From an uncultured Candidatus Bathyarchaeia archaeon (lineage in GTDB: Archaea; Thermoproteota; Bathyarchaeia; Bathyarchaeales; Bathycorpusculaceae): DNA of 64,000 nt. The stretch covers positions 11,081 to 75,080 of the forward strand of contig CAZJBY010000005.1 in the NCBI GenBank assembly GCA_964544495.1, in the 5' to 3' direction. The notes under the pieces are model-generated. The model worked only from the letters and a program-made list of their open reading frames with translations, was not told where the DNA came from and did no database searches. Both the position numbers and the translations under genes were made by a program. Shown here piece by piece: positions 1-64,000 of this stretch (position 1 is its first letter; each line of letters begins with the position of its first letter).

Positions 1-234
1 ACAGTATCCAGCTTGGCTTCTATTACAACAATTTCAATCGTAGCTTTTGACAGAATATACCTTAATGTCCACTGGTTCAGCGATGTTATTGGAGGCTTTC
101 TTTTGGGTTTATTCTGGCTCGCATTCACTTTATGGGTTTTTAGATACGCAGAACAAACCGTGAAATTTCAAGGGGTAAAATTCTGGAAAAACCCAACAGC
201 AGTACCAGCCCAACTCTTTCTTCTAGAACGCTAG
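1..234 (+). CDS. PAP2-family phosphatase, C-terminal fragment (5' end outside window)
   Basis: Frame 1 is open from base 1. FDRIYLNVHWFSDVIGG resembles the SRx5Hx3D C3 motif of PAP2 phosphatases and is followed by a TM helix. Confidence 0.6.
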   Translation, partial: TVSSLASITTISIVAFDRIYLNVHWFSDVIGGFLLGLFWLAFTLWVFRYAEQTVKFQGVKFWKNPTAVPAQLFLLER

Positions 235-1022
235 CTAAAAGACGACTCGTGCTTCGAATTCTTTCTTATAATCAAGAACACCGCCAGCACAGTAATGAAC
301 GCTACTGCAGCTGTTATGATCAAGTAATGTGCCACGCCGGCAACCTCGCGCCAACTGGCACCAACATACACGCCTAAGTAAATCAAAATGACGTCCCAGA
401 CAAGGCATCCAGCCGTAGTGTACGCAATAAACTTCGCCAGCGGCATCTTTACCGCCCCTGCTGGAAAAGATATTAAAGTTCTAAACCCAGGAACCATACG
501 GCTTAGAAACACAACAGGTGCACCATACTTATCGAACCATTTTTCCGCAGTGTCCATTCGTCCTTTATTATACAATAAATTCCTCAGAGTACTACGCTTG
601 GTAAGCACGCTCATCCCTTTTAATCCAATGAAATAATCAATCAGCGAACCTGCCACTCCCGCGAGAGTTGAAATTAAGACAGCAAACCAGAAGTTTATCA
701 AGCCCTGCGAAACCAAATAGCCGGCAAATGGCAATATAACTTCGCTGGGAATAGGCAGAGAAGATGACTCGAGCGCCATCGTGACAAAGAGGCCAACGTA
801 GCCCCATGACTGGACAGTAGCCGTAACGTTCTTCGTAAAAGTGACAATGGTGTTCAGTAAAAAGGCTATAGGTGTACCTGCAAACGTACTTCCCTCGATA
901 AGCATGTCTTCTAAAGTATCTAACACAATAATGGTTACAACAATCGTTGTAAGTGTTATAACTAGCAATTGCGGCAATCTTTCTTTAAATTTGAGGTTGC
1001 TACGCGACCACACGGGCATCAT
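231..1022 (-). CDS. DedA/SNARE-associated family membrane protein
   Basis: 263-aa polytopic ORF. VPGFRTLISFPAGAVKMP...TTAGCLVWD matches the conserved DedA core. Confidence 0.75.
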   Translation of the reverse strand: MMPVWSRSNLKFKERLPQLLVITLTTIVVTIIVLDTLEDMLIEGSTFAGTPIAFLLNTIVTFTKNVTATVQSWGYVGLFVTMALESSSLPIPSEVILPFAGYLVSQGLINFWFAVLISTLAGVAGSLIDYFIGLKGMSVLTKRSTLRNLLYNKGRMDTAEKWFDKYGAPVVFLSRMVPGFRTLISFPAGAVKMPLAKFIAYTTAGCLVWDVILIYLGVYVGASWREVAGVAHYLIITAAVAFITVLAVFLIIRKNSKHESSFS

Positions 1023-1220
1023 CTTAGAGAGAATTGTGACTAGAACCTTAATGTCAGAATTAACCTAAATGTACATCGCTTCAGACTTCGGCTTAAGATA
1101 CGACGTTAAATATCTGCGTTCAATTGTTTCCATTATTTTTAGTCCTTAGCATTACAGGGATAATGTTTTTAGGTTGTTTTAGTTTTTCTACAGCAATCAC
1201 AATAACGAGGAACAAGTAGC

Positions 1221-3683
1221 ATGCAGCCTCTGCCAAAGAAATATAATTTCAGCGAGATCGAGCGGAAGTGGCAGCAGAAATGGGAAGAGATGGGCATCTA
1301 CCGTTTCGACTGGAGCGACACCCAACGCACGCCGTTCACCATTGACACGCCGCCGCCGTATCCTTCTGGCGAGTTTCACATGGGCAACATCCTGAACTGG
1401 ACATACTTCGACATCGTTGCGCGGTATAAGTGCATGCGCGGTTTCAACGTGCTTTTCCCACAGGGCTGGGACTGCCACGGCTTAAGCATCGAAATTCAGG
1501 TGGAAAAAGAGCACAAGATCCGAAAGCGTGATGTGCCGCCTGACCAATTCCGCGGTTGGTGCGAGCAACTCATCGAAAGGTACATCGCCATAATGAAAGA
1601 CTCCATCCTGAAACTGGGCTGCAGCATTGACTGGACAACAGAGTACCGCACCATGGACCCTGACTACTGGCGCAGGACGCAGCTCAGCTTCATTCTCTTG
1701 CACAAGAAAGGCTTCATGTATCAGGGAACGCATCCCGTGAATTGGTGTCCACGTTGCGAAACCGCTATTGCCGATGCTGAGGTGGATTACGAAAAGCGGA
1801 AAGGCACGCTCCATTACATTCGGTTTCCGCTGGAAGGCACTGACGAGTATTTGCTTATTGCTACTTCGCGTCCCGAGTTTATTCCTGCGTGCGTGGCGGT
1901 TGAAGTAAGTCCCGAGGATGAACGGTGCAAGAGGTACATCGGCAAAAAAATAATCGTGCCCATAGCCAACCGTACAGTGACGATTATTGGTGATGAAGCG
2001 GTTGACCCCGAGTTCGGCACCGGTGTGGTTCAAATCTGCACGTACGGCGACAAGGAAGACGTGAAGACGGTTCTCAAGCACAAGCTTCCTATTATCAGGC
2101 TTTTAACTGACAACGGCAGGATTAACGCGAACGGAGGCAAATACGCTGGCTTAACCATAAACCAAGCCCGAAAAGCCATTGTGGAAGACCTTGAAGCTGC
2201 TGGTTTGTTGGAGAAGTCTGAGCCGCTCGCGCAGGAAGTCGGCGTTTGCGACCGCTGTAAAACGCACGTTGAGATTCTTGAGCATAAGCAGTGGTTCATG
2301 AAGACACGAGCGTTAACCGACAAAGTTGTAGAAACCGCCAACGAAGTCGTGTGGTATCCTGATTACATGAGAGCACGCCTCATCGACTGGGCAAGGTCTC
2401 TGGATTGGGACTGGGTGATCAGCCGCCAACGCGTGTTCGCCACACCCATACCTGTGTGGTACTGCACGAACTGCGGCGAACTAATCCTCGCCGAGGAAGA
2501 CTGGGTTCCGATAGACCCGAAGCTGCAAAACCCGCGCTTAGACAAGTGCCCGAAATGCGGCGGAACCGAGTTCACTCCCGAACGCGACGTTTTCGACACG
2601 TGGATGGACAGTTCAATCACATGTGCTGTGCATGCTGGATGGCCCGACCGTCCAGATTGGAAACGGTTTTTCCCCGCTGATGTGCATCCGTCAGGCATTG
2701 ATATTATTCGAACTTGGGCTTACTACTTGATGGTTAGACACTTGGCGCTGTTCGGCGAGACGCCTTACAAGAGCTGCCTCATAAACGGCATGGTCCTCGG
2801 CTCAGACGGCAGAAAAATGAGCAAGTCGCTCAAGAACTATGTGGCGGCGCCTGAAGTTTTAGGCAAGTACGGCTCAGACGCCACGCGCCAGTGGGCAGCA
2901 GGCGGCGGAGCTACAGGCTCAGACATTCCCTTCCGATGGCCAGACGTGGAGTATGGCAGGCGCTTCCTTGTGAAGCTGTGGAACGTGTCGAAATTTGCGA
3001 GTAAACTTTTGGAAGGCTACTCGCCTAGCGAAACGGGCGAGTTTGAGCTTCAACTCTTGGACAAGTGGATTTTAAGCAAGGCGGAAAAGCTGACGCAGAA
3101 AGTTACTGATGCCATGGAGAAGTGCCAATTCAACGTCGCTGTGGAGGAGATTCGCAATTTCACATGGCACCTGTTCTGTGACTATTACATAGAAGCCGTA
3201 AAGGACAAGCTGTACAATCCTGACGCCTATGGCTCAGCGAAGAAGCTTGCGGCTCAGCATACGCTTTACGAGGTCCTTCACCGTGTTCTGCAGTTGCTGG
3301 CGCCCATGACTCCGCATTTGACCGAGGAAATTTACCAAGCTATGTACGCAGAAGACAAGGGATTCAAGAGCCTGCAGATTTCGCCCTGGCCTGAGCATAA
3401 CCCTGAGCGTGAAGATGAGGCTGTGGAAAAGAACGGAGACCTCGTAATGGCAATCATGAGCGGAGTTCGACAATACAAAGCAGAGAACAAGTTGCCGCTT
3501 AACGCACCCGTCAAAACCTTAGATATCTACTCTGGAAACGCAGAAACCGCGAACGCAATAAACTCTGCAAAAGAAGACCTTGCTGGAACGCTCAAAATCG
3601 CTAACGTAAGAGTCCATCCAGAAAAGCGAAATGACGGCAAGCAAATCAGCCCGTACGACGTGTCCTTCCAAATTGAATACTAA
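1221..3683 (+). CDS. valS: valine--tRNA ligase (class I aaRS)
   Basis: 820 aa. HIGH-type motif PPPYPSGEFHMGN, FPQGWDCHGL, editing-domain TSRPEF...FGTGVVQICTYGDKEDV, and KMSKS. Confidence 0.8.
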   Translation: MQPLPKKYNFSEIERKWQQKWEEMGIYRFDWSDTQRTPFTIDTPPPYPSGEFHMGNILNWTYFDIVARYKCMRGFNVLFPQGWDCHGLSIEIQVEKEHKIRKRDVPPDQFRGWCEQLIERYIAIMKDSILKLGCSIDWTTEYRTMDPDYWRRTQLSFILLHKKGFMYQGTHPVNWCPRCETAIADAEVDYEKRKGTLHYIRFPLEGTDEYLLIATSRPEFIPACVAVEVSPEDERCKRYIGKKIIVPIANRTVTIIGDEAVDPEFGTGVVQICTYGDKEDVKTVLKHKLPIIRLLTDNGRINANGGKYAGLTINQARKAIVEDLEAAGLLEKSEPLAQEVGVCDRCKTHVEILEHKQWFMKTRALTDKVVETANEVVWYPDYMRARLIDWARSLDWDWVISRQRVFATPIPVWYCTNCGELILAEEDWVPIDPKLQNPRLDKCPKCGGTEFTPERDVFDTWMDSSITCAVHAGWPDRPDWKRFFPADVHPSGIDIIRTWAYYLMVRHLALFGETPYKSCLINGMVLGSDGRKMSKSLKNYVAAPEVLGKYGSDATRQWAAGGGATGSDIPFRWPDVEYGRRFLVKLWNVSKFASKLLEGYSPSETGEFELQLLDKWILSKAEKLTQKVTDAMEKCQFNVAVEEIRNFTWHLFCDYYIEAVKDKLYNPDAYGSAKKLAAQHTLYEVLHRVLQLLAPMTPHLTEEIYQAMYAEDKGFKSLQISPWPEHNPEREDEAVEKNGDLVMAIMSGVRQYKAENKLPLNAPVKTLDIYSGNAETANAINSAKEDLAGTLKIANVRVHPEKRNDGKQISPYDVSFQIEY

Positions 3684-3700
3684 AAAAAGAGGCAAGAGAC

Positions 3701-4453
3701 ATGAGAGAAAATCCTGAGTCAAAAAAAGTTGGCATAATAGGCTGCGGCGCCATCGGCACACTAATAGCGGAAGCAGCAGAACGAAAACTGGTCATGTGCG
3801 ACGAGGTGATTCTCTACGATTACGCGGCGGAAAAGACGGAAAAGCTCAGAAGCTCCCTGCGTTTTCCTGTGACTGTCGTGGCAAGTTTGGATGAGATGCT
3901 CAGGCTCAAGCCCAAGGTTATAGTGGAAGCAGCGTCACAGCAAGCTGCCCGAGAATATGTGGAGCGCATAGCCTCCGCGGGCATCGATTTGATTGTGATG
4001 AGCACAGGCGCACTTCTGGACTTGAACGTGCAGAGCAGCAAGGTTCACGTGCCATCTGGGGCTATTGGCGGATTGGACGCGCTTTCAAGTGCGGCTTTAG
4101 CTGGAATAGACGAGGTTGTATTGACTTCGCGGAAAAATCCACGCGCGTTCGAACTGAATAACAAGGAACCAAAAGTCGTGTACGAGGGCAGTGCTGAAGA
4201 GGCGGCGCGGCTTTATCCGCGGGAAATGAACGTTGCCGCCACTCTGGCTTTAACCGTTAAACCCGCAAAAGTGAAGGTGCAAGTGGTTTCCGACCCAGCG
4301 GTGCAACGCAACACACACGAGTTCACGGTGAAATGGCGGTTTGGCGAGATGTTCCTGCGGTTTGCGAATGACCCGCATCCCGAGAATCCGCGAACCAGCG
4401 CGTTGGCTGCTTGGTCGGCGATCAGGCTGCTTCAAAAGCTTTTGGAAACGTGA
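3701..4453 (+). CDS. nadX: L-aspartate dehydrogenase
   Basis: 250 aa. Rossmann N-terminus VGIIGCGAIG and PSGAIGGLDAL motif typical of NadX. Confidence 0.75.
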   Translation: MRENPESKKVGIIGCGAIGTLIAEAAERKLVMCDEVILYDYAAEKTEKLRSSLRFPVTVVASLDEMLRLKPKVIVEAASQQAAREYVERIASAGIDLIVMSTGALLDLNVQSSKVHVPSGAIGGLDALSSAALAGIDEVVLTSRKNPRAFELNNKEPKVVYEGSAEEAARLYPREMNVAATLALTVKPAKVKVQVVSDPAVQRNTHEFTVKWRFGEMFLRFANDPHPENPRTSALAAWSAIRLLQKLLET

Positions 4454-4479
4454 AGTTCATTTACGCTAAGAAAAAGCGG

Positions 4480-4875
4480 CTATTTCCACTCCCAGATTTT
4501 TCCCGTCCAGTTATCTTGCATGTCTGTCTCGTACTCGTGCATGCCCACGACTTTGTTTAGCCTAGCCAGTTTTTGTGATTGGGTTGTGTGAATGGACGCT
4601 GCCCTGGTGGCTCCGCCGTTTCCCGAAGGAAAACCCACTGCAATTCCTTTCGACACTATTGTCTCGCCCTCCATCGTTGTGAAAACGCTGTTCACTTCTC
4701 CCATGAAAATCCCGTTTGCCATAGTTCCAACAGAAGTGGAAACCAAAAAAGCATTTACGCCCAGAATCTTTCCTGTTCCCTGAGCCGTTGTCTCGATTTT
4801 TCCGTCAGGAAGCACTCTCCACCCCGTGTTCTTGCCCTTAAACTCACCAATAAGCTCTCCAAGCATCATGTTCAC
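4480..4875 (-). CDS. hypothetical protein
   Basis: 131-aa ORF with coding-like composition and no recognised motif. Confidence 0.45.
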   Translation of the reverse strand: MNMMLGELIGEFKGKNTGWRVLPDGKIETTAQGTGKILGVNAFLVSTSVGTMANGIFMGEVNSVFTTMEGETIVSKGIAVGFPSGNGGATRAASIHTTQSQKLARLNKVVGMHEYETDMQDNWTGKIWEWK

Positions 4876-5000
4876 CTCAGGAGATACAACACTTGATTTT
4901 TCTTATTAGCGTTTGTGACTGGGCAACGTCAATCACAGCGGAGCATAGCACTTGCCACATAGTCAGCTATTTCAGAAAGCAGTGAGTTGTTAGTTGACTC

Positions 5001-5032
5001 TTTATATAAGGGGGGTATAGACTGTTCCGAGC
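5001..5032 (-). repeat. G6-TATAGAC intergenic cassette, copy 1 (subtype B)
   Basis: The + strand reads TTTATATAAGGGGGGTATAGACTGTTCCGAGC. Read on the - strand it starts 15 nt after the stop of the radical SAM gene. Confidence 0.8.
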
Positions 5033-5046
5033 ATACCAGTTCAGCG

Positions 5047-6351
5047 TTAAGCGCCGTTAAAGAACTCCCAAGAAATGTTGAAACGCCATGGATCGCCCTT
5101 CTCAGTCAACTGTATTTTCCCGTTTCTCACTTCAATGAGCCCTTTACTTTTCATCCTGCTTATCTCATCAGGAAAAACTTCCTCGGGAAACCTGCCGAAA
5201 TCAGCTCTGAATTTCTCGCGGTCAACAGGAACACGGATGTAAATAAGCATCATAGCTTTTCTCATTTCGTCTTCCTCAGAAGTCTTGTGCAACCGCGCTA
5301 CAGGAAACTCGCCTTCCCTAACCTTCGAAATATAGCTTTGGATATCATCGATGTCCGAATAGAGAAAACGACCAATATGCCCCATGAAAAAACCAGCACC
5401 CGTACCCACCACTTCAGAAGAAGGCTTCGTGAAATCCTCTTTAACCCTTGAGAACCTGTTATGACAAGCAGGCTTGTACCCGTTTTCCTCAAAAACTCGG
5501 TAAGCTTCAAGATACATATCCAGCTCAACAGAGTCATCCCCCACAGGCGGCAATTCACCCGCCGCAATTTTTTTCGCAAGAGGAGTTTCAGGATACAAAT
5601 CCAAAGGATAACAATCCACACTTTCAACCTCAAGCTCCAACGCCTGTCTCAAATCCTCCTTCCACTGCTCCAGCGTCTGACCAGGAAGATTATAAAGCAG
5701 GTCAATGCTAACCCGCAAACCCCGCTTCCTCACCAGCCGCAACTTATCTTTCACATCTCGGCTACCATCACGAATCATCAAAGTATTACGCAAAGAATCA
5801 TCAAAAGTCTGAATCCCAATGTCCAACTGATCAACACCATTCGAGCAAAGCACACCGATCTTGTCTTCAGACAAACTGTTGGTGCACGCCGTGAACTTCG
5901 TCAAGTGATCCGCACTCAAATTGAAAGTTTCCCGACAAAAACCCAAAACATCCGCAATCTGCTCGGCGGAAATAACCGAAGGACTTCCACCACCCACGTA
6001 CAACTCGTTGAAAACACTCGATTTAACATAGTTATTCTCCGCATAAAGACTCAACGCCTTCTTAAGCGCAGCAACATACGAAGCCACGTTCTGCTTGTCA
6101 CAACTCACCGCAAAATAGCAAAAAGCACACTTACACTCACAAAAAGGAAGCCACGGCTGCAACTCCCTATTCTGACCACCCGAACCTTCCTTTCCTAGAA
6201 AATCAACAAACTCAGACAAAACCTGAGAAGTTGGAACCGACCTATCCCTGTAAGTCATTGGAGGCCAATGTTCAACATGATCATACGGCCATCCATTGTT
6301 AATTTTATGGTTCACTTGGAAACCTCTTCGAATAGCATGCGCCCTTGCCAC
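5047..6351 (-). CDS. radical SAM protein, HemN/HemW-like (coproporphyrinogen III oxidase family)
   Basis: 434 aa. CECKCAFC contains CxxxCxxC. GGGSPS motif and HemN-like C-terminal domain. Confidence 0.7.
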   Translation of the reverse strand: MARAHAIRRGFQVNHKINNGWPYDHVEHWPPMTYRDRSVPTSQVLSEFVDFLGKEGSGGQNRELQPWLPFCECKCAFCYFAVSCDKQNVASYVAALKKALSLYAENNYVKSSVFNELYVGGGSPSVISAEQIADVLGFCRETFNLSADHLTKFTACTNSLSEDKIGVLCSNGVDQLDIGIQTFDDSLRNTLMIRDGSRDVKDKLRLVRKRGLRVSIDLLYNLPGQTLEQWKEDLRQALELEVESVDCYPLDLYPETPLAKKIAAGELPPVGDDSVELDMYLEAYRVFEENGYKPACHNRFSRVKEDFTKPSSEVVGTGAGFFMGHIGRFLYSDIDDIQSYISKVREGEFPVARLHKTSEEDEMRKAMMLIYIRVPVDREKFRADFGRFPEEVFPDEISRMKSKGLIEVRNGKIQLTEKGDPWRFNISWEFFNGA

Positions 6352-6520
6352 TTTTAAAGTTAACTACCTTGCCCAAATGAAAAGAACCTCATCATAACCC
6401 GACCAACTCTCAAATCAACTATGCAAAGCGAACCCAGCATCTGCTGAACAGACGTAAAAATCGATGTTACGCTGATAGGCAACTGCTTGAAGGAACATGA
6501 TACAAGTAACGCGAAGCCAG

Positions 6521-6721
6521 TCAAGCTTGGATGTCCTGGAACCTGGCCGAATGCAACTGTCCGCCAGACGCCCAATCGGCTTTCGGCACTTCGTAAATAA
6601 TGATGGTGACGGCTTCCCGGGGAACACCTATCTCCTCTATCACTTTTGTTATTCCTTCAACAATTTTTTTCTTGTTTTCTTCACTTATGCCCGCCCAAAC
6701 AGTAACTTGTACTACTGGCAT
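6521..6721 (-). CDS. 4-oxalocrotonate tautomerase family protein
   Basis: 66 aa starting MPVVQVTVW (catalytic Pro1), with the typical beta-alpha-beta size. Confidence 0.75.
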   Translation of the reverse strand: MPVVQVTVWAGISEENKKKIVEGITKVIEEIGVPREAVTIIIYEVPKADWASGGQLHSARFQDIQA

Positions 6722-6836
6722 TTTCGTTTTTCACCATGCTAATGTAGCAGTTTCGGTTTATTTTACGGTTTCGGAAATGACAGGTGGGAAAGAAAAATCA
6801 GAAAAACCCGGCTTTTTCTCTTCGTCAGGCGTTGGA

Positions 6837-7292
6837 TCATGGCTGGGTGAATGGACTGGTCATTCCGACCATCAATTTTGAAAATTTGTCCAGGTTTTTC
6901 TCTTCTGTGATGAGAATGTCTTCAAGCAGTCGTTTAGTGCCGAAATCGCCTTCTTTCCCGGCAACTTGTATTGCTTGTTTATACAAGCGTACGGCTTCTT
7001 CCTCAGCTTGCTCATCCTCTTTCAGCATTTCTATAAAGGTAACACCCACGTGCACCGGCTCAATGTTGTTGGGTGGCACGCCGTTTAGATACGCAAGGCG
7101 TTCTGCAAGGGCTTCGGCGTGTTTCATTTTTGTGGCGGCTATGTCCCTGAACAGGTTTTCTACAACGGTGCCTTCCACGCCTTTGACGAGGATTCGTTGC
7201 CACATGTATTTTATGGAAAGGTTGAGTTCAAGCGCTACTGCCTTGCTTAACATTTCTCTTAGTTGCTTAGACTCCACATGATTCACCTTCAC
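6837..7292 (-). CDS. ferritin-like / bacterioferritin-like domain protein
   Basis: 151 aa. Helical, with E/H-containing pairs (ELNLSIKY, MKHAEALAERL, EEEAVRLY) typical of ferritin-like di-iron folds. Confidence 0.55.
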   Translation of the reverse strand: MKVNHVESKQLREMLSKAVALELNLSIKYMWQRILVKGVEGTVVENLFRDIAATKMKHAEALAERLAYLNGVPPNNIEPVHVGVTFIEMLKEDEQAEEEAVRLYKQAIQVAGKEGDFGTKRLLEDILITEEKNLDKFSKLMVGMTSPFTQP

Positions 7293-7364
7293 TGTATGAA
7301 ACAGTTTTTGGGCTCGTTTATAAGATTTTCACTTTGACTTTTCTGATTTCGTGGGGATGTGTGT

Positions 7365-7442
7365 TGGCGGGCCCGACGGGAATTGAACCCGCGACCCCCG
7401 GATTAAAAGTCCGGTGCTCTAGCCTTGCTGAGCTACGGGCCC
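7365..7442 (-). tRNA. tRNA-Lys (anticodon UUU), CCA encoded
   Basis: The reverse complement GGGCCCGTAGCTCAGCAAGGCTAGAGCACCGGACTTTTAATCCGGGGGTCGCGGGTTCAATTCCCGTCGGGCCCGCCA folds into a full cloverleaf with a 7-bp acceptor stem and anticodon loop CTTTTAA. Confidence 0.93.
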
Positions 7443-7588
7443 TCCTGCTGGATTGGTTGCTCATAGGAGAAACAAGAAAGAGGTTTTTTAGCGTTTCGAT
7501 TCTGCACTCGAGGAAACGGGTACCGCGTGCCTGTTTTGTTAGCACCGAAACTAAAAGTTGTCGCGTTTCTACGGTTTAGTCTTTGTGT

Positions 7589-7626
7589 GGGGGGGTATAG
7601 GTAAAAATTTGCACAACAGATTACGG
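7589..7626 (-). repeat. G6-TATAGAC cassette, degenerate copy (subtype A, no clear TATA)
   Basis: GGGGGGGTATAGGTAAAAATTTGCACAACAGATTACGG. On the - strand it starts 17 nt after the PadR stop and lies 147 nt upstream of tRNA-Lys. Confidence 0.6.
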
Positions 7627-7643
7627 GTGATTTGGAAAAAAGG

Positions 7644-8015
7644 TTAGGGAGTTGGTGGAGTCTTCAGGATGTTTGTCATGAAACCTCTGATTTTCTCGCT
7701 GGCTTCAAGTAGCGTGTTTATTGTTTTGCTGCCTTTCTGCGTGAGTTTGTAGACTCTTTTTCTTTCTTCCCATACTCCTTCGACGAGACCGTTTCTTTCA
7801 AGAGAGTATAGTAGCGAGTATACGGTGCCTGAGCTGACGAGCAGGTTAAATTTGTTGTGGATGTATGAGATGACATCGTAGCCGCTGAGAGCGCAGTTTC
7901 TTAACTCGGTCATTATTATTATATCCATGAAGTTTTTGATTATGCGCTCATGCATTTTCTTCAGGACTTTGCTTTCTAATCGTCCATTGCTAAGTATTGC
8001 TGTTGACGTTGCCAT
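7644..8015 (-). CDS. PadR-family transcriptional regulator
   Basis: 123 aa. YDVISYI...SSGTVYSLLYSLERNGLVEG...RKRVYKLTQKG is the classic PadR winged helix. Confidence 0.8.
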   Translation of the reverse strand: MATSTAILSNGRLESKVLKKMHERIIKNFMDIIIMTELRNCALSGYDVISYIHNKFNLLVSSGTVYSLLYSLERNGLVEGVWEERKRVYKLTQKGSKTINTLLEASEKIRGFMTNILKTPPTP

Positions 8016-8191
8016 GTTTATTCACGTTATAATAGTTTTATTCGTGTTTAGATATTTAAGATTTATTCGAATTTAGAATTAGAAGTTAAAACAAAATCTG
8101 AATCATATATACTGCTGTGACGTGCAGGCAAAACATAGCCAAGCAAAATTTCACGCCTGACCTCTCCCTTTTCATTTCACCCTTCCATAAG

Positions 8192-8214
8192 GCATGTTGA
8201 AAACATGCTTTTTC
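8192..8214 (+). terminator. perfect hairpin plus T-run (possible terminator of an unannotated transcript)
   Basis: GCATGTT-GAA-AACATGC followed by TTTTTC, inside a 415-bp AT-rich intergenic region. Confidence 0.25.
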
Positions 8215-8430
8215 TTGGAAAAGAACCAGAGTTTACGGTCTGCATTGAAAACAACGCGTAAAGTGTACGCAAGTGTTTTTCTTTGGAAAAAGGTTTTCAG
8301 TTGTAAGTTTTGTTGAAAAAAGTTTCAATTTTTAGTTATATAAATAACGTGGAGTCAACGAAATTTTAAATGCATAATTTTCATTTTAATTGCAAACAGT
8401 GCTGTTTTTACTAGTTAGCGATATACATGC

Positions 8431-9636
8431 ATGTTAACAAACGTTATTTTCTCTTTAAGGCTTAGAAAAGGCAAGGTGTTAAAATTGATTTCGTGGAAAC
8501 ACTCCTTTAAGAGATTAAACGAAGAATATGAAATAGCGAAGAAAAAGAAGCAAGCTTTAGACAATTTATTTGAAAACGGCAGAATTTCTCAGGCCACACG
8601 CGACTCGTTCGACAACGACATAAACTCGGTCATAACTGAAATCGAAAAACAGCAGAAAGACCTACTCATGAAAATGCAAGGTAAAGCACAGGAACTGGAG
8701 AGTCAGATAAAAACGTTGGAAACGCTTCTCGCCAACTACGAGATACAGCATGTGGTTGGCGAAATCGAAGAGGAAGTTTACCAGCGCGAAATAAATCTCC
8801 TTTCAACAGGGCTTGAAAGCGCCAAACGCGAACTAAACATAATAAAAGAAGCTACAATCCAGCTTTGTCCACCTGTCGAAGAAACAACAACGGAAGCGGT
8901 CTTGCCAGCAGAGGAAAACATGGTCGAAGCCGAACCTGTCCAAAATGAACTCGTAGAGAACATCCCAGCCGCTCCGGAAGAAGTGGAAGTTACAGCAGAG
9001 CAGTGTCCTCAGGAACCAGCCATAGCGATGGAAGCAGTTCCAGAACAGCCTGAAATTGAGACCGCAAACATTATTTCAGCGGAGACGCCGCAAACCATGG
9101 AAGATGTGCCGCAGGAAACTGAGTGCACGCCACAAGTTGCTGAATACACTCCACAAGACACGTATGAAACGACTGAAGCAACAGATGACAACGCAGAAAT
9201 CACAGAAGAAATGGTGCAGTCTGAAGAGGAAATGCCTCAAGTCGCAGAGGAACTCTCAGAGGAAACATACGAGCAGCCAGAAGTTATCCAAGAGACGCTG
9301 CCAAGCATGGATGAAACGTCAGAGCTGACAGAGGAAACCACAGAAGTTACAGAAGAGTTTTCTCCAAGCATGGAAGAAATAGCGGATGAGCCGGAAATCA
9401 TAGAAGAGATGCCGCAGCCCCTAGAGGAAACGTCACAGGACATTGAGGTCGAGGATGAACTGCAAGAGGTAGATGAAACGCCGCAAATTATGGAGGACAT
9501 GCCGGAGGAAATCCACCCTTCAGAAGCGCCCGAAATGGCGCATCAGGAAGTAAGCGTCGAGGACGTGGCGGAAGGGGATCAAGTGGTCGAAGAGGAGTCG
9601 GCGAGCGCAGAGGCAGACGAAGACGCTGAGGATTGA
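8431..9636 (+). CDS. coiled-coil protein with an extremely acidic E/T/P-rich repetitive C-terminal half
   Basis: 401 aa. The N-terminal ~130 aa has heptad-like helices. The remainder is a low-complexity acidic region with degenerate PSM(D/E)E repeats. Confidence 0.6.
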   Translation: MLTNVIFSLRLRKGKVLKLISWKHSFKRLNEEYEIAKKKKQALDNLFENGRISQATRDSFDNDINSVITEIEKQQKDLLMKMQGKAQELESQIKTLETLLANYEIQHVVGEIEEEVYQREINLLSTGLESAKRELNIIKEATIQLCPPVEETTTEAVLPAEENMVEAEPVQNELVENIPAAPEEVEVTAEQCPQEPAIAMEAVPEQPEIETANIISAETPQTMEDVPQETECTPQVAEYTPQDTYETTEATDDNAEITEEMVQSEEEMPQVAEELSEETYEQPEVIQETLPSMDETSELTEETTEVTEEFSPSMEEIADEPEIIEEMPQPLEETSQDIEVEDELQEVDETPQIMEDMPEEIHPSEAPEMAHQEVSVEDVAEGDQVVEEESASAEADEDAED

Positions 9637-9659
9637 GTTGTTTAGTCTTTGAGAGTTTT

Positions 9660-9690
9660 AGTTTCTCTTTTTTCTTTTTGTTTTTTGGAA
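9660..9690 (+). terminator. oligo-T archaeal-type terminator
   Basis: TCTCTTTTTTCTTTTTGTTTTTTGG about 25 nt after the stop of the acidic-protein gene. Confidence 0.45.
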
Positions 9691-9778
9691 TGTGCGTTAG
9701 TTGGTGGCGGAGTGGGCCTGCTGGTTCGGTGGGTACGTGTGTGTTTAAAGAAGATATTTATACGTTGAGCGCTGATAC

Positions 9779-10495
9779 GTGTGCTGTTTCAGCATGAAGC
9801 CTGATGTTAGTATTATAATTCCGACGTTGAATGAGGAAGTGGGTATTGTTGAGACTTTAAGGCAGATCAGTGAGTTGGGTGTTGGCTGGGAGGTTTTGGT
9901 TGTTGATGGGTTGTCGGAGGATGGCACTGTGAGAAACGCTGAGTTGTGTAGAGCTAGGGTTGTGTTTGAAAAGAGAAAGGGTAAAGGTGTTGCTATGGCT
10001 ACTGGGGTGAGAAATGCGAGGTCGGATGTTGTTTGTTTTATGGATGGTGATGGGACTTATCCTGCGAGGTTTATTCCGAAGATGTTGCGGTTGATAAGGA
10101 ACTGTGATGTTGTGGTTGCTTCTAGGTTGCTGAGGAAGGAGGGTGTTTACGGTTCTGTGAACACTTTTGTTCATTTTCGTTTTTTTCCTTTTGTTTTTAG
10201 GGGTTATTTGAGTAAATTTAAGACTTCTGAGCCGATAACGGGTATGAGGTTGATGCGGAAGGAGACGTGGGAAAAACTGGGTTTGAGGTCTCATGACTTT
10301 TTGATTGAGACAGAGATGGAGGTTGAGATGGCGAAGAACAAGATGCGGGTTATTGAAATTCCGATTCCCTGCATCAAAAGGTTGGGTCGTAGCAAGTGGG
10401 ATTCGAGTTTGGGGACTATGCTGAAAATCTGGAAGTACGTGAAGATGAATGAGCGGTACTTGCAGGATTTGCGGGTTATCCGGTATCTTGCTTAA
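9779..10495 (+). CDS. family 2 glycosyltransferase (dolichyl-phosphate sugar synthase-like)
   Basis: VSIIIPTLNEE...VVDGLSEDGT...DGDGTYP. The first ATG is at 9794. Confidence 0.75.
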   Translation: MCCFSMKPDVSIIIPTLNEEVGIVETLRQISELGVGWEVLVVDGLSEDGTVRNAELCRARVVFEKRKGKGVAMATGVRNARSDVVCFMDGDGTYPARFIPKMLRLIRNCDVVVASRLLRKEGVYGSVNTFVHFRFFPFVFRGYLSKFKTSEPITGMRLMRKETWEKLGLRSHDFLIETEMEVEMAKNKMRVIEIPIPCIKRLGRSKWDSSLGTMLKIWKYVKMNERYLQDLRVIRYLA

Positions 10496-10510
10496 AGGAT
10501 TGCTTGTTCC

Positions 10511-10556
10511 CGCTTAGAACTGTTGCGATTTTTTGTCTATACCCCCCTTATTTAAA
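10511..10556 (+). repeat. G6-TATAGAC cassette, copy 2 (subtype A with T6 run)
   Basis: CGCTTAGAACTGTTGCGATTTTTTGTCTATACCCCCCTTATTTAAA, starting 16 nt after the GT2 stop. Confidence 0.8.
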
Positions 10557-10650
10557 GGCGGAAGCACAGGTTGAATTTCTGCGCCGATACGGACCTATCC
10601 CTTATAGGTTTCTGCAACGAATCTCTATTAGACGGCAAATATGTTGGTCT
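10557..10650 (+). ncRNA. conserved non-coding module, short copy (candidate sRNA or leader)
   Basis: GATACGGACCTATCCCTTATAGGTTTCTGCA...CTATTAGACGGCAAATATGTTGGT aligns with the modules at 34.2 kb, 60.6 kb and 57.9 kb. It lies between convergent genes. Confidence 0.3.
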
Positions 10651-10688
10651 GGGCGCTTGCTGCTTTGCGGCGGGCAAGCCGTCTTTCT

Positions 10689-11036
10689 TTATGTTGGTGT
10701 TTTGGCGCAGTTGCCTGTTTCTTTGGAGTTTTCGACTGCGCGCTTCAGGTTTCTGCGGAACTGCTTCAGGTCAACTGAGCCGTTGATGATTTTGAGGAGT
10801 TTAAGCAGAACCAGTGTTTTTTCGTTTTCGTAATTCAGGCTGATGATTCGGTTGTGGCCAGCGTGTTGCTGCGTGACGACGCCTTCCTGTTCCAGAACGT
10901 GCAGGTTGCGGTTGACTTCGTTGTAGTTGCTGTTGGCGGCGCGCACCAGCTTCATCATGGTGACGTGCTTTTTCTCCGATAGTGCTGTCAGGATTTTTCG
11001 GCGGCACGCTGACGCCAGGATTTTGCTTTGCTTCAT
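10689..11036 (-). CDS. winged-helix (ArsR-like) transcriptional regulator
   Basis: 115 aa. RRKILTAL...MKLVRAANSNYNEVNRNLHVLEQEGVV matches the HTH plus wing pattern. Confidence 0.65.
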   Translation of the reverse strand: MKQSKILASACRRKILTALSEKKHVTMMKLVRAANSNYNEVNRNLHVLEQEGVVTQQHAGHNRIISLNYENEKTLVLLKLLKIINGSVDLKQFRRNLKRAVENSKETGNCAKTPT

Positions 11037-11286
11037 TGCGTGGTTGCCCCTGAATGGACAATTCAGTTATCCTTATTTGAATGGGACTAAGTTTGCGAAG
11101 TGAACTGGCTCCATGTTCATTGCACTCACCAGTTACTTCGTAAGACACCAGAAAGTTCTCTCTTATAAACAGTCTTATTAAACCGTTCAACACAAAAACA
11201 GACCGACGGGCGCGTTATGCTACTTAAATGGCAACCTTATTTTCTTGGCAGCTTCAAACTACCTTGTCTTTAGAGCTACCTTGTAA

Positions 11287-11647
11287 TTTTTTATTGTGTG
11301 GTCTTCTTTTTCTTGCGTTTTGTGAAGTACACTATGAGTGCGAGGCATATGGCTGTGGCTGATGCCACGGCGGAGGCGGCGATCAGTTGGCTTGTCGGGA
11401 GCTGCTCTGGCTCGGTTATGGTGAAGGTTGTGGTTTCTGAGTTGCCTGGGTTTCCGAACTGGTCCCAGCCGTAAACGGTCACGTTGTGGCTTCCCGCTGT
11501 CAACCCACTGAGCGTCGCGTTTCCGTTGATGGTGATGTTGTCTTGCGCGTCCAGGCTGTATTGCAGCTGTGAGGTTTTCTCGTTTGTTGTGAGCGTCAGC
11601 GCCACGTCCGACGTGGAGTACGCTTGTGGGTACGGCGCCAGGATTCC
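11287..11647. repeat. 361-bp perfect inverted repeat, partner of 45715-46075
   Basis: Base-by-base comparison shows it is the identical reverse complement. It covers the C-terminal Ig-like domain, TM anchor, stop codon and 4 nt beyond. Confidence 0.9.
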
Positions 11648-12181
11648 TATACGGAGAGGTTTTAGGTCTACCGCGAAATTGGCTGTTGAAGAACCATTTA
11701 TCATGAACCTTGCTCCTGTGTAAGGCTTTGTGTTAAGAACGTATTCGCCGTAATAGACCGCGGTGACCGTGAGAGAGAATGGACCCTGAGGTATCTCTTT
11801 CAGCTCAAACGTGCCAGAGAATTCTTCCCACACGAGCCCGTGAGGTAGGTCTTGGAAAACGTACACTTCGTCTTGCAGCCAGCTTGCCGAATAATAAACC
11901 TCGATAAGATTGCTAAGAACAATGTCCGGACCGTGTATTGGTGTGACAGTGTAGGTTATCTTGATTGGTGGCGAGGCATATTTGGTGCCATTCTGCAGGT
12001 TCAATATGGAGACCCTGGGCGGAGTGGTTGTTGATTCCGGAGCCACCCACCCCGAGTCTATCCACGGATTGGCTTTTGCAACGTTTACAAGCAGAGCCCC
12101 TGCCAAAGCCAAGATCAACAACACCGCTAGTAGTGTTGCTGTGATTTTTTTTATGTTGCCTGTGTTATTGGAGCTGAACAT
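11291..12181 (-). CDS. surface-protein family paralog (signal peptide, Ig-like domains, C-terminal TM plus basic tail)
   Basis: The ORF is open to 12199 (GTG). ATG 12181 gives MFSSNNTGNIKKITATLL..., which aligns with the paralog at 45176. YSLDAQDN..LSGLTAGSHNVTVYGWD motif. Ends ...IVYFTKRKKKKTTQ. Confidence 0.8.
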   Translation of the reverse strand: MFSSNNTGNIKKITATLLAVLLILALAGALLVNVAKANPWIDSGWVAPESTTTPPRVSILNLQNGTKYASPPIKITYTVTPIHGPDIVLSNLIEVYYSASWLQDEVYVFQDLPHGLVWEEFSGTFELKEIPQGPFSLTVTAVYYGEYVLNTKPYTGARFMINGSSTANFAVDLKPLRIGILAPYPQAYSTSDVALTLTTNEKTSQLQYSLDAQDNITINGNATLSGLTAGSHNVTVYGWDQFGNPGNSETTTFTITEPEQLPTSQLIAASAVASATAICLALIVYFTKRKKKKTTQ

Positions 12182-12245
12182 GTGACATTGCCCCTGCACT
12201 GGTTCTCCATTCAGAATTAAAGTGGGGGTTGTGTTTAAGGGGTTC

Positions 12246-12286
12246 TGTCAAGGTTTCTTGACCTGGCTTAGTCAACATTTCTTGAC
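12246..12286 (-). promoter_or_regulatory. dual-palindrome operator, copy 1
   Basis: TGTCAAGGTTTCTTGACCTGGCTTAGTCAACATTTCTTGAC, 64 nt upstream of ATG 12181. Confidence 0.7.
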
Positions 12287-12420
12287 CCATGGCTACTATT
12301 TGCTTTTATGGAAGCTTAAACTCTGTTTAGCTTCAGCTTTTTGGAAGCCAAGCTTGTTTTTCCTGCTATTCTGCGAAAACATGATAAGTCTGATGTTGGC
12401 AACATTGTGACCGATGCAAG

Positions 12421-13125
12421 GTGGTTTCGCCAACGAGAAGATTTGACTTCGGAAGAGAACTGCTGAAGATAATAGCAATCGCCACCATGGCAGTAGACCA
12501 CGTCGGCACCATTCTTTACCCTGACCTACTGTACCTCCGAATGATCGGCAGACTCGCCTTCCCCATATTCGCTTACCTCATAGTGTTAGGCGTGGAAAGC
12601 ACCAAGAAACCTCTAAAGTACATGGCAACGCTTCTCGTCTTCGCCATAATCTCCCAGCTTCCCTACTACCTCGCCTTCAACATCCAACCCTTTGAACGGC
12701 TGAACATACTCTTCTCGCTGCTGCTAAGCGCCGTAACAATATACTACTACAACAAAAGAAGCATGCTCGCGTTCCTCCCCCTCCTGCTCTCACTCATCCT
12801 CCCAACCGAAGGCAGCTACTACGTCGTGGTGACCGCGGTAGGCATGAAACTCCTAATGGACGCCCCAAAACTCGGCGCCCTCACCCTGTTCGCCCTCAAC
12901 ATCCAATTCCCCTCTCCCTTCCTCTACCCCGCCATCGAAGACCAAATCCAAATACTCGCGCTTCTCGCGGTGCCGCTGATTTTTCTCCACATAAAAGGCT
13001 CGATAAAAAAGGAAATCCTCATCCCCGAAAACTCCCTCGCCTACACAGCCAGAAAATACTTTTTCTACGTGTTCTATCCGCTACACCTGACGCTGCTGTT
13101 TCTGATAAGCACGTTTCTCTTTTAA
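12421..13125 (+). CDS. TraX-family membrane protein
   Basis: LKIIAIATMAVDHVG...GRLAFPIFAYLIVLG is the TraX signature. Polytopic. Confidence 0.7.
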   Translation: MVSPTRRFDFGRELLKIIAIATMAVDHVGTILYPDLLYLRMIGRLAFPIFAYLIVLGVESTKKPLKYMATLLVFAIISQLPYYLAFNIQPFERLNILFSLLLSAVTIYYYNKRSMLAFLPLLLSLILPTEGSYYVVVTAVGMKLLMDAPKLGALTLFALNIQFPSPFLYPAIEDQIQILALLAVPLIFLHIKGSIKKEILIPENSLAYTARKYFFYVFYPLHLTLLFLISTFLF

Positions 13126-13145
13126 ACAGCCGCCGCCTTCGATAA

Positions 13146-14840
13146 GTGTTATTACCCTTACTTCATGATTTACTGGTAAGGTTCGTGTATCCCGTGCAAA
13201 CTGAGAATAAGCCTTGGTTTAGCTCATATCCAAAGGAGGTGCCCAGAAACCTCCGTAACCCAGAGGCGCCATTACATGCAATTCTCGAAAAAACAGCGAA
13301 AGAACACCCTGAAAAAACCGCCCTAACCTACTCCGAAACAAGCATCACTTACGCCGAGCTAGATTCGCTCTCCAACCAGTTCGCCGCGGCGCTCGCCTCC
13401 TTAGGCGTCAAAAAAGCCGACAAGGTCGCCCTGTTCCTGCCTAACATCCCCCAGTTCATAATCGCATACTTCGGCATCCTCAAAGCAGGCGCGGTCGTAA
13501 CCGCCATAAGCCCCCTGCACAAGGAACGCGAAGTCGCCTACCAGCTCTGCGATTCGGAAGCCGAAACCATAGTCGCCTTAGACGCGCTTTACCCAATCGT
13601 GGAGGCGGTTCGGCGGAAAACCCCGCTGAAGAACGTCATAGTCACAAGTCTGGCGGAGTACGCCTCCAAAAACCCCGCCTCCAACAAAACCCCGCAGGCT
13701 CAAAACGCTTATTCATTCCAAGAACTGATGAACGAAACCGCAGAGCCTCCCCACGTACCTGTCAACGCCAGAGAAGACCTGGCGGCACTACAGTACACGG
13801 GCGGCACCACAGGCACAGCCAAAGGCGCCATGCTAACCCACCTGAACCTGGTCTCAAACGCCCTCGCCTTCGCGGCTTGGATACGCGGAACCTCGGCGGA
13901 CACGTTTCTCACCGCGCTGCCCCTGTTCCACATCTACGGCATGACCACCAGCATGAACGTGCCCATCAGCCTCGCCGCCACAATGGTGCTGCTTCCCAAA
14001 TTCGACCCGCCCACAGCCTTAGAAACAATCCAGCGGCGCAAAATCACGATTTTCTGCGGCGTCCCAACCATGTACTCGGTACTGCTGACAAGCCCCGCCC
14101 TTAGCACGTTCAACCTCACAAGCATCCGCGTCTGCATCTCAGGCGCCTCGCCGCTTCCGCCGCAAGTCCAGAAAAAATTCATGCAAGTCACAGGCGGCTT
14201 CCTCGCGGAAGGCTACGGCTTAACCGAAGCGTCACCCGTCACGCACTGCAACCCCGTGGACAAAACCATGCGCACCGTACGCGTAGGCTCCATAGGATTG
14301 CCCCTGCCCGACATCGACGCCCGCATAGTCGACGTGGAAACAGGCACAAAAACGCTTGCGCCAAACGAAACGGGCGAGCTTGCAGTCAAAGGACCACAGG
14401 TGATGCGTGGCTACTGGCGGAGTCCAGAAGAAACCGCGCTTGTCTTCCGCGACGGCTGGTTGCTCACGGGCGACATCGCACGCATGGACACGGACGGCTA
14501 CTTCTACATAACCGACCGCAAAAAAGACCTCATCAAATACAAGGACTACAGCGTCTACCCGCGTGAACTGGAAGACGTGCTTTATGAGCATCCGGCGGTG
14601 AAGCTCTGCGCCGTAGTCGGCAAACCCACTCCGGTTGTGGGCGAGGTTCCGAAAGCCTTCATCGTGCTGAAAGACGGTGCCCAAGCCACGGAAGCGGAAC
14701 TAATGGCGTTCGTCAAGGAAAAAGTTGCCCCGTACAAGGCTGTGCGCGAAGTAGAGTTCAGGCAGCAGCTGCCCATAAGCGCCGCAGGCAAAGTCCTCAG
14801 GCGCGTGCTGCAGGAAGAGGAGAAAAGAAAAACCCTGTAG
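13146..14840 (+). CDS. AMP-dependent acyl-CoA synthetase/ligase (FadD-like)
   Basis: LQYTGGTTGTAKGAMLTH AMP-binding motif, GYGLTE, TGDIARMDTDGYFYITDRKKD. An alternative GTG start is at 13194. Confidence 0.8.
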   Translation: MLLPLLHDLLVRFVYPVQTENKPWFSSYPKEVPRNLRNPEAPLHAILEKTAKEHPEKTALTYSETSITYAELDSLSNQFAAALASLGVKKADKVALFLPNIPQFIIAYFGILKAGAVVTAISPLHKEREVAYQLCDSEAETIVALDALYPIVEAVRRKTPLKNVIVTSLAEYASKNPASNKTPQAQNAYSFQELMNETAEPPHVPVNAREDLAALQYTGGTTGTAKGAMLTHLNLVSNALAFAAWIRGTSADTFLTALPLFHIYGMTTSMNVPISLAATMVLLPKFDPPTALETIQRRKITIFCGVPTMYSVLLTSPALSTFNLTSIRVCISGASPLPPQVQKKFMQVTGGFLAEGYGLTEASPVTHCNPVDKTMRTVRVGSIGLPLPDIDARIVDVETGTKTLAPNETGELAVKGPQVMRGYWRSPEETALVFRDGWLLTGDIARMDTDGYFYITDRKKDLIKYKDYSVYPRELEDVLYEHPAVKLCAVVGKPTPVVGEVPKAFIVLKDGAQATEAELMAFVKEKVAPYKAVREVEFRQQLPISAAGKVLRRVLQEEEKRKTL

Positions 14841-14898
14841 CTCGGTCGAAACTTATAAGAGAATTCCGTGTTCTCTGTTTTAGAGATGGCGCTTACCC

Positions 14899-17178
14899 TT
14901 GCGAGTTAGAATCAACGTTACAGGCATCGTTCAGGGCGTCGGTTTCCGCCCCTTTGTCTACAGGACAGCGGTGCGGAACGGCTTGGCGGGCTACGTGCGC
15001 AACAGGGGCGACGCAGGCGTAGAAATCTTGCTGGAAGGCGAAGAAAAAGGCATCCAGAATTTTCTGCGTGACCTGAAAGAGAAGAAGCCGCCCCTAGCCC
15101 AAATCCACGAAGTAATCACGACAAGGCTCAAGGGCAAGAACCAGCACGCAAACTTCACGATTTATAAAAGCTCCCAGGAAACCGAGCTTTCAGGCTCAGT
15201 CATACCGCCCGACATCGCCATCTGCGACGACTGCCTGCGAGAACTGCGCGACCCCAAAGACCACAGGTACGAGTACTTCTTCATCACCTGCACCAACTGT
15301 GGACCACGGTTCACCATTATTGAGCGTTTGCCGTACGACCGCGAAAACACCACTATGCGCGAGTTCCCAATGTGCAGCTTCTGCCAGAAAGAGTACAGTG
15401 ACCAGTTGAACAGGCGTTTTCACGCGCAAACCGTAGCGTGCCCCGCGTGCGGACCCAAAGCCTACTTGACAACAAGCCGCGGCGAACCCGTAAAGCACGA
15501 GGACCCCGTGCGTGAAGCTGGACGTTTGCTCAGCGAAGGAGCAATCTTGGCCGTGAAAGGCTACGGCGGCTTCCACGTTGCCGCTTCCGCAACCCGAGAC
15601 GAGCCGTTGCAGGCGCTTCGAAGAGCGAAGCACCGAAGAGCCAAACCCTTCGCTATCATGTCACGCAGCTTGGACGCCGCAAGAGGCTTCGCCGAAGTAA
15701 CTTCGAAGGAGCAAGAGCTGCTCACGTCTTACGCGCGTCCGATAGTGCTGCTCAACAAGGGCGATGGCTACGCGCTTTCGCCGCTGGTGGCGCCTGACCT
15801 GCACAACGTCGGCGTGATGCTACCCTACACCGCCCTGCATTACATGCTCTTCGACCGCGTGCCTGACGCGGCGTTCGTGATTACCAGCGCCAACCCGCCG
15901 AACCAGCCCATCGTCAAAGACAACGACGAAGCACTAAAAACGCTGGGCGGCACCGTGGATTATTTCCTGTTTCACAACCGCCGCATTGCGTACCGCTGCG
16001 ACGACTCCGTCCTACGGGTCCACGGCACCCACCAATCGTTTATCCGCCGAAGCAGAGGCTACGCGCCCGCACCCATAATGCTCAAGGAAAAAGCACGGTG
16101 CTGTGTCGTGGGCTTAGGCGGCGAACTCAACAACACCGCCTGCGTCCTGCAAGCGAACAAGGCGTTCATCAGCCAGCACATCGGCGACGTAGAAAACGTT
16201 GAAACCCGCGCGTTCCTCCAAGAAGCTACGAAACACTTGATTCGCCTCACCAACAGCCATGTGAACGCCGTAGCCTGCGACCTGCATCCGAAATTCACCA
16301 CCACGCGCTTAGCGCGGGAGCTGGCAGAACAGAACGGCTGGAATCTCATCCAAGTGCAGCACCACCACGCGCACGTTGCAGCGTTGATGATGGAGCATGC
16401 CGTGGACGAGGTGGTGGGCGTAACCTGCGACGGCTACGGCTACGGAGTTGACGGCGGCGCATGGGGCGGCGAAATCCTCTTCTGCACCCGCGAATCCGCT
16501 GGGTTCAAGCGGCTGGCGCATCTGGAACCGCAACCCCTGCTCGGCGGAGACACCGCTACCCGTTACCCACTGCGCATAGCGGCGGGAATGCTCAGCAAGA
16601 ACGTGGATGTGGAACCTTGGCTCATCAAGTACAGCAGGCATATGCTTCACGGCGAAACCGAGGCAAACCTGATTCTTCAGCAGCTTCGGAAGGGCGTCGG
16701 CGTCACCAGCACCACCAGCTGCGGCAGAGTCTTGGACGCGGTCTCCGCGGTTCTCGGCGTGTGCTACGAGCGCACTTACGAAGGCGAACCAGCCATCAAG
16801 CTGGAATCCGCAGCAGTGAACGGAAAAGACGCGTTGAGCATGGAGCCCATAATCAAGGAAAACATGCTGGATACGACGCAGATGCTCAGCGCGGTCTTCG
16901 AGAACGTCGGCAAAGCCTCAACCCCAGACTTGGCTTATTCCGCTCACGCCTACTTAGCCCGAGGCTTGGCAACGCTTGCGGTGGAGAAGGCGCTGGAGCA
17001 CGGCATCCACGCGGTGGGTTTTTCGGGCGGCGCCGCCAACAACCAGATACTGGCAAAGCTCATGCGGGAGACGGTGGAGGCGGCTGGCTTGCGTTTTCTG
17101 GTGCATGAGGCTGTTCCGCCAGGCGACGGCGGAGTCTCCTTCGGTCAGGCGGTTGTAGGTGGATTTTTCAAAGTTTAG
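14899..17178 (+). CDS. hypF: [NiFe]-hydrogenase maturation carbamoyltransferase HypF
   Basis: 759 aa. Acylphosphatase N-terminus VTGIVQGVGFRPFVYR, two CxxC...CxxC zinc fingers, YrdC-like and Kae1-like domains. Confidence 0.9.
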   Translation: MRVRINVTGIVQGVGFRPFVYRTAVRNGLAGYVRNRGDAGVEILLEGEEKGIQNFLRDLKEKKPPLAQIHEVITTRLKGKNQHANFTIYKSSQETELSGSVIPPDIAICDDCLRELRDPKDHRYEYFFITCTNCGPRFTIIERLPYDRENTTMREFPMCSFCQKEYSDQLNRRFHAQTVACPACGPKAYLTTSRGEPVKHEDPVREAGRLLSEGAILAVKGYGGFHVAASATRDEPLQALRRAKHRRAKPFAIMSRSLDAARGFAEVTSKEQELLTSYARPIVLLNKGDGYALSPLVAPDLHNVGVMLPYTALHYMLFDRVPDAAFVITSANPPNQPIVKDNDEALKTLGGTVDYFLFHNRRIAYRCDDSVLRVHGTHQSFIRRSRGYAPAPIMLKEKARCCVVGLGGELNNTACVLQANKAFISQHIGDVENVETRAFLQEATKHLIRLTNSHVNAVACDLHPKFTTTRLARELAEQNGWNLIQVQHHHAHVAALMMEHAVDEVVGVTCDGYGYGVDGGAWGGEILFCTRESAGFKRLAHLEPQPLLGGDTATRYPLRIAAGMLSKNVDVEPWLIKYSRHMLHGETEANLILQQLRKGVGVTSTTSCGRVLDAVSAVLGVCYERTYEGEPAIKLESAAVNGKDALSMEPIIKENMLDTTQMLSAVFENVGKASTPDLAYSAHAYLARGLATLAVEKALEHGIHAVGFSGGAANNQILAKLMRETVEAAGLRFLVHEAVPPGDGGVSFGQAVVGGFFKV

Positions 17179-17227
17179 ACCATACTGTTTTTATCGGCGT
17201 TCTTGCCCGTGTCTATGTTGATACAGC

Positions 17228-17461
17228 ATGTGTTTGGCGATTCCAGCGCGTGTCATGCGCGTAGACGGCGGCAAAGCCCAAGTGGACTTCGGCGAAGGCG
17301 TCCTAAGAGACGTTAACGTGACACTTGTAGACGCCAAAGTAGGCGACTACGTTCTGGTGCACGCAGGCTACGCCATCCAAACCGTGGATGAAAAGGACGC
17401 ACTCGAAACGTTAGCCTTGTGGAAGGAAATTCTCGCTTATGAACAAAACCAAGGCAGCTGA
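17228..17461 (+). CDS. hypC: hydrogenase maturation protein HypC
   Basis: 77 aa starting MCLAIPARV, the conserved HypC N-terminus. Confidence 0.9.
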   Translation: MCLAIPARVMRVDGGKAQVDFGEGVLRDVNVTLVDAKVGDYVLVHAGYAIQTVDEKDALETLALWKEILAYEQNQGS

Positions 17462-17467
17462 CAAAGG

Positions 17468-18562
17468 ATGGCGGAGAAACTCAGGTACCGAGACCCAGCG
17501 CTGGCAAAGCACATCGCAAAGAAGATTGGAGAAGTAGCGCCGAAAGACGAGACCGTGAAGTTCTGCCACGTCTGCGGCACCCACGAATGGACAATTACGC
17601 ACTACGGTTTGCGCAGCCTCCTGCCAGCTAACGTTGAGGTCATCGCGGGACCAGGCTGCCCAGTCTGCATAGTGCCCGCCGCCGAAATCGACGAGGCAGT
17701 GCAGCTGGCAAAGAAAGGCGTGGTCATAACGTGCTTCGGCGATGTCTTACGAGTGCCCGGCAGCCACATGAGCCTTCTGGAGGCTAAAGCGGAAGGCGCG
17801 GACGTCCGCATCGTTTACGGCGTTTCTGACGCGGTTGAAATGGCAAAGCAAGGACCGGACAAAGAGTTCGTGTTTTCAGCGGTGGGTTTCGAAACCACGG
17901 CGCCATCCACCGCGGTTGAAGCGCTTGGAAATCCGCCGAAAAACTTCAGTTTTCTGGTTTCGCACCGGTTGATTCCGCCCGCCATGGAGCTTCTGCTGGG
18001 CGTCGGCGACTTGAACATCAGCGGCTTCATCGCGCCGGGGCACGTGAGCGCCATCATCGGCATGAAGCCCTACGAGCTTTTCCCGCGGGTTTACCGCATG
18101 CCCACGGTGGTGGCGGGCTTCGAGCCCATAGACGTTCTGATGAGCATCTACATGCTTCTGAAGCAGCTATCTGAAGGCGCGGCGCGGCTGGAGAACGAGT
18201 ACCCGCGCGTAGTGAAGTGGGAGGGAAACCCGAAAGCGCTGGAAGTGATGGAGCGGGCGTTTGCGGTTACGGGCGGCAACTGGCGCGGCATAGGCAGGCT
18301 GCCCGACTCAGCGTTGAAGCTGCGTGATGAGCTTGTGGCTTATGACGCCCGAGAAAAGTACGGTGTGCACGTTGAGCAGGGCAAGGACATTCTGCTCGGG
18401 TGCGAGTGCCACTTGGTGATTATAGGCAAAATCAAGCCAAACGAGTGTCCCATGTTCATGAAGGCTTGCACGCCTGCGAAGCCCGTGGGCGCCTGCATGG
18501 TAAGCAGCGAAGGCACGTGCAGAGTGTGGGCGAAAACCGCTGCAGCTCAAAAAGTTAGCTGA
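17468..18562 (+). CDS. hypD: hydrogenase maturation protein HypD
   Basis: 364 aa. GPGCPVC and GFETT motifs. Confidence 0.9.
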   Translation: MAEKLRYRDPALAKHIAKKIGEVAPKDETVKFCHVCGTHEWTITHYGLRSLLPANVEVIAGPGCPVCIVPAAEIDEAVQLAKKGVVITCFGDVLRVPGSHMSLLEAKAEGADVRIVYGVSDAVEMAKQGPDKEFVFSAVGFETTAPSTAVEALGNPPKNFSFLVSHRLIPPAMELLLGVGDLNISGFIAPGHVSAIIGMKPYELFPRVYRMPTVVAGFEPIDVLMSIYMLLKQLSEGAARLENEYPRVVKWEGNPKALEVMERAFAVTGGNWRGIGRLPDSALKLRDELVAYDAREKYGVHVEQGKDILLGCECHLVIIGKIKPNECPMFMKACTPAKPVGACMVSSEGTCRVWAKTAAAQKVS

Positions 18563-19157
18563 TTATTTCTGCTTTAATTAGAACTACGTCAGTCACTGGT
18601 TGTTCGCCGTTTACTGCCACGTTTGATATTGCATCGACCACATCCATGCCTGAAATCACCGTGCCGAAGACTGTGTATCCAGAGTCTAGGTCGTTGTTGT
18701 CCTTGATGTTGATGTAGAATTGGCTGGTGGCTGAGTTGGGCTGACTGGTTTTTGCCATTGCTACGGTGCCTCTGTCATTGTGGTTGTTGCTGCCTACCTC
18801 GTCAGGTATGGTTGCAACTGATGCGCTTGTGTTCATTCCGCCTTGAATCACGAAATCAGCAACGACTCGGTGGAAGATTGTGCCGTCGTAAATGCCTTGC
18901 TGGACTAGGTTCCTGAAGTTGCCTGTGGTTATGGGTCTGTCATCTCGCAGTTGAATGGTTATATTTCCCATGCTGGTTTGCAGCCGAACCTTTCCAGCAG
19001 GGGTATTTGACGCACTTGAGTTGTTTGTGCTGAACATGTAGACCGCCACAGCAACTACCACTATGATGGTCAATAAACCTATCGCAAGCGGCAGCTTCCG
19101 GCTTTTGTGCGCCTTGACTTTGCGCTTGCCTGATTTGCGGGGACTCATACGCAACAA
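18555..19157 (-). CDS. membrane-anchored cyclophilin-type peptidyl-prolyl isomerase
   Basis: N-terminal TM followed by FHRVVADFVIQGG...GTVAMA...SQFYIN. Confidence 0.8.
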   Translation of the reverse strand: MLRMSPRKSGKRKVKAHKSRKLPLAIGLLTIIVVVAVAVYMFSTNNSSASNTPAGKVRLQTSMGNITIQLRDDRPITTGNFRNLVQQGIYDGTIFHRVVADFVIQGGMNTSASVATIPDEVGSNNHNDRGTVAMAKTSQPNSATSQFYINIKDNNDLDSGYTVFGTVISGMDVVDAISNVAVNGEQPVTDVVLIKAEIIS

Positions 19158-19218
19158 ATTTGGGTATTTTTATTTAAGCTTTTCAAAAATCAAGGAAAGC
19201 ATGGGAACTTTCGCGTCG

Positions 19219-20340
19219 TCAGCAGATTCTTGGAACAGGGTCGCCCACTGGACGCGCGATTATACGTTTGCCACCTACCGCCGTCTGCATGGCAACGCCC
19301 TTGAACTCGCCTGTGACTTCGCCGATTATCTCCGCGTCTTTGCCTTCAACGGTCTGCTTCAGCCAGTTCAGTAGCTGCTCCGCCTTAGCTGGCACCACGC
19401 CGATTATGATTTTTCCTTCGTTGCCAATTTCAAGCGGATCCAAACCCAGCATCTCAGACGCCACACGCACATCTTCTCTGATTGGAATTTTGTCCTCGTG
19501 GATTAGTATGCCGACTTCTGATTTTTCGCTGAACTCATTCAGGGCGTCAGCCAACCCGCCCCGCGTGGGGTCTTTTATGGCTACTGCGCCGCCGACTTCG
19601 CCGAGCATGCGCTGAATAAGCTTGTTCAGGGGTTTCACGTCGCTTTTTATTTCGCTTCCAAAGGTCAATCCCTGCTGCGCCGAGAGCACCGCTAAGCCGT
19701 GGTCGCCTAACGTGCCCAACACGATTACCTTGTCGCCCACACTCAGGTTAGAGTCCAGAAGCCAACGCGCCGCGAAACTGCTCCGATACTGCCTAACTAC
19801 TTTTAAGTTGTTTTCCAGCGCAGGGGTTCTTCTGCCGATTCCCGACACGTTCATCACACAACCGCCAAGGCTGCCCTTCTCAACCACTTTGGTGTCGCCC
19901 GTGACTATGCCCACACCCGCTTCAATGCAGGTTTGCCGCATGCTCACCAAAATCCGTTCAAAGTCAGAAAGCAGCAAGCCTTCCTCCAAAACCAGCCCGC
20001 ACGCCAAAGCGTACGGTTCCGCGCCTAGGCATGCGATGTCGTTTACGGTGCCTGAGATGGCTATGCGCCCGATGTCTCCGCCTGGGAAAAATATGGGCTT
20101 GACCGCGTGGGAGTCGCTCTTAAGCACTATGTTGCCTACGACAGCCGCGTCATCCATGGCTTCAAGCGGAACCTCCGCGTTGCCTATGCCCCCGAAATAC
20201 TTCACCACGTAATTCTTGACCAAATCGTGCATGACGGTGCCGCCAGCGCCGTGCAGCATGGTTATTGCGTCTTTTTTCTCTGTCACTTCAGTCCCTTCTC
20301 GGTTGGGATAAGTAACTTTAAGGGTGAAACATAAACACAT
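19219..20340 (-). CDS. hypE: hydrogenase maturation protein HypE
   Basis: PurM-like fold. C-terminal ...PVPRIC motif. The N-terminus is probably shorter (GTG at 20286, before ITMLHGAGG). Confidence 0.88.
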   Translation of the reverse strand: MCLCFTLKVTYPNREGTEVTEKKDAITMLHGAGGTVMHDLVKNYVVKYFGGIGNAEVPLEAMDDAAVVGNIVLKSDSHAVKPIFFPGGDIGRIAISGTVNDIACLGAEPYALACGLVLEEGLLLSDFERILVSMRQTCIEAGVGIVTGDTKVVEKGSLGGCVMNVSGIGRRTPALENNLKVVRQYRSSFAARWLLDSNLSVGDKVIVLGTLGDHGLAVLSAQQGLTFGSEIKSDVKPLNKLIQRMLGEVGGAVAIKDPTRGGLADALNEFSEKSEVGILIHEDKIPIREDVRVASEMLGLDPLEIGNEGKIIIGVVPAKAEQLLNWLKQTVEGKDAEIIGEVTGEFKGVAMQTAVGGKRIIARPVGDPVPRIC

Positions 20341-20501
20341 CGTAGACGCAGTCGAAAATCGCTCATGTCAACCCGTGTTTTTCGCAAAACTAATAAAAGG
20401 CAACGCGCTTTTTAAAACCGTACACCTCACGTTCCGAACAGTCCTACACGCAGGACTTACCCACATTCAGCGTAGCTCAAACTAGTTTTGATACGGAAAG
20501 C

Positions 20502-20510
20502 CATATAAAT
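20502..20510 (+). promoter_or_regulatory. TATA-like box for the ribosomal-protein operon
   Basis: CATATAAAT lies ~20-25 nt upstream of ATG 20529 and ~50 nt upstream of ATG 20559. Confidence 0.35.
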
Positions 20511-20558
20511 CGCCATTACGCTGTTGAAATGCGCACTAAACAATCGGAGAAACGTAAA

Positions 20559-21047
20559 ATGCCAAAATGGGGATATTCCATAATCGAAGAAGAACTGGAT
20601 CCTGAAAAAACAGCGAAAGCCAGCGGCAGAGAGATCAGAGTATCCCACAAGCACGCCCGAGAAGTGTGCAAAACAATCAAAGGCATGACGCTCTCCAAAG
20701 CTAAAACTTACCTTAGAGACGTAATGGAAAAGAGGAAAGCGGTTCCCTTCCGCAGGTACAATAAGAAACTGGGGCACCGTGGCGGACTGGAAAAAGGTTT
20801 TGCGGGAAGATACCCGGTGAAAGCAGCGTATCAAATCCTGCGCGTGGTTGAAGGAGCAGAAGCCAACGCGGAAAACAAAGGCTTAGATTTAGACAAACTC
20901 CGCATACTCCACGCCGCCGCCTACCCAGGAATGAAAATCAAACGATTCATGCCCAGAGCTCACGGAAGATCCTCGCCGAGATACGAGACCACAACGCACA
21001 TCGAGATTGTTTTAGACGAAAAGTCTGGGCAAGGGGAAGTATTTTAA
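20559..21047 (+). CDS. rpl22: 50S ribosomal protein uL22
   Basis: MPKWGYSIIEEELDPEKTAKASGREIRVSHKHA matches the archaeal L22 N-terminus. An in-frame upstream ATG at 20529 is also possible (leaderless). Confidence 0.88.
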   Translation: MPKWGYSIIEEELDPEKTAKASGREIRVSHKHAREVCKTIKGMTLSKAKTYLRDVMEKRKAVPFRRYNKKLGHRGGLEKGFAGRYPVKAAYQILRVVEGAEANAENKGLDLDKLRILHAAAYPGMKIKRFMPRAHGRSSPRYETTTHIEIVLDEKSGQGEVF

Positions 21048-21952
21048 TGTCCATCGTAAAACGTTTTATAACCGAAGCCATCAAAAAAACCGAAATAGAC
21101 GAGTTTCTGCAAAAAAAGCTTGAACGTGCCGGATACGGCGGAGTTGACATTTCCAAGACCCCGCTGGGAACACACGTGGTCATCTACGCCATGCGACCTG
21201 GCATAGTTATAGGACGTGGCGGAGAAACAATAAAAGACCTCGCCACCACTTTAGAAGAAAACTTTAAACTTTCAAACCCACAGATTTCTGTCTCAGAAAT
21301 CGAGGTTCCTGAATTCAACGCTTTTGTTGTCGCGTCCCGCGTGTCCTCCGCCCTGCAAAGAGGTGTGCACTTCAGACGCGCTGGTTTTTGGGCTCTGAAC
21401 CAAGTTATGGACGCAGGCGCGTTAGGCGCAGAAATCGTGATAAGCGGCAAACTACGGACCGAAAGAGCACGTTTCGAAAAGTTTCGAGCAGGATATTTCC
21501 CGCGATGTGGCGAACCCGCATTGAAATACATGAAAAAAGCCGAAGCTCAAGTTCAGCTCAAACCCGGCATCATCGGTGTAAGAGTCAAGATAATGCCTCC
21601 AGACGCGCAGTTTCCAGACAAAATCAAAATTACCGAGGAGCTGCCGCCTGAGGAAACTGAGGAGACAGTAGCAGAAAAAGAGGAAACGCCTGAGGTAATT
21701 TCAGAGCAGGAAGTGAACGTGGAAGAACTGCCTGAAGAGCCCGCTGAAGCAGTTGAAGAAAAAGCGGTTGAAGAAGCTGAAGCGGAAGAAAAAGCGCCCG
21801 TTGAAGAGACAGCGCCAGCGAAAGCGGAAGAGGTAGTTGAAACCTCAGAGGAAGTAGAAGAGAAAGCTGAAGAGACTGCTAACGAACCGGCTGAAGAAAC
21901 ACCACCAGAAACCGCGAAAGAACCGGCTGAAGAAAAGGAGGCAAAAGAGTAA
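21047..21952 (+). CDS. rps3: 30S ribosomal protein uS3 with a ~100-aa acidic C-terminal tail
   Basis: KH-domain core (GIVIGRGGETIKDL) and operon position. The tail is E/A/P-rich. Confidence 0.9.
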   Translation: MSIVKRFITEAIKKTEIDEFLQKKLERAGYGGVDISKTPLGTHVVIYAMRPGIVIGRGGETIKDLATTLEENFKLSNPQISVSEIEVPEFNAFVVASRVSSALQRGVHFRRAGFWALNQVMDAGALGAEIVISGKLRTERARFEKFRAGYFPRCGEPALKYMKKAEAQVQLKPGIIGVRVKIMPPDAQFPDKIKITEELPPEETEETVAEKEETPEVISEQEVNVEELPEEPAEAVEEKAVEEAEAEEKAPVEETAPAKAEEVVETSEEVEEKAEETANEPAEETPPETAKEPAEEKEAKE

Positions 21953-22216
21953 GTGCCCATCATTCGACTGAAAGACATCAAAGACATGTCTGCTGAAGAA
22001 CGCGCTAAGAAAGTCTCTGAACTCAGAACGGAGTTGGCTAGGCTAAAAACCATGGTCAGAGCGGGTGGTGCCGTTGAAAACCCCGCTCGGATACGAGAGC
22101 TGCGTAAGGCAATCGCTCAGATTCTCACAATAGCGCATGAAGACAAGCTGGGGCTTAGAAAAAAGGAAGAAAAAACCGCTAAGAAAAAAGGTAAAAAGGA
22201 GAAGAAAACCAAGTGA
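21953..22216 (+). CDS. rpl29: 50S ribosomal protein uL29 with a K-rich tail
   Basis: SAEERAKKVSELRTELARLK, plus operon position. Confidence 0.85.
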   Translation: MPIIRLKDIKDMSAEERAKKVSELRTELARLKTMVRAGGAVENPARIRELRKAIAQILTIAHEDKLGLRKKEEKTAKKKGKKEKKTK

Positions 22217-22494
22217 AAGTAACCTCAGACATCATACGTCACGAGTTCATCGGAACTGAAGGAAAAATCGCCAGAAGCCCGCATGCGGGTTACGTTGGCA
22301 TACGCGGCGAGGTAATTGACGAAACAAAAAACACTTTCACGATTCTGCAGAAAGGGAAAGCCAAAAGTGTAGTTAAAAACTTGGCGGTTTTCAACTTTAA
22401 GTTTTCCGACGGAACCATCGTAGAAATCGACGGCAAACTTTTGGTTGGGCGACCTGAAGACCGTCTCAAAAAAACCGTGAAGAGGTTATGGTAA
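22213..22494 (+). CDS. rnp1: RNase P protein component 1 (Rpp29/Pop4)
   Basis: FIGTEGKIARS...GIRGEVIDETKNTF...GRPEDRLKK, in the canonical position between L29 and S17. Confidence 0.85.
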   Translation: MKVTSDIIRHEFIGTEGKIARSPHAGYVGIRGEVIDETKNTFTILQKGKAKSVVKNLAVFNFKFSDGTIVEIDGKLLVGRPEDRLKKTVKRLW

Positions 22495-22811
22495 TGTCTC
22501 TAACTTTTAAGAAACCAAAGAAATCCTGCGACGACCCAAACTGCCCGTTCCACGGAACGCTGTCTGTGAGAGGCCGCGTTTTAGACGGCGTCGTTGCCAC
22601 CGCGAAAATGGATAAAACAGTTGTAGTGGAACGTGAGTACCTTCAATTCTCACCTAAATTCGTGAGGTACGAGAGAAGGCGCGGTCACATTCCTTCGCAT
22701 AATCCGCCGTGCATAGACGCAAAAGAAGGCGACCACGTAAGAATCGCGGAATGCCGTCCCATCAGCAAAACCGTAGCCTTCGTTGTCGTGGAGAAACTGG
22801 AGGAGAAGTAA
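22488..22811 (+). CDS. rps17: 30S ribosomal protein uS17
   Basis: [16 protein letters not shown]...[10 protein letters not shown], plus operon position. Confidence 0.9.
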
Positions 22812-22812
22812 C

Positions 22813-23253
22813 ATGGCGGCGAAAGCAAAACAACGTGCGCTCATCGCAAAAGGCATGCTTTCCCACGGACAGAAAGTTACGCGAGGACTTTTAGCGGGCT
22901 CTAAACTGAGGTGCACAGATAACACTGGAGCCCGAGTGCTGCGTTTAATCCAAGTCATGGGCTATAAAGGTCGATTAAGACGCTATCCTTCCGCCACAGT
23001 AGGCGACAAAGTAACCGTTTCGGTTAGGCAAGGGTCACCCGACATGCGAAAGAAGATTTTCCAAGCGGTGATTGTGAGGCAGAGGAAGCCTTACAAAAGA
23101 ATTGATGGCGTTTGGGTTCAGTTTGAAGATAACGCTGCGGTGATAATCACTCCTGATGGTGAAATGAAAGGCTCGGAAATTCGCGGTCCCGTGGCAAGAG
23201 AGGCTGCTGAAAGATGGCCGCGAATAGCAAGTGCCTCAAGTATAATAGTGTAG
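22813..23253 (+). CDS. rpl14: 50S ribosomal protein uL14
   Basis: ATG 22813 directly follows the S17 stop. [12 protein letters not shown]...[13 protein letters not shown]. Confidence 0.9.
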
Positions 23254-23262
23254 GGGAATGGC

Positions 23263-23961
23263 ATGCAAAAAACAAAACGAGTAAAAGACCCGCGAAAACA
23301 GCGAAAACGGCTCTATAATGCACCTGCGCACCTGCGTCACAAGATGATGGCGGCTCCTCTCGCGCCCGAACTCATCTCAAAAGGCGCCAAGACCCTTCCA
23401 GTCAGGAAAGGCGACACCGTTCGCGTGGTGCGCGGAGACCACATCGGGTTCGAAGGAAAAGTGAACCGCGTAGACTTGAAGAGGTACCGCATAACCCTAG
23501 AGGGCTTGACACGCGAGAAGGTTGACGGAACCAATATCTTTGTTTCAATACATCCATCAAAAGTCATGATAAAAAGCCTGAAGCTAGACGACAAATGGCG
23601 AAAAGCAATTCTCGAAAACAAGAAGCAAATAGCGGCAAAGAAAGAAACAAAAGTAGAGAAAGTCGTGGAGAAGCCTCCGAAGAAAACGAAAGCCGTGAAA
23701 ACTATAAAGAAAGCGGAACCCGTTAAGGAAAAGACGGCGGCTAAAGAGAAACCTGCAGAAAAAGCGCCAGCAGCAGCAAAGAAAAGAGTGCAGAAAAAGC
23801 CCGTTGCAAAAAAGGAAAAAGAAGAAAAACCAGTCGTAAAAAAGAAAGCGCCCTCTGCGGCTAAAAAGGCTCCTCTTGAAAAAGAAAAGAAATCTAAGAC
23901 AGTGAAGAAAACACCAGCTAAACGAAAGACCGCAGCTTCGAAAAAGAAAGGAGAAACGTAA
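23263..23961 (+). CDS. rpl24: 50S ribosomal protein uL24 with a ~115-aa lysine-rich C-terminal extension
   Basis: KOW motif VRKGDTVRVVRGDHIGFEGKV. The tail is K/A/E/P low complexity. Confidence 0.88.
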   Translation: MQKTKRVKDPRKQRKRLYNAPAHLRHKMMAAPLAPELISKGAKTLPVRKGDTVRVVRGDHIGFEGKVNRVDLKRYRITLEGLTREKVDGTNIFVSIHPSKVMIKSLKLDDKWRKAILENKKQIAAKKETKVEKVVEKPPKKTKAVKTIKKAEPVKEKTAAKEKPAEKAPAAAKKRVQKKPVAKKEKEEKPVVKKKAPSAAKKAPLEKEKKSKTVKKTPAKRKTAASKKKGET

Positions 23962-23962
23962 T

Positions 23963-24730
23963 TTGGGCAAGAAAGGAAAAGTAGGAAGATTAAAACGGAA
24001 GCCAGCTCCAAGGTTCTGGCCGATTCACAGAAAAGAAGCAGTTTGGATAGTGCGTCCTTCACCTGGACCTCACTCTCTTGAGAAGTGTTTACCTCTTTCA
24101 CTTGTTCTCCGTGACATTCTAGGATTAGCGGAGACGAGGAAAGAAGCCAAAAAGATAATCGGGCAGGGTAAAGTTTACGTTGACGGAAAAGTCAGGCGCA
24201 AAGACGATTTTCCCGTAGGTTTGATGGATGTTATCTCGATGCCTGACTTGAACAAGTTTTACAGGATACTGCCTTCACATAAGGGTCTATTTCTTAGTCC
24301 AATCGGTAAAGAAGAAGCCGATTTCAAGCTGCTCAGAGTTGAAGATAAAACCATAGCCAAGAATGGAAATTTGCAGATTGCTTTCCATGATGGATCGAAC
24401 CTGCTTGTGAAAATGGAAGACTCTGAAAGCCCGGAGAAAGTCGTTTACGAAACTTTTGACACGTTGAAACTTGGTCTTCCAGAAAAACAAGTGCTTGATA
24501 AACTGAAAACCAAGAAAGGCAACATCGCCGTTATAACGGGCGGAAAGAACATTGGAAAACAGGGCAAAATCGTCGAGGTCGAAAAAACTGAAGCGAAGAA
24601 ACGCAGAAACGCTCTTGTGGTGATTGAGGACGAAAAAGGTAATCGTTACCAAACAATTTTAGATTTTGTCTTTTCAGTAGGTGGAGCCAAATCTCTCATA
24701 TCTTTACCGGAGGCGACTGCCGTTGTCTGA
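23963..24730 (+). CDS. rps4e: 30S ribosomal protein eS4
   Basis: GRLKRKPAPRFWPIHRKE...VYVDGKVRRKDDFPVGLMDVI. Confidence 0.9.
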   Translation: MGKKGKVGRLKRKPAPRFWPIHRKEAVWIVRPSPGPHSLEKCLPLSLVLRDILGLAETRKEAKKIIGQGKVYVDGKVRRKDDFPVGLMDVISMPDLNKFYRILPSHKGLFLSPIGKEEADFKLLRVEDKTIAKNGNLQIAFHDGSNLLVKMEDSESPEKVVYETFDTLKLGLPEKQVLDKLKTKKGNIAVITGGKNIGKQGKIVEVEKTEAKKRRNALVVIEDEKGNRYQTILDFVFSVGGAKSLISLPEATAVV

Positions 24731-24737
24731 GGAGGAA

Positions 24738-25262
24738 GTGCTTAAGAGATGGGAGAAGCAGCCGATGCTTAACCCCCGCATCGACAAAGTTGTCGTTAAT
24801 CTCAACATTGGGAAATCAGGTGAGCCACTGGAGAAAGCCTCCCGAGTGTTGAAGGAGTTGACGAATCAGAACCCCGTTAAGAGGCAAGCCAAGAAAACAA
24901 TAAGAGACTTTGGTTTAAGGAAAGGCGAGTCAATTGCTTGTGTCGTGACGCTGAGAAAGCAGGCGGCTATTGACTTCCTCAAGAAGGTTCTGCCAGTTGT
25001 CGATAACAGAATTTCTCGCTCGTCTTTTGACAGGCAAGGCAACTTTGCTTTCGGCATAAAAGAGCACATTGAAATAGCCGGTGTAAAGTATGAGCCTGAT
25101 GTGGGCATCTTCGGCATGGATGTCTGTGTTTCCGTGAATCGCCCGGGGCACCGCGTGAAAACCAGAAGAAAACAGAAAACTCACATTGGTTCCAAGCACT
25201 TGTTAACGCCTGACGAGTCAATTGTCTTCGTCAAGCAGATTCTGGGCGTTGAAATCGTATAG
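24738..25262 (+). CDS. rpl5: 50S ribosomal protein uL5
   Basis: [14 protein letters not shown]...[12 protein letters not shown] 24738 is preceded by GGAGGA. The ORF is open from 24681. Confidence 0.88.
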
Positions 25263-25275
25263 AGGAGAGGGATGT

Positions 25276-25440
25276 ATGGCTAAACAAAAAATGAAGAAAG
25301 AAAGGAAATACGGCAAAGGAGCAAGACCATGCGTTAGATGTGGCTCTTATGGGCCCGTTATCCGACGTTACAATTTATATTTATGTAGGCACTGTTTTAG
25401 GGAGGCAGCGCCTAAGCTTGGTTTCAAAAAATATGAGTGA
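25276..25440 (+). CDS. rps14: 30S ribosomal protein uS14 (zinc type)
   Basis: MAKQK...[25 protein letters not shown]. Confidence 0.9.
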
Positions 25441-25452
25441 TGAGGCAGCAAG

Positions 25453-25836
25453 ATGGACACTTTGACGAATGGCTTGATAACGGTCATAAACAACGAGATG
25501 CGCAACAAACGCGAGTGCATAATTAGTCCTGCCTCTAAGCTTTTAGGTCGCGTGTTAAGAATAATGCAGCTTAACGGTTACATAGGCGAGTTCGAGTTCA
25601 TCGATGATGGTCGCTCTGGAAAGTTCAAGGTGCAGCTTTTAGGCAGAATAAACAAGTGCGGTGCTATTAAGCCGCGTTTCTCCGTTAAAGTCGGTGAGTT
25701 CGAGAACTGGGAGAAGAAGTTCTTGCCGTCAAGAGACGTTGGAATAATGGTTGTTTCAACTTCGAAAGGCGTGATAGCTCACAGGGAAGCTGAAGAAAAG
25801 AACATGGGAGGAAGGTTGCTAGCTTTCGTTTACTAG
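25453..25836 (+). CDS. rps8: 30S ribosomal protein uS8
   Basis: [18 protein letters not shown]...[17 protein letters not shown]. Confidence 0.9.
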
Positions 25837-25842
25837 GCGAGG

Positions 25843-26400
25843 TTGTTTTTGATGAGGCTGCCAGAAATCTCCAAAACCATTCAAGTTCCAGATGGCGTAG
25901 AAGTGAAAATCGACAAGCGGAAAGTCACGGTTAACGGCACCAAAGGAACTTTGCAACGTGACTTTTCTTACGTTCCAATATCAATTGAGGCTGAAGACGG
26001 CAAAAAAGTTCGCGTTTGGGCTGAGTGGCCTCGCAAGAAGGAAGCCTCTCTTGTGGGCACTATATACTCTCACATTCAAAACATGATCACTGGAGTTGAA
26101 AAGGGCTTTTCGTACAAGCTTAAAATCGTGTTCTCTCACTTTCCAATCTCAGTCAAGGTTCAAGACAAAACGGTTTCGATTGAAAACTTCACGGGTGAAA
26201 GGCGGGCGCGGAGATCAAAAATTATTGGTGATGTTCAGGTTAAAGTCGAAGGTGAAGACATAATTGTTGAAGGCATGAACTTGGAGGATGTCAGCCAAAC
26301 CGCCGCGAACATCGAGCAAGCCACGAAAGTGAAGAATAAGGACCCGCGCGTTTTCTTGGACGGCATATATGTGTATGAACGAAATGAGGGGATGCCATAA
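25843..26400 (+). CDS. rpl6: 50S ribosomal protein uL6
   Basis: Two-domain L6 pattern (VKIDKRKVTVNGTKG...YKLKIVFSHFPI) and operon position. Confidence 0.9.
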   Translation: MFLMRLPEISKTIQVPDGVEVKIDKRKVTVNGTKGTLQRDFSYVPISIEAEDGKKVRVWAEWPRKKEASLVGTIYSHIQNMITGVEKGFSYKLKIVFSHFPISVKVQDKTVSIENFTGERRARRSKIIGDVQVKVEGEDIIVEGMNLEDVSQTAANIEQATKVKNKDPRVFLDGIYVYERNEGMP

Positions 26401-27017
26401 TGGTAGAAAGAAAAGCTGCGCTCTCGCAAAAGGCGTTGAAAGCTAGAAAACGCGCTAAAAAGAAAAAGCCCGATTTCGTCAGGCCTGAAAGCTGGCGATA
26501 TGTGAAATTGAAGGAAAGCTGGCGTAGGCCTCGCGGGTTAGATAACAAGGTGCGCCGGAAGATTAAGGGGTGGCCGCCAGGTGTCAGCGTTGGCTATAAA
26601 GGACCAAAAAGCGCCCGAGGTCTTCACCCGTCTGGATTCAAGGAAGTTTTGGTGCATAAAGCGCAAGAAATTTCTAATATTGATCCGAAAACCGAGGCTG
26701 CCCGAATCGCGCACAGGGTTGGCAAAAGAAAACGGACGCAGATTATAGCTGAAGCCAAAAAACGCAAGGTCTCTATCCTGAACGTTACTTTGGCTCAGGA
26801 ACCGATTGCGAAAGAAGAGGCGCCGCCTGAAGAAGCAGAGGAGAAACCGGCAGAGAAAAAGAAGAAACCCGCAAAGAAAGAGGAGAAACCGAAGCGCAGA
26901 CTGCTCGGTAGAGGGAAAGCTCCCAAAAAGGAGCAGAAATCGCCAGCCAAGAAATCTGAGGAACCGAAGAAAGCACGAAAGAAAACTAAGGCTGAAAAAG
27001 GAGCTGAAAAACAATGA
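26400..27017 (+). CDS. rpl32e: 50S ribosomal protein eL32 with a ~70-aa K/E/P-rich tail
   Basis: KKPDFVRPESWRYVKLKESWRRPRGLDNKVRRK core, then a low-complexity basic tail. Confidence 0.88.
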   Translation: MVERKAALSQKALKARKRAKKKKPDFVRPESWRYVKLKESWRRPRGLDNKVRRKIKGWPPGVSVGYKGPKSARGLHPSGFKEVLVHKAQEISNIDPKTEAARIAHRVGKRKRTQIIAEAKKRKVSILNVTLAQEPIAKEEAPPEEAEEKPAEKKKKPAKKEEKPKRRLLGRGKAPKKEQKSPAKKSEEPKKARKKTKAEKGAEKQ

Positions 27018-27469
27018 CGAATCTAAGTAGTCAAAGGCGTTTGGCAGCGCAAATATTGAAAATCGGGCAGAACAGGGTGTGGATTGACCCTGAAAGAATG
27101 GATGATGTTGAATCGGCTATAACGCGGGAAGAGGTTAAAAAACTGATACATGAACGCGTCATTGTGTCTTTGCCTGAAAAAGGCGTGAGCAGGTCTCGAG
27201 CAAAAGCGGTTCGGGAAAAGAAGCGGATGGGTCGGCGTAAAGGCGCTGGCAGCCGCACTGGATCTCCACGCGCAAAGGTTTCCAAGAAAGAGGCGTGGAT
27301 GAGCAAGATTCGTTCTTTGAGGAAGAAGCTTCGAGAGTTGAAGGCAAGCAGGATTATCACGGAATCCACTTACAGAAAGGTGTACGCAATTGCTGGCAGC
27401 GGAAAATTCGAGTCGGTTGCAGAGTTAGAGCGGTACTTGAAGGCTAATGATTTTTGGAGGAAACGTTGA
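27014..27469 (+). CDS. rpl19e: 50S ribosomal protein eL19
   Basis: LSSQRRLAAQILKIGQNRVWIDP. Confidence 0.9.
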   Translation: MTNLSSQRRLAAQILKIGQNRVWIDPERMDDVESAITREEVKKLIHERVIVSLPEKGVSRSRAKAVREKKRMGRRKGAGSRTGSPRAKVSKKEAWMSKIRSLRKKLRELKASRIITESTYRKVYAIAGSGKFESVAELERYLKANDFWRKR

Positions 27470-28086
27470 TGGCGCGTGGTTCCACTTATCGGGTTCCGCC
27501 TAGGCGGCGAAGGGAAGGAAAGACTGATTATCAGGCGCGGAAAGCTCTGATTCTTTCTGGTAAGCCTAGGCTTGTTCCCCGAGGCACTGCTAAGAACTTT
27601 ACTGTTCAGATAATTGTTGCCAAGCCACAGGGTGATGAGGTTTTGGCCGCGGCTCACAGCAGGGAGTTGAAGAAGTACGGTTGGAAGACTCCCACCGGTA
27701 ATATTCCAGCAGCCTATCTTACGGGTTTGCTTTGCGGGTTGAAAGCTAAAAACAAAGAGGTCGCAGAGGCTATTCTGGACATTGGGTTGGTTGCGCCGAC
27801 GAAAGGTGCAAAGGTTTTTGCCGCGTTAAGCGGCGTTTTGGATGCTGGTGTAGATGTGCCTCACGATGAGAAGAAAATTGTTAAGGAACGTTCGGAAGGG
27901 AAACACGTAGCCGAGTACGGCAAGAACTTAGGCAGTGACTCTGAGGTTTACTCTGCCAAGTTTTCGAAATATTTGGGGCAGAAGCTTGCTCCTGAGAAGC
28001 TTCCTGAGCATATTGCAAAAGTTAAAGCTGACATCATAAAATCATTCGAAAAGAAAACTGAAAAGAAGAGTGGAAAGAAAGCATGA
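27469..28086 (+). CDS. rpl18: 50S ribosomal protein uL18
   Basis: MARGSTYRVPPRRRREGKTDY. The start overlaps the L19e stop (TGATG). Confidence 0.9.
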   Translation: MARGSTYRVPPRRRREGKTDYQARKALILSGKPRLVPRGTAKNFTVQIIVAKPQGDEVLAAAHSRELKKYGWKTPTGNIPAAYLTGLLCGLKAKNKEVAEAILDIGLVAPTKGAKVFAALSGVLDAGVDVPHDEKKIVKERSEGKHVAEYGKNLGSDSEVYSAKFSKYLGQKLAPEKLPEHIAKVKADIIKSFEKKTEKKSGKKA

Positions 28087-28730
28087 GTCGTAGGGACAGG
28101 GATAGAGGATCAGACAGTTTAGAGGAATGGGTTCCTAAAACACGTTTAGGCAAGATGATTCAAGAGGGCAAAGTCACGTCTATTGAAGAGGTTTTCCTGA
28201 GTGGCTTGAAGATTTCTGAGCCTCAGATTGTTGACTCGCTTCTTCCTGACCTGCAGGAGGAAGTGATCAACGTGAACTTGGTTCAGAAGCAGACGGACGC
28301 CGGTGAAAAATCCAGGTTCAAAGCTATTGTGGCTGTTGGAAACAGAGACGGCTACATAGGCTTGGGCTCGGGTAAAGCCAGCCAAGTGCGGAACGCAATT
28401 GAGAAAGCCTCAGCTAATGCGCGCTTGAACATCATCCCAGTTAAGCGTGGATGCGGAAGCTGGGAGTGCGGCTGCGGAAAACCTCACTCGGTGCCTTTCC
28501 AAGTTGAGGGCAAATGCGGCGGCGTGCGAGTGATCATTGTTCCAGGTCCCAGAGGCTTAGGGCTTGTGGCTAGCGAAGTGGCGAAGGTGATTTTAGGCTT
28601 GGCAGGCGTTAAGGACCTGTGGGTTAGAAGCCGCGGCTCCACACGGACGGTGCCGTCGTATGCCTGCGCGATTTTTGACGGGTTAAGAAAGACTTATGGC
28701 TTGGTTACTCAGGCGGACTGGGTGAGATAG
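28083..28730 (+). CDS. rps5: 30S ribosomal protein uS5
   Basis: EWVPKTRLGKMIQEGK...VAVGNRDGYIGLGSGKA. Confidence 0.9.
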   Translation: MSRRDRDRGSDSLEEWVPKTRLGKMIQEGKVTSIEEVFLSGLKISEPQIVDSLLPDLQEEVINVNLVQKQTDAGEKSRFKAIVAVGNRDGYIGLGSGKASQVRNAIEKASANARLNIIPVKRGCGSWECGCGKPHSVPFQVEGKCGGVRVIIVPGPRGLGLVASEVAKVILGLAGVKDLWVRSRGSTRTVPSYACAIFDGLRKTYGLVTQADWVR

Positions 28731-29219
28731 TTGACTGGAAAAGCTGACGAACGCAAGTGCTTCGCTGTGGTGAAAGTTCGAGGAACAATCAGCGCTCAGC
28801 GTGAAGCCAGAGAAACCCTAGAGATGCTTCGTTTAGCCAAGACTAACAATGCAGTGCTCATTGACGACCGCCCTTCGTACATAGGCATGCTGTACCGCGT
28901 GCAGAACTACGTCACATGGGGAGAAGCGTCAAAAGAGATCGTGGCGTTGATGCTGCAGAAACGCGGAAGGCTTGCCGGCGGCAAGAAGTTAACAGATGAA
29001 GCGTTGGAGACGCTGGGTTACAAGTCGATAGACGCGCTCGCCGAAGCCATCGCAAGCTGCAAAGTGGAGTTCCAGAAGCTTCCGAACGTGCAGCCAGTGT
29101 TCAAGCTGCATCCCCCAAAGAAAGGCTTCAAAGGAAAAACCAAGAAAAGCTTTGCCGCAGGCGGCGAAGCAGGCTACCGCGGCGAAAAAATCAGCGAACT
29201 CATAAAACGCATGGCATAG
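28731..29219 (+). CDS. rpl30: 50S ribosomal protein uL30
   Basis: AVVKVRGTISAQREARETLEMLRL, plus operon position. TTG start. Confidence 0.85.
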   Translation: MTGKADERKCFAVVKVRGTISAQREARETLEMLRLAKTNNAVLIDDRPSYIGMLYRVQNYVTWGEASKEIVALMLQKRGRLAGGKKLTDEALETLGYKSIDALAEAIASCKVEFQKLPNVQPVFKLHPPKKGFKGKTKKSFAAGGEAGYRGEKISELIKRMA

Positions 29220-29371
29220 TTTCAAAGATTTAAGTGTGAAAGTCAGCTTGCCAAAACAGGATTAGATTTTAATCTTTTTCTCTGCTGTTCTGTTATCTTG
29301 TCTTTTATGTCCTTGCTCTCCGCTTACGTATGTACGTAGTAAAACTAAGGGTGAAAAAAAGCACGTTCAGA

Positions 29372-31327
29372 TTAACGCCTGCGTTTCTTGAAGTAGAATA
29401 GTATACCCGTAGTGACAGCAACTGCCGAAACTGCAACGGCGACCACGATGAAAGTTATTGGGAAAGGCTCTGACTCTGCTACTGTGAACGTGATTGTTTC
29501 GGAGGCTTCTACGTTGCCTGCCCCGTCCCAAGCGTACACTGTCAAAGTATGCTCGCCACTAGTCAGCCCAATCAGCGTTGTGTTCCCAGCCACTGTTACG
29601 TTGTCTTGTCCGTCTAAGCTGTACGCGACTTTCGAAAGAGTCTCGTTCACGTTGAAAACTAGTGACACATCAGGCGCGTCGTACGCTTTGGATTCTGGAG
29701 ACAAAATCAGAACACGCAGCGCCGTTTCTTCTGTGGGTTCTCCTGCTTCGTCGTCTATGTTTTCTGGGGTTTCTTCACGTGGCGGGGGAGTGCTTAGAGT
29801 GATGGCATCTGAGTACGTGATGGATTCTACACCTGCGTTGTCCCTGAATTGAACATAAACGGTTTTGGAGCCGTCGCCTGATGTAAGCGTCCAAACCTTA
29901 GTATCTGCGTAATCTTCCCAACCTGTCCAATTTATGCCGTCGTTGCTGAAGTGCATCTGAGCTACACCAGAAACGTCCTCTGCTGAGAGAGTTAAAACCA
30001 CTGAGCGTTGTCTGGTTGAGGCTGCGCCGCCATTAACCGTTATTGAACCTGTTGGAGGAGTTGTGTCAACGATGAAGTGTCTTGCGTGTGAAGCTTCTAT
30101 GTTGCCTAAGGTGTCGTTCGCATAAATAACCACGTAATGCCATCCGTCAGGCAAGTCGGGTAAAGTTGTGTTACCCGTGATTGTTGCATTTGGCTGCCCA
30201 TTTAAGCTGTAGCCAATCCAGCTGTCAAATCCATCAACCGTGAACGTTAAGGGAATCCTGGCGCTTACGTTGTATATCTTGTTTTGTTCTGGAGAAACAA
30301 CATTAACAGCAGGCGGCACGGGAACGTACCCAAAAGGCGTGTACCGTTCATTTGCGTCAGATAGACGCAACACGTTTTTGTCTTCTCCTCCTATCGCGTA
30401 TAAAAGGTCATCCACAACTGCAACACTCAAAAAGTGTCTTGGTGTAGGCATTTCTGCACCAACGCTCCATGTTTCCGTTTCAGTGTCAAAGACCTGAGTT
30501 AGCGGTCCACGTTTTATGAGCCCAGTTTCGGGGTCCACTTCATCGGAGTAAACGTTCCCTCCTATGAGGTAGATTTTTTTCGCCGCATAAACACCTGTTG
30601 TTGCCACTCCCGCCTCATAGGATACATGGTAAGACATGGAAGGCCCATAGCGCCACGTGTCTGTTTGGGGGTCGTAAATCTGGGTCTCATTGTTACCACT
30701 GCCTGTGTTTCCGAAAACGTAAATTTTGTTGTCTACAACAGCTGATATACAGTAAGCAACAGCAGTTGGGAGCGGGGCCATCGTGGTCCACGAATCATTA
30801 ACGGGATCATACATTTCATTTACATTTGAACGAAACGGGGTTCCAAGGAAAAAGGTGTCGAATCCACCTATGAGGTAGATTTTGCCGTTAACTGTGCATG
30901 CTGTTGCAGTGGTTCTCGGTGTAGGGCTTGGAGTTTTTGTTGCCCAAGAATCGGTCGCGGTGTTATAAACTTGGTTTAATTCCCATCCGAAACAATAAAT
31001 TTTGTTTTGGTAAACAGCTGCACCAGAACCACCGTCTACCGTGGCGCCATTAGGTTGTGGTATGGGGGTTTTGGTTGTCCAAGTGTTAGTTATGGGATCA
31101 TACATTTCGTTAACATCGGTGGCTCCTGACATTACTTGTCCTCCGATAGCGTATGTTCTTCCTCCAACTACGCCGATGCCGATTCCAGTTCTGGCCGTGG
31201 GCATAGAAGCCATAATTGCCCAAGAATTCTCTGCTTGATCTGCTAAGGCTGGCTTCACTGAAAGCGTGCCAGCCATGGCCGAAGTCAGCAACACCAACAC
31301 GATGACTGTAGCCAGCACCCTTTTCAT
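29372..31327 (-). CDS. Kelch-repeat surface protein of the paralog family
   Basis: Signal peptide, at least 5 Kelch-like blades (YAIGG, IYCFGW, IYLIGG, IYVFGN, LYAIGG), three Ig-like modules (YSLNGQPN..., YSLDGQDN...GEHTLTVYAWD), and EPFP-TM-FYFKKRRR. Confidence 0.8.
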   Translation of the reverse strand: MKRVLATVIVLVLLTSAMAGTLSVKPALADQAENSWAIMASMPTARTGIGIGVVGGRTYAIGGQVMSGATDVNEMYDPITNTWTTKTPIPQPNGATVDGGSGAAVYQNKIYCFGWELNQVYNTATDSWATKTPSPTPRTTATACTVNGKIYLIGGFDTFFLGTPFRSNVNEMYDPVNDSWTTMAPLPTAVAYCISAVVDNKIYVFGNTGSGNNETQIYDPQTDTWRYGPSMSYHVSYEAGVATTGVYAAKKIYLIGGNVYSDEVDPETGLIKRGPLTQVFDTETETWSVGAEMPTPRHFLSVAVVDDLLYAIGGEDKNVLRLSDANERYTPFGYVPVPPAVNVVSPEQNKIYNVSARIPLTFTVDGFDSWIGYSLNGQPNATITGNTTLPDLPDGWHYVVIYANDTLGNIEASHARHFIVDTTPPTGSITVNGGAASTRQRSVVLTLSAEDVSGVAQMHFSNDGINWTGWEDYADTKVWTLTSGDGSKTVYVQFRDNAGVESITYSDAITLSTPPPREETPENIDDEAGEPTEETALRVLILSPESKAYDAPDVSLVFNVNETLSKVAYSLDGQDNVTVAGNTTLIGLTSGEHTLTVYAWDGAGNVEASETITFTVAESEPFPITFIVVAVAVSAVAVTTGILFYFKKRRR

Positions 31328-32490
31328 GTGTCACTCCTTTTCCCTTTGCGCTTTAAGAAGTAGGTTACCAACCCGAGGGTGACCAAAGCGGCTGAAGCGA
31401 TTATGGCTGTGGAGATCCATTTTGGGAAAGGTGCTAAAGCTTGCTGAACAGGCGGAGTGGTCGTTTTCTGCGTGGGCGATTCGCTTGGTGAGGGAGTAGA
31501 AGACGAGGGTGATGGTGCCTTTGGTTCAGCGGGAGGCGTACTTATTGAAGGTAAAGACTTTTCGTTTGGAGCTAAAGTTACCTCCTGCAGTGCATCTCCA
31601 ACATCAAAAATTATCGTTTCTGATGCGCTGATGATTCCAGTTTCATACCAAACGTAAACCGTCACATTGTGGTGTCCAAAGGCTAATCCTGTAAGCAGTT
31701 CGCTCCCTGTAAAAACCTCTCTGGTGAACAGGTCTCTGCCAAGGACCTCTTCAATGTGGACAGCATTTATTGGAACAGTAACGTTTTCCTTCCCGTCCAG
31801 ACTGTAGGTGGCGTTTGAAACTGGGTAATCCATCGAAAACTCTAATTCCACATCAGTTACATTGTAACTTCGGTTTCTAGGAGAAACAACGTTGATTTCA
31901 GAGCCGTCGGTGACCATGAAGGTTATAGTACAAAGAGCCTGATAGAGAGTGTGTGCGTAAGCTATGTTTTCTTCGAGTGAGGGACCACAATAAATAGTTA
32001 GGTAATGCTGTCCTGCAGACAAAGCAGGCAAGATTGCTGTGCCTCTGATAAAATATATCGCGTATGTGCCGCCTTTCAGATAATTTGAAGGCACGGGCAC
32101 ATCCTCCTTTCTCAGGAGCGTTAAGTTAACTTCTCGCATGTCACTTCTCGGTTCAGTGATGATACTGCCGACCCGACCATCTGGCGCATAGGCTTGTTCT
32201 TCTCTCCACCCATCGCCAAACTTCAGGGTTGCCCGGTCGCTGATTGTAAGTTCGTCCAAAGTGAAGCAGTAACTTCCCCCATCAGGGGGAGGTCCATACG
32301 TGTTTTGCACTATAAACGACAAATAAACTGGGTTTTTTGTTGTTTCTTGTGGGAACTCCACTGAAATTGTAATGCAGCCTGGTGCCGCATAACCTGTGTC
32401 TCCCGCTACAAAAGGCTTTACCGAAAGTTCTCCAGCCAACGCTGAAAAAATCAACACCGCAAGCGCAGCTAAAGCGCAGGCTCTTCTCAT
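31324..32490 (-). CDS. surface-protein family paralog with an S/T/P-rich stalk
   Basis: Signal peptide, YSLDGKENVTV...GHHNVTVYVW, P/S/T linker, APFP-TM-YFLKRKGKR. ATGA overlap with the next gene. Confidence 0.75.
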   Translation of the reverse strand: MRRACALAALAVLIFSALAGELSVKPFVAGDTGYAAPGCITISVEFPQETTKNPVYLSFIVQNTYGPPPDGGSYCFTLDELTISDRATLKFGDGWREEQAYAPDGRVGSIITEPRSDMREVNLTLLRKEDVPVPSNYLKGGTYAIYFIRGTAILPALSAGQHYLTIYCGPSLEENIAYAHTLYQALCTITFMVTDGSEINVVSPRNRSYNVTDVELEFSMDYPVSNATYSLDGKENVTVPINAVHIEEVLGRDLFTREVFTGSELLTGLAFGHHNVTVYVWYETGIISASETIIFDVGDALQEVTLAPNEKSLPSISTPPAEPKAPSPSSSTPSPSESPTQKTTTPPVQQALAPFPKWISTAIIASAALVTLGLVTYFLKRKGKRSDT

Positions 32491-33278
32491 GTTTTATTCT
32501 TCCTCCTCTTGACTCTGGCAAAATAAGCTACAAACCCGAGAGTGACTATGGCAACTGAAGCGACTACGACTGTGGCGGAAAATACTGGGGAAGTTTCTGC
32601 TTGAGGTTCTGTTGGCTGGGTCGCCTGTTGCGTTTCTACTTTGAACGTGATTGGTTTGGATGTTCCTGTGGAGCCTGTGGTGTCTTCCGCGTGGACTGTT
32701 ATGGTGTGTGTTCCGTCTGGGATGCCGTAGAGGGTGGTGTTTCTGGTGATGGTGACGGGTGCTTGGTCGTCTAGGCTGTAGCTTAGCCAGTTGGTGGGTT
32801 CGGAGACGGAGAAGTTTAACTGGATCTTGGTTGTGTGGTAGGTTTCTGCTGGTTTGGGCTCCAGAACTGAGACGCGTGGCGCGGCGGCATTAACGGTGAA
32901 AACCACCTCGTTAGAGATACCCGAGGTCTCTACGATGCCCCATAGGGGGCCTAAATTGTAAGTAAGGTGAACACCTATGCGCAACCTATGAGTGCCTTCG
33001 GATAACTGTGTTGGCCAAGACTGCAATCTTCTGTCGTCCAGGATGTAAGTGCAATACTGGTTAGACAGCCATTTTGAGTAATCTGGCTCCGTCTCTACTG
33101 TGAAAGCCACGGGAACCTTGCTGCTACTGTACATTTTGCTTTCTGGAAGCTGAATTGTGACCGATGCTGGAGGTAGGTATGGCGTTGCATTCGCTGCTGC
33201 AAAATTAACGAGTAAGGCTCCAGCTAATGCTAAAAACAGTAGCGTTAACACAAAAACAACGGCGTAGACTCTTTTCAT
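32487..33278 (-). CDS. surface-protein family paralog
   Basis: Signal peptide LALAGALLVN, YSLDDQAPVTI...GTHTITVHAED, TM-AYFARVKRRKNKT. ATGA overlaps on both sides. Confidence 0.75.
   Translation of the reverse strand: MKRVYAVVFVLTLLFLALAGALLVNFAAANATPYLPPASVTIQLPESKMYSSSKVPVAFTVETEPDYSKWLSNQYCTYILDDRRLQSWPTQLSEGTHRLRIGVHLTYNLGPLWGIVETSGISNEVVFTVNAAAPRVSVLEPKPAETYHTTKIQLNFSVSEPTNWLSYSLDDQAPVTITRNTTLYGIPDGTHTITVHAEDTTGSTGTSKPITFKVETQQATQPTEPQAETSPVFSATVVVASVAIVTLGFVAYFARVKRRKNKT
32607..32912. repeat. 306-bp perfect direct repeat, partner of 59764-60069
   Basis: Identical sequence in both paralogs. It covers the C-terminal Ig-like domain only. Confidence 0.9.
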
Positions 33279-34081
33279 GATGCGCTCCTCTTTTTATTGC
33301 GCCGAACAAAGTACGCTACCAGCCCAAAAGAAATTACTACAGTTGAAATGACTATGGCAATAGCAATCAAGGTTGTTGCTAAAGGGGTGGGGATGTTCAC
33401 GTCAAAGGTCGCCTTCTCGGATGCGCCTGTGTTTCCAGCCTCATCACTGGCGTACAAGACAAGCGTGTGCCTGCCACTCGACAAGCTAGCCAAAGTAGCG
33501 TTGCTAGTTATTGACACGTTCTTCATGTCATCAAGACAGTAGACCATTTGAGAAGCAGGCTCACTCAACGTAAACGTCAACGTCACGTCAGATGCGATGT
33601 ACAATGATGGCTCAGGGGACAAAATCTTGACTCTCGGTCGAATAGCGTCAATTGTGAAGGTTACAGCACTGGAATACCCCTCGTAACTGGGGATTTTCCA
33701 TTCACCGATTTCTTGCCAAGTTGTCACTCGGATAGTCAGATTGTGGACGCCATTGGACAATCCTGATAACGTTGTACTGTACGCTGAGCCGTTGAATTCT
33801 AGAGAGAAAGCCACAACTTCCTTTTTATCCAACACGTAGCTGTATTCTGGCGACTGCAACTCAATGGAGCTGCCAGTTGATGACGTGTACATGAAGGCTA
33901 CTGAAACGGTTTGAGGGTATGTCCTGTTATTTTGTGGTGACACCACGTTGACATTCAACTGGAAGTCGTCTCCCATTGCCAAATCAGTAAAAAAATTTCC
34001 AGCTAATGCTGAAATCAGAAAAGCAGAGAGTAGAGTTACCATCAGGATTTTACTTTTACCGCGTAAACTCTTGCCAAGCAT
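33275..34081 (-). CDS. surface-protein family paralog (first gene of the four-gene operon)
   Basis: ATG at 34081 (TTG at 34084). Signal peptide, VYCLDDMKNVSI...GRHTLVLYASDEAGN, TM-AYFVRRNKKRSAS. Confidence 0.75.
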   Translation of the reverse strand: MLGKSLRGKSKILMVTLLSAFLISALAGNFFTDLAMGDDFQLNVNVVSPQNNRTYPQTVSVAFMYTSSTGSSIELQSPEYSYVLDKKEVVAFSLEFNGSAYSTTLSGLSNGVHNLTIRVTTWQEIGEWKIPSYEGYSSAVTFTIDAIRPRVKILSPEPSLYIASDVTLTFTLSEPASQMVYCLDDMKNVSITSNATLASLSSGRHTLVLYASDEAGNTGASEKATFDVNIPTPLATTLIAIAIVISTVVISFGLVAYFVRRNKKRSAS

Positions 34082-34148
34082 CAATCGTAATGCCCCTTTG
34101 TTTATTCTCCGTGGTAATTCTAGGTTTTCTGTGTGTTATAGCCTTTTT

Positions 34149-34189
34149 TGTCAAGGTTTCTTGACCCAGCTTAGTCAACATTTCTTGAC
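34149..34189 (-). promoter_or_regulatory. dual-palindrome operator, copy 2
   Basis: TGTCAAGGTTTCTTGACCCAGCTTAGTCAACATTTCTTGAC, 67 nt upstream of ATG 34081. CTATAACACACAG lies between the two. Confidence 0.7.
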
Positions 34190-34195
34190 TAAACC

Positions 34196-34333
34196 AAAAA
34201 CCATCATATCTGCCGTCTACTAAGAGCCTATTAGCCAATTAATGCAGAAACTATAGAGGGGTAGGTCCCTATTGGCGTGGAAACAGCCCAATACATGCAA
34301 AAAACAGTGCTTCGCAGAAACCATGCAGTTTAG
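34196..34333 (-). ncRNA. conserved non-coding module (candidate sRNA or leader), full copy
   Basis: Bracketed by a TATA box (34334-34342) and a T5 run (34196-34200, - strand). About 75% identical by eye to 60619-60744. Confidence 0.35.
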
Positions 34334-34378
34334 TTTATATAAGGGGGGTATAGACAAAAAAACGCAACAGTTCTAGCG
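34334..34378 (-). repeat. G6-TATAGAC cassette, copy 4 (subtype A with T7 run)
   Basis: The + strand reads TTTATATAAGGGGGGTATAGACAAAAAAACGCAACAGTTCTAGCG, in the divergent region between the surface operon and hsp20-rpl15-secY. Confidence 0.8.
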
Positions 34379-34466
34379 CAATCAAACCAACAGAAAAAAT
34401 CTTGGCGGCTTTGCGATACATTTTAAAGTTACGTTGGAAATGCCATTGTATCTAGGAGACGCAAAG

Positions 34467-34904
34467 ATGAGTGCGAAATGGAGGAGATGCAAAAAGCGCC
34501 TGAAGTGGCTAGACACGGCTAGTCCAGAAAGGATCGACGCCAACAACCGCTGCAGGATACTCCGCATCGAAACCACGCGAACCGCAAGGTCAGCTCCTCC
34601 ATACTACAGATCATCAAAAAACTACGCGAAACGAAAATGGAAAGCGCCAAAACCACTCATCGACATTTTCCAAGAAAAAAACTGGATAACCATCGTCGCC
34701 GAAATCGCAGGCTTTAATAGGGAAACCCTAAAGATAAATGTGAAAGACCAGAAACTAACACTATCTGCAAAAGCAAAAGACCGCAGATACTACAAAAGCT
34801 TAAATCTACCCAAAGTAGTGGTTCCAAACGCCGTCCACACCACCTACAAAAACGGCGTCCTCGAAATCAAACTTAAAAAAGCACCAAAAGAAAAAGGAAT
34901 CTAA
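34467..34904 (+). CDS. Hsp20/alpha-crystallin-domain protein with a basic N-terminal region
   Basis: DIFQEKNWITIVAEIAGFNRETLKINVKDQKLTLSAKA...TYKNGVLEIKLKK. The ORF is open from 34434. ATG 34467 follows GGAGA. The stop lies 6 nt before rpl15. Confidence 0.7.
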   Translation: MSAKWRRCKKRLKWLDTASPERIDANNRCRILRIETTRTARSAPPYYRSSKNYAKRKWKAPKPLIDIFQEKNWITIVAEIAGFNRETLKINVKDQKLTLSAKAKDRRYYKSLNLPKVVVPNAVHTTYKNGVLEIKLKKAPKEKGI

Positions 34905-34910
34905 AAGAAC

Positions 34911-35333
34911 ATGCCACACAAACTAAGAAAAACCAGAAAAATGCGCGGCAGCCGAACACACGGCTACGGCAGAATAGGCCAACACAGAGACGCAGGTTCA
35001 AAAGGACATCGAAAAGTCGGACGCCACAAGCATTTGTGGAGCTACGTTGTGACACATGAACCCGACTACTTCGGCAAAAAAGGCTTCACGTCACCCCAAA
35101 GCCTAAAACGCAAAGAAAACACCATCAACCTCAAACAACTCAACAACTTAGCCGTTGAAAAGGACACCGCAAACGTAAACCTGACAAGCCTAGGCTACAC
35201 CAAACTCCTCGGCACAGGCAAAATCGCAAAACCCCTGACCATAACCGTACCTTCATGCTCCAAATCCGCAGCAGAAAAAATAAAAAAAGCTGGCGGAAAA
35301 ATCCTAACCCAGTCCAAGGAAAACGGAGAGTAG
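34911..35333 (+). CDS. rpl15: 50S ribosomal protein uL15
   Basis: KLRKTRKMRGSRTHGYGRIGQHR...KLLGTGKI. Confidence 0.9.
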   Translation: MPHKLRKTRKMRGSRTHGYGRIGQHRDAGSKGHRKVGRHKHLWSYVVTHEPDYFGKKGFTSPQSLKRKENTINLKQLNNLAVEKDTANVNLTSLGYTKLLGTGKIAKPLTITVPSCSKSAAEKIKKAGGKILTQSKENGE

Positions 35334-35342
35334 CATTAATCA

Positions 35343-36758
35343 ATGGCTGGAAGATTCCTAAGCCTCTTCAAACCGCTCGGAAGAGTACTGCCTGAAATCA
35401 AAGTCCCCGAACGCAAAGTCGGCTTCAACGAAAAAATCTTCTGGACCGCCATAGTCCTCATCGTCTACCTCGTCATGTCCGAAATCACACTCTACGGAAT
35501 CTCCAGCACAGTAACAGACCGATTCAGCCAACTAAGAGTAATCTTCGCCTCAAACCGCGGCACCCTCATGGAACTCGGCATAGGCCCCATAGTCACCGCA
35601 GGCTTAATCCTGCAACTGCTATCCGGCTCCGCCATCATACAATGCGACATGTCCGATCCTCAAGACAGAGGCTTGTTCACCGTCGCAAGCAAATTCTTCT
35701 CTATACTTCTCACGGGAATCCAAGCGTCAGCTTACATAATAAGCGGCATGTACGGCAGCCTAGCAGGACCCACGACAATAGTCATCTTCATACAGCTTTT
35801 AGGCGCTGGAATAATCGTGATGCTCATGGATGAGCTTGTGCAGAAAGGCTGGGGACTAGGCAGCGGAATCAGCCTCTTTATCATGGCTGGGGTTGCGCAG
35901 AACATTCTCTGGCAAGCGTTTAATCCTGGCACTGGCTTGTTTGTGGGTTCGCTTTCTACGCTTTTGCGGGGTCAACAATCGTATGGATTAACGGAGTGGA
36001 TACTTGGCGCAGGGTCTTATCCGTCTTTGCTTGGGTTCATAGCGACGATCGGCACGTTCCTGATAATTATTTACTTGGAAGGTGTCAGGGTTGAGTTGCC
36101 GATGACCTACGCTGGGTACAAGGGGTTCCGCAGTCGCTATCCAATCAAGCTCTTGTACGTGTCAAACCTTCCAGTTATTTTCGCGTCTGCGCTTTTCGCT
36201 AATGTTTACTTCTTTTCTCAGCTTCTGTGGAGCCAGATGGGTGCACCTGCTCCTGGGACGAACATTTTCTTCCAGTTTTTAGGCGATTATAGTCAAAACG
36301 CTACGACAGGGACTGTGACGCCTGTTGGCGGTTTAGCTTATTATGTAACTCCACCTCAAAATATTATCAGCGTAGCGGCTGAGCCTATACGGGCTTCGGT
36401 TTATTTGGTTATTCTTGTGGCTTTCTGCGCGGTGTTTTCGCTTATTTGGCTTGAGGTTGGCGGTCTTGGACCTGATAAAGTTGCTAAACAGCTTATGGAT
36501 TCAGGTATGCAGATTCCTGGTCACAGGCGTTCTGGAAGGCCTATTCAGGCGATTCTTAAACGGTATATTCCTGTGGTTACGGTTCTCGGCGGATTAATCG
36601 TAGGTTTGATTGCTGGACTTGCGGATTTCCTAGGGGTTTTCGGTACAGGAACAGGAATCCTGCTTTCGGTGGGCATAATTTACCAGTACTACGAGTTGCT
36701 GATGCGTGAAAGAGCAGCGGAGATGTTCCCAGCTTTCAGAAGAATCCTAGGCGAATAG
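35343..36758 (+). CDS. secY: preprotein translocase subunit SecY
   Basis: 471 aa with 10 TM helices. IFASNRGTLMELGIGPIVTAGLILQLL. Follows L15. Confidence 0.93.
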   Translation: MAGRFLSLFKPLGRVLPEIKVPERKVGFNEKIFWTAIVLIVYLVMSEITLYGISSTVTDRFSQLRVIFASNRGTLMELGIGPIVTAGLILQLLSGSAIIQCDMSDPQDRGLFTVASKFFSILLTGIQASAYIISGMYGSLAGPTTIVIFIQLLGAGIIVMLMDELVQKGWGLGSGISLFIMAGVAQNILWQAFNPGTGLFVGSLSTLLRGQQSYGLTEWILGAGSYPSLLGFIATIGTFLIIIYLEGVRVELPMTYAGYKGFRSRYPIKLLYVSNLPVIFASALFANVYFFSQLLWSQMGAPAPGTNIFFQFLGDYSQNATTGTVTPVGGLAYYVTPPQNIISVAAEPIRASVYLVILVAFCAVFSLIWLEVGGLGPDKVAKQLMDSGMQIPGHRRSGRPIQAILKRYIPVVTVLGGLIVGLIAGLADFLGVFGTGTGILLSVGIIYQYYELLMRERAAEMFPAFRRILGE

Positions 36759-36773
36759 CCGTAAGACTATAGC

Positions 36774-36806
36774 GCTCGGAACAGTCTATACCCCCCTTAT
36801 TTATAG
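36774..36806 (+). repeat. G6-TATAGAC cassette, copy 5 (subtype B)
   Basis: GCTCGGAACAGTCTATACCCCCCTTATTTATAG starts 16 nt after the secY stop. A partial inverted copy GGGGTATAGAA lies at 36824-36834. Confidence 0.8.
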
Positions 36807-36896
36807 AGTTAACTTGGTTTTGCGGGGTATAGAATAGTTGCCTGGAAATATTAGCAAAGCTTTTGAGCCTAACTGCCTGTACTAGCACGGTTACTA

Positions 36897-37247
36897 ATGA
36901 AATACTATCATGTATTCATTCAAAGCTTGGAAAAACAGGGTCTCTGGAGGCAAGGCATCAGTTTTGACCATTCCAAAGAAAACATGATGGCAAGTATTAT
37001 CTCACCTTTTAATGAACAGAAACCCTTCCGTTTCGGTGAAAGACTGGTGGATTTAAAGAAAATTGACTGCGTCATCGTCTTTGAATCTGACAAGCCAATC
37101 AGTGAGATAGTTCTCCCCAATGGAGAGGACCCTCATGAGGCAGATATGGCTTTTCTTATTCACAGTTTCTGTGACGGCACGGTTAGGGGTATCCGTGACT
37201 GCACATCTGAATTCGTTTTGCCAACCACGCATGCTGGAAAATCATAG
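36897..37247 (+). CDS. hypothetical protein
   Basis: 116-aa ORF with no recognised motif. Confidence 0.4.
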   Translation: MKYYHVFIQSLEKQGLWRQGISFDHSKENMMASIISPFNEQKPFRFGERLVDLKKIDCVIVFESDKPISEIVLPNGEDPHEADMAFLIHSFCDGTVRGIRDCTSEFVLPTTHAGKS

Positions 37248-37273
37248 GTAGCTAGATGAAATCCTCGGGTAGT

Positions 37274-37660
37274 TTACCAAGGAGGAGTTCCCGTTTGGAT
37301 CAGGCGTCGATTGTATTCATTGCAGAGGTTGTATGCGTCAAATATGTTCCAAATCCAGAAAGCTACCGGCAGAAACAGCGGCAGTATTAGCCAGAAGAAG
37401 AACAAGGCGATTATCGCTGTCAAGGGAATTCCTATGAAAAGAAACAGCAAACCTCTGCCTATTTGTCCAGCGTACATCTGACCTAAGCCTGGAAGTATAA
37501 GTGAAAGAATCGCGGCTAAACCTGAACTCTTAGTTCCCACGGTCACCCTTGAAACAGGCACTTCCCTTTGCGTCGGCATGACCTTCAATGGATTACCGCA
37601 ATAAGGGCACACATTCATCTCTTCAGTTACTTCTTTCCCACATTTAGGACAAAAAGGCAC
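37274..37660 (-). CDS. zinc-ribbon plus TM2-domain membrane protein
   Basis: MPFCPKCGKEV...CPYCGNPL followed by GLAAILSLILPGLGQMYAGQ (TM2-like). Confidence 0.65.
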   Translation of the reverse strand: MPFCPKCGKEVTEEMNVCPYCGNPLKVMPTQREVPVSRVTVGTKSSGLAAILSLILPGLGQMYAGQIGRGLLFLFIGIPLTAIIALFFFWLILPLFLPVAFWIWNIFDAYNLCNEYNRRLIQTGTPPW

Positions 37661-37860
37661 CTTTCCTCTCTCCTCAAAGCCTCATATTGCGGCTATGCAA
37701 ATAAAAAATTTGTGAAATTATTGAGAATTTTGGAAACTTTTACGGTTTGAGTAGCAATTTAAAACAGCAACATACTTTGCAAGAAGGAATGAACTCAAGA
37801 AACAAGGCAAGGTCATAAATAGAAGCTGAAAATCTAAATGGTGAAAGGTGCCGCACTCAG

Positions 37861-38304
37861 ATGACTGTACTGTCAGATAATGAAATTCTTTCTTTAATTA
37901 ATGAAAGAAGTATAATCATAGAGCCATTCTTGAAAGATAGACTGACATCCGCGGGATACGATTTCTCGTCTGGAACCACTTTTGACCTGCAGCCAAAGCA
38001 GCAGAAGCTGGTAGCCACAGCGGAACGTATTGGGCTGCCCGCTGACATTTTGGGGACGATCCATCTGAGGTCCTCTCTGTGCAGAGAAGGGCTTATTGGA
38101 AGTTTCGCGGTAATCGACCCAGGATTTAAGGGAAAGTTAACTTTGTCCTTATTTAACTCAGGTGAGTCACCTGTTCATATAGAAAAAAATGAGCCTTTTG
38201 CTCAAGTGTTATTCCATAAAACAGGAAAACCGTCCAGCAGCCCTTACCACGGCAGATATCAGGATAGCTTAGGATTAGTGAAGAGCAGAAGGAAACCTAA
38301 ATAG
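37861..38304 (+). CDS. dCTP deaminase/dUTPase-family protein
   Basis: LSDNEI...GYDFS...IHLRSSLCREGL...VIDPGFKGKLTLSLFN is the trimeric dUTPase-fold signature. Confidence 0.7.
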   Translation: MTVLSDNEILSLINERSIIIEPFLKDRLTSAGYDFSSGTTFDLQPKQQKLVATAERIGLPADILGTIHLRSSLCREGLIGSFAVIDPGFKGKLTLSLFNSGESPVHIEKNEPFAQVLFHKTGKPSSSPYHGRYQDSLGLVKSRRKPK

Positions 38305-38316
38305 CTCGTTGCTGCT

Positions 38317-38574
38317 TTACCAACGTCTTCTTCTTTCACTAGTCTTCTCTTTCAATTCCTTCAACCGTTCTTCCGAGAGATAGTATTTGCCATCAACTTC
38401 CACAAAAACACCCAACTGCCCCAAACGTCTCTTCATCCTCCCCTTGAATTCGGCTGGAAGACCAAGCTCCTCTGCGGTCAGAGGAGCTTGGTCTGGGCTT
38501 AAAGCGCCCTTCTTTCGGAACTTCTCTATGGTCTCTATCAGATGCTCCCTTATCTCGGCGCGCCTTCTAAACAT
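38317..38574 (-). CDS. hypothetical small basic protein
   Basis: 85-aa ORF with charged helical composition. Confidence 0.4.
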   Translation of the reverse strand: MFRRRAEIREHLIETIEKFRKKGALSPDQAPLTAEELGLPAEFKGRMKRRLGQLGVFVEVDGKYYLSEERLKELKEKTSERRRRW

Positions 38575-38649
38575 GCAACTTCACCAGCTAAGGCTTAACT
38601 GATCGGTTCACTATAACATTTTCCAACTCATAAACTCCTCAGGGCTGCA

Positions 38650-39243
38650 TTGTATAATGGGATGAGAATATATTGTTGCGAACTCTTAACTCCACTTATG
38701 CTGATTCGCCAATTGGCTAGCGTCGTAACTCTTCCGGTCGCAGTGCTCGTCATTCTGCCCGCTGCGCTGGTCTGTTTATTCTCGTATGTTCCTTTTTGGG
38801 GCATCCCATATCTTGCCGCAATGTTCCTTCTTGTTGCGGGTTTAGTTTTGACTGGTTTAGGCTTTATCCTGCTTTATTCAACAATTTCGCTTTTCATCAA
38901 AAAAGGAAACGGCACAATCGCTCCTTGGGATCCCCCGAAAAGGCTCATAGTAACTGGGGTTTATGCTCATGTTCGTAATCCAATGCATGTTGGAGTGTTC
39001 TTTATTTTGGCTGGAGAAAGTATTCTCATTGGCTCTGTTGCGGTAGCGCTTTGGACGTTGCTGTTTATTTTAGGTAACTTGTTCTACGTTCCAATGGTGG
39101 AGGAGCAGAAGCTGGCGAAAAGGTTTCGCGATGAGTATCTGATTTACAAACAAAACGTTCCCAGATGGATTCCACGCTTATCTTCTTGGAAACCAAGAGC
39201 AGAACCGCTTGATGCACATGTAGTCTCCGTACATAATTCTTAA
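38650..39243 (+). CDS. isoprenylcysteine carboxyl / phospholipid methyltransferase-family membrane protein
   Basis: LIVTGVYAHVRNPMHVG...EEQKLAKRFRDEYLIYKQNVPRWIPR. Confidence 0.7.
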   Translation: MYNGMRIYCCELLTPLMLIRQLASVVTLPVAVLVILPAALVCLFSYVPFWGIPYLAAMFLLVAGLVLTGLGFILLYSTISLFIKKGNGTIAPWDPPKRLIVTGVYAHVRNPMHVGVFFILAGESILIGSVAVALWTLLFILGNLFYVPMVEEQKLAKRFRDEYLIYKQNVPRWIPRLSSWKPRAEPLDAHVVSVHNS

Positions 39244-39853
39244 ATATTTTCGTAGGCTATTTACTAGTGAGGGAAAGAGTCAAGTCTATCCCGAAAATTT
39301 CAAAGCTTCAGCGATACAGAAATTACTTGAACACGAAGCTGAGTGACAAGGGTTCAAATTTACGCAAATAGCAATGAGTGCGTTGCTATCAATCACGTTA
39401 TTTCCCGCATGAACACATGCAACTTCGAAATACTCTTTCCCTCTCCCGTTTTTTCTTCAAAATTCGTTTTTCAAAATGGGTGCTTTCACTTTTCCTTTAT
39501 CCATCGTGCAATAATAATTAAATATTGCAATTTTGGCTTAGTAAAACGCCAAAAATTAAGTTTATCTGTTAATTTTTTCTAGGGAAACAACTTTGTTACT
39601 TCGAAGTTCGAAGCTTGCGCGACAAGAACTGCTATAACCTTAATCGTCTATGGATTTATCATGCGAAAACAATCTCCGCTTATGGACATAGAGCAAAACC
39701 AGAAGTCTGATGATGCTTTATTGAAGCAGTTGGCCAAGGTTATCGAAGTTTTGCCGGATTTAGAGGATTAACTCTCAACCTATCAACCTGTTTTTGGATA
39801 GCTTACCCGTTTCAAAGAGCAAAAATGGTTATTAACGAGAAAACAAATAGGCA

Positions 39854-40330
39854 GTGCAAGGAGAAACAAAGATGATAGATATTGCAGTTATTCCGTTTGC
39901 AACATTTATAGTAATGCTTGTCGCGGTTGCTGTTTCCTTTCTTAACATGGTAATAAACCGCCTTTTGATCACCCGCATTTGCGGATGGGAAGAATACAAA
40001 ATAATGCGCAAGGAAACATCTGAATACCAGTCTCAGCTGATGGCGGCCATGCGCGCTAACGACACAAAGCGCGTCGAGAAACTGAAAAAGAAAGAAACAC
40101 AAATAAGAAACATGCAAAGCAAGATGATGAAGCCACAAGCAATACTGCTCCCTATTTCCTTCAGTTACATATTAATTTGGGTCTTCTTATTAACACCAAC
40201 TAATTTTCCAAATCCTGTGGCATTCGTTCCCGGATTAGGCGCTATACCTGTGTTATATTGGTATATGCTCTGTTCTTTCTTCTTTGGCACTCTTGCTTCT
40301 CGCATAATAGGTGTAACGCCTATAGCGTAA
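39854..40330 (+). CDS. DUF106-family membrane protein (archaeal YidC/EMC3-like)
   Basis: TM, then coiled region (EYQSQLMAAMRANDTKRVEKLKKKE...MMKPQ), then TMs. Canonical position before cmk. Confidence 0.7.
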   Translation: MQGETKMIDIAVIPFATFIVMLVAVAVSFLNMVINRLLITRICGWEEYKIMRKETSEYQSQLMAAMRANDTKRVEKLKKKETQIRNMQSKMMKPQAILLPISFSYILIWVFLLTPTNFPNPVAFVPGLGAIPVLYWYMLCSFFFGTLASRIIGVTPIA

Positions 40331-40339
40331 AACGCATGG

Positions 40340-40963
40340 TTGAGCGCTATGACCAGAAACGAAAAGGCGAAAAGCGCTCCCGAGAAAAAAACAGTGGTAT
40401 GCATTTCTGGAATGGCTGGAACCGGAAAGAGCACGTTATCTAAGAGGCTCGCCAAAAAATACGAGTTAAGGTACTACTCAGGCGGAGACGCATTAAAGGT
40501 TTTAGCAGCAGAGGAAGGATACGATTCAGTCAGTCGCGGATGGTGGGAAAGCCCCGAGGGCCTCAACTTTTTGAAAAAAAGAGAAGAAAACCTTGAATTT
40601 GACAAAGCCGTCGATGATAAACTCTTGGAATACGCGCAGCAAGGGCGTGTTCTTTTAGATAGTTGGACAATGCCGTGGTTGCTTAAAACGGGTTTCAAAA
40701 TATGGTTAGCGGCTTCAGTGGAAAAGCGAGCGGAAAGGATAGCCAAGAGAGACAAAATCCCCCTAAAAGAAGCCTTGCAAGTGTTGAAAGAAAAAGAAGC
40801 AAGAACAAAAGCCATCTACAAGAAACTTTACGGCTTTACGTTAGGCGAAGATTTCGAGCCGTTCCATATGGTTTTGGATACTGACAACTTGAACGCAGGA
40901 GACGTTTTTCAAGTTCTCTGCATGGTAATGGATAATGTTGTCCTCAAAAGTGGGAATCGATAG
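40340..40963 (+). CDS. cmk: cytidylate kinase, archaeal type
   Basis: P-loop ISGMAGTGKSTLSKRLA. Size and operon position fit. The first ATG is at 40349. Confidence 0.7.
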   Translation: MSAMTRNEKAKSAPEKKTVVCISGMAGTGKSTLSKRLAKKYELRYYSGGDALKVLAAEEGYDSVSRGWWESPEGLNFLKKREENLEFDKAVDDKLLEYAQQGRVLLDSWTMPWLLKTGFKIWLAASVEKRAERIAKRDKIPLKEALQVLKEKEARTKAIYKKLYGFTLGEDFEPFHMVLDTDNLNAGDVFQVLCMVMDNVVLKSGNR

Positions 40964-41084
40964 TACTCTAGTGATTTGCTTAAAAGTAAAATAATAAGAT
41001 ACCACAAGTTTTAAAACCAAAATTCAACTTTATACGATATTTCTCCGCAGAACAATTCTTTGGAACGGGGAGGGGATCAAGTCG

Positions 41085-41474
41085 ATGAAATTCCAAAGCA
41101 GTCGCTTAGTTACAGGACTCTTCTTGGAAGCAATAACGCTATGCCTGATAGCCTCCTTCCGTTTCATCAACATCGCCGCCACAGCCACACTCTCAATCTT
41201 TAACCTGCTCTTTCTCTCCCTCACCATTCACTTGAACGGAACCCTCAACAAAAAACTGGGCATCCTAGCCTTAGGCAACATTATAGGTCTATTTTGGAAC
41301 TTCGTTCTCCAATACTTCGCCGTCGCTGGAGTCGCTTTCTTTGGGGAATCATTTAACGCTTTCTACGCAGTTTCTTATCCTTTTCTAAATTTCACGTGGG
41401 TCGTGTCCTTCTGGTCCATGAGCCTAGCGTTTCTTCCTAAGCCCAAAAGCACTCAAGCAGAGGTGAAACCTTGA
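41085..41474 (+). CDS. small polytopic membrane protein (4-nt overlap with the downstream synthase)
   Basis: 129 aa, about 4 TM helices. Overlaps the GT2 start. Confidence 0.55.
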   Translation: MKFQSSRLVTGLFLEAITLCLIASFRFINIAATATLSIFNLLFLSLTIHLNGTLNKKLGILALGNIIGLFWNFVLQYFAVAGVAFFGESFNAFYAVSYPFLNFTWVVSFWSMSLAFLPKPKSTQAEVKP

Positions 41475-42751
41475 TTACCGAAGTGATGCAAGCCATATTC
41501 CTGTTTTCAACTGTGCTGATGGCAGCTTACCTCGTCAGACACTACATTTTCACATTAACCGTTCTGAGAAGAACCAAAAAAACCAGAAGCAACCCTGCTT
41601 TAGACGCGAAGTACAAACCCGAAGTCTCCATCCTGATCCCAGCACGCGATGAGGAGCACGTAATTGGACGACTGCTACAGCGGATGACTCAGCTCACCTA
41701 TCCACACGATAAACTCCAAGTCATAACCATTGACGACGCTTCATCTGACATAACAGGACAGATCGCCGAAGAATTTTCAAAGCGCTATTCATTCATCGAA
41801 ATGCTGCACCGCGATAAAAACACCGGCGGCAAAGGCAAAGCCTCAGCCATGAACGCTGGATTAAAACGTTCAACAGGCGAAGTCGTGCTTTGCTTCGATG
41901 CGCACTACTACCCGCAGAGAGACATTGTCGAGAAACTTGTAAAGGAATTTATTGACCCCACGGTTGGCGCGGTGCAGGGACGCCCTGTGGTCTTGAACGA
42001 AGCGCAAAACATCGTAACGCGATTAGTAACACTGGAGAGAATCGGCGGCTACCGAGTTGACCAAGAAGCGCGTGATAACCTAGGCCTTATACCTCAGTTC
42101 GGCGGCACAGTCGGCGGCTTCAGGCGAAGCATCTTGGAAGAACTGGGCGGTTTTGACGAGTCAGCGTTGACTGAAGATACGGACCTGACGTTTCAAATTT
42201 ACCTCGCCGGCTTCAAGGTTCGCTACGTAGGCGACGCTGAATGCTATGAAGAAGCCGTGGACAACTGGAAAGCGTACTGGCGGCAGAGGCACAGGTGGGC
42301 GAGAGGACACATGCAAGTATGCTTAAAGCACGCGCCGCGCGTCTTACGAAGCAAAAAACTGAATGCGAAAAAGAAAATTGACGGTCTGCTTCTTCTGCAC
42401 GTGTATTTCGTACCTGTTCTAACTCTGCTCGCGTTGTTTGCGGGCGTTTTCCTTGTTATCTCTCAGGCTTCACAATTTGCTAACATCCTTTGGCTTTTTG
42501 TGCCCGTGTCCTTTTACAGTGTCGTAGGCAACTTTGCGCCGTTTTTTGAAATCGGTATTGGTGCCTATTTGGATGGTAGAACAAGACTCCAGTGGCTGGT
42601 TCCTCTTTTGCTTTTCGCGTATCTGTATAACATCCTAATCTGGACAAAGGCTTTTTTGGATCTTTTTGCTGCGAAAGTGTTTAGGAAAAGTCAGGGTGAT
42701 TGGGCGAAGACTCGTCATCTGGGCAATGGAAAATGTTATGTTGAGAATTAA
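41471..42751 (+). CDS. membrane-embedded processive family 2 glycosyltransferase (polysaccharide synthase-like)
   Basis: N-terminal TM, SILIPARDEE, DDASSD, CFDAHYY, QRHRWARG (QxxRW), C-terminal TM bundle. Confidence 0.75.
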   Translation: MITEVMQAIFLFSTVLMAAYLVRHYIFTLTVLRRTKKTRSNPALDAKYKPEVSILIPARDEEHVIGRLLQRMTQLTYPHDKLQVITIDDASSDITGQIAEEFSKRYSFIEMLHRDKNTGGKGKASAMNAGLKRSTGEVVLCFDAHYYPQRDIVEKLVKEFIDPTVGAVQGRPVVLNEAQNIVTRLVTLERIGGYRVDQEARDNLGLIPQFGGTVGGFRRSILEELGGFDESALTEDTDLTFQIYLAGFKVRYVGDAECYEEAVDNWKAYWRQRHRWARGHMQVCLKHAPRVLRSKKLNAKKKIDGLLLLHVYFVPVLTLLALFAGVFLVISQASQFANILWLFVPVSFYSVVGNFAPFFEIGIGAYLDGRTRLQWLVPLLLFAYLYNILIWTKAFLDLFAAKVFRKSQGDWAKTRHLGNGKCYVEN

Positions 42752-42775
42752 CCCATAATGGTCGAAAGACCCTGA

Positions 42776-43039
42776 ATGATTCCGAACCTGACTGCAATTA
42801 TCATAATAATTATAACAACCCCCCTTCTCATAATTATCACGTTCTTACCTGCTTTTATTGAACTAAAAAAGCCAAAAGACGGAGGTCCACGAATGATAAC
42901 AGCGGAAATTCCTGAAGTGAACAGGCACATAAAGCATTTCATTCCCATCGCTAATATTGAAGATGAACAAAAATTCGACAGTTCGCTGATACAAGCATTG
43001 GCAAAGACCATCGCAGTTTTACCGAGCTTGGAAGTTTAG
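42776..43039 (+). CDS. small membrane protein
   Basis: 87 aa. N-terminal Ile-rich TM plus a soluble tail. Starts 25 nt after the synthase stop. Confidence 0.4.
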   Translation: MIPNLTAIIIIIITTPLLIIITFLPAFIELKKPKDGGPRMITAEIPEVNRHIKHFIPIANIEDEQKFDSSLIQALAKTIAVLPSLEV

Positions 43040-43047
43040 GGGCTTCT

Positions 43048-44079
43048 CTATATGAAAAGCTTGGCGTTTTTCCACTGATCTTTAGCCAGCGCCAGATTTC
43101 CGTAAGGGCTTCCGTAAAGCGAATAAAAAATGTAGCACAGATAGGCGCACTGTGTACATTCATTGTAAGTTTGGCGTAGCAACTCGAATTTTTTGCTGTT
43201 CCATATTTTGGGTAAATCAAACACTGAACCTGCGAAATTATGACTATGGCAACCCGCGATTCTGCCCAGATGGTCTATGACGAGAAAGTTCTGAAGCGCA
43301 CGGCAGTTCCACGTTCTTTTGCCCTCTTGAAAATATGTTCTAAGCACCTTCAACAACTTGGTCGTCATTAGAATTCTCCTGTTCTTCTTTTTCATCTCGA
43401 GTAGAGTATCGCAAAGCTTAACCATAGCCTGCCTGTCCTTTATGATGAACTCGTCATTTGCTTTTCCGATTCTAAAAAGCTGGTTTACGTCGCTAGTTTG
43501 GTCGTAAGAATAGAGGCAGTACCAAACTGGGATTCCTTTCTGAGTGAAGTAGTTTGTGATGTCCACGATTTCGTAAAGGTTCAGCTGCGAGATTGTGGGT
43601 GTTACGCTTACGTTTATTCCTTCGTTGTGCAGTGTTTCCACGGCTTCCATGGCTTTTCTCCAGGCGCCTGGAACAGCTTTTATGTAATCATTTTTGGCTT
43701 CGTCTAAGCTGTCTATTGAAATTGCCACAAAATCCACGTTTCGCAAAGCCTCAAGGTTTTTCTTGGCCATGCTGCCGTTGTCGTACACGGTGGTTATGAA
43801 AAGATTTGAAGCGTACTCGATTATTTCGGGAGCATCCTTTCTTAAAAGCGGGTCTCCCCCAGAGATCACAAGCTCTACAATGCCCAGGTCCTTCAAAATG
43901 TCCAGTCCCCGCTTTATCTCTTCGGTGGATAATTCTCTCTGGTCTTGTTCTTTCCAGACGTTGCAGCCCCTGCAGCGGTAATTGCATTTCCTCGTGATCA
44001 TCCACTGGGCATGATGGGGTCTGTTAGGCGTTAGCGCGCTTATGGCTATTCTGGAGGCTTTTCGCAATTTTATAGTCAA
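43048..44079 (-). CDS. radical SAM protein with a SPASM/twitch-like C-terminal Cys cluster
   Basis: CNYRCRGC (CxxxCxxC), GGDPLL. C-terminal C-x19-C ... CTQCAYLC. Confidence 0.7.
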   Translation of the reverse strand: MTIKLRKASRIAISALTPNRPHHAQWMITRKCNYRCRGCNVWKEQDQRELSTEEIKRGLDILKDLGIVELVISGGDPLLRKDAPEIIEYASNLFITTVYDNGSMAKKNLEALRNVDFVAISIDSLDEAKNDYIKAVPGAWRKAMEAVETLHNEGINVSVTPTISQLNLYEIVDITNYFTQKGIPVWYCLYSYDQTSDVNQLFRIGKANDEFIIKDRQAMVKLCDTLLEMKKKNRRILMTTKLLKVLRTYFQEGKRTWNCRALQNFLVIDHLGRIAGCHSHNFAGSVFDLPKIWNSKKFELLRQTYNECTQCAYLCYIFYSLYGSPYGNLALAKDQWKNAKLFI

Positions 44080-44286
44080 ATGTTAAGCACCATGTACGTC
44101 GATTGCGGCTGTTTTAATAGACTTAGCCCACACTTATATAAGTCATGAGGCAAAAAAGGGCGAAACTTTCGGGAATTGCTAAAAATGCAGATTTTTGTTG
44201 CCTGAAGAATTAGCTGATGTCTTGTAGTTTTATATAATGTGTTATTAAGAATCTTAATTAAGAAAATGGGTGGTTCAATAGTGAAT

Positions 44287-45027
44287 ATGCGCGTGGACGT
44301 TGTCTTAATTACAAAAAACAGTGAACGCCTGCTCAACGAATGCCTCAAGTCTGTGTATGAAAACGTTCCAGTCAACCGCCTAATAGTTGTCGATGGGTAT
44401 TCAACCGACAGGACATTGGAAATAGTGCGTCAGTTTCAGAAGAAACATGGAAACGTTTTGGTGATACAAGACAAAGGGACTCGTGCCACTGCGAGACAAA
44501 AAGGCATAAACCAGGTGAAAACCGAATGGTTCATGTTCGTTGATAGTGACGCGGTTCTTTGTAAGGACTGGTTCAAGAGAGCCGAGACACACTTGGGTGA
44601 GAACGTGGGCGCTGTCTGGGGAATCGAAGTTTGGTCTACAATAAAAAACCCTGTGGTTCTTAAACTGTTTTTGTTGGTAACGCGTAAAATCTTTGACCTT
44701 CGCGGTGGAACTCATGACACTCTTATCCGCACAGAACTTGTTAAAGACATAGAAATCCCGAAGGTCCTCCATGTTTTTGAGGACGCTTATATCAAGGATT
44801 GGATAATGCGAAAAGGGTACAAGCTGATTGCATGCTACAATCCATACTGCGTTCATCACAGGCCTGACAGCGTCTGGACTATTAGGGGTAGCTTAAACAT
44901 AATAGCCGATGCGATAAGGGCGGGCAGACTAACCTTGCTCATTAAATTGGCACTTGCCTACGGCTTCTACACGGCGTACTCGCTGTATCGATTTATCGGG
45001 GCTAATATAAGACGCGGAGGGACTTAG
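44287..45027 (+). CDS. family 2 glycosyltransferase, paralog of 49115-49891
   Basis: MRVDVVLITKNSERLLNECLKSVYENVPVNRLIVVDGYSTDRT...FVDSD. The ORF is open from 44239. Confidence 0.75.
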   Translation: MRVDVVLITKNSERLLNECLKSVYENVPVNRLIVVDGYSTDRTLEIVRQFQKKHGNVLVIQDKGTRATARQKGINQVKTEWFMFVDSDAVLCKDWFKRAETHLGENVGAVWGIEVWSTIKNPVVLKLFLLVTRKIFDLRGGTHDTLIRTELVKDIEIPKVLHVFEDAYIKDWIMRKGYKLIACYNPYCVHHRPDSVWTIRGSLNIIADAIRAGRLTLLIKLALAYGFYTAYSLYRFIGANIRRGGT

Positions 45028-45069
45028 TTTTAACGCTGTTTTTATCGCTCAATCCTGCTGGAACTGTTA

Positions 45070-45110
45070 GTCAAGAAACCTTGACTAAGCCAGGTCAAGA
45101 AACCTTGACA
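45070..45110 (+). promoter_or_regulatory. dual-palindrome operator, copy 3
   Basis: GTCAAGAAACCTTGACTAAGCCAGGTCAAGAAACCTTGACA, the reverse complement of the other copies, 65 nt upstream of ATG 45176. Confidence 0.7.
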
Positions 45111-45234
45111 AAAACTCTTAAATCGAACGCGAGTCTTTAATTTTATAAGAGGAATGAGCACAGAGGCAACATAAGATGTTCCTCTCCCAAAAGCCAGACA
45201 ACACAAAAAAACCTTCACAGCAACACTAGTCACA

Positions 45235-46071
45235 GTGCTGTTGACCTTGGTCTTAGCGTGGAGTCTGCTTGTAAACATAACAGAAGCCGACCCTATTTTA
45301 GACATGGGAGAAGTGCCTCCGAAATCGACAGCGGTCCCGCCAACAGTACTCATCCTGGACCCTCAAAACAACACTACAACCAGCACATCCAACATCTGGC
45401 TCGCTCTCAAAATTACCCCTGCGCGAGACCCTATCGCCAGGAGGCGGTGTAATCTTGTTGAAGTTTATTATTCGGCAAGCTGGCAACCGAACAAAGTGAC
45501 TGTTTTCAACGATGACGCTGGCGGATATGTGGTAGACGTTTGGCAAAATGAAATTGAACTGAAAAAGATACCGCAAGGCGTAAACTCCGTGACAGTTACA
45601 GCGGTTTATTATGGAGAATATTATCCTTACAAGTATCCCTACGCAGAAGCCTATTTCACGATAAGCGGTTCTTCAACCGTTACTTTTGCCGTAGACCTCA
45701 CCCCGCTCCACATCGGAATCCTGGCGCCGTACCCACAAGCGTACTCCACGTCGGACGTGGCGCTGACGCTCACAACAAACGAGAAAACCTCACAGCTGCA
45801 ATACAGCCTGGACGCGCAAGACAACATCACCATCAACGGAAACGCGACGCTCAGTGGGTTGACAGCGGGAAGCCACAACGTGACCGTTTACGGCTGGGAC
45901 CAGTTCGGAAACCCAGGCAACTCAGAAACCACAACCTTCACCATAACCGAGCCAGAGCAGCTCCCGACAAGCCAACTGATCGCCGCCTCCGCCGTGGCAT
46001 CAGCCACAGCCATATGCCTCGCACTCATAGTGTACTTCACAAAACGCAAGAAAAAGAAGACCACACAATAA
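45235..46071 (+). CDS. surface-protein family paralog, with the N-terminus out of frame with its ATG (A7 tract)
   Basis: The ORF from GTG 45235 aligns with 11291-12181. The homologous ATG 45176 is in the +2 frame and would join if the A7 run (45205-45211) were A8. Confidence 0.7.
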   Translation: MLLTLVLAWSLLVNITEADPILDMGEVPPKSTAVPPTVLILDPQNNTTTSTSNIWLALKITPARDPIARRRCNLVEVYYSASWQPNKVTVFNDDAGGYVVDVWQNEIELKKIPQGVNSVTVTAVYYGEYYPYKYPYAEAYFTISGSSTVTFAVDLTPLHIGILAPYPQAYSTSDVALTLTTNEKTSQLQYSLDAQDNITINGNATLSGLTAGSHNVTVYGWDQFGNPGNSETTTFTITEPEQLPTSQLIAASAVASATAICLALIVYFTKRKKKKTTQ

Positions 46072-46075
46072 AAAA
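45715..46075. repeat. 361-bp perfect inverted repeat, partner of 11287-11647
   Basis: Identical reverse complement, verified by eye across the tract. Confidence 0.9.
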
Positions 46076-46122
46076 GCACCCTGTTTTTACCCGGAAAAAG
46101 AAGGGTTTGTTTTCGTTTTCGC

Positions 46123-47430
46123 TTAGTAGTAGTCTGTGTAGTACCACGCTATTATCGTTTCGTCATCAGTTATCGACAGGGTCACCGGATTGTCATAATA
46201 GGTGGGCCCGTAGAAAACTTCGTAATAGCAGAAGACGTGGATATACGGATAATCATAGAGAGGCGTGTCCACTTCTATCTTGTGGTTTCCGTCCGACACC
46301 GTAATGGAGTAGCCGTCTGTGAGCCCCATGTACTCGTCGTCAACATAATACGGCACTGCGCCTTGCTGGTACTGATCATAGGCGAGCACCGTCAAAGAGT
46401 GCTGCTTGTCCCTGAAAACCGCTCGCAACGTGTAATCCTCGTCCATGTAAACCCCTATGGTTGGGTTCGTGCCGGCGGGGTCGCCGTCCAAGAGCCAGTG
46501 GTCAAAGATGTGGTCGCCGTCTGCTGTGGCGGTGACGTACGCGGTTTCTGTAGGCGCGTAATAATAGGTGCCTGAAGCGTTGGTGGTGCCTCCTGCTCCA
46601 GCTGAAACAGACAGGCTTAGCTCATCATAATAGTAAGCCATAACATCTGTCTCCCAGTTTGAACTACAGTACACGGTTATGGGGTTTTCATACAGCGGAT
46701 AATCATCGAAATGCCTGAAACCGGAGCCGCTGGTGGTCCATAAATCTACTTCAACGGTGTGGTTACCAGGCGCTACATCCTTGACTACGTACATGTAGCC
46801 TGTGTTGCCTGCGTACGCGCCGTCTATCCAAACGTCTGCGTCGGCAATATCCCAAGTTCCAGTCCATTCCGCTGCTAAAACCTTCAAGGAGCAAATTGTC
46901 AAACGGAGGTTACCGTTACCGTAGACACGCATATGACCAGAATACCAGCCTTTACCCATTCCCGGACCAAAATTGACAGGCCACCACGTTTCATATCCAG
47001 TGTAAAGTGGGCTTTCGTCATAGCTCTTTGAAAAAACATCTGATGAAGCCAAGTTTAAGGCTTCGCGTATGGTGTAGCCTTCGTTCAGTGTGTAATTATA
47101 GAATTGTATGATGAAGTCCATACCAAGCCCTGTGTAGTTCTTGAAGTTCCCTCCAGTTGTATTGCCTAAGGTTGGGGAGGCACCAGAGAAGCCTATATAG
47201 CAATGACTGCCATAAGCGTCAGGGTCTGCATAGCCGTCATCGCTCATGCCTGCAGTGTCAGTCCAAGCTGAAGGCATCCCAGTGGTGTACGGCCAGTTTT
47301 GTGCGCTCTTACATGTCCATATCCACGCAAAGAAAGTCTCGCCATCCGTCCGCGATGCAATATCAGGATAATCGACATAGTCCCCATTTATGCCTCCGTT
47401 ATTGCCCTGATAACAATTACTGCCATTCAT
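46123..47430 (-). CDS. C-terminal part of a split secreted protein: putative Cys-peptidase-like region plus beta-rich repeat domains
   Basis: No signal peptide. FFAWIWTCKSAQ and MRVYGNGNLRL resemble the caspase/gingipain-fold layout. DHWLLDGDPAG...YTLRAVF is an InlB-B-repeat-like module. Homology continues upstream of the ATG in the same frame (DYVTVFHFGH). Confidence 0.5.
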   Translation of the reverse strand: MNGSNCYQGNNGGINGDYVDYPDIASRTDGETFFAWIWTCKSAQNWPYTTGMPSAWTDTAGMSDDGYADPDAYGSHCYIGFSGASPTLGNTTGGNFKNYTGLGMDFIIQFYNYTLNEGYTIREALNLASSDVFSKSYDESPLYTGYETWWPVNFGPGMGKGWYSGHMRVYGNGNLRLTICSLKVLAAEWTGTWDIADADVWIDGAYAGNTGYMYVVKDVAPGNHTVEVDLWTTSGSGFRHFDDYPLYENPITVYCSSNWETDVMAYYYDELSLSVSAGAGGTTNASGTYYYAPTETAYVTATADGDHIFDHWLLDGDPAGTNPTIGVYMDEDYTLRAVFRDKQHSLTVLAYDQYQQGAVPYYVDDEYMGLTDGYSITVSDGNHKIEVDTPLYDYPYIHVFCYYEVFYGPTYYDNPVTLSITDDETIIAWYYTDYY

Positions 47431-47461
47431 GTGTCCGAAGTGAAATACAGTAACGTAATCT

Positions 47462-48871
47462 TTAGTTGCTTCGTCGCTTCCAGTATTGGTTCAGTATCGT
47501 ATTCCTAGTTGTTTGGCTGCCATAATGGTTTGCAGTGTTGTAACCTGCGTTGTTGAAGAAGTCTTCAAGGGTATCGCAGACTATCAAGGATGCATTGTTT
47601 TCATTGTCAATCTGACCGTACGTCGAGGCGTAAATTCTGGATTTTTCTAAATGAGTAAAAGGAATAGCTTTGGCGTTTGGAACCAATGTTATAGCTGTGC
47701 TTAGAGCTAGTATGCAAAAGAGTATTGTGCAAAATTTCAGAAGCCGTTTCGATGCGGCTCTGAAACTTAGATATTTTCGTTTGTGACTGAAGCAGATGAA
47801 TGCTAAGGTGACTGCAAATATTACGCCGACCAGAAACGTTAGAATCAAGGCCTGCTCTTGAACCTGAACAGCAGGTTCAGACACAGGAAGCGACGCTTCA
47901 TCGCCAACCACCATATATCCGATTCCGCTCACTCCTCCAGTGTCCGCCCACACCCTCACCGTCACGCCGCTCACGCCGCCAGCATAAACCTTGTCAAAGC
48001 CCAACGGAACGTACCACGAAGGATAAAGCACGAAGGGGTCGCCCCCGCGAGCAGAACTCGAATCACGATAGTTAAGGTAGCAGAGAGAAGCGTTGCCAAC
48101 CTCCACGATTTTGAAGTCTGAAACCGTCACCGTGCCGTTCTCAGTGTTCTCAACAGTCCAAGAATAGTCCTCAGCCGTCCCTAAGGCGATGGCCACGGCA
48201 TGCCCGCTTGAAAGCACTGGTTCAGCAGCTATCGTGTAGAGATCCCAGTTGTCCAAGAACGTCTCCAACATGCCTTCACGGTAGTTGAAAACCACGTTCT
48301 TCGACACCGCTAGAACACCGTTCTCATCCACGTACGTCCACGTAAAATCCACTAACGACTGGTTTAAATTCGAGATTTCAAGCTTTACGTTGCCCTCGGT
48401 TTTGGTAACGTTCTTGTCCGCATCGACCGCGTCCAGCATCGAATTCAGGTTTCCATAGAGCGAAGCGCCAGTGTAGCTTTGGTAGTTCTGCATGAAGTCT
48501 TTAGCCATCGACACGGCGTCCGTAGAAGGCTGTTTTAGCGAGACCAAACCGGAGTAGTCGCTTATGAAGATTCGGTGCAGCTTGCCGTGGATGAACGAGC
48601 AGGCTGCTCTGAGGCTGCCTTGGCCGGACGTGAGCCTGAAATCCGCCTCCTCCCGCGTCGCGCTTAGAAACTGGCTGGTCGCCTCAGCCTGCAGAAACGG
48701 CGCGTAGGCTGTCATGTTGAAGCCTGCCACTTCCTCGAGAATCGACAGGGACTTTTCCTGGGTGGTCATCTCAGCCGCGTGCGCGTTAGGCGCCTGAGAC
48801 GCGTATGCGCTTAAACTCAATAAGGTTGTCAGGAAAATCGTGGTCAACAGCAATCGTTTAGAATTTTTCAT
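47462..48871 (-). CDS. N-terminal part of a split secreted protein: signal peptide, PepSY-like ectodomain, TM hairpin, start of a peptidase-like domain
   Basis: Signal peptide ...SAYASQA. VRVWADTGGVSG is a PepSY-like ending. Two TM helices flank a basic loop. The ORF stops 31 nt before the next ORF. Confidence 0.5.
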   Translation of the reverse strand: MKNSKRLLLTTIFLTTLLSLSAYASQAPNAHAAEMTTQEKSLSILEEVAGFNMTAYAPFLQAEATSQFLSATREEADFRLTSGQGSLRAACSFIHGKLHRIFISDYSGLVSLKQPSTDAVSMAKDFMQNYQSYTGASLYGNLNSMLDAVDADKNVTKTEGNVKLEISNLNQSLVDFTWTYVDENGVLAVSKNVVFNYREGMLETFLDNWDLYTIAAEPVLSSGHAVAIALGTAEDYSWTVENTENGTVTVSDFKIVEVGNASLCYLNYRDSSSARGGDPFVLYPSWYVPLGFDKVYAGGVSGVTVRVWADTGGVSGIGYMVVGDEASLPVSEPAVQVQEQALILTFLVGVIFAVTLAFICFSHKRKYLSFRAASKRLLKFCTILFCILALSTAITLVPNAKAIPFTHLEKSRIYASTYGQIDNENNASLIVCDTLEDFFNNAGYNTANHYGSQTTRNTILNQYWKRRSN

Positions 48872-49114
48872 TTTCGTTTTTCACCTCCTGTTAAATTAGG
48901 GAAAGAAGTTTTCTCCCTGGTTCTTCTTTTAGGTGTTCCAAGTATATAAGCAAGACGAAATATTTCGGAAGTAGGAAACTCAAAGCGAAAACACACTTTA
49001 TCATAACCTCCGCTGTTCTCTTTTGGAAACGGATAAATTCTTATTTTCAATCTGTCCATTACATTAAAGTCTATTGAGGCGCAACACTTTGTCAAAACTG
49101 AAAGGAGCACAATT

Positions 49115-49891
49115 ATGCAGCCGATAGATGTCGTAGTTCTTACAAAGAACAGTGAACACTTACTTGACAGGTGCTTAGCCTCAGTCTACGAAAACGTGCC
49201 CGTTAAAAACCTGATAATAGTTGACGGCTTTTCAACCGACCGCACCCTGAAAATCATAAACGACGTCAGTGAAGCACACGGCAACGTGGAAATCCTGAAG
49301 GTCAACGGTTCAAGAGCTAAAGCACGAGAGAAAGGCATACGACATGTGAGCACGGACTGGTTCATGTTCGTGGACAGCGATGTGGTGCTCAGCCGAGACT
49401 GGCTTAGAAAAGCCGAAAAAAACGTGAAGAGCGATGTTGGCGCGGTCTGGGGAGTAAACATCGACCTCATCCCTAACGTGAGAGACAAGCGGGTTCTAAA
49501 GTTGCAGAGCATAATTGCTCGGCAATGCTTTGGTCTCCGAGGCGGAATGCACGACACGCTTATCCGCCGCGAGGCTGTGGCGGGAATAAGAATCCCTGAA
49601 GAGCTGCATGCGTATGAAGACGCGTACATAATCAACTGGATCAAAGCGAAAGGCTACAAGACGGTAATCGGTGACGAAGTTTACTGCCTACATTTCAAGC
49701 CGCCGGCGAATTGGAGCTTGCAGAACGGGGTTTCGCAGGCTATTGTCGAATTCAAATGCGGAATTGTTTACTCTCACCTGTATGAGTATATGTTCTTTTA
49801 CCCAGTTTTCATGTTTCAATGGTTCATCCAGCTGTCCCTTCACGGCACCAAAGCATTATTCTCGCCTCAGCGCGGTCCAAAGATGATCTGA
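49115..49891 (+). CDS. family 2 glycosyltransferase, paralog of 44287-45027
   Basis: MQPIDVVVLTKNSEHLLDRCLASVYENVPVKNLIIVDGFSTDRT...FVDSD. Confidence 0.75.
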   Translation: MQPIDVVVLTKNSEHLLDRCLASVYENVPVKNLIIVDGFSTDRTLKIINDVSEAHGNVEILKVNGSRAKAREKGIRHVSTDWFMFVDSDVVLSRDWLRKAEKNVKSDVGAVWGVNIDLIPNVRDKRVLKLQSIIARQCFGLRGGMHDTLIRREAVAGIRIPEELHAYEDAYIINWIKAKGYKTVIGDEVYCLHFKPPANWSLQNGVSQAIVEFKCGIVYSHLYEYMFFYPVFMFQWFIQLSLHGTKALFSPQRGPKMI

Positions 49892-50866
49892 CAGTGGTCT
49901 GGGCAGAGCTTTTTCACCGCCGCCTTTCAGCATTAAAACTCGTTGTTTCGCGTTTTCCGTGAACTCGCCGATAACCGAAGCTTGAACCTGCTCGCGTTTT
50001 AGGTTGCTAACAATTTGGCTTGCGCTTTTTGCTTCTGCAGAGATGAGCAGGGCGCCTGAGCCGATTAGCTGCAGCGGGTCGATTCGGAAGTGGCTGCATA
50101 TCTTGGCGGTTTCAGGCTGCACCGTGATTGCTTCCTCGGTGACTTTTACGCCCACGTTTGAGGCGTCTGCCATTTCGTGGATTCCACCCGCCACGCCGCC
50201 TTCAGTAGGGTCATGCATGGCGTGAACACCGCCCGTTTTGCACGCGGTCAACGCGTCTTTCACGACGCTTATCCTGTTCCAGAAGGTTTTGGCTTCCTCC
50301 AACACCGCGGCGCTCAAGGTTTTGCCGAGTTCTTTCTCTCGGTCAGTCGCCAATATGGCGGTGCCTTCTATCCCCGCGCTCTTGGTCAGGATTAGCTTGT
50401 CTCCGGGTTTTGCCCCGCCCGCAGTGACGTAGCGCCCCTTTTCGGTTAAGCCCAAGATGCAGCCTACCACTATCGGGTTGGCTAAGCCCGGCGTGGATTC
50501 GCAGTGTCCGCCGACTATGGCTACGCCCAGCTCCTTTGCTGCCGCGCTCATCTGAGTGCTTATGGTCTCAACGAGTTTTCTCTCCGCTTTTTCAGGAAGC
50601 ATGATGCACGAGAACAGGAAGGCTGGCGCCACGCCGAAAGTGGCTACGTCATTAGCGTTCACGTTAACGGCGAGCCAGCCAATCCGCTCAACCGCGCCCG
50701 TGATGGGGTCCATGGAGACGATTAGTGACTTGTCGCCTAAGTCTAAAACTGCCCCGTCGATTCCCGCCGAAGGACCGACAACGACTTCTTTGCGTTGGGC
50801 GCCTAAGTTTTTGAAAACAACTTCTTTCAGTATGTCAACAGGGATTTTTCCAGGCGGCAGTTTCAT
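49856..50866 (-). CDS. AIR synthase-related protein (PurM/ThiL/HypE superfamily)
   Basis: 336 aa. SMDPITG...NDVATFG N-domain and a GG-rich C-domain typical of the PurM-like fold. Confidence 0.6.
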   Translation of the reverse strand: MKLPPGKIPVDILKEVVFKNLGAQRKEVVVGPSAGIDGAVLDLGDKSLIVSMDPITGAVERIGWLAVNVNANDVATFGVAPAFLFSCIMLPEKAERKLVETISTQMSAAAKELGVAIVGGHCESTPGLANPIVVGCILGLTEKGRYVTAGGAKPGDKLILTKSAGIEGTAILATDREKELGKTLSAAVLEEAKTFWNRISVVKDALTACKTGGVHAMHDPTEGGVAGGIHEMADASNVGVKVTEEAITVQPETAKICSHFRIDPLQLIGSGALLISAEAKSASQIVSNLKREQVQASVIGEFTENAKQRVLMLKGGGEKALPRPLSDHLWTALRRE

Positions 50867-50895
50867 TTTGAACCACGGATTAAAATGTTGTAAGT

Positions 50896-51444
50896 CTAGC
50901 TTTTAAGTTGTGGGAAAACACGCAACACCGCATGCATGATTGGCACGGCGATTATTAGGCCTACGAACATCTGAACTGCGTTGAAGGGAGCCTCTGCCAG
51001 AGCAACGTTAAAGGATAAGCCAAGCGCTAATTGCTCATAAAGGAAATAGCCTGCCACCATCTCCGACCCTCCAACTATAACTGAGATAACAGCGCATAAA
51101 GTGACGTTTTGAATGTATTTTTTCAGTTTCAGGTTCAGAAAACCAACGATTGCGCCTTCTATGCCTTTAATGACCAGTGTGCCTGGAGCGAACAGACTGA
51201 AGCCCAAGTAAACATCCGCGAGCATTGCACCTATTCCTCCTGAAAGAGCGCCAACTGAGGACCCAAAAAGTAACGCTGCAACGTAGATGACGGTTTCTCC
51301 AACGTTGAAGTAGCCAGATGTTGCAGGTATGGGTATGGGCGGAATCTGTGAAGTGACTATGAACACGAGCGCAGCGAACACTGCTGCAAGAGTTAACTTA
51401 ACTGTGACTCCGGGTCTACTGTATTCTTTCTTCATTGACTTCAC
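50896..51444 (-). CDS. polytopic membrane protein, ECF S-component-like
   Basis: 182 aa, about 5-6 TM helices. GGIGAMLADV pattern as in vitamin-transport S components. Confidence 0.45.
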   Translation of the reverse strand: MKSMKKEYSRPGVTVKLTLAAVFAALVFIVTSQIPPIPIPATSGYFNVGETVIYVAALLFGSSVGALSGGIGAMLADVYLGFSLFAPGTLVIKGIEGAIVGFLNLKLKKYIQNVTLCAVISVIVGGSEMVAGYFLYEQLALGLSFNVALAEAPFNAVQMFVGLIIAVPIMHAVLRVFPQLKS

Positions 51445-51611
51445 AGCCTAACAGTTGCACGGCGTAGTTAATTTGATTACCCAATATAAAAGCCTAATCA
51501 CTATCAAATTTTACCCTCCAAATAGTAGAGTGGTTCGCTTCTTTGAGCAGTTGGTGTTTGGAAGGGGAAAATCTAAATGGGAGTGCACTGCTTGATATAG
51601 CAAGTTAAGAG

Positions 51612-51995
51612 TTGACGGTTATGAGTGAAAGAGAAGACCCGATTAAAATGCACAAAGACGCGAACAACCTCATGGACTCGGGAAAGCTTGAGGAGGCACG
51701 TGAGCTTTTCCTGCGAACGGCTGAGCTTTACAGGAAAAAGCAGGACTATTTCGACTCCACAACCATGCTCTACAAGGCTGGCGAGTGCAGCTTCGCTTTG
51801 AAGGAGTACGAAAAAGCTATTGAGCAGTTCATGCAGTCCGCGGAGCTTTCCTTCAACAAGGGATACGACCGCTTCGGCGTCAGCGCCTTAGACTACGCGA
51901 AAGACTGCCAAAAAGCCTTAGGAAACACCAAGGAAGTCGAGGAGCTGGCGAAGAAAATCAAAGAAGTCAAAACAAAGCTCGAAAGCACCTTCTAA
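51612..51995 (+). CDS. hypothetical helical (TPR/SNAP-like) protein
   Basis: 127 aa of helical repeats. The first ATG is at 51621. Confidence 0.45.
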   Translation: MTVMSEREDPIKMHKDANNLMDSGKLEEARELFLRTAELYRKKQDYFDSTTMLYKAGECSFALKEYEKAIEQFMQSAELSFNKGYDRFGVSALDYAKDCQKALGNTKEVEELAKKIKEVKTKLESTF

Positions 51996-52101
51996 ACACC
52001 GCGCGGTTCAGAAAAACCAACCTTTTCAGCTCTTTTTCGTGAGAAACCCATTAATAAGAAGCGAAGCAACTTCTAGCAGCAGAGTTTTAAGGGTTAAAGC
52101 C

Positions 52102-53796
52102 ATGCCCACGCTCTTCAAGTCTCTGGCGGAACTCCTCGAAAAAGTGGAAGCCACCAAAAAGCGACTGGAAATAATCGGTATGACCGCCGACTTCTTGAAG
52201 AGCTTAAACGCGGAGGAAGTGGAGCCTGCCGTGTCCATGATTGTTGGTCGGGCTTTCCCGAAGTGGAGCCCGAAAACCTTAGACGTAAGCTGGGCGACTC
52301 TCAGCGGCATTCTGCAACGGGTAACAGGCGCTGACTGGGACGTTTTCCATGATGCATTCACAGGAACTGGCGATGTGGGTGCGGCTGCCAAGGCGGTTTT
52401 TGAAAAAACCAACGTGAAAAAACAAGCGTTGCTGCTTGAGAGGACGCTGACGATAGCTGAAGTTAGACGCCTGCTGGAGTCCATAGCTGAGACGACGGGT
52501 TCAGGCTCAAGAGAAAAGAAAGAACGCTTGATAACCGCCTTGCTAAGCCAAGCCTCGCCTGTCGAAGCAAAGTACATGGTGAAAATCTTTTTGGGCGAAA
52601 TGCGAACGGGCTTGCATGAAGGCTTGATGGAGCAGGCGGTGGCGAAGGCTTTTGATGTCCCGTTGCCAACGGTGCAGAAAGCCAGCATGGCTCTGGGAGA
52701 CATTGGCGAAGTAGCCGCCATAGCCAAGACAGAAGGCGCAGCGCGTTTGGCGCAGGTCGGCTTCCAAGTTTTCAGGCCCGTTAATTTGATGTTGGCTCAG
52801 GTGGCAAGTGATGTCGGTGAGGCGTTGGCGGAGCACGGCGGCAAAACGGCTTTCGAGTATAAGTATGACGGCGCTCGGGTTCAAATCCACAAGCGGGGCA
52901 GCGAGTTGCAGGTTTTCAGCCGAAGGCTCACGGATGTGACGCAGAGCCTGCCCGAGGTGGTTGAAGCCGTGAAAGCCAACGTCAAAGCAGGCGAAGCCAT
53001 AGTGGAGGGCGAAGTCATAGCCGTGGATGACCGTGGGCACCCGATTCCCTTCCAGCACTTGATGCGCCGATTCAAGCGCGTACACGAGGTGCGGGACATG
53101 GCTGAGAAAATCCCTGTCAGGCTCTACTTATTCGACATTCTCTTCCTCGACGGCGAAAGCCTAATCGCGCTTCCTTACGTGCAACGCAGGAAGGTTCTGG
53201 CTGAGAACGCTGGGGAAATAGCCTTGACCACGCAGATTGTCGCCGATGAGGAGGCGCGGGCGGAGGCGTTCCTGAGCGAAGCCATGGATGCTGGGCATGA
53301 GGGGTTGATGGCGAAGAAGCTTGACAGCCCCTACACGCCTGGGACCCGTGGGAAACGGTGGTTCAAGATAAAGCCTGTTCTGGACCCGCTGGACTTGGTT
53401 ATCACGGCAGCCGAGTACGGGTACGGGCGGAGGCACGGTTGGCTTTCGGACTATTACTTGGCTGCGCGGGACCCTGCGACAGGTGGGTTTCTGAACATAG
53501 GCAAGACGTTTAAGGGTTTGACGGATGCGGAAATCATCGAAATGACCCGGCGGCTTAACGAGTTAGTCGTGTGGGAGGAGCGCAACCGCGTTGTGGTTGT
53601 GCCGAAAATTGTGGTTGAAGTTGCGTATAACGAGATTCAGGAGAGCCCCAAGTACAAGAGCGGGATGGCGTTGCGGTTTGCCCGCATAACCCGCATAAGA
53701 GACGACAAAAGCGCGGAAGACGCGGACACCATTGAAAAAGTGCAAGAAATTTATGAGAGCCAGTTTGCGAAAAAAAGCAGATACCAGACTGAATAA
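52102..53796 (+). CDS. lig: ATP-dependent DNA ligase
   Basis: EYKYDGARVQIHK (KxDG adenylation motif), EGLMAK, KWFKIKP. The ORF is open from 52039. Confidence 0.92.
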   Translation: MPTLFKSLAELLEKVEATKKRLEIIGMTADFLKSLNAEEVEPAVSMIVGRAFPKWSPKTLDVSWATLSGILQRVTGADWDVFHDAFTGTGDVGAAAKAVFEKTNVKKQALLLERTLTIAEVRRLLESIAETTGSGSREKKERLITALLSQASPVEAKYMVKIFLGEMRTGLHEGLMEQAVAKAFDVPLPTVQKASMALGDIGEVAAIAKTEGAARLAQVGFQVFRPVNLMLAQVASDVGEALAEHGGKTAFEYKYDGARVQIHKRGSELQVFSRRLTDVTQSLPEVVEAVKANVKAGEAIVEGEVIAVDDRGHPIPFQHLMRRFKRVHEVRDMAEKIPVRLYLFDILFLDGESLIALPYVQRRKVLAENAGEIALTTQIVADEEARAEAFLSEAMDAGHEGLMAKKLDSPYTPGTRGKRWFKIKPVLDPLDLVITAAEYGYGRRHGWLSDYYLAARDPATGGFLNIGKTFKGLTDAEIIEMTRRLNELVVWEERNRVVVVPKIVVEVAYNEIQESPKYKSGMALRFARITRIRDDKSAEDADTIEKVQEIYESQFAKKSRYQTE

Positions 53797-54010
53797 GAAA
53801 GTTGCTTATCAGTTGTTTTGGGATGCACTGAAACGCAAGTTTTCTCTGCTTAGTGTTGCGTTTCTTAAAGTAACCAGCAGACCAGGCACCAACCAATGCA
53901 GCCACAACGCTTCATGTATCTTGTATTAAGATGAAGGAAGTAGCGTATGTTTGTTGATGGCAATAGATATAGGTTAAAGGAAATATAACTTTGAGAATGA
54001 GGGAGTTGAG

Positions 54011-55213
54011 GTGAAAAAACTACTTTTTATCAGCGGCTCTCTGGGTTTAGGGCACGTTGGGAGAGACCTTGAGATTGCTAAAATGCTGCGAAAATCCAAC
54101 TCAGGTTTTCGGATATCGTGGTTGGCTGATAGCCCTGCAACTACTGTTTTGAAACAAGCAGGAGAGGAACTTCTTCCTGAAGCAGAGTTGCTTACCCACG
54201 GCAGCAAAGAGTTGGATAGCGCCGCAAAGAACCATGGAGCCAACCTCACAAGGTGGGTTATGAACATGAGAAAGGATTGGTCCAAAAACGCCAAGATCGT
54301 CACCGAACTAATTCGCAGGGAGAATTTTGATTTAGTGATAGGCGACGAAACTTACGACCTAATAATCGAACTCCTCCGAGACCCAAGCCTAAAACAATTT
54401 CCGTTCATAATAATTTACGATTTTCTCGGAATGGACCGAGTAACCAACAATCCGATAGATGCGCTTATAACCTATTTAACCAACAGAATTTGGGTTAAGA
54501 CATTAACTCACGAACCGCCACTTTGTGAAAAATGTATTTTTGTAGGTGAAATCGAAGATATTCAGGATAAGAAATTTGGATTCCTACTTCCTAATAGACG
54601 CGTTCTGGCTGAGAAATACTTAGATTTTGTTGGCTACATGCTCAATTTCGATCCCAAAGACTTTATTGACAAGATGAAAATTTCGCAAAACTTTAGGTTA
54701 TGGCAAAGCACCTTTAGCCGTATGCTCTATTGGTGGAACATCCGCAGGAAAGGCGCTCATAGACTTATCAATGCAAGCAGTTCCGATAATTCAAAAAGAA
54801 ATTCCTGATTTTGAGATGGTAATCGTTCTAGGACCCGAAGTTCCGATAGCCTCTGTTAAACCTGTCAAGGGAGTAACGGTCGTAGGGTATTTGCCAGAAC
54901 TCTTCAAGCATCTGGCGGCAGCTGATCTCGCTATCGTAACTGGAGGAGGAACCGTAACATTAGAACTAACAGCTCTGAAAAAACCATTCCTATATTTTCC
55001 GTTGGAGAACCACTTTGAACAAGAAATTGCTGTGGCAAGTAGGTGTGAACGTCATACGCGGGAATCAAAATGAACTATTCGAAAACTACTCCAGAAACAC
55101 TTGCTAAAGAAGTTGTAAACAATATTGGCAGAGAAGTCCACTATGCAAGTATACCAACAGATGGAGCGCAAAAAGCAGCAAAAATAATTAGCGAATTTCT
55201 TGCTCAGGTATAA
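54011..55213 (+). pseudogene. GT-B glycosyltransferase (MurG/GT28-like C-terminal domain) disrupted by two frameshifts
   Basis: N-terminus KKLLFISGSLGLGHVGR. Homology moves to a second frame near 54690 (…RKTLGYGKAPLAVCSIGGTSAGK…VTGGGTVTLE) and a third near 55055 (…YAGIKMNYSKTTPETLAKEV…), ending at TAA 55211-55213. Confidence 0.65.
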
Positions 55214-55300
55214 ACGCATCCAAAATACAAGAACCGTGTTTCGCTAATCAAAAATGATTTAACAGTCCAAACAAAACACATAGAAGCGAAGCGAACAAAG

Positions 55301-56344
55301 ATGGATGCGGCGGACAAGAAAGCGTTTGCTCAGGAATTCTACAGTCGCCAAGTAATCCTCAAAGAGCTAGGCGCGAAAGGCCAGCGGAAACTGGCAAAAT
55401 CGAAAGTCGTCGTGGTCGGCGTAGGCGGACTAGGCACCGTTTCCTCGCTGTATCTGGCTCTGGCAGGCGTCGGGTACCTGCGTTTGGTAGATCAGGACAC
55501 GGTGGAAACCCCTAATCTTCACCGCCAAATCCTCTACAGTCTTGATGATTTGCATTACCCGAAGGTTGAGGTGGCGGCGGAACGGCTGCAGAAGGTTAAT
55601 CCACTCGTAGAGGCTGAGCCTGTTTCGGAGAACCTGAACGCAGGCAACGTTGAGAGGCTCCTGACTGGAGTGGACATCGTGGTTGACGGCTTGGACAACA
55701 TGATGTCGCGCTACCTGCTGAACCGCACCTGCATCAAACTGGGCATTCCCTACGTTTTCGGCGCCGCCATCGGCATAGAGGGAAATCTTTCAGTCTTCGC
55801 GCCTCCTGAAACTGGCTGCTTAGAATGCCTGCTGCCGAACATGTCAGACGAAGATTTGCTGACGTGCGACACCCGCGGCGTCTTGGGTGCCACGCCTGGA
55901 ATAATCGGCGCCATGCAAGCCATAGAAGCCATCAAAGTTTTGACGGGCATGGGTTCGCCGTTGAAGGGCAAGCTTATGGTTTGCGACTTCAACGATATGT
56001 ACTTCACCACTGTGGACACCTCGAAAGCCGCGAACTGCCCCGCCTGCCATGGCGCTTTGGCTTCGTTGAAGCGGCAAGAGAGGCTTGTTTGGCTTTGTGG
56101 TCAAGACACGGCCAACATCAACCCTGAAAAACCTTTGAAACTAAACCTTAACGAGGTTTACGAAACTGTGAGGCAACGCTTCCCGGTCCGTTTGAAGTCG
56201 CACCTAGCCATAATCTTCGACTACAAAGGCATGGAAGTCAGCTTTTTCAACGGCGGACGCATGCTCATAAAAAACGTCGAGAACGAAGCAGCCGCCTTGA
56301 AAGCGTATAAAGCGATTCTCAAGAAACTAAACCTAACTCAATAA
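55301..56344 (+). CDS. ThiF/MoeB/HesA-family E1-like adenylyltransferase with an extra ~100-aa C-terminal domain
   Basis: RQVILKELGAKGQRKL...VVVGVGGLGT...LVDQDTVETPNLHRQ. CLEC...CPAC zinc site. Confidence 0.8.
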   Translation: MDAADKKAFAQEFYSRQVILKELGAKGQRKLAKSKVVVVGVGGLGTVSSLYLALAGVGYLRLVDQDTVETPNLHRQILYSLDDLHYPKVEVAAERLQKVNPLVEAEPVSENLNAGNVERLLTGVDIVVDGLDNMMSRYLLNRTCIKLGIPYVFGAAIGIEGNLSVFAPPETGCLECLLPNMSDEDLLTCDTRGVLGATPGIIGAMQAIEAIKVLTGMGSPLKGKLMVCDFNDMYFTTVDTSKAANCPACHGALASLKRQERLVWLCGQDTANINPEKPLKLNLNEVYETVRQRFPVRLKSHLAIIFDYKGMEVSFFNGGRMLIKNVENEAAALKAYKAILKKLNLTQ

Positions 56345-56416
56345 TTTTTGTAATCAAAAGCTGAATGCCGAAAAAGAAAGAGATAATATTAGGGTATTGC
56401 TTCCGCCTTCGCCTGC

Positions 56417-57682
56417 TCAGTCTAGCTGGTATGCTTCTTCTCCGTGCTCGCTGAGGTCCAGACCCGCATCTTCTGCTTGAGGGCTCACTCTGAGAGGCGA
56501 GAACACGTTGACCAGCTTCAACAGCAGGTATGAACCAAAGAACGCGAAAGGCGCTACCACTGCAACCGCCAACAACTGCGAGACCAGTTGACCCGCGTTT
56601 CCGAAGAACAAACCGTTCACGCCGTTAACAGTTGCTGTTGCAAATAAGCCCGTTGCTATGGAGCCCCAGATTCCGCCGACGCCGTGGCATGCAAAGACAT
56701 CCAGCGAATCGTCTACTCTCCATCTGCCTGCTCTCCAGTTGGCAACCAAGTTCGAGATTACTCCTGCGGCTAAACCTATGATTAACGCTGAAGTCACGGT
56801 GACGTAGCCTGCGGCGGGGGTTATGGCGACCAGCCCCACGACTGCACCGACCGATATGCCGACTGCCGACGGCTTGCCCTTTATCGCCCAGTCTAGAAGC
56901 ATCCAGCTTACTGCGGCGGCAGCGGCGGCTAAGTTCGTGGTGACCAGAGCTGAGACTGCGAGGTCGTTTGCTGCGAGAGCGCTTCCTCCGTTGAATCCGA
57001 ACCATCCGAACCAAAGTAAGCCTGCGCCGAGTATTACGTAGGGTATGTTGGTGGGCTTGAACTGGCTGGCGCTTTCTTTCTTGGCTGCTTGCATGTGCTC
57101 TTTCCATGGGATACCGCAGCCTTTTCTTCTGCCCACGACGAGAGCTGCTGCGAGGGCGGATAAACCTGCTGAGATGTGGACGACGATGCCTCCTGCAAAG
57201 TCGATTGCGCCCAAGTCGTGTAGCCACCCGTCGGGGTTCCAGACCCAGTGAGCTATAGGCGCGTAGATAAGCACAGACCAGAGAACGATAAAGATGAGGA
57301 GCGAGCGGAACTTGACTCTTTCTGCGCATGCGCCTATGATTAAAGCTGGGGTGATGGCTGCGAATTTCAGTTGGAACGCGAAGAACAGCAGTTCAGGAAT
57401 TTCAGGTGCGAGGGCTTGGTTGACGCTGTGTATGCCGATGTTGTTCAATCCAACATACGACAGGTCGCCTATTACTCCGTTTACGCTTGGTCCAAAAACG
57501 AGGCTGTAGCCGAGGATTGCCCATATTATGCTTACGACGGCGAATATGATTAGGCACTGAACTATGGTGGATACGAGGTTTTTCTTTCGCACCAAGCCTC
57601 CGTAGAAGAAGCCCAGTGCAGGGGTCATCAACATTACCAACGCGGTTGCGGTCATTAACCATGATAAGTCTCCTGAAGCCAT
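56417..57682 (-). CDS. amt: ammonium transporter (Amt family)
   Basis: SWLMTATALVMLMTPALGFFYGGLVRKKN...DFAGGIVVHISAG...DDSLDVFACHGVGGIWG. The ORF is open to 57787. Confidence 0.9.
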   Translation of the reverse strand: MASGDLSWLMTATALVMLMTPALGFFYGGLVRKKNLVSTIVQCLIIFAVVSIIWAILGYSLVFGPSVNGVIGDLSYVGLNNIGIHSVNQALAPEIPELLFFAFQLKFAAITPALIIGACAERVKFRSLLIFIVLWSVLIYAPIAHWVWNPDGWLHDLGAIDFAGGIVVHISAGLSALAAALVVGRRKGCGIPWKEHMQAAKKESASQFKPTNIPYVILGAGLLWFGWFGFNGGSALAANDLAVSALVTTNLAAAAAAVSWMLLDWAIKGKPSAVGISVGAVVGLVAITPAAGYVTVTSALIIGLAAGVISNLVANWRAGRWRVDDSLDVFACHGVGGIWGSIATGLFATATVNGVNGLFFGNAGQLVSQLLAVAVVAPFAFFGSYLLLKLVNVFSPLRVSPQAEDAGLDLSEHGEEAYQLD

Positions 57683-57935
57683 GTTTCCAATCCTCTTTTG
57701 ACACGTGTATTGAATGTTTCTCTTTTTCTGTGCATTTATTACAAACAAGTATTTAAAACTATCCGTTTGGAGATCAAAACCATTCAAAACTAAACAACAG
57801 CATAAGAAACAAACCGAAAAGAAACAATTCCTTCAATTTTCCTCCCCCAAACAACATTTTACTGAAAAAACGTTCAAAACAGAACCGCCAAGCTTACAAT
57901 AGACACGCACTACACGCGAGAATTAACCAACCATA

Positions 57936-58002
57936 TTTGCCGTCAATTAGGCTCCTAATAGAAATACGATGCAGAAGCCCATAGGGAATCTACCCAATGG
58001 CG
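57936..58002 (-). repeat. partial copy of the conserved non-coding module, between the surface operon and amt
   Basis: TTTGCCGTCAATTAGGCTCCTAATAG...ATGCAGAAGCCCATAGGGAATCTACCCAATGGCG aligns with 34210-34277 and 60634-60699. Confidence 0.5.
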
Positions 58003-58055
58003 CCTCTTTCAGAACCTAAACCCTTCACAGAAACAAAATCACGACCAAGCTCTTT

Positions 58056-58967
58056 TCATGTTAGGCTTCTCTTTTTCCTGGCTCTCACAAAATAAGCTGC
58101 CAGACCAAAGAAAACCAAGGCGGTTGAGGTGATTACGGCGACAGCGACCGTTGAAGTTGGGAAAAGTGTTGAAGCCTGCTTCGTCTCAGATGACGCTTCC
58201 TGGGCTATGGTGAAGCTGAAGGGTTCGGACGCGCCTCTGTTTCCAACCGCGTCTTCCGCGTAAACGGTTAAGCTGTGCTCGCCAGCAGGCAAGCCGTTCA
58301 GCACCAGTTGGTAGTTGACTGCGCCAAACCGTTCGGTTGACGCAACTTGGTCGGTGGCGGTGACTATGTTGTTTCCGTCTAGGCTGTAACCCAGCCACGC
58401 AACAGGCTCGTTCACCGTGAAGTTCAAAGGCACATCCGACGCCTCAAACGTTTCTTGGCTTGTTAGAACACGAATGCTTGGAAGGCTAGTGTCAACAGTG
58501 AAAGAGGCAGTCTCAGAACCACTCAAGTATTCGTCAAGTCTGTACATTTCACGGTAACCCCCGTTTCCGTCTCCCATTCTGAAGATTTGGAAACAATGAA
58601 CACTCATCCATATCTTGATGCTGTGCTCTCCATCTGATAGCCCGGTTAAAGCAACCGAGTAGCTTTTGGGCAGGTCTTCCCCAGCATGCTGCCCCACCAG
58701 CTTTCCGTCTAACCAGTACTGAACCGACAACACCTTACCGCAAAACCATGGATTAATGGGTTGGGCATTAGAATACCCTATGGTAGCGTAAAACTGTAGG
58801 GGAATTTCGCCCGTGTTGTACACCATATTTTTTATGGGGGACTGCACCTTGATAACAACCGTTTCGGGGTCAGGCATTATCGGATTTGCAGACACACTGT
58901 CGATAAATGTTACCGCCAATACTGAAATCAGCAACGCCAAGCTCAAAGCTACGAGGGCTCGTTTCAT
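58056..58967 (-). CDS. surface-protein family paralog
   Basis: Signal peptide ...SVSANP, GYSLDGNNIV...GEHSLTVYAEDAVGN, LFPT-TM-AYFVRARKKRSLT. Confidence 0.75.
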   Translation of the reverse strand: MKRALVALSLALLISVLAVTFIDSVSANPIMPDPETVVIKVQSPIKNMVYNTGEIPLQFYATIGYSNAQPINPWFCGKVLSVQYWLDGKLVGQHAGEDLPKSYSVALTGLSDGEHSIKIWMSVHCFQIFRMGDGNGGYREMYRLDEYLSGSETASFTVDTSLPSIRVLTSQETFEASDVPLNFTVNEPVAWLGYSLDGNNIVTATDQVASTERFGAVNYQLVLNGLPAGEHSLTVYAEDAVGNRGASEPFSFTIAQEASSETKQASTLFPTSTVAVAVITSTALVFFGLAAYFVRARKKRSLT

Positions 58968-59647
58968 GCTGGGCTTCTCCTTTTGCGCCTTAGAAAGTAA
59001 GCCACCAAACCAAAAGAGACCACAGAGACCGAGGCGACTATGGTAGTATCGATCAACAGAGTCGGGAAATGCGTTATTGCTTGTGTTGCAGGCTGAGCTA
59101 AGGTCGTAAACGTGAATGTTGAACTGACAGAAACGTTATTCCAGAGATTGAGATGGCGACAATATAGAGTGTAGGCTTCAACGTTAACCGTCAGGGTGTG
59201 AGAGCCTGAAGGCAAGGAACCAACATTCTTGCTGTAGGTAAATACTCTGGAATAGGTGTCTTTAAGTACTTCCAACCCTTGGCGTCCGTACACAGTGCTA
59301 TTCCGTAGGATTTGGGTTTGGTCAAGAGTACAAGTGACCGATTTAATTTGGCCTACGAACACGGACCATTTGCTTGTAAATGAGTATACGTTGGCGGTGG
59401 AGGTCCATTTCCATGTTTCAGGCATGAACACTCTGAAACCTATGCTTGTTTCATTCTGGGTTGGTATTCCGTCCACAGGTGAAATCAAAGTTACGGTGGG
59501 CAGGTCGGTTACAGGCTGCGTCTCAAAACCATCGAAGAGATACGAGTACGCCACATTCGGATTTGCTTGCACCAGTTTTGCGAAGCTTAATCCAGCGATC
59601 AACGCTAAAAATAGCAGCACCAAAACAACCGCAAAAATTCTCTTCAT
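58964..59647 (-). CDS. surface-protein family paralog
   Basis: Signal peptide ...LVQANP, GSHTLTVNVE, HFPT-TM-AYFLRRKRRSPA. ATGA overlaps. Confidence 0.7.
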   Translation of the reverse strand: MKRIFAVVLVLLFLALIAGLSFAKLVQANPNVAYSYLFDGFETQPVTDLPTVTLISPVDGIPTQNETSIGFRVFMPETWKWTSTANVYSFTSKWSVFVGQIKSVTCTLDQTQILRNSTVYGRQGLEVLKDTYSRVFTYSKNVGSLPSGSHTLTVNVEAYTLYCRHLNLWNNVSVSSTFTFTTLAQPATQAITHFPTLLIDTTIVASVSVVSFGLVAYFLRRKRRSPA

Positions 59648-60474
59648 TTTGTCCTCCTCTTTTTTCGATTTTGGAAGTAAGCTACTAGTCCAAAGGAGAT
59701 GGCTGCAACTGAAGCTACAACGGAAGAGGCGATCAACGTGGCTGGGAAAGGTGCCGGTTGAGATTCTGTTGGCTGGGTCGCCTGTTGCGTTTCTACTTTG
59801 AACGTGATTGGTTTGGATGTTCCTGTGGAGCCTGTGGTGTCTTCCGCGTGGACTGTTATGGTGTGTGTTCCGTCTGGGATGCCGTAGAGGGTGGTGTTTC
59901 TGGTGATGGTGACGGGTGCTTGGTCGTCTAGGCTGTAGCTTAGCCAGTTGGTGGGTTCGGAGACGGAGAAGTTTAACTGGATCTTGGTTGTGTGGTAGGT
60001 TTCTGCTGGTTTGGGCTCCAGAACTGAGACGCGTGGCGCGGCGGCATTAACGGTGAAAACCACCTCGTTGGATCTGCCAGAGACCTCTATGGTATTGCTA
60101 TAACCCCAGAGGCGCAATACGTAAACAAGGTCAACTCTTATGCGCAACTTGTGAGTGCCCTCAGATAACTGCCTCGGCAAAGAAGCGAAGTACCTGCCAT
60201 CCAGAATGTAACTGCGATGTTCACTAACCAGCCATTTTGCATAAACTTGCGCCGTCTCGACTGTGATAAACACGGGAACCCTGCGGGTATTGTACATTTT
60301 GCTTTCTGGAAGCTGAATTGTGACTGATGGTGAAGGGATGTTTTGGTAGATGCCCATCGGATTCGCTGTTGCCAAATTAACGAGTAAGGCTCCAGCTAAC
60401 GCTGAGGCTAGTAGCGTTGAGATTAAAGTTGCCGTTACGGTTTTTCTCTTTATGCCTACACTTCCATAGAGCAT
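59644..60474 (-). CDS. surface-protein family paralog (first gene of the three-gene operon)
   Basis: The ORF is open to 60504. ATG 60474 follows AAGGAAG and restores the 66-nt operator spacing seen at the other loci. APFP-TM-AYFQNRKKRRTK. Confidence 0.75.
   Translation of the reverse strand: MLYGSVGIKRKTVTATLISTLLASALAGALLVNLATANPMGIYQNIPSPSVTIQLPESKMYNTRRVPVFITVETAQVYAKWLVSEHRSYILDGRYFASLPRQLSEGTHKLRIRVDLVYVLRLWGYSNTIEVSGRSNEVVFTVNAAAPRVSVLEPKPAETYHTTKIQLNFSVSEPTNWLSYSLDDQAPVTITRNTTLYGIPDGTHTITVHAEDTTGSTGTSKPITFKVETQQATQPTESQPAPFPATLIASSVVASVAAISFGLVAYFQNRKKRRTK
59764..60069. repeat. 306-bp perfect direct repeat, partner of 32607-32912
   Basis: Identical sequence, verified by eye. Confidence 0.9.
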
Positions 60475-60540
60475 CTTCCTTAATGCTCCTGCGCTTATGC
60501 GCATTTTAAACTAAGTTTTTCTGTGTGTTATAGGCTTTTT

Positions 60541-60581
60541 TGTCAAGGTTTCTTGACCTGGCTTAGTCAAGGTTTCTTGAC
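60541..60581 (-). promoter_or_regulatory. dual-palindrome operator, copy 4
   Basis: TGTCAAGGTTTCTTGACCTGGCTTAGTCAAGGTTTCTTGAC. CCTATAACACACAG lies between it and the gene. Confidence 0.7.
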
Positions 60582-60618
60582 TAACTTTTTCTGAACATGG
60601 AACAAGGCGTGAACACAT

Positions 60619-60744
60619 AAAAAACCATCCTGTTTGCCGCATACACTTCCTAATAGCAGTTTATTGCAGAAAATAGAGGGGAGAGGTCCCGTATTGGCTG
60701 TTTCCGCAACCAATAGCAGTGCTTCGCCGAAACCATGCAGTTCA
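60619..60744 (-). ncRNA. conserved non-coding module (candidate sRNA or leader), full copy
   Basis: Bracketed by the TATA-like GTATATATA (60745-60753) and a T6 run (60619-60624, - strand). Homologous to 34196-34333. Confidence 0.35.
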
Positions 60745-60777
60745 GTATATATACGGGGGGTATAGACTGCACCGAGC
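60745..60777 (-). repeat. G6-TATAGAC cassette, copy 6 (subtype B)
   Basis: The + strand reads GTATATATACGGGGGGTATAGACTGCACCGAGC. Confidence 0.75.
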
Positions 60778-60835
60778 AACAGAGAACACGAATACTTTTC
60801 TAAAACCTCCACCCTACTAGTTTCAGGCGAAAACT

Positions 60836-61381
60836 GTGACGCTGGATCACTACACTTACCCGAAAGAAATTGTGATAGACGAAGCTGGATGGAGCGAACT
60901 GCTGCTAGGCGTAGTAATCGGCGCCATCAAACCCCCAGACCCACGATACATGGAACGCAGAATCCCCATATCCTCCTTTCAACCGCCAAACTTCACCAAA
61001 AAAAGATACCTCGACGACGCCGTAAAAATCGCCGAAGAAATCATCGAAGTCATGCAGCCCGACGACGAAACCCACTTCAAAATCTCCTCCGCATACGTCC
61101 TCTCCAGCGTACGCAGATACCTCCAAAACCGAGGATTCAAAGTCGAAAAAGTCGACGCCACAGGCGAACTCCAACAGATGGCGGAAAGAGGCTACACAAG
61201 ATGGTGCACCGAAGTAGGCGTGCCAGCCGAGCTGCTTGAAAACAAAAGACGCTTCTGGGTACTGCTTAATTGGGTCGCTGAAAGACCCCACCTGAGGGAA
61301 AGCCTAGTGAAAACTGGATGGGCAAGCTGGCAGCGAAAATGGCGAGAAGAAATCTACAAACCTCAAAACCTGCAAGGCTAA
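60836..61381 (+). CDS. hypothetical protein
   Basis: 181-aa ORF with coding-like composition, a GTG start and no recognised motif. Confidence 0.5.
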   Translation: MTLDHYTYPKEIVIDEAGWSELLLGVVIGAIKPPDPRYMERRIPISSFQPPNFTKKRYLDDAVKIAEEIIEVMQPDDETHFKISSAYVLSSVRRYLQNRGFKVEKVDATGELQQMAERGYTRWCTEVGVPAELLENKRRFWVLLNWVAERPHLRESLVKTGWASWQRKWREEIYKPQNLQG

Positions 61382-61398
61382 ACCGATGCTTGCGCGTT

Positions 61399-62094
61399 TC
61401 ACTCAAGTATCATTCGCGCGTCCACTGTTTTTGCGCCCTTTTCGTAAGCCATCACTGGATTTAGGTCCAGCTCCTTAATTTCCGGGTAATCCATCACCAG
61501 TTTCGAAGTGCTCAAAAGAACACTCACAATAGCGTCTATGTCTGCCGCTGGCGTGTTCCTGTAGCCCTTCAAAAGCGGATAAGCCTTAACTCCCCTTATC
61601 ATCTCTTCAGCATCTTCATGAGTTATCGGCGCAACCCTGAAAGCCACATCTTTCAGAAGCTCAACGAAAATGCCACCTAGCCCAAACATCAAAGTCTGCC
61701 CAAACTGTGGATCTTTAATCGCGCCTACGATAACCTCGGTTGACTGAGGTGCCATCTCCTGCACCAAAACGCCCACGATTTGCGCTTTAGCATTGTATTT
61801 CTTGGCGTTCTCCAGGATTTTGCCGTAAGCGCTTCGAACTTCCGCAACGTTTTTTAGGTCTACCTTTACGCCTCCAGCATCAGATTTATGGATGATGTCG
61901 GGTGAAACGATTTTCAAAACTACGGGAAACCCTATCTGCTCAGCAAACCCAACGGCTTCCTTCTCGTTTTTCGCCAGCTTAAACATGGTAACTGGGATGG
62001 CATACTCCATGCAGATGGCTTTCGCTTCCGTTTCCAAAAGCGCTTTTCTGCCTTCACGGCGAACGTGGGAAATAATTTCTGAAGTTTTATTCAA
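61399..62094 (-). CDS. acdB: ADP-forming acetyl-CoA synthetase beta subunit (ATP-grasp)
   Basis: 231 aa. LLETEAKAI...GFPVVLKIVSPDIIHKSDAGGVKVDL. Confidence 0.75.
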   Translation of the reverse strand: MNKTSEIISHVRREGRKALLETEAKAICMEYAIPVTMFKLAKNEKEAVGFAEQIGFPVVLKIVSPDIIHKSDAGGVKVDLKNVAEVRSAYGKILENAKKYNAKAQIVGVLVQEMAPQSTEVIVGAIKDPQFGQTLMFGLGGIFVELLKDVAFRVAPITHEDAEEMIRGVKAYPLLKGYRNTPAADIDAIVSVLLSTSKLVMDYPEIKELDLNPVMAYEKGAKTVDARMILE

Positions 62095-62179
62095 GTCTCA
62101 ACAACTTCCAAGAATCATGTTGAGTAAGACACGCATCAGGTTTAAAATCGTTTTGCAACACTGAAACGTGCTGATGCTC

Positions 62180-63148
62180 CTAGCTCAGTTCCTGCAACGC
62201 CCGCAAGCGCTTAACAATGTTCGGATGAGTTGAAAGTGCTTCAACAAGCTTATCCGCGAAAGTCAGCTTCCGCGAGATTATCTCATCCACCATCTTCTGA
62301 TCACCCTGCAGGTTCACAGCAGCTAACTCTGCTGAATCAGCGCTTGCCCTGTCAGGATCAGAAATGAACAACGCCTTGAAAGCGCTCGAGTTTGGCTTTT
62401 TCTGGCGAGCTTTGTGAGCATCATTAACCTTCCGAGTCGCGTTAACAATCTTCGCCAACCCCGTAGAGAGCTTCTGCGCGCCATTATCCACCACAGAAAC
62501 GCTGTGCCTATCCGCATAATACTCCCGCAGCCTGCTCAAGTAAAGAGTAAACAAGTTCAGCACCCAAGAGAAAATCATAAAACCTATGCCAATAATCGCG
62601 GCTCCACCGCTATCGTCTCTGCGCCCACGGTACATGCCTGAAAGCATAAGCGAAAATCCAATGTAATAAAAGAGCGCTGGCAAGAAAGAAACCACCATCA
62701 TAACCTGCACGTCCCTGTGCCTTAAGTGACCAAGTTCATGCCCTAGGACAGCTTCAACCTCGCTTTCATCCAACGACTTCAAAAGTCCCTCAGTGACCGC
62801 CACGCAGTTACCCGTTAAGGGTGAGCCGTACGCGAACGCGTTCGGGATTGGAAGCTTGGATAGCATGAGTTTTGGCTTGGAGATTTGGCTTTTTTTGCTG
62901 AGATGGTTAACCATTTGGTGCAGTTGTGGGTTTTCGTTTTCTGGCAGTTCGCGAACCTTGTACATGGCACCAATGAGGTACGGCGATATGAGCCATTGGA
63001 TGATGTTGAAGGACACGACAACAATGGCCAGCGTTAATATGTCGAATACTCCTGCTAGGCTCATGATTACCGTGAACACTAACGTGGATAAGCCGAAGAT
63101 TAGGGCTAAGGTTCCAGCCATAGAAAGCCGAAGTTTCCATGCGTTCAT
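62180..63148 (-). CDS. htpX: M48-family zinc metalloprotease HtpX homolog
   Basis: HELGHLRH (HExxH), TM helices flanking the catalytic domain, THPNIVKRL. Confidence 0.85.
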   Translation of the reverse strand: MNAWKLRLSMAGTLALIFGLSTLVFTVIMSLAGVFDILTLAIVVVSFNIIQWLISPYLIGAMYKVRELPENENPQLHQMVNHLSKKSQISKPKLMLSKLPIPNAFAYGSPLTGNCVAVTEGLLKSLDESEVEAVLGHELGHLRHRDVQVMMVVSFLPALFYYIGFSLMLSGMYRGRRDDSGGAAIIGIGFMIFSWVLNLFTLYLSRLREYYADRHSVSVVDNGAQKLSTGLAKIVNATRKVNDAHKARQKKPNSSAFKALFISDPDRASADSAELAAVNLQGDQKMVDEIISRKLTFADKLVEALSTHPNIVKRLRALQELS

Positions 63149-63243
63149 TTTCTTTCTAAAGGTTGCATGATTCAGGGCGTCTTATAAATTTTGCGTTATA
63201 ACTTTCAATATAACAAAACATCGTTTTGACAGGAAACAAGGTC

Positions 63244-64000
63244 ATGTTTTGCACAAGCTTTTCTGTCTTCCACACCGCGAACCATCCTTTAGGCGCATCC
63301 ACATCGAATTCGAGCCGCTTAAATACCAACCTCACGCTATATCTCCTAGCTACAAACGGAGAACTATGGCTGTTGACTGACAAACACGAATGGCAGCACA
63401 TCCAGACGCTTCTTAAACTCGCGGAAATGGGTGCCCACAGGCGAACCACCAAAATCTCAACCGAATATTTAGCTGAGAAACTGGGAATTTCCCAGCAGAC
63501 CGCATCCCGACACTTAATAGAGCTGGAACGTAAACGGTGGATTCAGAGAACAATAACGCCTGAAGGCAGCCTGATAAAAATCGCTGATGCAGGCATGAAA
63601 GAGATTCAGAAGCTGCATTCGAAATTGCGGTTTTTGATCGAAGCAGCTTATCCGCCGTCAGTTACTCTTGAAGGAACGGTTTTTACAGGTTTAGGCGAAG
63701 GCGCTTATTACATCGCAAAAGAGGTTTATAGGAAACAGTTCATTGAGAAACTGGGCTTTGCCCCTTACCCTGGCACGCTCAACCTCAAGCTTACAACAGA
63801 CTATGACCTTAAAACGCGCACGGAACTGGAAACGTACCCAGCCATCGAGATTGAGGGCTTCAAAAACGAAGATCGAACTTTTGGGCTGGTTAAGTGTTAC
63901 CCTGCCACCATGGATAACAAGGTTAAAGGCGCTTTGATATTCGCTTTGCGTAGTCACTATGACGTCTCAGTCTTAGAGGTGATAGCTCCTGTTTGCCTGA
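63244..64000 (+). CDS. ribK: CTP-dependent riboflavin kinase with an N-terminal HTH domain (3' end outside window)
   Basis: Frame 1 is open to the window end. ISTEYLAEKLGISQQTASRHLIELE is the HTH. GTVFTGLGEGAYYI...GFAPYPGTLNLKL is the archaeal RibK core. The start is uncertain (ATG 63244 or TTG 63373). Confidence 0.75.
   Translation, partial: MFCTSFSVFHTANHPLGASTSNSSRLNTNLTLYLLATNGELWLLTDKHEWQHIQTLLKLAEMGAHRRTTKISTEYLAEKLGISQQTASRHLIELERKRWIQRTITPEGSLIKIADAGMKEIQKLHSKLRFLIEAAYPPSVTLEGTVFTGLGEGAYYIAKEVYRKQFIEKLGFAPYPGTLNLKLTTDYDLKTRTELETYPAIEIEGFKNEDRTFGLVKCYPATMDNKVKGALIFALRSHYDVSVLEVIAPVCL

Follow-up and report, generated by a model that had tools for sequence, protein, structure and literature searches.

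Palindromic hairpins or terminal inverted repeats, and in part dedicated transposases, define the REP/BIME, BOX (pneumococcal), and Correia (neisserial) elements of bacteria. The JUMPStart/ops element of the RfaH system lies upstream of bacterial surface-polysaccharide and pilus operons, and ops is read by protein on the non-template DNA strand or the elongation complex, not as an RNA structure. Archaeal trans-acting sRNAs, as well as sponge RNAs of the CsrB/RsmZ type, have their own promoters, occur as paralogous copies, and carry short repeated motifs. The intergenic repeats of halovirus HF2 carry promoters; they lie within one viral genome, and their promoter activity was tested by reporter (PMC8707807).

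Here, we describe the membership and anatomy of a large, and apparently so far undescribed, family of conserved intergenic modules, together with its lack of conserved structure, its promoter linkage, its constraint at orthologous sites, and its behavior at breakpoints. Four copies lie in a 64,000-nt stretch of Bathyarchaeia DNA (“the window”, meaning the whole stretch that was analyzed). Rather than as a folded small RNA, the module behaves as a promoter-linked, sequence-conserved cassette and a hot spot of rearrangement. In the literature searched, the element is not described.

Module Copies in the Window

The core was found to be bipartite, consisting of block L, an 8-nt spacer, and block R. 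Block L is a C-run, followed by the TATA-like TCTATAGG and then by TTTCTGCA. Block R is CTAWTAGG, followed by zero to two additional 11-nt units and then by CAAATATG, and its variation among copies comes in whole 11-nt units. Some modules are tandem or truncated. A profile HMM was built from 159 family members, and an nhmmer run on the window matched c10, c34, c57, and c60 alone. The pattern TTCTGCA-N8-CTAWTAG occurs exactly four times in the window, compared with 0.03 expected from shuffles. All segments that a first-pass annotation had reported as copies were located, in position and strand as claimed. They are listed below, where E is that of the nhmmer match, and where the c34 elements other than the core, as well as the c60 T6 run, were read from the sequence.

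34206-34274, minus strand: c34 core (E=2.9e-11)
34243-34249, minus strand: TTCTGCA of c34 block L (GGGACCTACCCCTCTATAG-TTTCTGCA)
34235-34242, minus strand: c34 spacer, TTAATTGG
34227-34234 and 34205-34212, minus strand: CTAATAGG and CAGATATG of c34 block R, with a degenerate 11-nt unit between them
34275-34333, minus strand: c34 upstream segment
~34304-34322, minus strand: degenerate first unit of c34, GGTTTCTGCGAAGCACTG
34288-34293 and 34270-34275, minus strand: TATTGG and CCAATA of the c34 inverted-repeat segment
34334-34355, minus strand: c34 G6 promoter cassette, GTCTATACCCCCC + TTATATAAA
34196-34200, minus strand: T5 run 3′ of c34
60620-60695, minus strand: c60 core (E=3.7e-8)
60665-60671, minus strand: TTCTGCA of c60
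60657-60664, minus strand: c60 spacer, ATAAACTG
60649-60656 and 60629-60636, minus strand: c60 elements CTATTAGG and CAAACAGG
60619-60624, minus strand: c60 T6 run, overlapping the core end
60696-60767, minus strand: c60 upstream part, with the G6 cassette (60755-60767) and TATA (60746-60754)
10587-10649, plus strand: c10 core, short two-box form (E=5.3e-15, the best window match)
10610-10616, plus strand: TTCTGCA of c10
10617-10624, plus strand: c10 spacer, ACGAATCT
10625-10632 and 10636-10643, plus strand: c10 elements CTATTAGA and CAAATATG
10535-10556, plus strand: c10 G6 promoter cassette, GTCTATACCCCCC + TTATTTAAA
57933-57993, minus strand: c57 core, complete, three-box form (E=5.8e-10)
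57970-57976, minus strand: TTCTGCA of c57
57962-57969, minus strand: c57 spacer, TCGTATTT
57943-57961, minus strand: c57 palindrome, CTATTAGGAGCCTAATTGA
57933-57940, minus strand: c57 CAAATATG
4956-4977, minus strand: possible fifth copy, strongly degenerate, TTCTGAAATAGCTGACTATGTG (loose pattern match only)

The likeness of c34 and c60, put earlier at approximately 75% by eye, came to 72% identity over 141 columns, and the remaining pairs of window copies are 64-67% identical. The upstream part of c60 also has a degenerate first unit and a TATTGG...CCAATA segment, and the loop of this segment, GGAAACAG, is that of c34, CTGTTTCC, in reverse complement. The genes downstream of c10 are convergent, and c57 is located between the last surface gene and amt. 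Although c57 had been taken for a partial copy, its conserved core is complete; all that is missing is the G6 cassette and the hairpin segment upstream, in place of which a decayed TTTAAATAG-TTCTGAAAGAGG-type promoter is found. The module length first proposed, 115-140 nt, has to be revised as well, since the conserved unit is a core of approximately 60-70 nt. The possible fifth copy, which gave no match to the family HMM in the window search, lies 3′ of a G6 cassette at 5010-5022(-), in the leader of the ORF at 4480-4875(-).

The operators described as following c34 and c60 were recovered as palindromes at 34150-34189 and 60542-60581. At the other operator-controlled surface clusters (operators 12247-12286 and 45070-45109), no module was detected by the HMM. 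Of the window's four surface clusters, two thus do without the module, which is therefore dispensable for those promoters.

Sequence Constraint within the Core

The length of the spacer is constant at 8 nt in all copies, whereas its sequence is poorly constrained. In pairs with flanks at least 84% identical, the spacer differs at 61 of 128 positions, compared with 58 of 432 in the adjacent 27 nt. This divergence (~48%) is at the level of random copy pairs, so that the spacer carries no signal of shared ancestry, and its variability was read as a simple lack of constraint. Directed diversification of the spacer was rejected on this same comparison. Use of the 8-nt spacer class as an “address” of the downstream partner was rejected too, as the class did not predict the partner (chi-square p=0.16). 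The same spacer classes were found in many MAGs, and not as genome-specific bursts.

Within block L, the TATA-like part has the lowest information content; most copies have TCTATAGG at this place, and many have the C/T-rich CTCCCCCTT or CTCCTCGTT instead. That TTCTGCA, CTAWTAG(G), and C.AATA look invariant is in part imposed by the search patterns; secondary copies outside the pattern selection retain all three motifs.

Family Size and Host Range

The HMM identified 181 module copies in 149 loci, among which was one viral contig. All 27 HMM-positive genome loci came from Bathyarchaeia MAGs (16 MAGs), and none of the 89 non-Bathyarchaeia loci gave a match. More than 120 metagenome contigs carry the module, and it lies at the same position in a virus-like contig with a terminase (L237) and in its relative, L194. 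The family was found only in Bathyarchaeia, plus these two related virus-like contigs, and the copy number per Bathyarchaeia genome is estimated at tens. Further homologs of the segments first reported number in the hundreds, in at least 16 Bathyarchaeia MAGs and in many sediment metagenomes.

The entire promoter-to-operator arrangement is common to c34 and c60, as would follow from a recent within-genome duplication of one promoter region, without constraint. This explanation is hardly tenable, given that so many MAGs and metagenome contigs and a virus-like contig carry the family, that orthologous copies are conserved (see below), and that the window copies are merely 64-72% identical, yet have the same blocks throughout. 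The module represents a real constrained non-coding family, as had been proposed, and not a recent duplication.

Tests for Structured RNA, Known Families and Coding

The first-pass annotation had suggested a small RNA, a long 5′ leader, or a protein-binding platform. No Rfam family matches the module, even at E<=10. A search of the whole window against Rfam 15 at the gathering threshold returned tRNA-Lys alone (7365-7442, the sole tRNA of the window), and 18 related loci returned tRNAs and a TPP riboswitch elsewhere, with nothing at the module. At E<=10, c34 and the L048 tandem array gave noise, with 11-16 bits compared to thresholds of 40-100. Similarly, no conserved secondary structure, and no covariation above shuffles, was detected. 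With 44 sequences, RNAalifold returned 0 pairs, and with 159 its centroid was empty; the top mutual-information pairs were neighboring columns throughout. Two candidate helices were 78.8% paired, compared to 78.5 +/- 0.6% when shuffled, with covariation of 0.096 in both cases. Single-sequence folding of the four window copies gave z values from -1.8 to +1.1, no stabler than shuffles.

Several specific candidates were rejected. A helix of CUAUAG with CUAUUAG, enclosing the spacer, and the upstream TATTGG/CCAATA hairpin both showed no covariation, with pairing at the column-shuffled expectation. An anticodon-arm-like stem-loop (GGUUU-CUGCAAU-GAAYC) was not kept in 23% of cells and showed no covariation, its pairing again at the column-shuffled expectation. 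Neither ARAGORN nor the tRNA model of Rfam detected the cloverleaf of a tRNA-like or split tRNA. The sequence shows neither the C/D boxes nor the ACA box of a C/D-box or H/ACA sRNA. A small ORF or a leader peptide initiated at the CAAATATG ATG was dismissed, since this ATG is AGG or ACG in many copies, and the frames differ; the reading frame is not preserved among copies, which differ by 1-, 2-, and 11-nt indels. A likeness to origin-recognition boxes (GGAAAC and a G-run on the reverse strand) was judged by eye to misfit in spacing, and the copy number is far too high. In other genomes, an “extRNA” region 3′ of the module contains only a GGGC/GCCC hairpin, with little covariation; this region was not found in the window.

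These findings indicate that the module is conserved as sequence, rather than as RNA structure, and the negative Rfam and covariation results leave a structured sRNA without support. The long 5′ leader and the protein-binding platform are viable, and are now the better-supported options of those first suggested.

Promoters, Oligo-T Runs and Downstream Units

A G6 cassette with a TATA box is located 5′ of c34, c60, and c10. The promoter class consists of a C-run and a TATA box, either as the G6 cassette or as a TTTAAATAG variant, with the module typically just downstream. We infer the orientation of the G6 cassette from the copies at 5010(-) and 36784(+), because these sit between same-strand genes, and its start site is predicted, from the sequence, to lie ~22 nt 3′ of the TATA box. 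Across the family, a co-oriented C-run/TATA promoter is present upstream in 46 of 143 copies, compared with downstream in 6 and on the opposite strand in 4 (controls), with a preferred TATA-to-TTCTGCA distance of 38-39 nt. Approximately two-thirds of the copies are without a recognizable canonical promoter within 130 nt.

Bracketing of the module by TATA and oligo-T, as first described, holds for c34 (T5) and c60 (T6), but not as a family-wide architecture. The c10 copy has no oligo-T, and T5 is present within 50 nt downstream in 29 of 150 copies, compared with 23 of 150 for A5. The T5 run of c34 is possibly an archaeal terminator or attenuator, as a copy-specific feature and not a family trait.

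The downstream partners are varied, and include surface-protein operons with operators (c34 and c60), amt (c57), nothing (c10), a further conserved non-coding region in other genomes, and tRNA or Hsp20 promoters. The core promoters of the downstream genes, with canonical TATA boxes, sit between the module and the start codon. The flanking downstream ORF is on the same strand in 77 cases and convergent in 66, and this near-random orientation is as compatible with an autonomous unit or a selfish repeat as it is with a leader. The argument that c10, with no same-strand gene downstream, marks the module as a unit in its own right was strengthened, as approximately half of the family copies are in the same situation. 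Surface proteins are the only gene families co-occurring within 2 kb of modules, with no transposase and no recombinase among them, and no candidate binding protein was found.

One reading of the promoter linkage is that each promoter with its module constitutes an independent gene for a trans-acting sRNA. The unstructured conserved 5′ region, with its repeated UAGG-containing boxes, would serve as a long seed or as a protein sponge, and the 3′ ends would come from oligo-T or processing. Such a gene would account for the strong, co-oriented upstream promoter, for the copies (c10 included) that have no same-strand gene behind them, for the T5 and T6 ends of c34 and c60, and for the deep sequence conservation; mobile elements and an integrase-linked locus also use the module (see below), as they commonly do tRNA and small-RNA genes. 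It would not account for the lack of conserved structure, covariation, and an Rfam family, for terminators that are not enriched, or for a 3′ boundary that varies between orthologs. Tandem and truncated units, as well as 11-nt copy-number changes, would be unusual for an sRNA gene, and no target complementarity was found. We consider this reading possible, but unlikely.

Alternatively, the module might itself be an autonomous weak or regulated (tandem) promoter, in which block L comprises a BRE-like C-run, a TATA-like box, and a CTGCA element, and block R is the start region, with an operator of 11-bp iterated boxes. However, the TATA-like part is the least conserved in block L (with CTCCCCCTT or CTCCTCGTT in many copies), the downstream genes have canonical TATA boxes of their own, and the distance from block R to the downstream operator is variable, from 3 to 14 nt. 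These observations make an autonomous promoter very unlikely, even though block L resembles true G6 and TTTAAATAG promoters, and several true promoters have CTGCA or CTGAA equally far behind the TATA box. Also consistent with promoter function are a unit at L108 that has a true TATA box in place of the TATA-like box, tandem units upstream of putatively highly expressed genes, and the precedent of the promoter-carrying repeats of halovirus HF2 (PMC8707807).

Orthologous Copies, Breakpoints and Mobile Elements

The c34 copy was compared with its ortholog at L205, the two genomes being ~80% identical. The G6 cassette matches at 27 of 28 positions, block L at 25 of 26, and block R at 26 of 34, compared with 23 of 43 for the linker and 2 of 8 for the spacer; the sequence 3′ of the module is unrelated. 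The hairpin segment matches at 20 of 26 positions, and the first unit, largely deleted in L205, at 6 of 29. The L205 ortholog has no T5 run, and its 3′ boundary differs from that of c34. In the comparison of c57 with the L045 copy upstream of amt (~85%), block R matches at 27 of 30 positions, as read from alignment A4, and the upstream flanks are unrelated. At orthologous sites (80-85% identity), the blocks are kept; spacer and linkers are replaced, as is one flank, and neighboring intergenic DNA is unalignable.

Among the inter-locus pairs with flank homology, 82 of 85 share one flank only. A 1-kb element with terminal inverted repeats lies just after TTCTGCA in both L166 and L214, which are separate contigs, and a 12-13-bp duplication is visible at the L166 insertion. 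At L007, a tyrosine-integrase gene is located 70 nt downstream of two modules. Direct module pairs flank gene cassettes, both in the window (c60...c57) and at L033 (two copies). An inverted-repeat scan of the four window copies found no shared arms at the module ends, and no target duplication was found around module copies; elements inserted into modules, by contrast, do show terminal inverted repeats and duplications.

A possible interpretation is that the module is an att-like site, with blocks L and R as recombinase-binding arms around the 8-bp spacer, at which cassettes and mobile elements are inserted or swapped. The conserved blocks on either side of a variable spacer of fixed length are what such a site would show. 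The preponderance of one-flank pairs points the same way, although many of these involve multi-copy downstream families, and so are paralogous, and not rearranged orthologs. Further points of agreement are the swapped downstream partner of c34/L205, the replaced upstream flank of c57/L045, the identical insertion point in L166 and L214 with the L166 duplication, the integrase gene at L007, the copy on a virus-like contig, and the cassettes bracketed by direct module pairs. However, homologous recombination between dispersed repeats accounts for the breakpoints equally well. Block R (CTAWTAGG...) does not read as the reverse complement of block L (...GGTTTCTGCA), whereas a classical tyrosine-recombinase core site would have its arms in inverted repeat; no recombinase co-occurs, and promoter linkage and orientation are left unexplained. 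An att-like site is, thus, rather unlikely. It is doubtful that the module represents a new archaeal recombination or integration site, bipartite with a fixed 8-bp spacer, present in tens of copies per genome, and integron- or att-like without the classical inverted-arm core. If it did, promoter, gene, and non-coding cassettes, notably those of surface-protein clusters, would be exchanged at the module, which would also be the integration site of viruses and small mobile elements.

The same data were considered in terms of a selfish or near-neutral repeat, mosaic and intergenic like the REP/BIME, BOX, or Correia elements, with no host function of its own, spread by a trans-acting enzyme or by gene conversion, and with incidental promoter-like sequences. 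A multi-copy, modular element with tandem, truncated, and 11-nt-unit variants would be typical of such a repeat, and the two inverted states of the hairpin loop, the near-random orientation to neighboring genes, the copies at synteny breakpoints, and the dispensability at two of the window's four surface clusters are in keeping with it. Its expected marks, terminal inverted repeats, target duplications, and a linked transposase (within 2 kb of modules), were not found, however, and the blocks are kept at orthologous positions over 15-20% genome divergence, where the adjacent intergenic DNA is lost. The sharing of spacer classes by many MAGs, without genome-specific bursts, and the strong directional association of the upstream promoter further argue against a selfish repeat, which we regard as quite unlikely.

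A Proposed Promoter-Proximal Cassette Recognized by Sequence

Our tentative preference is for a portable, transcribed, unstructured, promoter-proximal cassette that is recognized by its sequence, specific to Bathyarchaeia, and multi-copy; from the sequence data, this is a reasonable possibility, rather than a probable one. The module would be the initially transcribed part of a portable promoter/leader cassette, with a start site near the beginning of block L, as consensus promoters suggest, and the cassette would be joined to varied downstream units. The regularly spaced CTAWTAGG/CAAATAKG boxes might form a recognition platform, and the reader would be a sequence-specific factor that acts on the double-stranded DNA or, alternatively, on the nascent 5′ RNA in its unstructured state. 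At c34 and c60, the transcript from the G6 cassette may stop at T5 or T6, giving an RNA of ~110-125 nt, or it may read through the operators as an upstream leader. Because the copies are dispersed and the blocks nearly identical, rearrangements also have their breakpoints at them, and mobile elements land there.

In anoxic sediments, Bathyarchaeia rank among the most abundant archaea. No genetic system is known for them, and there is very little knowledge of their gene regulation and genome reorganization. The module is ~60 nt long, class-wide, present in an estimated tens of copies per genome, and associated with a special promoter and with surface-protein operons; it is found at breaks in synteny, and both mobile elements and viruses make use of it. 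Taken together, these properties could offer a handle on a lineage-specific promoter/leader code and the factor that reads it, give access to the shuffling of surface-protein gene clusters, and provide a sequence marker by which viruses and mobile elements are assigned to Bathyarchaeia hosts.

Comparison with Known Systems

Like the HF2 repeats (29-58 bp), the module is short, multi-copy, conserved, intergenic, and archaeal, and places AT-rich promoter-type motifs before different transcription units (PMC8707807). Unlike these repeats, it is chromosomal, class-wide, and bipartite with a fixed 8-nt spacer, and is known from sequence alone; its TATA-like box is its least conserved part, and it mostly lies 3′ of a separate canonical promoter. 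The module resembles REP/BIME, BOX, and Correia elements in being dispersed, modular, variable in unit number, and sometimes promoter-bearing, as well as in forming hot spots of rearrangement and mobile-element insertion. It differs from them in that no hairpin with covariation, no terminal inverted repeats, no target duplication, and, within 2 kb, no linked transposase were found, and in that its blocks are conserved class-wide at orthologous sites.

With att, attC, and lox/FRT sites, the module has in common conserved arms around a fixed 6-8-bp spacer and a location at cassette or mobile-element junctions, whereas its arms do not form inverted repeats, linkage to a recombinase is not consistent, and its copies are promoter-linked and often tandem. 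A promoter of its own, multiple paralogs, and repeated motifs in poorly structured regions are shared with archaeal sRNAs and CsrB/RsmZ; a defined 3′ end, hairpin-presented motifs, a known binding protein, and an Rfam family are not. Like JUMPStart/ops, the module is a short, conserved, unstructured element in what would be the promoter-to-operon leader of long cell-surface operons, provided that it is transcribed. Unlike JUMPStart/ops, to which no sequence similarity is claimed, it is archaeal, it also precedes non-surface units or stands alone, and the surface operons behind it have their own operator-controlled promoter 3′ of the module.

Module Copies and Their Surroundings

The four segments in which the first-pass annotation placed a repeated non-coding module were borne out on re-reading of the window sequence. 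The motif TTCTGCA-N8-CTAWTAG occurs exactly 4 times in 64 kb (0.03 expected), and nhmmer finds exactly four copies at E<1e-3, namely c10 (+), c34 (-), c57 (-), and c60 (-). Copies c34 and c60 are 72% identical over 141 columns, and the remaining pairs 64-67%; a possible fifth, very degenerate copy lies downstream of the G6 cassette at 5010. Upstream of c34, c60, and c10 stands this cassette, GTCTATACCCCCC, with a TATA box after it. Because two further G6 copies, at 5010 (-) and 36784 (+), sit between same-strand genes (rSAM and ORF 4480-4875; SecY and ORF 36897-37247), transcription is read in the direction C-run, TATA box, module. Copy c34 is succeeded by a T5 run and c60 by a T6 run, and both by the paired palindromes GTCAAGAAAYYTTGAC, the operators, which lie immediately upstream of A-rich BRE/TATA elements and surface-protein genes (signal peptide, Ig-like domains).

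Features of the window
34196-34333, -, c34 segment, first-pass extent
60619-60744, -, c60 segment, first-pass extent
12247-12286, -, operator
34150-34189, -, operator
45070-45109, +, operator
60542-60581, -, operator
5001-5022, -, G6 cassette driving a small ORF
4480-4875, -, the ORF so driven, 131 aa, Pfam negative
36784-36805, +, G6 cassette driving a small ORF
36897-37247, +, the ORF so driven, 116 aa, Pfam negative
36822-36834, -, inverted partial cassette (GCGGGGTATAGAA), after G6 36784-36805
7590-7602, -, degenerate G6 cassette without TATA box, 150 nt upstream of tRNA-Lys (7365-7442)
10689-11036, -, small winged-helix protein (Pfam HVO_A0114, E=4e-7) at the end of surface cluster 1, adjoining c10; candidate regulator of operators or module

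In another locus, L152, ~1.3 kb separates the homolog of window 60835-61195 from that of 7365-7502, and modules lie in the interval, an arrangement that points to rearrangement at cassettes.

Anatomy and Distribution

The core consists of two constrained blocks, L and R, separated by a spacer that is always 8 nt long and weakly constrained in sequence. The consensus reads GGA(TAGA/CCTA)CCCCC-TCTATAGG-TTTCTGCA, then the spacer WNGAAYYN, and on the right CTAWTAGG-(NNN-CTAWTAGG/CAAATAGG)0-2-NNNC-AAATATG-MTGG, block R varying in length by whole 11-nt units. Part of the invariance of TTCTGCA, CTAWTAG(G), and C.AATA comes from the search patterns used; in secondary copies recovered by HMM only, these motifs persist with one or two differences. 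An upstream segment, TTTCAACATGCTATTGG-N12-CCAATAC, is present in many copies, and its 12-nt centre occurs in two orientations that are mutual reverse complements (CTGTTTCC vs GGAAACAG); the centres of c34 (34276-34287) and c60 (60697-60708) are opposite. Both orientations recur in many genomes (L049, L038, L067, and others), and by analogy the two-state centre would resemble the flip/flop inversions of hairpin loops.

Scanning one genome per species with a pattern gave 116 loci, and a core profile HMM matched 27 of them, all from Bathyarchaeia/Bathyarchaeota MAGs (16 MAGs), and 0 of the remaining 89 (bacteria, one Woesearchaeota MAG, one Nitrosarchaeum MAG). A stricter pattern returned at least 120 metagenome contigs and one viral contig, and nhmmer on 867 kb (collected loci and window) placed 181 copies (E<1e-3) across 149 loci. 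Over kilobases, the window shares 74-85% identity with L045, L205, L009, and further loci. By these sequence comparisons, the family is large and confined to one lineage, and the window itself is Bathyarchaeial.

Constraint and Synteny Breakpoints

Locus L205, ~80% identical overall, is the ortholog of the Hsp20-L15-SecY side of c34.

Identical positions, c34 locus vs L205
G6 cassette, 27/28
Block L, 25/26
Block R, 26/34
Linker, 23/43
Degenerate first unit, 6/29
Spacer, 2/8

The homology stops directly after ATATGAYGG, beyond which the window continues into T5, operators, and a surface cluster, and L205 into a region with CACCTCC. For c57 and L045, the ortholog of its amt side (~85% identical; counts read from alignment A4), block R is identical at 27/30 positions and block L at ~65%, and the upstream flanks are unrelated (a surface-gene end in the window, a canonical promoter in L045). 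Conservation of the blocks in these comparisons shows that they are under purifying selection, and recent duplication without constraint, which the first-pass annotation had named as a possible explanation of the similarity, is excluded by the data. Units are frequently tandem (two, sometimes three) or truncated. A selfish mosaic repeat, a reading that would suit such units and would leave the selection to be explained, is very unlikely.

In flank-sharing pairs (>=84% identity), 48% of spacer positions differ, vs 13% in the adjacent 27 nt. Since random copy pairs differ in the spacer to the same extent, its variability is interpreted as lack of constraint. Just one flank is common to 82/85 inter-locus pairs with flank homology, many of these one-flank pairs involving multi-copy partners; modules are thus recurrent synteny breakpoints.

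Beside c34, window 34405-34466, in the promoter/5'UTR of Hsp20 (gene 34434-34904, +), is identical to L205 at 62/62 nt. An imperfect inverted repeat in this stretch, 34399-34420 / 34447-34468 (TGTATC...GATACA), is a possible operator for a heat-shock regulator.

Tests for RNA and Promoter Linkage

The Rfam scan proposed with the candidate-sRNA reading gave no relevant match to the module, even at E<=10. Single-sequence folds were no more stable than shuffles, and RNAalifold returned an empty consensus on both 159 cores and 44 full-length units. For the two most plausible helices, 78.8% of cells were paired vs 78.5 +/- 0.6% with partners shuffled, and stem covariation, another check proposed, equalled its shuffled control (0.096 vs 0.096); mutual information peaked between neighbouring columns only. 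A structured or known RNA is excluded. A conserved small ORF is ruled out by 1-, 2-, and 11-nt indels and ATG loss. The module also fails the defining tests of a MITE, a classical att core site, a tRNA-like gene, and every Rfam family.

The module had been described as bracketed by TATA and oligo-T. A canonical same-strand C-run/TATA promoter lies upstream of 46/143 copies; the same test gave 6/143 when applied downstream of the module and 4/143 when applied to the opposite strand. The preferred distance from TATA box to TTCTGCA is 38-39 nt, which places the probable start site near the beginning of block L. No matching 3' signal was found, T5 runs occurring within 50 nt in 29/150 and A5 runs in 23/150. 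In the absence of a family-wide T5 excess, the T5/T6 of c34 and c60 are local features; L205 has no T5 run after its module. The data weaken the proposal of an sRNA set between TATA and oligo-T, and a trans-acting sRNA, which the upstream promoter would serve, is unlikely.

Downstream Partners

The partners downstream of the module are varied.

Sequences downstream of the module
Operator palindromes, then surface proteins (signal-peptide, Kelch- or Ig-like), at least 20 cases, c34 and c60 among them
A further unit, 19 cases
A ~200-nt conserved non-coding region with CACCTCC, at least 18 cases, 0 in the window
Another C-run/TATA cassette
tRNA, Hsp20, or amt promoters
Unrelated sequence

Recurrence of the same operator after the module in at least 20 loci from other genomes marks it as a conserved regulon signal; of the four clusters under operator control in the window, two have no module. 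Surface proteins (33 ORFs, 20 loci) are the sole gene family recurring beside modules. Of the nearest downstream ORFs, 77 share the strand of the module and 66 are convergent; where a gene comes next, it has its own TATA box between module and start codon. Given these downstream TATA boxes, an autonomous weak promoter is hardly likely.

The ~200-nt region (example, L049:2650-2880) directly follows the module and comprises a GGGC...GCCC hairpin, an invariant CACCTCC that matches the anti-Shine-Dalgarno end of 16S rRNA exactly, and CCCTTAAGAACCCTAACGAAATTCACCAATTCAC-AAATTTAC repeats. Rfam gave no match to it, its covariation is slight, and at least 4 copies occur in one MAG. It is found in L024, L037, L038, L048, L049, L054, L060, L073, L094, L120, L137, L162, L168, L179, L197, L215, L221, L235, and L236.

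Mobile Elements and Virus-Like Contigs

In L166 (279-1314), the position right after TTCTGCA is taken by a ~1-kb element that is bounded by long terminal inverted repeats (CCCCAAACCCAAAC...CTACTAACCCTCTCTCTAAAAAC) and accompanied by a 12-13-bp duplication (ATAGTTTCTGCA[A]); its 239-aa ORF has no Pfam match. An element of similar size with the same terminus occupies the same module point on a separate contig (L214:~1-1140). In L200 (~1700-1860), block R is split by a MITE-like ~150-bp insertion with inverted ends GAGGGGTGTGCG.../...CGCACACCTCTC and a GGCTCC duplication. In L007, two tandem modules (2030-2142) lie 70 nt upstream of a tyrosine integrase gene (2227-3507; 426 aa, weak Phage_integrase match, E=1e-5). 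An att-like recombination site, to which this last arrangement would be congenial, is quite unlikely, and no transposase or integrase recurs beside modules; there is a modest chance that the module is something more unusual, a cassette-exchange or integration site.

The virus-like contig L237 carries one intergenic module (4062-4121, -), divergent from terminase genes (terminase large subunit, 4415-5848; OLD-like ATPase, 1932-3170), and its relative L194 has a module at the same position. The viral module could be a host-assignment marker, or an attP or promoter mimic.

Interpretation and Comparison with Known Systems

The best fit, though tentative, is a portable cassette proximal to the promoter; its conserved part would be read as sequence, on DNA or on unstructured 5' RNA. 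The boxes are regularly spaced, 11 nt apart within block R and with ~23 nt between the TATA-like box and the first box, and this periodicity would fit binding to a single face of the DNA helix. The cassette, being a dispersed repeat, would also drive rearrangements. At c34 and c60, the predicted G6-driven transcript would stop at T5/T6 (~110-125 nt) or enter the operator-controlled surface operon.

We classify the module as a dispersed, modular, promoter-linked intergenic repeat; no description of it was found in the literature searched. By analogy, it resembles the bacterial mosaic repeats REP/BIME, BOX, and Correia, and also the JUMPStart/ops leaders found on operons for surface structures. 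Among documented systems, the intergenic repeats of halovirus HF2, which carry promoters, come closest (PMC8707807).
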